Shown piece after piece: positions 1-18,745 of a stretch of 18,745 nt of DNA. Origin of the DNA: Halodesulfurarchaeum sp. Lineage in GTDB: Archaea; Halobacteriota; Halobacteria; Halobacteriales; Halobacteriaceae. The notes below the pieces were generated by a model, which did no database searches, was not told the DNA's origin, and saw only the letters and a program-made list of their open reading frames with translations. A program made the position numbers and the translations under genes. Each line of letters starts with the position of its first letter. The first letter of the stretch is position 1. The stretch lies in the NCBI GenBank assembly GCA_042216015.1, contig JBDGUI010000017.1:8357-27101 (forward strand), in the 5' to 3' direction.

Positions 1-42
1 ATCGGACCCGGCCCAGACAAAAGATCGGGCCCGGCCCAGACA
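1..42 (+). repeat. Direct repeat, 19-bp unit with 23-bp period (ATCGGA/GCCCGGCCCAGACA), possibly truncated by the window edge
   Basis: 1-19 ATCGGACCCGGCCCAGACA vs 24-42 ATCGGGCCCGGCCCAGACA, 18/19 identical. Confidence 0.75.
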
Positions 43-92
43 GGAGAGCCACTCCGTAACACCTTAGCGCGCACCAGGCGAAACAGAACCGA

Positions 93-1001
93 ATGGAATC
101 CCTCCGGCGGTACGAGTCCATCATCCCGGAGTTCGACGCGTTCCTCGCCTCCCTCAAACGACCACTCCCGACGACGGTGCGGGTGAACACGATCCGTGCC
201 GATCCCGACCGTGTGATCACAGCCCTCGAGGAGGCCGGCATCCGCGGCACCCGACGACCGGTCCACGAGACCGTCCTCGAACTTGGAACTGACAAGCCGG
301 GGAACACGTGGCCCCACGTCCACGGCTGGATCCACGGCCAGGAGGCGGTCTCGGCGATTCCCCCGCTCGTCCTGGACCCCGAGCCAGGGGAGACGGTCTG
401 GGCGGCCGCCGCCGCGCCGGGCGGCAAGGCCACCCAGCTCGCCGCACAGATGGACGATCGGGGGCTGGTCATCGCGAACGACGACAATCTCGGCCGGATC
501 TCCGCGATGCGGTCGAACGCCGACCGGCTCGGGGTCACCTCGATGGCGGTCACCAACCAGGACGCCCGGAATTACTCCTTCGAGCCACTCGGGATCGATT
601 CGGTCGATCGGGCGCTGGTCGACGCTCCCTGCACGTGTGAGGGAACGCTCAGAAAGAATCCGGACGCCCTCGCTAACGCCGGACCGGGAGCGAGCCGGGA
701 TCTCTCGACGGTCCAGCGGGACATTCTCGTGCGGGCGATCAGGGCAACCCGTCCCGGCGGCACTGTGGTCTACTCGACGTGCACCTTCGCCCCCGAGGAG
801 AACGAGGGGGTCGTCGCGGCAGCAGTCTCGGAGACCGACGCGACAATCGTGGACTTCGAGAGTCCGCTTCCGGCCGAACCGGGGATCGAATCGTGGAACG
901 GAACGGACTTCGACCCCACGGTGTCGAGAACGAAGCGATACTACCCCCACCGGACCGACGCCGGTGGGTTTTACGTCGCCAAGCTGGCGGTGGCCCGATG
1001 A
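93..1001 (+). CDS. RsmB/NOP (NOL1/NOP2/Sun) family SAM-dependent RNA m5C methyltransferase
   Basis: N-terminal P-x-x-x-R-V-N-T (PTTVRVNT), AAPGGK motif I, VDAPCTCEG motif IV Cys, VYSTCT motif VI Cys, PEENE, C-terminal GGFYVAKL. Confidence 0.93.
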   Translation: MESLRRYESIIPEFDAFLASLKRPLPTTVRVNTIRADPDRVITALEEAGIRGTRRPVHETVLELGTDKPGNTWPHVHGWIHGQEAVSAIPPLVLDPEPGETVWAAAAAPGGKATQLAAQMDDRGLVIANDDNLGRISAMRSNADRLGVTSMAVTNQDARNYSFEPLGIDSVDRALVDAPCTCEGTLRKNPDALANAGPGASRDLSTVQRDILVRAIRATRPGGTVVYSTCTFAPEENEGVVAAAVSETDATIVDFESPLPAEPGIESWNGTDFDPTVSRTKRYYPHRTDAGGFYVAKLAVAR

Positions 1002-1519
1002 CGACGGATCCCGCGGCCGAAAACAGGAGCGACGCGTTCGAGCGCCTCCCCGCGACGGCGGCCACTCGAACGGTGAGAAACCGACCGACCCGCGCGGCCG
1101 TCATCGACTACTGGGTCGACCGGTTCGGCGTTCCCGAGGGCACGTTCGACGGGGTCACGTTCTTCGAGAAGGGAGCGGGACGCATCTGGGCGCTCAGTCA
1201 CGAGCTATCCGGGCCGGTCGCCATCGAAGCGCTCGGCCTCCCCATCTTGCGAACCCGCCAGGAGTTCTGGAAGCCCACCACCGACGGAGCCCGACGGTTC
1301 GGAGCGGAGGCGAGTGACTGCGTCATCCATCTCGACCGGACAGAGGCGAAGCGATTCCTCGCTGGCGAGGAACAGGAACTCACGTGGGACGGCGATTGGG
1401 GCTACCTGATCGCGACACACGACATCGCGGGTGGTCCCGAGCCGATCGGAGTCGGTCTGTTCACCTACGGCACGCTCCAGTCGATGATTCCGAAGGGTCG
1501 TCGCCGGGAGTTTCGATGA
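998..1519 (+). CDS. Conserved haloarchaeal protein with probable pre-PUA/PUA-like (Nip7 / RsmF C-terminal-like) fold, DUF7122-type
   Basis: ATG at 998 overlaps the methyltransferase stop (ATGA), in the frame of ORF 779..1519; acidic, with EALGL..LR, WKPTT, FLAGE and C-terminal S(M)IPKGRR segments resembling PUA-associated domains. Confidence 0.75.
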   Translation: MTTDPAAENRSDAFERLPATAATRTVRNRPTRAAVIDYWVDRFGVPEGTFDGVTFFEKGAGRIWALSHELSGPVAIEALGLPILRTRQEFWKPTTDGARRFGAEASDCVIHLDRTEAKRFLAGEEQELTWDGDWGYLIATHDIAGGPEPIGVGLFTYGTLQSMIPKGRRREFR

Positions 1520-1557
1520 GGAAACCTATTTCGGCGACGTGGCCGAATGAGCCGACG

Positions 1558-1923
1558 ATGCATCGACGAAGCGTTTTGCGCGCTGCGGGGACGGTCGCTC
1601 TCGGGCTGACCGCGGGCTGTCTCGCGGATTCGGACCCCGACTTTCAGCTTCGGGTCGTCGATCGGCACTTCGGCCCCGGGCCGACTGGCAACCTGACCGT
1701 AACCGTGACCGTCTCGAACCCGGGCAACACGCGCCAGTCCGGAATGGTCTACGTGAGGAGCGAGGTAAACGAGCGCTCGCTGGTCAGGGTGAGAAACGTC
1801 ACGCTCGAACCTCACGAGACGGTCGAGATCGGACTCACGTACGACGTCGACTACGGGAACGTCACTTCGTTCACCGTGGACGCGAGCGTGGAACCGGCAG
1901 GAGAGAACACACCCGGCGAGTAG
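1558..1923 (+). CDS. Tat-exported lipoprotein with a beta-rich (Ig/CARDB-like) domain
   Basis: MHRRSVLRAAGTVALGLTAGC: twin-Arg, hydrophobic stretch and lipobox Cys; TVTVSNPG...V.LEPHET beta-sandwich pattern; AT-rich CCTATTT about 28 nt upstream. Alternative ATG at 1516 overlaps the previous stop. Confidence 0.8.
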   Translation: MHRRSVLRAAGTVALGLTAGCLADSDPDFQLRVVDRHFGPGPTGNLTVTVTVSNPGNTRQSGMVYVRSEVNERSLVRVRNVTLEPHETVEIGLTYDVDYGNVTSFTVDASVEPAGENTPGE

Positions 1924-1964
1924 CCGGTCTCCCCGTCCGATCTCCACAACCCAAATTCTATACG

Positions 1965-1970
1965 CTTAAA
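1965..1970 (+). promoter_or_regulatory. TATA-like element of grpE
   Basis: CTTAAA 25-30 nt upstream of ATG 1995, the typical haloarchaeal leaderless position. Confidence 0.5.
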
Positions 1971-1994
1971 CGGCGCCAGTGGTTTCTCTCCCCC

Positions 1995-2711
1995 ATGAGC
2001 GATACGGAGGAGTCAACCGGAGAGCCGCCGGACACGGACGAATCCGAGGAGACGAGCCTGCTCGCGGAACTCGCCGCTCTCGATGAGGAGCTGGCCGCTG
2101 CCGTCGGCGACCGGTTCGATCGACTCGAGGAGGTGGAAGCGGAGCTCGAAGCCCTCGAGGACGAACTCGAAGCCGTCGAGGAGCGACTCGAACACACGCG
2201 AGCGGATTTCAGGAATTACAAGGAGCGAGCAAAGCGCAGACAGGACGAAATTCGAGAGCGGGCCACCGAGGATCTGATCGAGCGACTGCTCGAGGTGCGG
2301 GACAACCTCGGTCGCGCGCTCACGGAGGAATCCGACGACGTCGACTCGCTGCGGGAGGGGGTCGAACTCACCAGGAAGCAGTTCGACCACGTCTTCGAGG
2401 AGGAGGGCGTCGAGCGGATCGATCCCGAACCGGGGACGGAGGTCGACGCGAACCGTCACGAGGTGATGATGCGTGTCGAGAGTGAACAGCCGGGAGACAC
2501 CATCGATTCGGTGTATCGGCCGGGATACGAGATGGCCGGCAAGATTCTCCGCCCCGCTCAGGTGACAGTCGCCGAGGAGCCCCCCGCCGAATCGACCGGT
2601 TCGGAAACGGATTCCATGGATTCGGGGAGCGAGAACGGAGAAACTGAGGACCCGCCCGTCTCGAATGTGGCGGATAACGGGTCGGAGGCCGAGCGGGAAG
2701 CGGAGCGATAA
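1995..2711 (+). CDS. grpE: Nucleotide exchange factor GrpE
   Basis: ADFRNYKER, LLEVRDNLGRAL, HEVMM, PGYEMAGKILRPAQVTV motifs; upstream of dnaK. Confidence 0.96.
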   Translation: MSDTEESTGEPPDTDESEETSLLAELAALDEELAAAVGDRFDRLEEVEAELEALEDELEAVEERLEHTRADFRNYKERAKRRQDEIRERATEDLIERLLEVRDNLGRALTEESDDVDSLREGVELTRKQFDHVFEEEGVERIDPEPGTEVDANRHEVMMRVESEQPGDTIDSVYRPGYEMAGKILRPAQVTVAEEPPAESTGSETDSMDSGSENGETEDPPVSNVADNGSEAEREAER

Positions 2712-2831
2712 TCCGAGACCGGCAGGTGGTGTTATTGCGGTCCGCTTATATCCTGTGGCCGGGTGATATTCCCGTTTTCAAAAATCACACGATAGCGACG
2801 GGGTCCTGTGTTTCGGGGACGATTCGCACTA

Positions 2832-2850
2832 GCAAGGCTTAAAGGGCAAA
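2832..2850 (+). promoter_or_regulatory. Putative dnaK promoter (BRE-like GCAAGG, CTTAAA, downstream CAAA)
   Basis: GCAAGGCTTAAAGGGCAAA about 30 nt upstream of ATG 2872, within a 160-bp intergenic gap. Confidence 0.5.
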
Positions 2851-2871
2851 GAGGGTATACAATCACCCAAG

Positions 2872-4758
2872 ATGGCCACTGAGAAAATTCTCGGAATCGA
2901 CCTCGGGACCACGAACAGCGCCTTTGCAATCATGGAGGGCGGCGACCCGGAAATCATCGTCAACGGCGAAGGCGACCGAACCACCCCCTCGGTCGTCGCG
3001 TTCGACGATGGGGAGAAACTCGTCGGCAAGGCAGCGAAAAACCAGGCCGTCCAGAACCCCGAGAACACGGTCCAGTCCATCAAGCGCCACATGGGCGAGG
3101 ACTACACCGTGGAACTCGAAGGCGAGGAGTACACCCCTGAGCAAATCTCCGCGATGATCCTGCAAAAGATCAAGCGCGACGCCGAGGAGTACCTCGATCA
3201 GGACGTCGAGAAGGCGGTCATCACCGTCCCGGCGTACTTCAACGACAAACAGCGACAGGCGACCAAGGACGCCGGCGAAATCGCCGGGCTCGAAGTCGAA
3301 CGGATCGTCAACGAGCCGACGGCGGCCAGCATGGCCTATGGCCTCGACGACGAATCCGATCAGACGGTCCTCGTCTTCGACCTCGGGGGAGGCACGTTCG
3401 ACGTCTCGATTCTCGAACTTGGCGGCGGGATCTACGAGGTCGTGGCCACCAACGGCGACAATACCCTCGGCGGTGACGACTGGGACGAGGCCATCATCGA
3501 CTGGCTGGCGAACAACTTCGAGAACGAACACGGGATCGACCTCAGGGAGGACCGACAGGCCCTCCAGCGGCTGAAGGACGCCGCCGAGGAGGCAAAGATC
3601 GAACTCACCTCCCGGAAGGAGACGACGATCAACCTCCCCTTCATCACGGCCACCGACGACGGACCGATCCACCTCGAAGAGGATCTCACGCGAGCGAAGT
3701 TCGAATCCCTCACGCAGGATCTCCTCGAACGGACCGTCGATCCGACCGACCAGGCCCTCGAGGATGCCGGCCTCTCGAAGAGCGACATCGATGAGGTGAT
3801 TCTCGTCGGCGGTTCGACCCGAATGCCGCAGGTCCAGGAGAAAGTTCAAGAACTCACCGGACAGGAGCCAAAGAAGAACGTCAACCCGGACGAGGCCGTC
3901 GCACTCGGCGCGGCGATCCAGGGTGGCGTTCTCGCCGGTGAGGTCGAGGACATCGTGCTTCTGGATGTCACGCCGCTCTCACTCGGGGTGGAGGTCAAAG
4001 GTGGGCTGTTCGAACGGCTCATCGAGAAGAACACCACCATACCCACGGAGGAGTCGAAGATCTTCACGACCGCCGCGCCCAACCAGACCTCGGTCCAGAT
4101 CCGGGTCTTCCAGGGCGAGCGCGAGATCGCCGAGGAGAACGAACTGCTCGGCGAGTTCATGTTGACCGGCATCCCACCGGCTCCGGCCGGAACTCCGCAG
4201 ATCGAGGTCACCTTCTCGATCGACTCCAACGGGATCGTCAACGTCTCCGCCGAGGACCAGGGCTCGGGCGAGAAGGAGGAGATCACCATCGAGGGGGGCG
4301 TTGGCCTCTCCGACGAGGAGATCGAGGAGATGAAAGAGGAGGCCGAAGCCCACGCCGAGGAGGACCGGAAGCGGCGCGAACGCATCGAGGCCCGGAACGA
4401 GGCCGAGAGTGCAGTGCGGCGAGCGGAAACCCTGCTCGAGGAGAACGAGGAGATGATAGACGAGGACCTCGAGTCGGACATCCAGGTCGAGATCGAGACG
4501 GTCGAGGAGGTACTCGAGGACGATGACGCGACCGTCGAGGAACTCCGCGAGGCGACCGAGGGGCTCACGGACGCGCTTCAGGAGATCGGCAAGCAAGCCT
4601 ACCAGCAGGCCGAGGGGGCTGCAGGCGCCGCCGGTGCGGCTGGCGCCGGTCCCGGACCGGCCGGGGCCGCCGGAGGTGGCGGCGCTCCCGGCGGCGACGC
4701 GGGCGAGGAGTACGTCGACGCCGACTTCGAAGACGTCGACGACGAAGACGACTCGTAG
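2872..4758 (+). CDS. dnaK: Molecular chaperone DnaK (Hsp70)
   Basis: [47 protein letters not shown], linker [11 protein letters not shown], acidic C-terminal [10 protein letters not shown]. Confidence 0.99.
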
Positions 4759-4838
4759 GGACGATCGGCGAGAATCCACGGCTATTGCACTGATGCAACA
4801 AGAACAAGTGCGTGACTGCGCTACCCGGATTCGAGCAG

Positions 4839-6005
4839 ATGAGTGAGGATTTCTATTCGTTGCTCGGCGTGTCTCGCGACGCGAGCGAGGAGGAGATCAA
4901 GCGAGCCTACCGCCAGAAGGCCGCGAAGAGTCACCCGGACGTCAGCGACGACGAGAACGCAGAGGAACACTTCAAGAAGCTCCAGAAGGCAAAGGAAGTC
5001 CTCACCGACGAGGAGAAGCGCCGAATGTACGACCAGCTCGGCCACGAACGGTTCATGCAGGCCGACAAACAGGGGGCCACCGACACCGGGGGTCGTGGTG
5101 GAGCCCGGGCTGGGCAGCGACGCGCTGGTGGAGACCCATTCGGGGGGATGGGAGACATCGGAGACATTTTCGACCAGTTCTTTGGCGGGGGCGGTCGTGG
5201 CCAAACACGGTCGCGGCAGCGGCCGTCGAGCGGAAGGGACCTGCGCACATCATTGCGAATCGACCTCGAGGAGGCGGCAAAGGGGGCCAAAAAGCAGGTG
5301 ACGGTCACTCGACCGGAAACCTGTTCGGTCTGTGACGGGAGCGGACACCCGGCCGGAGCAGAGGCCCGGCCCTGCCCCGAATGCAACGGACGCGGGGAGG
5401 TTCGGGAAGTTCGTCGGACCGCACTTGGCCGAATCCAGCAGACCCGCACCTGTCCCCGATGTGAGGGGAGCGGAGAGATCTACGAGGAGGTGTGTTCGAA
5501 CTGTGGCGGAGACGGGACGGACAGACAGCGGGCGACGCTCTCTGTCGACATTCCAGCAGGCATTCGTGACGGCCAGACCCTCCGGATGGACGGCGAGGGC
5601 GCGCCAGGGGATCGCGGCGCCCCGAAGGGCGATCTGCTCATCGAGGTTACCGTCGAGGACCATCCCGACTTCGAACGCGACGGCGACGATCTGCACACAC
5701 AGATTCCCATCTCCTTCCCGCAGGCAGTCTTCGGTGATACGATCACGGTCGAAACGTTCGATGGAACACTCGAGGTCGACATCCCGCAGGGAACCCAAAG
5801 TGGCGAGACCCTTCGCCTGCGCGATGAGGGAATCCCGCACCTCAGAGGACGGGGGCGGGGGGATCTGTACGTCCACCTCCAGGTCGTGACTCCGGAAGAC
5901 CTCACCGAGGAGCAAAAGTCGGCCCTCGAGGAATTTGCGGAGGCTGGCGGGGAAGAGGTCGACGTGAACGACGGGTTCTTCGACCGGATCAAACAATCGC
6001 TGTAG
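4839..6005 (+). CDS. dnaJ: Molecular chaperone DnaJ (Hsp40, class A)
   Basis: Start MSEDFYSLLGV at ATG 4839; HPD motif; G/F-rich region; four CxxCxGxG repeats (CSVCDGSG, CPECNGRG, CPRCEGSG, CSNCGGDG). Confidence 0.98.
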   Translation: MSEDFYSLLGVSRDASEEEIKRAYRQKAAKSHPDVSDDENAEEHFKKLQKAKEVLTDEEKRRMYDQLGHERFMQADKQGATDTGGRGGARAGQRRAGGDPFGGMGDIGDIFDQFFGGGGRGQTRSRQRPSSGRDLRTSLRIDLEEAAKGAKKQVTVTRPETCSVCDGSGHPAGAEARPCPECNGRGEVREVRRTALGRIQQTRTCPRCEGSGEIYEEVCSNCGGDGTDRQRATLSVDIPAGIRDGQTLRMDGEGAPGDRGAPKGDLLIEVTVEDHPDFERDGDDLHTQIPISFPQAVFGDTITVETFDGTLEVDIPQGTQSGETLRLRDEGIPHLRGRGRGDLYVHLQVVTPEDLTEEQKSALEEFAEAGGEEVDVNDGFFDRIKQSL

Positions 6006-6051
6006 GACCTGGCCCACAAACCATATTGCTCGTGGGGTCGATTCACAGTGC

Positions 6052-6624
6052 ATGTACGTTCGGGACGCGAAAAACCGCGAGGAAGTGTGGCTCCTCGACC
6101 GCCTCGAGGAATTCGGCTTCGAGGACGCCGCGTTCCGGTCCCGAGACTACGTTCTTGCCATCGAGGAACCCACGGGCGAGAAGATGGGATTCGGCCGACT
6201 GCGCGTCCACCGAACCGAAGAGGGCGAGGTCTGTGAGGTGACGAATCTGGGCGTCTTGAGGGACTTCCGGGGAAACGGCGTGGGCGCCCACATCCTCGAG
6301 CGCCTCATCGAGACCGCCCGGGAGGAGGGTTTCGAGACGGTATACGCACTCTCCCCGGCCCCCTCCTATCTCGAGCAGTTCGGATTCGAGCCCGTTGATT
6401 CGGAGACGCTTCCGGCAGCGCTCGAGAACCGTCAGGAAGCGATCCGGGAGACACATCCGGACGCGGCACCGGCGGTGATCGACGTCGAGGACTTTCACGT
6501 CCCCCGGCGACTCAGACGGCGATTCGGCAGCGACGATGACGAGTCGACCGACTCGAAGGAACGGCCGGAGGACTTCGGTATCGATCCGGAGACGGCGACG
6601 TACAAGTACGACGTCTCGGATTGA
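6052..6624 (+). CDS. GNAT family N-acetyltransferase
   Basis: Motif A V-L-R-D-F-R-G-N-G-V-G, then YLEQFGF motif B; follows dnaJ. Confidence 0.9.
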   Translation: MYVRDAKNREEVWLLDRLEEFGFEDAAFRSRDYVLAIEEPTGEKMGFGRLRVHRTEEGEVCEVTNLGVLRDFRGNGVGAHILERLIETAREEGFETVYALSPAPSYLEQFGFEPVDSETLPAALENRQEAIRETHPDAAPAVIDVEDFHVPRRLRRRFGSDDDESTDSKERPEDFGIDPETATYKYDVSD

Positions 6625-6721
6625 GATGTGGCAAGCGACGAACGTCACCCCCTCCAGAAAGGGGCGAGTGGGACCAGTCCCGCGAGTTTTTTAGGAACCG
6701 GCCGCGGAGAAAGGGATACAA

Positions 6722-8089
6722 ATGCCCACGGAGTCCTACGACGTTGTCGTGGTCGGTGGGGGAACTGCTGGTTCCTTCGCCGCTGCGACGATTGCGGATG
6801 CGGATCTCGAGGTCGTCCTCCTCGAGCGCAAACCCGAATCCGAGGCCGGCCACATCGCCTGTGGCGACGCGATCAAGGGCAAGTCCACCTTCCCTGACGT
6901 CATCGATCGCGAGTACCTCAAAGAGGAGGCGTTCACGAACGAGAACATCCAGTACGCCCGTTTCGAGAACCCCCAGACCGGAGAAACACTCCAAATCCCG
7001 TTCGAGGAGGCCGGGGCGGTCGTCGATCGACGGCGATACGGGGAGGTTCTCCTCGAGGAAGCCGAGCGACTCGGGGTCGACATCAGGTACGGACACGTCG
7101 TCCAGGACGTGATACAGGAAGACGGGCAGGTCGTCGGTGTCAGGAGTAAAAAGAACGGCACCACGAAAACGTTCGAGGGATCGATCACGATCGACGCCGC
7201 CGGGGCGATGTCGATCCTCCAGGACGAGGTGGACTTCACCGAGAGCACCTTCGACACCAACGTCCACTACCAGCAGTACTGTTCGGCCTACCGCGAGATA
7301 ATCGATGTCGAGGAGCCGGTCGAGTACGACGATTCCATCGTCTTCATGCCGACCGCAGAACTCGGTTACCTCTGGTACTTCCCTCGCACCGAAACGACGA
7401 TCAACGCCGGCCTCGGCTTCCAGATGAACAAGCCGCCGATGAAACTCGTCGATCACCTCAAATCTGACGTCAGAACCCGCGAAGAGTTCGAAAACGCCGA
7501 AGTCGTCGACAAGCTTGGGGCCGCCCTGCCGACCCGCCGACCGTACGATTCCGCAGTCGCACCTGGCTACGCCGCGGTCGGAGACGCAGCGGCCCACGTC
7601 AATCCGGCCACCGGCGGTGGCATTCCCGGGGCAGCGAAGGCCGGCCACTGGGCCGCAACGGTCGCGATCGAGGCCATCGAGGAGGGTCGCGTCAGCGAGG
7701 AGGCCCTCTGGGACTACAACCGGAGAGTCATGACCGACTTCGGAAAACGGTTTGCGGCGATCGACCTCTATAACGTCTGGGCTGGCACGCACTCCGTGGA
7801 CGAGTTGACCGGTATCGTGACCGCACTGCCCGGACAGGCACTGATCGACGCCCTCGGAAAGGGAGCGGCCGGCATGTCACTCGGGTTGAAACTGGACACG
7901 CTTTACCGGACGTTTGGCCACTGGAGCACGCTCTTTGGGCTCTATCGGGTCCACCAGCAGGCCCAGGACCTCAAAGACATCTACGAAGCGTACCCGGAGA
8001 GCCCGGACGGATTCGCGGCCTGGAAGGAACGACGGGACGAGATTTACGATCGCGTCTACGAGATCACCGGGGCCGACCCGAAGTACTGA
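6722..8089 (+). CDS. Geranylgeranyl reductase family flavoprotein (digeranylgeranylglycerophospholipid reductase-like)
   Basis: Rossmann DVVVVGGGTAG, ACGDA, GYLWYFP (YxWxFP), VGDAAAHVNPATGGGI. Confidence 0.9.
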   Translation: MPTESYDVVVVGGGTAGSFAAATIADADLEVVLLERKPESEAGHIACGDAIKGKSTFPDVIDREYLKEEAFTNENIQYARFENPQTGETLQIPFEEAGAVVDRRRYGEVLLEEAERLGVDIRYGHVVQDVIQEDGQVVGVRSKKNGTTKTFEGSITIDAAGAMSILQDEVDFTESTFDTNVHYQQYCSAYREIIDVEEPVEYDDSIVFMPTAELGYLWYFPRTETTINAGLGFQMNKPPMKLVDHLKSDVRTREEFENAEVVDKLGAALPTRRPYDSAVAPGYAAVGDAAAHVNPATGGGIPGAAKAGHWAATVAIEAIEEGRVSEEALWDYNRRVMTDFGKRFAAIDLYNVWAGTHSVDELTGIVTALPGQALIDALGKGAAGMSLGLKLDTLYRTFGHWSTLFGLYRVHQQAQDLKDIYEAYPESPDGFAAWKERRDEIYDRVYEITGADPKY

Positions 8090-8143
8090 CCTCGTTTTCC
8101 GTGGTCACAACCGTTTTTCCGCTAGCGAATCGAACACTCAAAT

Positions 8144-8959
8144 ATGCCTACTGAGGCGCCAACGACGACTGGCGGCATGCCACGATTGGGTATCGGCACG
8201 TGGGAAAACACCGATCCGGACGCCTGTGAAAACGCGGTCAAAACGGCCCTCGAGATGGGCTATCGGCACGTCGACACCGCCCAGGCCTACGGCAACGAGG
8301 CGGACGTCGGTCGCGGGATCGCCGCCGCGGACGTCGATCGAGACGACGTGTTCCTGGCGACGAAGGTCTGGATCGACAGTCTCGCCCCGGAAGATGTCCA
8401 CCGGACGACTCGAGAGAGTCTCGACAAACTCGGCGTCGATGCTGTCGACCTCCTCTACGTTCACTGGCCCGCGGACACCTACGATCCCGAGGAGACCCTC
8501 TCCGCCTTCGTGGAACTCCGGGAGGAGGGTCTGACCGAACACATCGGCGTGAGCAACTTCGAGCCGAGACACCTCGAAACCGCCCAGGAGGCTCTCGGCG
8601 AGGACCCCTTCGCGAATCAGGTCGAAATGCATCCACTTTTGCCCCGGCGGGATCTCCGCGAAGCGATGGCCGATATGGACACAGAGATCGTCGCCTACTC
8701 CCCGCTGGCTCGAGGTCAGGTCTTCGACGTCCCCGAGATCTCGGCCGTGGCCGACAGACATGGCGTGAGCGAAGCACAGGTCAGTCTTGCCTGGCTGGCC
8801 GAGAAGGGAGTGACCGCGATTCCCAAGGCAACCTCGAGAGCGCACATCGCCGACAACTGGCGGAGTCTCGACCTCGAACTCGCAGAGGACGTCGAGAAAA
8901 TCGATGGGATCTCACGACGTGAGCGCCAGGTCGATCCCGGGTTTGCGCCCTGGAACTGA
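8144..8959 (+). CDS. Aldo/keto reductase
   Basis: MPRLGIGTW, GYRHVDTAQAYGNE (Asp/Tyr), FLATK (Lys), LYVHWP (His), IGVSNF, AYSPLARG, IPKA. Confidence 0.96.
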   Translation: MPTEAPTTTGGMPRLGIGTWENTDPDACENAVKTALEMGYRHVDTAQAYGNEADVGRGIAAADVDRDDVFLATKVWIDSLAPEDVHRTTRESLDKLGVDAVDLLYVHWPADTYDPEETLSAFVELREEGLTEHIGVSNFEPRHLETAQEALGEDPFANQVEMHPLLPRRDLREAMADMDTEIVAYSPLARGQVFDVPEISAVADRHGVSEAQVSLAWLAEKGVTAIPKATSRAHIADNWRSLDLELAEDVEKIDGISRRERQVDPGFAPWN

Positions 8960-8993
8960 AAAACGGTTCTTCCCCGAGCGAATCCGCCCGACG

Positions 8994-9965
8994 TTACATG
9001 TAGCCGAGATCGCGCAATCGCTCCATCAGATCCTCCTTGTCCTGGGCACGACCAGCTCGCTCGGTCGTGCCCTCGAGATCCTGTAGCCACGCCGGGACCT
9101 GATCGGATTTTTCCGTGCTAACCTGACTTCCGAGCGAACGGAATCCCTCGAAGTACTTCGGTGAAACCGGGATGTCCTCCCGTTCGACACCCTCCGGAAG
9201 GTCGTCGAACGCCTGTGGAACGTACCCCTCGTTGGGATAGCCTGAAACGGTCTCGGGGACGACGTAGTTCCAGAAGGCCTCCCACACGTCGCCTTCGTCG
9301 AACTGCAGGATCGGTTGGACGCGGTCGTGGGGTGGATAGATGTCGGGATCGTGACGTGGGCTGAAAAAGGTCTCATCTGCACGGGCCTCCTGTTCGTCCC
9401 AGCGGACCCCGGAGATGACACCGTCGATTTCGTGTTCCTCGAGCGCGTCGTTGAGGGCGACGGTCTTCAAGAGGTGGTTGCCAACGTACGTGTCGAGCAG
9501 GAAGGGGAAGGTGTCCTCGTCGTACTCGAGAATATGTCGGACGTGATGGCGATTGTGCTCTGAAAGTTCGCCGATCGAGATGTCGTCACCGGGTTCCAGA
9601 TCGCGGTCTCTGACCACCTCGCCGACATCCTCGTTCCGGGCCCAGATGACCTCGAGGTCCCACGTTTCCGCCCAGTGCTCGACGAAATCCAGCAACTCGT
9701 CGAAGTGCTGGTAGTGATCGATGAAGACGGCCGGAGGCATGTCATAGCCCAGCTCGGTTGCCACCTCGCGAACGAGATAGAGCGTCAGCGTCGAGTCCTT
9801 GCCCCCCGTCCACATCACAGCGGGGTTCTCGTACGTCTCCAGCCCCTCGCGGACGACCTCGATTCCCTTCTCGATTTTCGCCTCGATGTCGGGATAACTC
9901 GCGGCGCTTTCCCCCTCGCCTGCGGTGTAATCGACGTCCACGTAGTCCGGAAATCCGTCGCGCAT
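8994..9965 (-). CDS. cysD: PAPS-reductase superfamily protein, sulfate adenylyltransferase subunit 2 (CysD)-like
   Basis: Start MRDGFP at 9965 with TTTATC about 26-31 nt upstream; PP-loop TGGKDS, LKTVAL, GVRWDEQEARADETFFS, FRSLG and C-terminal ERAGRAQDKEDLMERLRDLGYM match CysD; no CysH-type ECGLH tail. Confidence 0.75.
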   Translation of the reverse strand: MRDGFPDYVDVDYTAGEGESAASYPDIEAKIEKGIEVVREGLETYENPAVMWTGGKDSTLTLYLVREVATELGYDMPPAVFIDHYQHFDELLDFVEHWAETWDLEVIWARNEDVGEVVRDRDLEPGDDISIGELSEHNRHHVRHILEYDEDTFPFLLDTYVGNHLLKTVALNDALEEHEIDGVISGVRWDEQEARADETFFSPRHDPDIYPPHDRVQPILQFDEGDVWEAFWNYVVPETVSGYPNEGYVPQAFDDLPEGVEREDIPVSPKYFEGFRSLGSQVSTEKSDQVPAWLQDLEGTTERAGRAQDKEDLMERLRDLGYM

Positions 9966-10008
9966 CGGCGGCGACTTGGCAGTCAGGAGGGATAAACGAA
10001 CGGATTCG

Positions 10009-11013
10009 TCACGCGTCGGGGGTGGGCGCAGCCTTCTGGAGGGCCGTCTCGGCGATGTTTCCACCGTAGTCGGCGCTCCGTGAGAGGGAGTCCACGATCA
10101 ATCCGAGATGTCGCGCCCGAGTTGGATCGAGTTCGCGGAGTTGATCGTCAATCACGCGAGCCTGATCGTCGATGTCGCTGACACCGGCCCTCGCCTCGTT
10201 CGCGAGCCGGGTGGCAACCGTCGGGTCCGTCTCGAAGAGTGCCTCGAACGCAGTTTCGATGATCTCGGTCGCGGCCTCGCACAGTGTTTCGAGCGAGTCG
10301 ACGACTGAATCAGGGACGGTGGCATCGAGTTCGTGGGTCAACTGGCTGATCTTCGCCGCGTGGTCGGCGATTCGCTCGAGTTGCCGAGCGCTCGAGTGAT
10401 AGTCGAAGCAGTTCTCCCGGGAGAGCCCAATTTCTCGGGCCATCTGTGGGGAGCGAAGCGTGCCTCGAAAAATGCGGGAAACGACGTACCAGAGTCGATC
10501 GACGTCATCATCCCGGGTGATGACGTCCGTCGCGAGTTCCATGTCGTGATTTTTCAGCGCCTCAACGCTGTCCTCGAGCATCGAACGGGCAATCAGGTGC
10601 ATTCGTTCTACCGCGCTATGCACCGAGAGTTCAGCGGAGTCGAGCAGATCCTGGATCAAGACGCTATCGACCGTTTCCTCGAGTACCTCCAGGCCAACGA
10701 GACTCTGGGTCGCCTCCCGAATGACCCGTCGCTGTGCGGGCGAGATCTGGCCCGCTGAGAGTTCGATCTCATCGAATCCGCTCACGTACATCGTCATGAC
10801 GCCTCGCATCAACGCATCGCCCTCCCGGTCGGAGATGTCGAGGTGCCCCCGGGTCGTCTCGTTCGAGGAGGCTGGAGTCAAGAGCAGCGAATCGTTGTCC
10901 GGGTGAAACACGATCTCATCGCCCGCATTGATGTCATTATCCCTGGCCCACTCCTTGGGAATCGAGACGGTGAACGTCGAACCCCCCGTAAGCTGGACCT
11001 TCCGTTGCTCCAT
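10009..11013 (-). CDS. phoU: Phosphate uptake regulator, PhoU family with N-terminal AbrB/SpoVT-type DNA-binding domain
   Basis: RKVQLTGGSTFTVSIPKEWA (AbrB-like); DDDVDRL and ERIADHA PhoU repeat motifs; R.ADYGGNIAE. Confidence 0.9.
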   Translation of the reverse strand: MEQRKVQLTGGSTFTVSIPKEWARDNDINAGDEIVFHPDNDSLLLTPASSNETTRGHLDISDREGDALMRGVMTMYVSGFDEIELSAGQISPAQRRVIREATQSLVGLEVLEETVDSVLIQDLLDSAELSVHSAVERMHLIARSMLEDSVEALKNHDMELATDVITRDDDVDRLWYVVSRIFRGTLRSPQMAREIGLSRENCFDYHSSARQLERIADHAAKISQLTHELDATVPDSVVDSLETLCEAATEIIETAFEALFETDPTVATRLANEARAGVSDIDDQARVIDDQLRELDPTRARHLGLIVDSLSRSADYGGNIAETALQKAAPTPDA

Positions 11014-11148
11014 ACATGAGATGAATCCTTACTTCCCGTAAATGAATCGATATCTATATAGACGGAACAGAAATCACGAGGTCGTCGCTGTCGTCGGAGA
11101 GTACAGCCCAATTTCGGTCGAATTTGTCTTCCCTTCATCCATCATATG

Positions 11149-11189
11149 GCCACTTCCTATATATTTGGGTTCGAGTCCCAATAGTGGCG
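11149..11189 (+). ncRNA. Candidate tRNA-like minihelix (acceptor stem plus T-arm)
   Basis: GCCACT(T) 11149-11155 pairs with (T)AGTGGC 11182-11188; T-arm TTGGG-TTCGAGT-CCCAA 11165-11181; only 9 nt separate the acceptor 5' strand from the T-arm. Confidence 0.4.
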
Positions 11190-11282
11190 TTCCATCCATT
11201 CTCCAGGTCGGGTGCCCTCCATTCAATCGAAAATGGCCATCTAATCGAAAACTAACGGATGGACCCCCACCCCACCTCTTCG

Positions 11283-11526
11283 TCCACCACTCTGTGGAGC
11301 AATCATCGAAAAACCAAGAGGGTCCCGTCAGGTGATCGGTCGAAGCGAACCATCCAGCATTTGTATCGCAACATATGATATATATCTCATCTATTGAGCA
11401 AACAAGGCGAATAAATCAATTCACAGGTACTAGCCGACACCCCTATTGGTTACTTCATGAACCGATCGAATTCAGGGTCACCCATCACCCCCTCCATGAA
11501 GAGAATGTATCCACCCATCTGTGGAG
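11283..11526. repeat. Two copies of the palindromic 17-mer TCCACCnnTCTGTGGAG (11283-11299, 11510-11526)
   Basis: TCCACCACTCTGTGGAG vs TCCACCCATCTGTGGAG, 15/17 identical; each is TCCAC-N6-GTGGA. Confidence 0.7.
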
Positions 11527-11639
11527 TAGCACTGTCTCTTCCCGTTTTGCCATGATACGGACAACGGATGAACCGAACCAACAGACCGAATGACGAAACC
11601 GAGACAACCACACAAGAAAGAATCACACGATCGGTACGA

Positions 11640-11674
11640 GAATAGTCTGAAGAATGCAGGAATAGTCTGAAGAA
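11640..11674 (+). repeat. Perfect 15-bp direct repeat GAATAGTCTGAAGAA, 20-bp period
   Basis: Copies at 11640-11654 and 11660-11674. Confidence 0.8.
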
Positions 11675-11985
11675 CTGCCAACTCGGCCACTCGCCTTTAC
11701 TCACATACACACTCATTCACTCACACCCACTCACATACCTTTGTGATCCTCCATCAATCTCGGGACCAGCTCCAACCAATATTGATCCAGCAAAAGAATC
11801 GATGGCACTCCTTCGAAATTCTGGGACTCAACCCACCCGAACCATTCAGTGATATTGAGATAGTATAACATGCGAGCCGATGACCTTCTGACGATTATTA
11901 TATTTAGATAGCTACAATATACATGTAATTTAGTACCTCAAATATTCAAATAATAAGGCAAAAAGCCGATGATAGGGACCTCAAT

Positions 11986-12013
11986 TTTCTAAATAAGATA
12001 GTTTATTTCTATA
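11986..12013. promoter_or_regulatory. dif-like Xer recombination site TTTCTAAATAA-GATAGT-TTATTTCTATA
   Basis: 11-bp arms with a 6-bp spacer and the dif core ATAA-N6-TTAT (AAATAA/TTATTT perfect inverted repeat); 40 nt upstream of an operon encoding a Xer-like recombinase. Confidence 0.65.
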
Positions 12014-12017
12014 GCTG

Positions 12018-12028
12018 CAACTTTTAAG
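12018..12028 (+). promoter_or_regulatory. TATA box of the RHH/wHTH-recombinase operon
   Basis: CAACTTTTAAG, with TTTTAA at 12022-12027, about 26-31 nt upstream of ATG 12053. Confidence 0.6.
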
Positions 12029-12052
12029 GCGGTCGTCCACGAATCCCTCGGT

Positions 12053-12439
12053 ATGACCGAGATGGACGAAGCTCACGAACGCGTCGCGATAACCACCTAC
12101 GTGCCATCCTTTCAGAAGGCCGAGTGGGAAAGCCACGCCGAGGCCCTCGACATGAGTCAATCCGAATTCATCAGAACAATGGTCCAGGCCGGCCGGAGAG
12201 GGTTCGGCGATTCCACACCCGAGGAACCCGACTCTCGAAGGGCAAACCCTGGGGGTGACGTCCGGCAAACGGTGTTGCAGCGACTCGAATCACAGGGAGA
12301 ACTGTCCTGGGAGGAGCTCTACGACGAAATTGCAACTGACCTCGAAACTCGGGTCGAGGAGGCAATTATCGAACTCCAGGAGGAGGGGTTGATCACGCAC
12401 AAACCCCGTAATGGAACCTACGCCATCGAAGACCAATGA
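12053..12439 (+). CDS. Small putative DNA-binding protein (DUF5805-like; N-terminal ribbon-helix-helix-like, C-terminal winged-helix-like)
   Basis: RVAITTYVP (beta) ...WESHAEALDMSQSEFIRTMVQAG (RHH-like); LSWEEL...EEAIIELQEEGLITHKPRNGTYAI (wHTH-like); stop overlaps the recombinase start (ATGA). Confidence 0.75.
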   Translation: MTEMDEAHERVAITTYVPSFQKAEWESHAEALDMSQSEFIRTMVQAGRRGFGDSTPEEPDSRRANPGGDVRQTVLQRLESQGELSWEELYDEIATDLETRVEEAIIELQEEGLITHKPRNGTYAIEDQ

Positions 12440-13446
12440 CGAACACGGCAGAGCCAATCGAGTATTTTCTCGAGGACATGACCCATCACGGTCGCTCCGA
12501 GCGGACGATAGACGCCTACGACCGCGTCTTACATCAGTTCGAGGCCTCACTCGACGAGCAAACGACGTTGCACTCCGTCACCCACCGGGATTGTCTCGCC
12601 TGGATTTCGACGATTCGAGACGAGAAGGCCGAAAGCACAGTTGCGAGTTATGCTGCATACCTCCATCGATTCTACGCATACATGAACGAGGTGGGGACTT
12701 TCGATCGGAATCCCATGACGCTCGTCATGGAAGAACTCGACGAACAGATCACAACGGATCCGAGTCGACGGGACATCTCCGTGCCGGAAATGCGAGAGTT
12801 CGTCGGGTCAGTGACTCACCCGTTGGCCAAAGCAGTCATCGTAACCCTGCTTAAGACGGGAATTCGGGCTGGAGAGGCCTGTAACCTTGATTTGCGGGAC
12901 ATAAACGTCTCGGATCCGCCGATCCCGACTGGCCCGATTCGACCCCAGATCAAGGGACGCGAAAACACGATCTACGTGTCGAACGAACCGAGCCGGGGGA
13001 AAACGTTCAACGGTGAAACACGAGCGATGTCGAACAAACGAAAGCGAGAGACGGTCATTCCCGTGGACAACGAACTCCGATCCGTCCTCATTCGCTGGAT
13101 CACCATTCGACCCGATACGCCGTCACCGGCGGAACCGCTTTTCACGAACACGACACGCAACTGGGGTACTCGGTTGACGGGAAACGACGTTCACCATCTG
13201 GTCACGACCCATACCAGCGATTGGGGTTGGTACGAATCCGGAGCGGGGGCTGGAGAGAACGTGACACCGCACTATTTCCGACACTTCTTCACCACGCACC
13301 TCCGTGACCGAACCGGCGATCGAGGAATCGTAAAGTACCTCCGAGGGGACGTCGCGACTGACGTGATCGACACCTATACCCACAATTGGGGTGACCGCGT
13401 CCGAGCGGTCTACGAATCGAATATCTACTCGTTGCTCGACGAATGA
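12436..13446 (+). CDS. Tyrosine recombinase, XerC/D (archaeal XerA)-like
   Basis: N-terminal SERTIDAY...STVASY core-binding domain; catalytic R (TGIRAGE), K (NKRK), H-x-x-R (PHYFRH), Tyr (DTYTH). Confidence 0.92.
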   Translation: MTNTAEPIEYFLEDMTHHGRSERTIDAYDRVLHQFEASLDEQTTLHSVTHRDCLAWISTIRDEKAESTVASYAAYLHRFYAYMNEVGTFDRNPMTLVMEELDEQITTDPSRRDISVPEMREFVGSVTHPLAKAVIVTLLKTGIRAGEACNLDLRDINVSDPPIPTGPIRPQIKGRENTIYVSNEPSRGKTFNGETRAMSNKRKRETVIPVDNELRSVLIRWITIRPDTPSPAEPLFTNTTRNWGTRLTGNDVHHLVTTHTSDWGWYESGAGAGENVTPHYFRHFFTTHLRDRTGDRGIVKYLRGDVATDVIDTYTHNWGDRVRAVYESNIYSLLDE

Positions 13447-13619
13447 ACGACATATAAACCATATTTCGCTATATCAAATCGGGGGGTCGGGATTGATGTG
13501 TTTTTGATCGAAATGAGCCATTCAATGCACAGAGGTGTGCCAAAATAGCCGTGGCAAAATCTGAGGAGCGACACCGACCCGGTTGGGTTTAAGCCAGTTG
13601 GCCAGCAAGGAGCAATCGG

Positions 13620-15713
13620 ATGCCAGGTGCGAACGGGTTGTTCGACCCGGAACGGGTCGCCGTCGTCGGCGGGACCGACCGGGTCGGATCCATCGGACGG
13701 GCGATCATGGAGAACCTCGAATCATTCGAGGGGGAGGTCGTTCCAGTCAATCCGAAACGGGAGACCGTCCTGGGAAAGGAGGCCGTAACTGACGTCTCCG
13801 AACTGACCGGAGCATTCGATCTCGGCATCGTGGTCGTCCCGCCGGAAATAGCAGTCGAGGCGACGAGGCAGCTCGGTGATCGGGGGATCGAGAACGTCGT
13901 CGTGATTACGGCCGGGTTCGGGGAAGCCGGAAGCGAAGGAGCAACCCGAGAGCGGGAGTTGACCGAGATTGCAGCAGCGTACGGAATGAACCTCGTCGGG
14001 CCGAATAGCCTCGGGTTGATGAGCACGTCCAATCGATTGAATGCCACCTTCGGGCCGGCCGATCCACTGCCGGGAGGCCTGTCCTTCATGAGTCAATCCG
14101 GCGCGTTCATCACCGCCGTCGTGGACTGGGCAATCGAAGAAGGAATCGGATTCAAGGATGTCGTCTCCCTGGGAAACAAGGCCGTCCTCGATGAAACTGA
14201 TTTCATCGACTTCTGGAGCGACGATCCTGAGACGTCGGTCATTCTCGGCTACCTCGAGGGAATCACCGACGGTCGTGAGTTCATCGATACGGCTCGGGAG
14301 GTGACGAGGGAAACACCGATCGTCCTCGTGAAATCCGGGAGAACAGAAGCCGGTGCACAGGCGGCCTCGTCCCATACTGGCACGATTGCGGGAAGCGAAC
14401 GGGCATACGAGGCGGGCCTGGATCAGGCCGGCGTCCTCCGGGCTGAAAACGTCCAGACCCTCTTCGATTACGCACAGATCCTCGACGGACAGCCGATCCC
14501 CACAGCGGACGGAATTGCCGTCATTTCGAACGCGGGGGGGCCAGGAGTCATGGCAACGGACGCGATCGGCGAGTCCGACTTCGAGATGGCCTCCTTCGAG
14601 ACCGAGACCATGGAGGCACTCTCTGAAAACCTCCCGGATGGGGCGAACATCTACAATCCCGTCGACGTGATCGGAGACGCGGACAACGATCGGTTCGAAC
14701 GCGCAATCGACATCGTCCTCGGGGACGAGAACGTCGGGGCGGCCATCGTCATCGCCTCACCGATCGCCGTCCTCGATTACGACGTATTGGCGGAGGACAT
14801 CACGAAATTACAGGACAAGTACGAGACGCCCGTCGCCACGGCCCTCATGGGAGGAGCACGGACCGAGAATCCAGCAAAAACGCTTCGGGAACACGGAATA
14901 CCCAATTACTTCGATCCGGCCCGGGCCGTGAGCAGCCTCGATGCGTTACTCACCCATCGCGACATCACCCGACTCGAGTACGAGGCGCCGACACACTATG
15001 ACGTCGACCGGGAGGCCGTTTCGGAAATCCTCGAATCCGCCGCGAAACGATCGAATCGGATCGGCGTGGAGGCGATGGGAATACTCGACGCGTACGGAAT
15101 CGAGACGCCTCCCGGAACAATCGTGGAGACGCCCGAGGCGGCCAAGGAGGTTGCAGGCAAAATCGATGGCGACGTCGTGATGAAAATCGTCAGTCCGGAC
15201 ATCCTCCACAAATCCGATATCGGAGGGGTCAAGGTCGGCGTAAGCGACGAGAAGGTACCAGATGCATTCGAGGACCTTCTGACCCGCGCACGAAATTATC
15301 AACCTGACGCCGACATTCTCGGCGTGCAGGTCCAGGAGATGGTCGACGTCGAAACCGGCACGGAGACGATTCTCGGAATGAACCGGGATCCACAGTTCGG
15401 GCCGCTGCTCCTGTTCGGTCTCGGCGGGATATTCGTCGAGGTGCTCGAAGATACCACCGTTCGCGTTGCGCCAGTGAGTGAACGAGAAGCCAGAACGATG
15501 ATCGGAGAGATTGATTCCGCCCCATTGCTGCGGGGAGCACGGGGCCGGGAACCGGTCGACGAGGACGCCCTTGTCGAAAGCGTACAGCGACTCTCCCAAC
15601 TGGTCACCGACTTCCCGGCGATTCTCGAGCTTGACATCAACCCACTCGTCGTAAGCCCGGATGGCGTACGGGCCGTGGACACGCGACTCACCGTCGACCC
15701 AGACAAACTATGA
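13620..15713 (+). CDS. Acetate--CoA ligase (ADP-forming), fused alpha/beta subunits
   Basis: CoA-binding N-terminus (VAVVGG, PVNP, GPNSLG), SQSGA, ASSHTG (His-alpha), NAGGPG, HKSDIGGV (His-beta), DPQFGP, ELDINP ATP-grasp; TTTAA at 13588-13592 upstream. Confidence 0.95.
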   Translation: MPGANGLFDPERVAVVGGTDRVGSIGRAIMENLESFEGEVVPVNPKRETVLGKEAVTDVSELTGAFDLGIVVVPPEIAVEATRQLGDRGIENVVVITAGFGEAGSEGATRERELTEIAAAYGMNLVGPNSLGLMSTSNRLNATFGPADPLPGGLSFMSQSGAFITAVVDWAIEEGIGFKDVVSLGNKAVLDETDFIDFWSDDPETSVILGYLEGITDGREFIDTAREVTRETPIVLVKSGRTEAGAQAASSHTGTIAGSERAYEAGLDQAGVLRAENVQTLFDYAQILDGQPIPTADGIAVISNAGGPGVMATDAIGESDFEMASFETETMEALSENLPDGANIYNPVDVIGDADNDRFERAIDIVLGDENVGAAIVIASPIAVLDYDVLAEDITKLQDKYETPVATALMGGARTENPAKTLREHGIPNYFDPARAVSSLDALLTHRDITRLEYEAPTHYDVDREAVSEILESAAKRSNRIGVEAMGILDAYGIETPPGTIVETPEAAKEVAGKIDGDVVMKIVSPDILHKSDIGGVKVGVSDEKVPDAFEDLLTRARNYQPDADILGVQVQEMVDVETGTETILGMNRDPQFGPLLLFGLGGIFVEVLEDTTVRVAPVSEREARTMIGEIDSAPLLRGARGREPVDEDALVESVQRLSQLVTDFPAILELDINPLVVSPDGVRAVDTRLTVDPDKL

Positions 15714-16765
15714 AGACCCTACTGCTCACATCGAGCCAGAACAGCACGGGAAAGACCGCCGTCGGCTTGGCTCTCGGTCGACTCGCACAGGAACGGGGCC
15801 AATCGGTCGGGTACATGAAACCGAAGGGCACACGCCTACAGTCAAACGTGGGCAAGACCCTGGACACAGATCCCATGCTCGCCCGGGAGGTGCTCGGATT
15901 CGAGGCCGAAATGCACGAGATGGAACCGATCGTCTATTCGACGACCTTCGTCGAAGGTGCCATCCGTGGACGCGAAGACGTTTCGGAACTCCACGATCGA
16001 ATCGACGATGCCTTCGAAACCCTCACTGAGGATCGGGACCTCATGGTCGTGGAGGGCGGGGATCACGTCTCGACCGGCAGCATCGTCGACCTCGCTGACG
16101 ACGACCTTGCCTTCGGATTCGACGCGGATGTGCTTCTGCTCGAGCGGCTCGAGTCCGTCAACGACATCGATCGACTGCTCGGTGTGGCCGAGCAACTCGA
16201 GGACTGCATCGCCGGGATCGTCTTCAACGGCGTGACCGACGCCATGTTCGATCTCGTCGAATCGGACATCGTTCCATTCCTCGAGGCACGGGACATCCCC
16301 GTGCTCGGCGTCATCCCCCACAATCGGGAACTGGCAGGCGTGACCGTGGCCGATCTCTCGGACGAACTCGGGGGAAGCGTCCTCACCGGAACGGATGAGG
16401 AGGTGTTCATCGAACGGGTTCTCGTGGGTGCAATGGGGGGAGAAGCGGCCCTGTCGCACTTCCGACGAACCAAGGACGCCGCTGTCGTCACTGGCGGCGA
16501 CCGGGCGGATATCCAGCGTGCCGCACTCGAAGCACCTGGAGTCAACGCGTTGATTCTAACCGGGGGATTCGAGCCACCGGGAGCGGTACTCGGAACCGCA
16601 AGCGAGCGAAACGTCCCGGTGCTGTCCGTCCAGACGGACACGCTCGCGACAGTCGAACGTGCCGAACAGCTCATTCGCGGGGGACGGGTCCGAGATGCAC
16701 GAACCATCGAAACCATGCGCGAATTGCTGCACGACCACGTCGATATCGAGCCGCTGCTTTCCTGA
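15710..16765 (+). CDS. Phosphotransacetylase N-terminal-like protein (BioD-like P-loop plus DRTGG domain), no catalytic PTA domain
   Basis: STGKT P-loop, GYMKP, VVEGG, VGAM, VTGGDRADIQ, LILTGG; ATGA overlap with the ligase stop. Confidence 0.88.
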   Translation: MKTLLLTSSQNSTGKTAVGLALGRLAQERGQSVGYMKPKGTRLQSNVGKTLDTDPMLAREVLGFEAEMHEMEPIVYSTTFVEGAIRGREDVSELHDRIDDAFETLTEDRDLMVVEGGDHVSTGSIVDLADDDLAFGFDADVLLLERLESVNDIDRLLGVAEQLEDCIAGIVFNGVTDAMFDLVESDIVPFLEARDIPVLGVIPHNRELAGVTVADLSDELGGSVLTGTDEEVFIERVLVGAMGGEAALSHFRRTKDAAVVTGGDRADIQRAALEAPGVNALILTGGFEPPGAVLGTASERNVPVLSVQTDTLATVERAEQLIRGGRVRDARTIETMRELLHDHVDIEPLLS

Positions 16766-16817
16766 CCGGCGATCCGTCGGTTAAACAGTTAAGGGGGTCC
16801 GGTCACTCCCCTTGGGT

Positions 16818-17108
16818 ATGGACGTGGAACCGCAGGAAATCACGAGCATCGTGGGGCGGGAGGTCTACTCGAACAACGGCGTCTTCGTGGGGGAAGTCGA
16901 AGATCTCAGACTGGACCTCGATACCGAAGTGGTGAACGGGCTTGCGGTCTCGACGCTCAATCCAACCCTCTTCGGCAACACGGAGACCGGTTCGAAGGGC
17001 GTCATCATTCCCTATAGATGGGTCCGCTCGGTCGGGGACGTCATCCTCATCAGCGACGTGATCGAGCGGCTCCGAGACGAGGACGCGGAGGACGAAGCGC
17101 TGGCCTGA
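16818..17108 (+). CDS. cdpB1: PRC-barrel domain protein, probable cell-division protein CdpB1-like
   Basis: EITSIVGREVYSNNGVFVGEVEDLRLD ... VIIPYRWVRSVGDVILI PRC-barrel; convergent with a TrkA-N/DHH gene, as I recall for Haloferax cdpB1; GTTAAG about 27 nt upstream of ATG 16818. Paralog assignment not verified. Confidence 0.75.
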   Translation: MDVEPQEITSIVGREVYSNNGVFVGEVEDLRLDLDTEVVNGLAVSTLNPTLFGNTETGSKGVIIPYRWVRSVGDVILISDVIERLRDEDAEDEALA

Positions 17109-18560
17109 CTAGCTCCCGTTCGAACTGTTCTCCTGTTCGACGCCCATCGCCTCGAAGAGCGTCCGGGTCACGGCCTCGCCGGTGAGGGAGAGGAGTGTCT
17201 CACGGTTCTCCTGGGTCGTCTCGATCCCGGTGAAAATCCCGAGTGAAACCTCCGCACTCGCCTGCGTGGAGTGACCCGCTGCCTCCCCGATATCGGCGAA
17301 TTCCTCCTGGAGAACCGATCCGATGTTGAGTCGGATATCCTTCGAACGAGCCGCCAGGTAGATGGTATCATCGATGATCCCGAAGACGGCAGTCGTGGTG
17401 ACTCCCTCGAGATTGAGGAGCTGTTGGGCCGCCTGTGCCAGGGCGTCCCGGGAGTTGATGAACCCCGCATTTGACACGAGATGACTCCCCTGGACTTCCC
17501 GGTTCGCGATTGCCTCCGCGAGCACGTCGAGTGTCTCCGGACTCATGTTCGGTGACTCGACCTGCTCGAGCGTGTCGTGATTCGCAAACGGGTAGAGATA
17601 GGCCGCCGCAGTGAGGTCCGCGGGTGTTGTGTCCCGACGGAAATCGTAGGTCTCTGCCCGGATGCCATAGAGCAGGGCCGTCGCGACGGTTTCGCTGACG
17701 GTCATGTCGAATTCCTGCAGGTACTTGGTCAAGATCGTCGAGGTGGCACTGACGTTGGGACGGACGTCCGTGAAGTCCGCGTCGACCTCTCCCTCGGCCT
17801 CGAAGTGGTCGATGTAGATGTCGATGGTGGCGTCGATGGAGACCGTCCCGGCCTTTGCCTGATCGACCATCGCAAACGTGTCGTACTCCTCGATGTCGAC
17901 GGCGTCGTGATGTGTCAGCTCGATGTCTAAGAGATTGACGAAGGCGCGGTTCTCCTGGTGGCCGATGTCACCGAAGTAGAGAATGTCGGCCTCGACGTCG
18001 AGGTGTTCGGCGATCGCCTCGAGGGCGGCGGCACTCGCGATCGAGTCGGGGTCAGGATTGTCGTGGGTGAGAATTGCGACCTTCCCCTTCGCCCCAGTCA
18101 ACACGTCGGCCAGATTCCGCGCTTTATACTCGAGTTCGCCCGATTCGAGCGCCCGGAGGGCCGCATCGGAGATGACCGAGGAGGGGTTGATGACCACGTC
18201 CGCCCCCAGTTCCGAGAGTTCGTCGCTCGTGACCGGATCGCTCGCGCGTGCGACGATAAATTGTTCCTCGTGCCGGGTGCGAATGTGTTCGACGGCGGAT
18301 TTGTTGGCCTCGATATCCGATGCCAGGATCAGTGCGACGTCATAGCCCTCGACCTCCTCCCCGATCTCCGGATTACTGATATCGGCCTGACGGGCGTCGA
18401 GGTCCTGATCTCGGAGGGCCTCGACACGCGATTGGTCCTTGTCGAGAATGAGTACCTCCTTCCCCCGTTCGACCAGTTCCTCGGCCACCGAATGGCCGAC
18501 GCTCCCACACCCGAGAATGACATACGAAGACATCGAGGAGATTGTGCCGCGTGTACTCAT
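17109..18560 (-). CDS. TrkA-N (RCK) domain plus DHH/DHHA1 family phosphoesterase-like protein
   Basis: GCGSVG nucleotide-binding motif and DVVINP (RCK-N); HDNPDPDSIAS, IDHF and AAGH DHH/DHHA1 motifs; start at 18560 preferred because TTAA lies about 27-30 nt upstream (alternative 18581). Confidence 0.88.
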   Translation of the reverse strand: MSTRGTISSMSSYVILGCGSVGHSVAEELVERGKEVLILDKDQSRVEALRDQDLDARQADISNPEIGEEVEGYDVALILASDIEANKSAVEHIRTRHEEQFIVARASDPVTSDELSELGADVVINPSSVISDAALRALESGELEYKARNLADVLTGAKGKVAILTHDNPDPDSIASAAALEAIAEHLDVEADILYFGDIGHQENRAFVNLLDIELTHHDAVDIEEYDTFAMVDQAKAGTVSIDATIDIYIDHFEAEGEVDADFTDVRPNVSATSTILTKYLQEFDMTVSETVATALLYGIRAETYDFRRDTTPADLTAAAYLYPFANHDTLEQVESPNMSPETLDVLAEAIANREVQGSHLVSNAGFINSRDALAQAAQQLLNLEGVTTTAVFGIIDDTIYLAARSKDIRLNIGSVLQEEFADIGEAAGHSTQASAEVSLGIFTGIETTQENRETLLSLTGEAVTRTLFEAMGVEQENSSNGS

Positions 18561-18666
18561 CGAATCAGTATTCCGGGCCATCGAACTTAACCCCCACGAC
18601 GCTTCACGGCCGTCGACGGCTTCGAGTCAGAACGTATTTGTCGGGGGACGTTCCAAGGGTTGGTGA

Positions 18667-18740
18667 GGGCCGGTAGCTCAGTCCGGCAGAGCGTCTGACT
18701 CTTAATCAGACGGTCGCGTGTTCAAATCGCGCCCGGCCCG
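18667..18740 (+). tRNA. tRNA-Lys (anticodon CTT)
   Basis: Acceptor GGGCCGG/CCGGCCC plus discriminator G; D-arm GCTC/GAGC; anticodon arm TCTGA-CTCTTAA-TCAGA (CTT at 18701-18703); T-arm GCGTG-TTCAAAT-CGCGC; no encoded CCA; followed by a T-run. Confidence 0.97.
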
Positions 18741-18745
18741 CTTTT

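Follow-up and report, generated by a model that had tools for sequence, protein, structure and literature searches.

A window of 18,745 nucleotides from Halodesulfurarchaeum sp. (the whole stretch of DNA that was analysed) carries a two-gene operon preceded by a palindrome, termed U, and followed by an asymmetric motif, termed D. Its features are:

11354..11387, minus strand: D', a weak inverted copy of D (21.2 bits), 699 nt 5' of the DUF5805 ATG
11388..11985, no strand: spacer of low GC content that separates D' from U, apparently non-coding (44% GC vs 57% in the operon)
11978..12021, no strand: extended symmetric element of ~44 bp, with the inner arms and an outer CA/TG pair at -18/-17 and +17/+18
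11986..12013, no strand: 28-mer TTTCTAAATAA-GATAGT-TTATTTCTATA
11991-12008, inside the 28-mer: core of palindrome U, AAATAAG-ATAG-TTTATTT, with its centre between 11999 and 12000
12022..12027, plus strand: TATA-like box TTTTAA of the operon, ~28 nt 5' of the ATG
12053..12439, plus strand: 128-aa DUF5805 protein (PF19121, E 5.5e-17)
12436..13446, plus strand: 336-aa Xer-like tyrosine recombinase, its translation coupled to that of the gene before it
13450..13483, plus strand: motif D (ACATATAAACCATATTTCGCTATATCAAATCGGG), asymmetric, ~30 bp, just 3' of the recombinase stop

The 28-mer, delimited from the sequence itself, from its conservation and logo, and from genome-wide counts, was present as originally described, with a perfect inner repeat (AAATAA/TTATTT). 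The original gene calls were also correct, the small protein being Pfam DUF5805 and the second gene product a tyrosine recombinase. The proposed uniqueness check returned a single occurrence of the 28-mer in the 1.68-Mb genome (an 86.6% complete MAG) with up to three mismatches allowed, and none for a reversed-pattern control. The 128-aa ORF begins at an ATG at 12053, ~28 nt past the centre of the TATA-like box, a distance that fits a leaderless mRNA, and an ATGA overlap at 12436-12439 joins it to the 336-aa ORF. Loci share a conserved TATA-like block, positioned +26 to +31 relative to the palindrome centre, and the operon promoter is presumably located there.

The U core, RRATAAG-N4-CTTATYY, was found upstream of the DUF5805 and tyrosine-recombinase pair at 87 of 103 distinct haloarchaeal loci from many genera, when the distinct upstream regions of orthologous operons were searched for ATAAG-N4-CTTAT with at most two mismatches over the 10 specified bases. 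This conservation exceeds chance: random windows from the same loci matched in 14 of 2060 cases, and shuffles in 112 of 2060. The original prediction had staked itself on conservation of the motif upstream of orthologues, which was found; its 11-6-11 arms were strongly conserved in their inner part, out to ±9, but over their full length only in part. Strong conservation covers 18 bp (positions ±3 to ±9), with a weaker symmetric signal out to ±12 and an outer symmetric pair at ±17 to ±22. Position ±17 is A:T in 65 of the 87 loci, ±19 covaries (CG 42, GC 19; z 8.2 vs shuffles, the sequences being related), and ±22 has a z of 6.1. Variant lineages alter both arms jointly (TCTAAG..CTTAGA, TCTTAG..CTAAGA, and GATCAAG..CTTGATC). 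Overall, U has inverted arms on either side of a 6-8 bp centre, with TAA..TTA. Its centre always lies 52-62 nt 5' of the ATG in the 87 positive loci, a distance constant within ~10 nt; fixed spacing between palindrome and start is needed by an operator and not by a dif site. The high-information part is formed by 7-bp half-sites ~10-11 bp apart, which is a typical footprint of an RHH or HTH dimer, and the neighbouring gene encodes such a protein, an observation that also runs against the dif reading.

Genome-wide, a strict 18-mer pattern gave exactly one match, at the operon, in five of ten genomes searched (G002, G011, G016, G019, G025), and when genomes were drawn from across the order, 87 of 151 matched, compared with 19 of 151 for the reversed control. 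Some other genomes hold a second match, which lies before secFD at five of the six second sites inspected. G011, G016, and G019 are multi-contig genomes, and their secondary contigs showed no strict match, which counts against a dif site. Every replicon is expected to need a resolution site, and haloarchaea carry several replication origins.

The recombinase has a single-copy orthologue in 34 of 41 relatives and in all 18 genomes that are at least 90% complete, with identities of 56-84% and a mean column identity of 70%; relatives of it are encoded in 522 species genomes. It was the only tyrosine recombinase found to be conserved among the 41 relatives. The closest solved structures are XerA 5hxy (8.6e-15), XerD 1a0p, and XerA 4a8e. 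R144, the lysines of NKRKR near 201, H279, R282, and Y314 are invariant and align with Thermoplasma acidophilum XerA, and the LGH histidine (the [H/W] position of R-K-H-R-[H/W]-Y) aligns with an invariant R303-G304-D305. The protein is thus Xer-like but below the curated XerA cut-off, with 116 bits on NCBIfam XerA_Arch (NF040815), for which the equivalog cut-off is 220; none of the 41 haloarchaeal genomes held an equivalog match above it. The low score and the R-G-D are both unfavourable to the dif reading. The C10 recombinase, the other XerA-like enzyme of this genome, was considered as the true XerA (180.6 bits on the XerA model), but only nine of the 41 relatives carry it. The low-GC zone was also examined as a mobile integrase island and rejected: the pair is single-copy and order-wide, a search for flanking direct repeats found none, and the sole tRNA lies 5 kb away.

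The DUF5805 gene adjoins the recombinase gene at 109 of 110 loci. Its AF2 model (mean pLDDT 77.4) predicts an RHH-like N-terminal domain, with two helices after a short N-terminal segment; an acidic, disordered linker then leads to a C-terminal domain of winged-helix type. Local Foldseek matches were to CopG (rmsd 2.1 over 41 columns), ORF56 (TMt 0.82), and the PutA RHH, all with E values of at least 0.2. Autorepression is a classic role of RHH proteins. No literature on DUF5805 turned up in a full-text search. Complex prediction for the recombinase with DUF5805 gave an ipSAE of 0.51 (runs 0.51, 0.47, and 0.54), compared with 0.00 for the best of three controls; the runs shared at least 80% of contacts, and the partner pLDDT was at least 71. 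Of 157 solved complexes, 116 attain the 0.51 mark, as do two of 215 mismatched pairs, and among those attaining it only 18 of the 157 solved complexes, together with both mismatches, score 0.60 or less; these calibration counts hold roughly, as the complex prediction used its own alignments. The models weakly suggest that the two proteins form a complex.

Motif D (51.6 bits for the window copy) lies within 135 nt of the recombinase stop at 95 of 103 loci. Its conservation equals or exceeds that of U, and it too adjoins the recombinase gene, which tells against the dif reading of U. Inverted upstream copies of at least 17 bits were found at 77 of 103 loci, so that the module is enclosed between D copies. 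Across loci the spacer measures 253-1922 bp, its GC content is below that of the operon at 78 of 80 loci, and the module and upstream spacer together are lower in GC than their surroundings; short ORFs of the spacer at 11388..11985 gave no family matches. D-like copies were also present on the secondary contigs of G011, G016, and G019, on the flanks of a RIO2 kinase gene, and in clusters unconnected with recombinases. The copies at this kinase gene and in recombinase-unrelated clusters indicate that D is not specific to the recombinase. Several identities for D were tried and rejected: an origin recognition box (no orc1/cdc6 gene stands beside the D clusters inspected), and a known RNA (no Rfam match); a BLAST search of PLSDB plasmids gave a best E of 0.7. 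Neither D nor U was retained as the CdrS motif, as the CdrS paper names no recombinase among 18 targets and gives the motif as a figure. Simple D'-D inversion was likewise set aside: in L065 and L123 a neighbouring gene is found on the opposite side, yet at differing distances and with the second flank unmatched.

Five genomes that seemingly lacked U were each found to hold one perfect AAATAAGGGTCTTTATCC, located 0.14, 2.2, 2.6, 3.0, or 14.7 kb upstream, and this displaced palindrome is still unique in its genome. Junction alignments covered four of these genomes, with inserts of 2.1-14.6 kb, and one further genome with a 7.2-kb insert. In all five, foreign DNA of 2.1-14.6 kb lies between the intact distal palindrome and the operon promoter, the promoter side retains only the right arm and flank, and the DUF5805 and recombinase genes are intact. 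The two U copies flanking an insert are identical at 3-4 of 20 positions on the left and at 12-15 of 20 on the right, with the switch at the palindrome centre, and the direct repeat flanking the inserts spans +3 to +20 (~18 nt). The uninterrupted form is present in a congener, L095. Foreign DNA exactly at the palindrome centre in five genomes points to real crossovers, as the original proposal of a recombination site would have it, the evidence being comparative throughout; crossovers at U in vivo are suggested by the comparison of genomes. The insert-flanking repeat could equally be the att core of foreign, later-lost integrases. The contents of the inserts differ between genomes, and two inserts share inverted segments. 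Among the genes of the 14.6-kb insert of L142 are one for a Rep of pleolipovirus type (PF07232; phrog_10542, 787 bits) and members of four further viral families; a six-frame search of this insert gave no match to PF00589, and the ORFs of the other inserts yielded no integrase. Two free viruses were also considered: HHPV-1 has no U-like site as attP at up to two mismatches, and Humcor2 carries an integrase of its own and a tRNA attP. The insertion cases come from few lineages, three of the five being Halosimplex, a narrow sampling that is a point against the dif reading.

Our preferred reading, held with slightly more than even confidence, is that U forms the core of a dif-like recombination site for the recombinase encoded right behind it, and that it probably doubles as an operator. 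Each inverted arm, an RRATAA flanking the 6-bp centre, would be occupied by one of two recombinase monomers; the two site copies on a chromosome dimer would undergo synapsis and exchange, and circular elements with a look-alike site could also be inserted at U. The right arm stops ~17 bp short of the TATA-like box, so a protein bound to it probably also governs transcription of the operon. The co-translated DUF5805 protein is a likely second DNA-binding partner, acting as an operator-binding autoregulator, as an architectural or directionality factor, or as both. Dimer resolution, U binding, autoregulation, and the accessory role of the small protein are what we infer here.

U can also be read as an operator only, in which case it would serve autoregulation by the DUF5805 protein, perhaps binding it as a dimer of dimers, and the recombinase would act elsewhere, for example at motif D; the locus would then be an ordinary autoregulated operon, with the true dif site elsewhere. 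The palindrome stands at a fixed place in the promoter of DUF5805 itself, with constant spacing to the TATA-like box and the ATG, its half-sites are about one helical turn apart, and, together with them, the outer symmetric positions could hold four DNA-binding domains. The fold predicted for the partner is RHH-like. The nearness of D to the recombinase stop and the D-like copies on secondary contigs would fit recombinase action at D, but D copies also stand at a RIO2 kinase gene and in recombinase-unrelated clusters. An operator alone would not explain why a perfect, genome-unique palindrome is kept at 2-15 kb from the operon with unrelated genes now downstream of it, why the interrupted promoter holds just a decaying right arm in front of two intact genes, or why the insertion junctions change over at the palindrome centre. 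We therefore regard an operator-only role as rather unlikely.

The insertions themselves admit another account, in which the promoter region is an attachment site for elements whose own integrases have since been lost, and the recombinase is the domesticated integrase of an ancient D-bounded element, with a role other than dimer resolution. The inverted D copies around the module, the low GC content of module and spacer, the att-core-like direct repeats beside the inserts, and the inverted flanking gene on the opposite side in two lineages are all consistent with such a hot spot, as is the existence of haloarchaeal integrase operons with small winged-helix helpers, for which SNJ2 is described in the available part of PMC5861418. 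This account is nevertheless improbable: signs of mobility are absent from the pair, which is single-copy at 56-84% identity order-wide, an integrase was found in none of the five inserts, and the repeat boundary is the palindrome centre in every case. Least probable is that U is a general promoter element in the wider regulon of an unrelated transcription factor. This was suggested by GGATAAG-N4-CTTATTC ~35 nt 5' of the secF start at five of the six second sites inspected, and by a degenerate form of the palindrome 5' of secF in the window's own genome. However, the invariant part of the secF element lies at the expected place of the TATA box, and in four genomes with changed operon arms (CTTAG or CTAAG types) the secF element is still the canonical CTTATTC. 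Since the secF palindrome is unchanged where the operon palindrome has changed, the two are evidently not read by one co-evolving protein; the secFD regulon reading is weakened, and the pattern argues for a dedicated protein that would read U.

The preferred reading, a dif-like site at U, has a precedent. A 2025 paper (PMC11840125), in its available text, names an element in Haloferax volcanii and Halobacterium salinarum as putative dif, an imperfect inverted repeat with TAA-N6-8-TTA directly 5' of a conserved operon with an xerA homologue, which is the arrangement found here and at the Haloferax loci L070, L076, and L077. The same text gives TAA-N6-8-TTA as the one feature common to characterised archaeal dif sites, and the U core matches it. 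The H. volcanii element is likely the U palindrome, the published sequences being figure images. As far as that text extends, the element was obtained by a motif search near Hi-C boundaries with no haloarchaeal testing; the DUF5805 partner, class-wide conservation, the insertions, and motif D are not described there. The original statement that no module of this kind was known has to be corrected, given this putative dif at an xerA-homologue operon; an xerA/dif module in some archaea is also described in the accessible part of PMC5357621. In haloarchaea such modules are putative.

The archaeal XerA/dif systems of Pyrococcus abyssi, Thermococcus kodakarensis, T. acidophilum, and Saccharolobus solfataricus likewise combine a single tyrosine recombinase with a ~28-bp site of inverted arms around 6 bp, and the T. 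kodakarensis dif shares with U an ATAA..TTAT core and long AT-rich non-coding surroundings. In contrast to U, which is directly upstream of the recombinase operon, the Thermococcales dif is not beside xerA (PMC2958812). The recombinase differs from archaeal XerA in a ~40-residue insertion, the R-G-D in place of the LGH histidine, the sub-cut-off score, and the coupled RHH/winged-helix partner. XerS/difSL, XerH/difH, and the archaeal 'xerA/dif module', as covered in the available part of PMC5357621, also pair one recombinase with a gene-linked site, but XerS/difSL and XerH/difH, on the same partial source, have no co-translated DNA-binding partner and no site within a promoter, whereas the U module would have both. 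FtsK controls the Xer reaction in bacteria, and archaea are without FtsK (PMC8371274).

A wider reading can be sketched, tentatively and with considerable doubt as to the whole. Haloarchaeal dimer resolution would be carried out by a self-regulating module of a divergent Xer recombinase, a co-translated RHH/winged-helix protein in an FtsK-like controlling role (activation or directionality), and a dif site in their own promoter; integrase-less pleolipovirus-like elements would lysogenise through this module, as the first archaeal IMEX, and the inverted D motifs with the AT-rich spacer would make the Hi-C domain boundary at the locus. One gene pair and one 18-bp site become candidates for haloarchaeal dimer resolution in a genetically tractable group, to which are added DUF5805 as the partner of the recombinase, a testable integration route for integrase-less haloarchaeal viruses, and a connection with the SMC-dependent domain boundary that has been reported for the U locus.

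Known IMEX (CTXphi, TLCphi, and the gonococcal island) are integrase-less DNAs at a host resolution site, with one intact and one defective hybrid site. The haloarchaeal inserts appear to share this layout, an integrase-less element between one intact and one hybrid host site, as judged by comparison of genomes. The literature searched held no archaeal IMEX, all described cases being bacterial; mobile elements served as a route to dif in Legionellales, according to the part of PMC9765430 available. The orf3-orf2-int operon of the pleolipovirus SNJ2, in the available text of PMC5861418, resembles the present pair in that a tyrosine recombinase is co-transcribed with overlapping small upstream genes, one of them winged-helix, and its helper proteins promote integration. 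SNJ2 is, however, a mobile virus with a tRNA-gene target, whereas the DUF5805 and recombinase pair is a universal, single-copy part of the chromosome, and DUF5805 belongs to another family. In cer/psi plasmid resolution, as presented in the accessible part of PMC5357621, the regulators ArgR and PepA serve as Xer accessory factors beside the core site, a likeness that would lie in the DNA-binding partner; these are unlinked host regulators acting on ~180 bp of accessory DNA, whereas the partner in the U module is encoded alongside.

The 28-mer, TTTCTAAATAA-GATAGT-TTATTTCTATA, was found where the original prediction had placed it, ahead of a TATA-like box and of two genes joined by an ATGA overlap, and the assignment of the larger gene to the tyrosine recombinases was confirmed by Pfam. 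The window lies on contig 21 of a MAG (1.68 Mb, 86.6% complete) whose named relatives belong to Halodesulfurarchaeum, and a check of uniqueness located the 28-mer only once in this incomplete genome. The zone holding the gene pair has a GC content of 41-57%, and the region around it 60-69%. The pair is flanked by a PhoU/MazE-domain gene on one side and by an ADP-forming acetyl-CoA synthetase gene on the other, and the ORFs in the ~1 kb upstream of the pair gave no family match.

Features of the window, and a second recombinase gene of the same genome (strand given for the D copies)
11354-11387, minus strand: D', a weak inverted copy of motif D, upstream
11986-12013: 28-mer containing the palindrome
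12022-12027: TATA-like box, TTTTAA
From 12053: small protein, 128 aa, DUF5805 by Pfam (E 5.5e-17)
12436-13446: large protein, 336 aa, tyrosine recombinase of the phage-integrase family with an N-terminal SAM-like domain (Pfam)
13450-13483, plus strand: motif D, just past the recombinase stop
Contig 10 of the same genome (G000), ~219-1199, at the contig end (L004): another XerA-like recombinase, of 326 aa, scoring 180.6 bits with the XerA model

Single orthologues of the recombinase were detected in 34 of 41 related genomes, with 56-84% identity, and in all 18 relatives that are at least 90% complete; 522 species-level genomes encode relatives of the enzyme. The DUF5805 gene lies directly upstream in 30/30 loci of the first search and, after the addition of 80 named loci, in 109/110, the sole exception (L088) giving no DUF5805 match. 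On these comparisons, the gene pair is taken to be a core haloarchaeal feature, and its reading as an island was set aside. The mean column identity in an alignment of 21 orthologues is 70%. R144, the lysines near 201, H279, R282, and Y314 line up with the catalytic residues; an invariant R-G-D stands in place of the second histidine. Among solved proteins, the family profile comes closest to T. acidophilum XerA (8.6e-15), followed by XerD (5.5e-14) and P. abyssi XerA (2.3e-13). On the NCBIfam XerA model, the window's enzyme reaches 116 bits, short of the 220-bit cut-off, and none of the 41 haloarchaeal genomes has any match above that cut-off. The contig-10 recombinase is 94% identical to a protein of one congener and is otherwise patchily distributed, occurring in only 9/41 relatives, and is therefore probably mobile.

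The DUF5805 protein was modeled with AF2 from a 28-sequence alignment (pLDDT 77.4). The model consists of a short segment followed by two helices in the N-terminal part, a disordered acidic linker, and a C-terminal helix-helix-hairpin domain. A Foldseek search gave no match at E ≤ 0.001; above that threshold, RHH domains (CopG, ORF56, PutA, and antitoxins) superpose locally with the N-terminal part, and Pfam gave a sub-threshold match of the C-terminal part to GntR-type winged helices. Structure prediction lends weak support to a complex of the recombinase with DUF5805 (ipSAE 0.51; best control 0.00). No paper mentioning DUF5805 was found in the literature searched; a haloarchaeal precedent is the virus SNJ2, in which small helper proteins share a transcript with a tyrosine recombinase.

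Conservation upstream of orthologous operons, as anticipated in the original prediction, was observed: ATAAG-N4-CTTAT with at most two mismatches is present in 87/103 distinct upstream regions, its centre 52-62 nt before the start codon, compared with 14/2060 random windows and 112/2060 shuffles. In the logo, RRATAAG-N4-CTTATYY forms the strong core, and a symmetric but weak C/G preference extends as far as ±12; farther out, CA is paired with TG at ±17/18, and a TATA-like block occupies +26 to +31. Covariation keeps positions ±19 and ±22 complementary (z 8.2 and 6.1 versus column shuffles, values that are overstated because the sequences are related), position ±3 breaks the symmetry, with G in the left arm and T in most right arms, and both arms have changed jointly in several lineages. 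Of ten genomes searched, five contain the strict pattern once, at the operon; three lack it because their operon site deviates, another matches away from the operon, and the last, at 45% GC, has two matches, as many as chance would give there. When 151 good genomes were drawn evenly across the order, a match was found in 87, and in 19 with the reversed control. The palindrome is a real and ancient site, predicted to be bound by protein.

Where a locus seemed to lack the site, its whole genome was searched. Exactly one perfect AAATAAGGGTCTTTATCC was located in each of five such genomes, 0.14, 2.2, 2.6, 3.0, or 14.7 kb upstream of the operon; four are Halosimplex (three species, and a further one in which the displacement is short) and the fifth is a MAG. 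In five further genomes, the displaced site lies at ~0.27-0.42 kb or at 7.3 kb; one was left unplaced. The 103 loci comprise 81 with the strict pattern and ~8 with symmetric variants at the standard place, 10 displaced by 0.14-14.7 kb, and 4 unplaced. The four cases displaced by kilobases and the one at 7.3 kb share a layout: the palindrome, intact, remains beside the upstream AT-rich spacer and the inverted D, and the operon promoter is left with just the right arm and flanking bases. Between the two copies, 12-15/20 positions are identical right of the centre and 3-4/20 left of it. Halosimplex halobium (L095) has the uninterrupted form of the locus. These cases are comparative evidence for crossover at the palindrome.

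The inserts are dissimilar, with common segments in only two, where they are inverted. The 14.6-kb insert encodes a Rep of the pleolipovirus type (PF07232; phrog_10542, 787 bits) that shares 33-35% identity with the Rep proteins of the viruses HHPV-1, HHPV-2, and Humcor2. An IS66 transposase and members of four more viral PHROG families are encoded there as well. A six-frame search of this insert revealed no PF00589 domain, and no integrase was matched by ORFs of the other inserts. The pattern is the one left by elements that integrate via a host Xer enzyme, of which no archaeal example was found in the literature searched; alternatively, foreign integrases may have made the insertions and later been lost. 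In Halosimplex amylolyticum (L126), one of the ten displaced cases, the palindrome has the opposite orientation with respect to the operon, and two Halosimplex inserts (L141 and L142) carry their common segments in opposite orientation, which hints at inversions between sites.

We infer mechanism throughout from sequence. We lean towards reading the palindrome as the recombination site of the adjacent enzyme, a site that would also serve the promoter, because five points jointly favor it: the dif-type core, uniqueness, linkage to the one conserved Xer-like enzyme, retention away from the promoter, and junctions at the centre. That the palindrome is an operator only seems rather unlikely, and keeps some weight because the promoter spacing is fixed and the partner, DUF5805, is RHH-like. 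In other genera, 5/6 of the second strict matches inspected stand ~35 nt ahead of the secF gene of the secFD operon; this element, GGATAAG-N4-CTTATTC (L148-L152, several genera), is present in a degenerate form in the window's own genome (G000 contig 4, ~35,500), and its right arm occupies the position expected of a TATA box. Since the secF element is still CTTATTC in four genomes with altered operon palindrome arms, the two palindromes are, as far as sequence can tell, not read by one co-evolving protein. A strict match ~22 nt before an unrelated gene (L132; G012 contig 1, 1,118,171) is unlikely to arise by chance at the 70% GC of that genome.

In PMC11840125, SMC-dependent boundaries of H. 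volcanii were searched for inverted repeats with TAA-N6-8-TTA, and neither binding nor recombination was tested in haloarchaea; the putative dif element reported there is very likely this palindrome. A xerA/dif module in some archaea is described in PMC5357621. In Thermococcales, dif lies away from xerA rather than adjoining it (PMC2958812). The role of the 12 xerC/D-like genes of H. volcanii is unknown (PMC7776575).

D is an asymmetric motif of ~30 bp with the core RTAAAYYNYATNNYGCTATAY..AAT. It lies at most 135 nt after the recombinase stop in 95/103 loci, farther downstream in five, and is missing in three. An inverted copy lies upstream of the operon in 77/103 loci, and only these upstream copies are an independent test, because the matrix was made from the downstream ones; matches in other places or orientations number only 1/178. 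The two copies bracket the whole module (L014-L131). Five genomes contain 6-11 D matches each, versus 1-3 for the control; D also occurs on secondary contigs and in inverted pairs 200-350 bp apart, and flanks a RIO2 kinase gene. With such copies elsewhere, D is judged non-specific to the module. One inverted pair, on a 170-kb secondary contig (L137; G011 contig 2, ~148,950-149,330), is placed at the called start of a 419-aa tyrosine recombinase ORF or overlaps it. A conserved gene of ~299 aa stands right of the module in many genera (e.g., L082, L092, L109, and L127); in Halorussus halobius and Haloarchaeobius iranensis (L065 and L123) it is found on the left, inverted and directly beside D', which suggests rearrangement breakpoints at D.

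The spacer between D' and the palindrome measures 253-1922 bp and has a GC content below that of the operon in 78/80 loci, recalling the long AT-rich intergenic surroundings of T. kodakarensis dif. In the window, it is a long low-GC stretch (11388-11985) with no recognisable gene. By eye, ATTTAGATAGCTACAA (11897-11925) looks similar to the palindrome's right arm together with its flank (ATTTCTATAGCTGCAA, ~12006-12021), and could be a half-site left by an old insertion or a chance likeness in AT-rich DNA. In the non-coding spacer, a 15-nt sequence, GAATAGTCTGAAGAA, also occurs twice as exact direct repeats separated by 20 nt (11640-11674), followed by ACTCA-rich imperfect 28-nt repeats (11681-11738).
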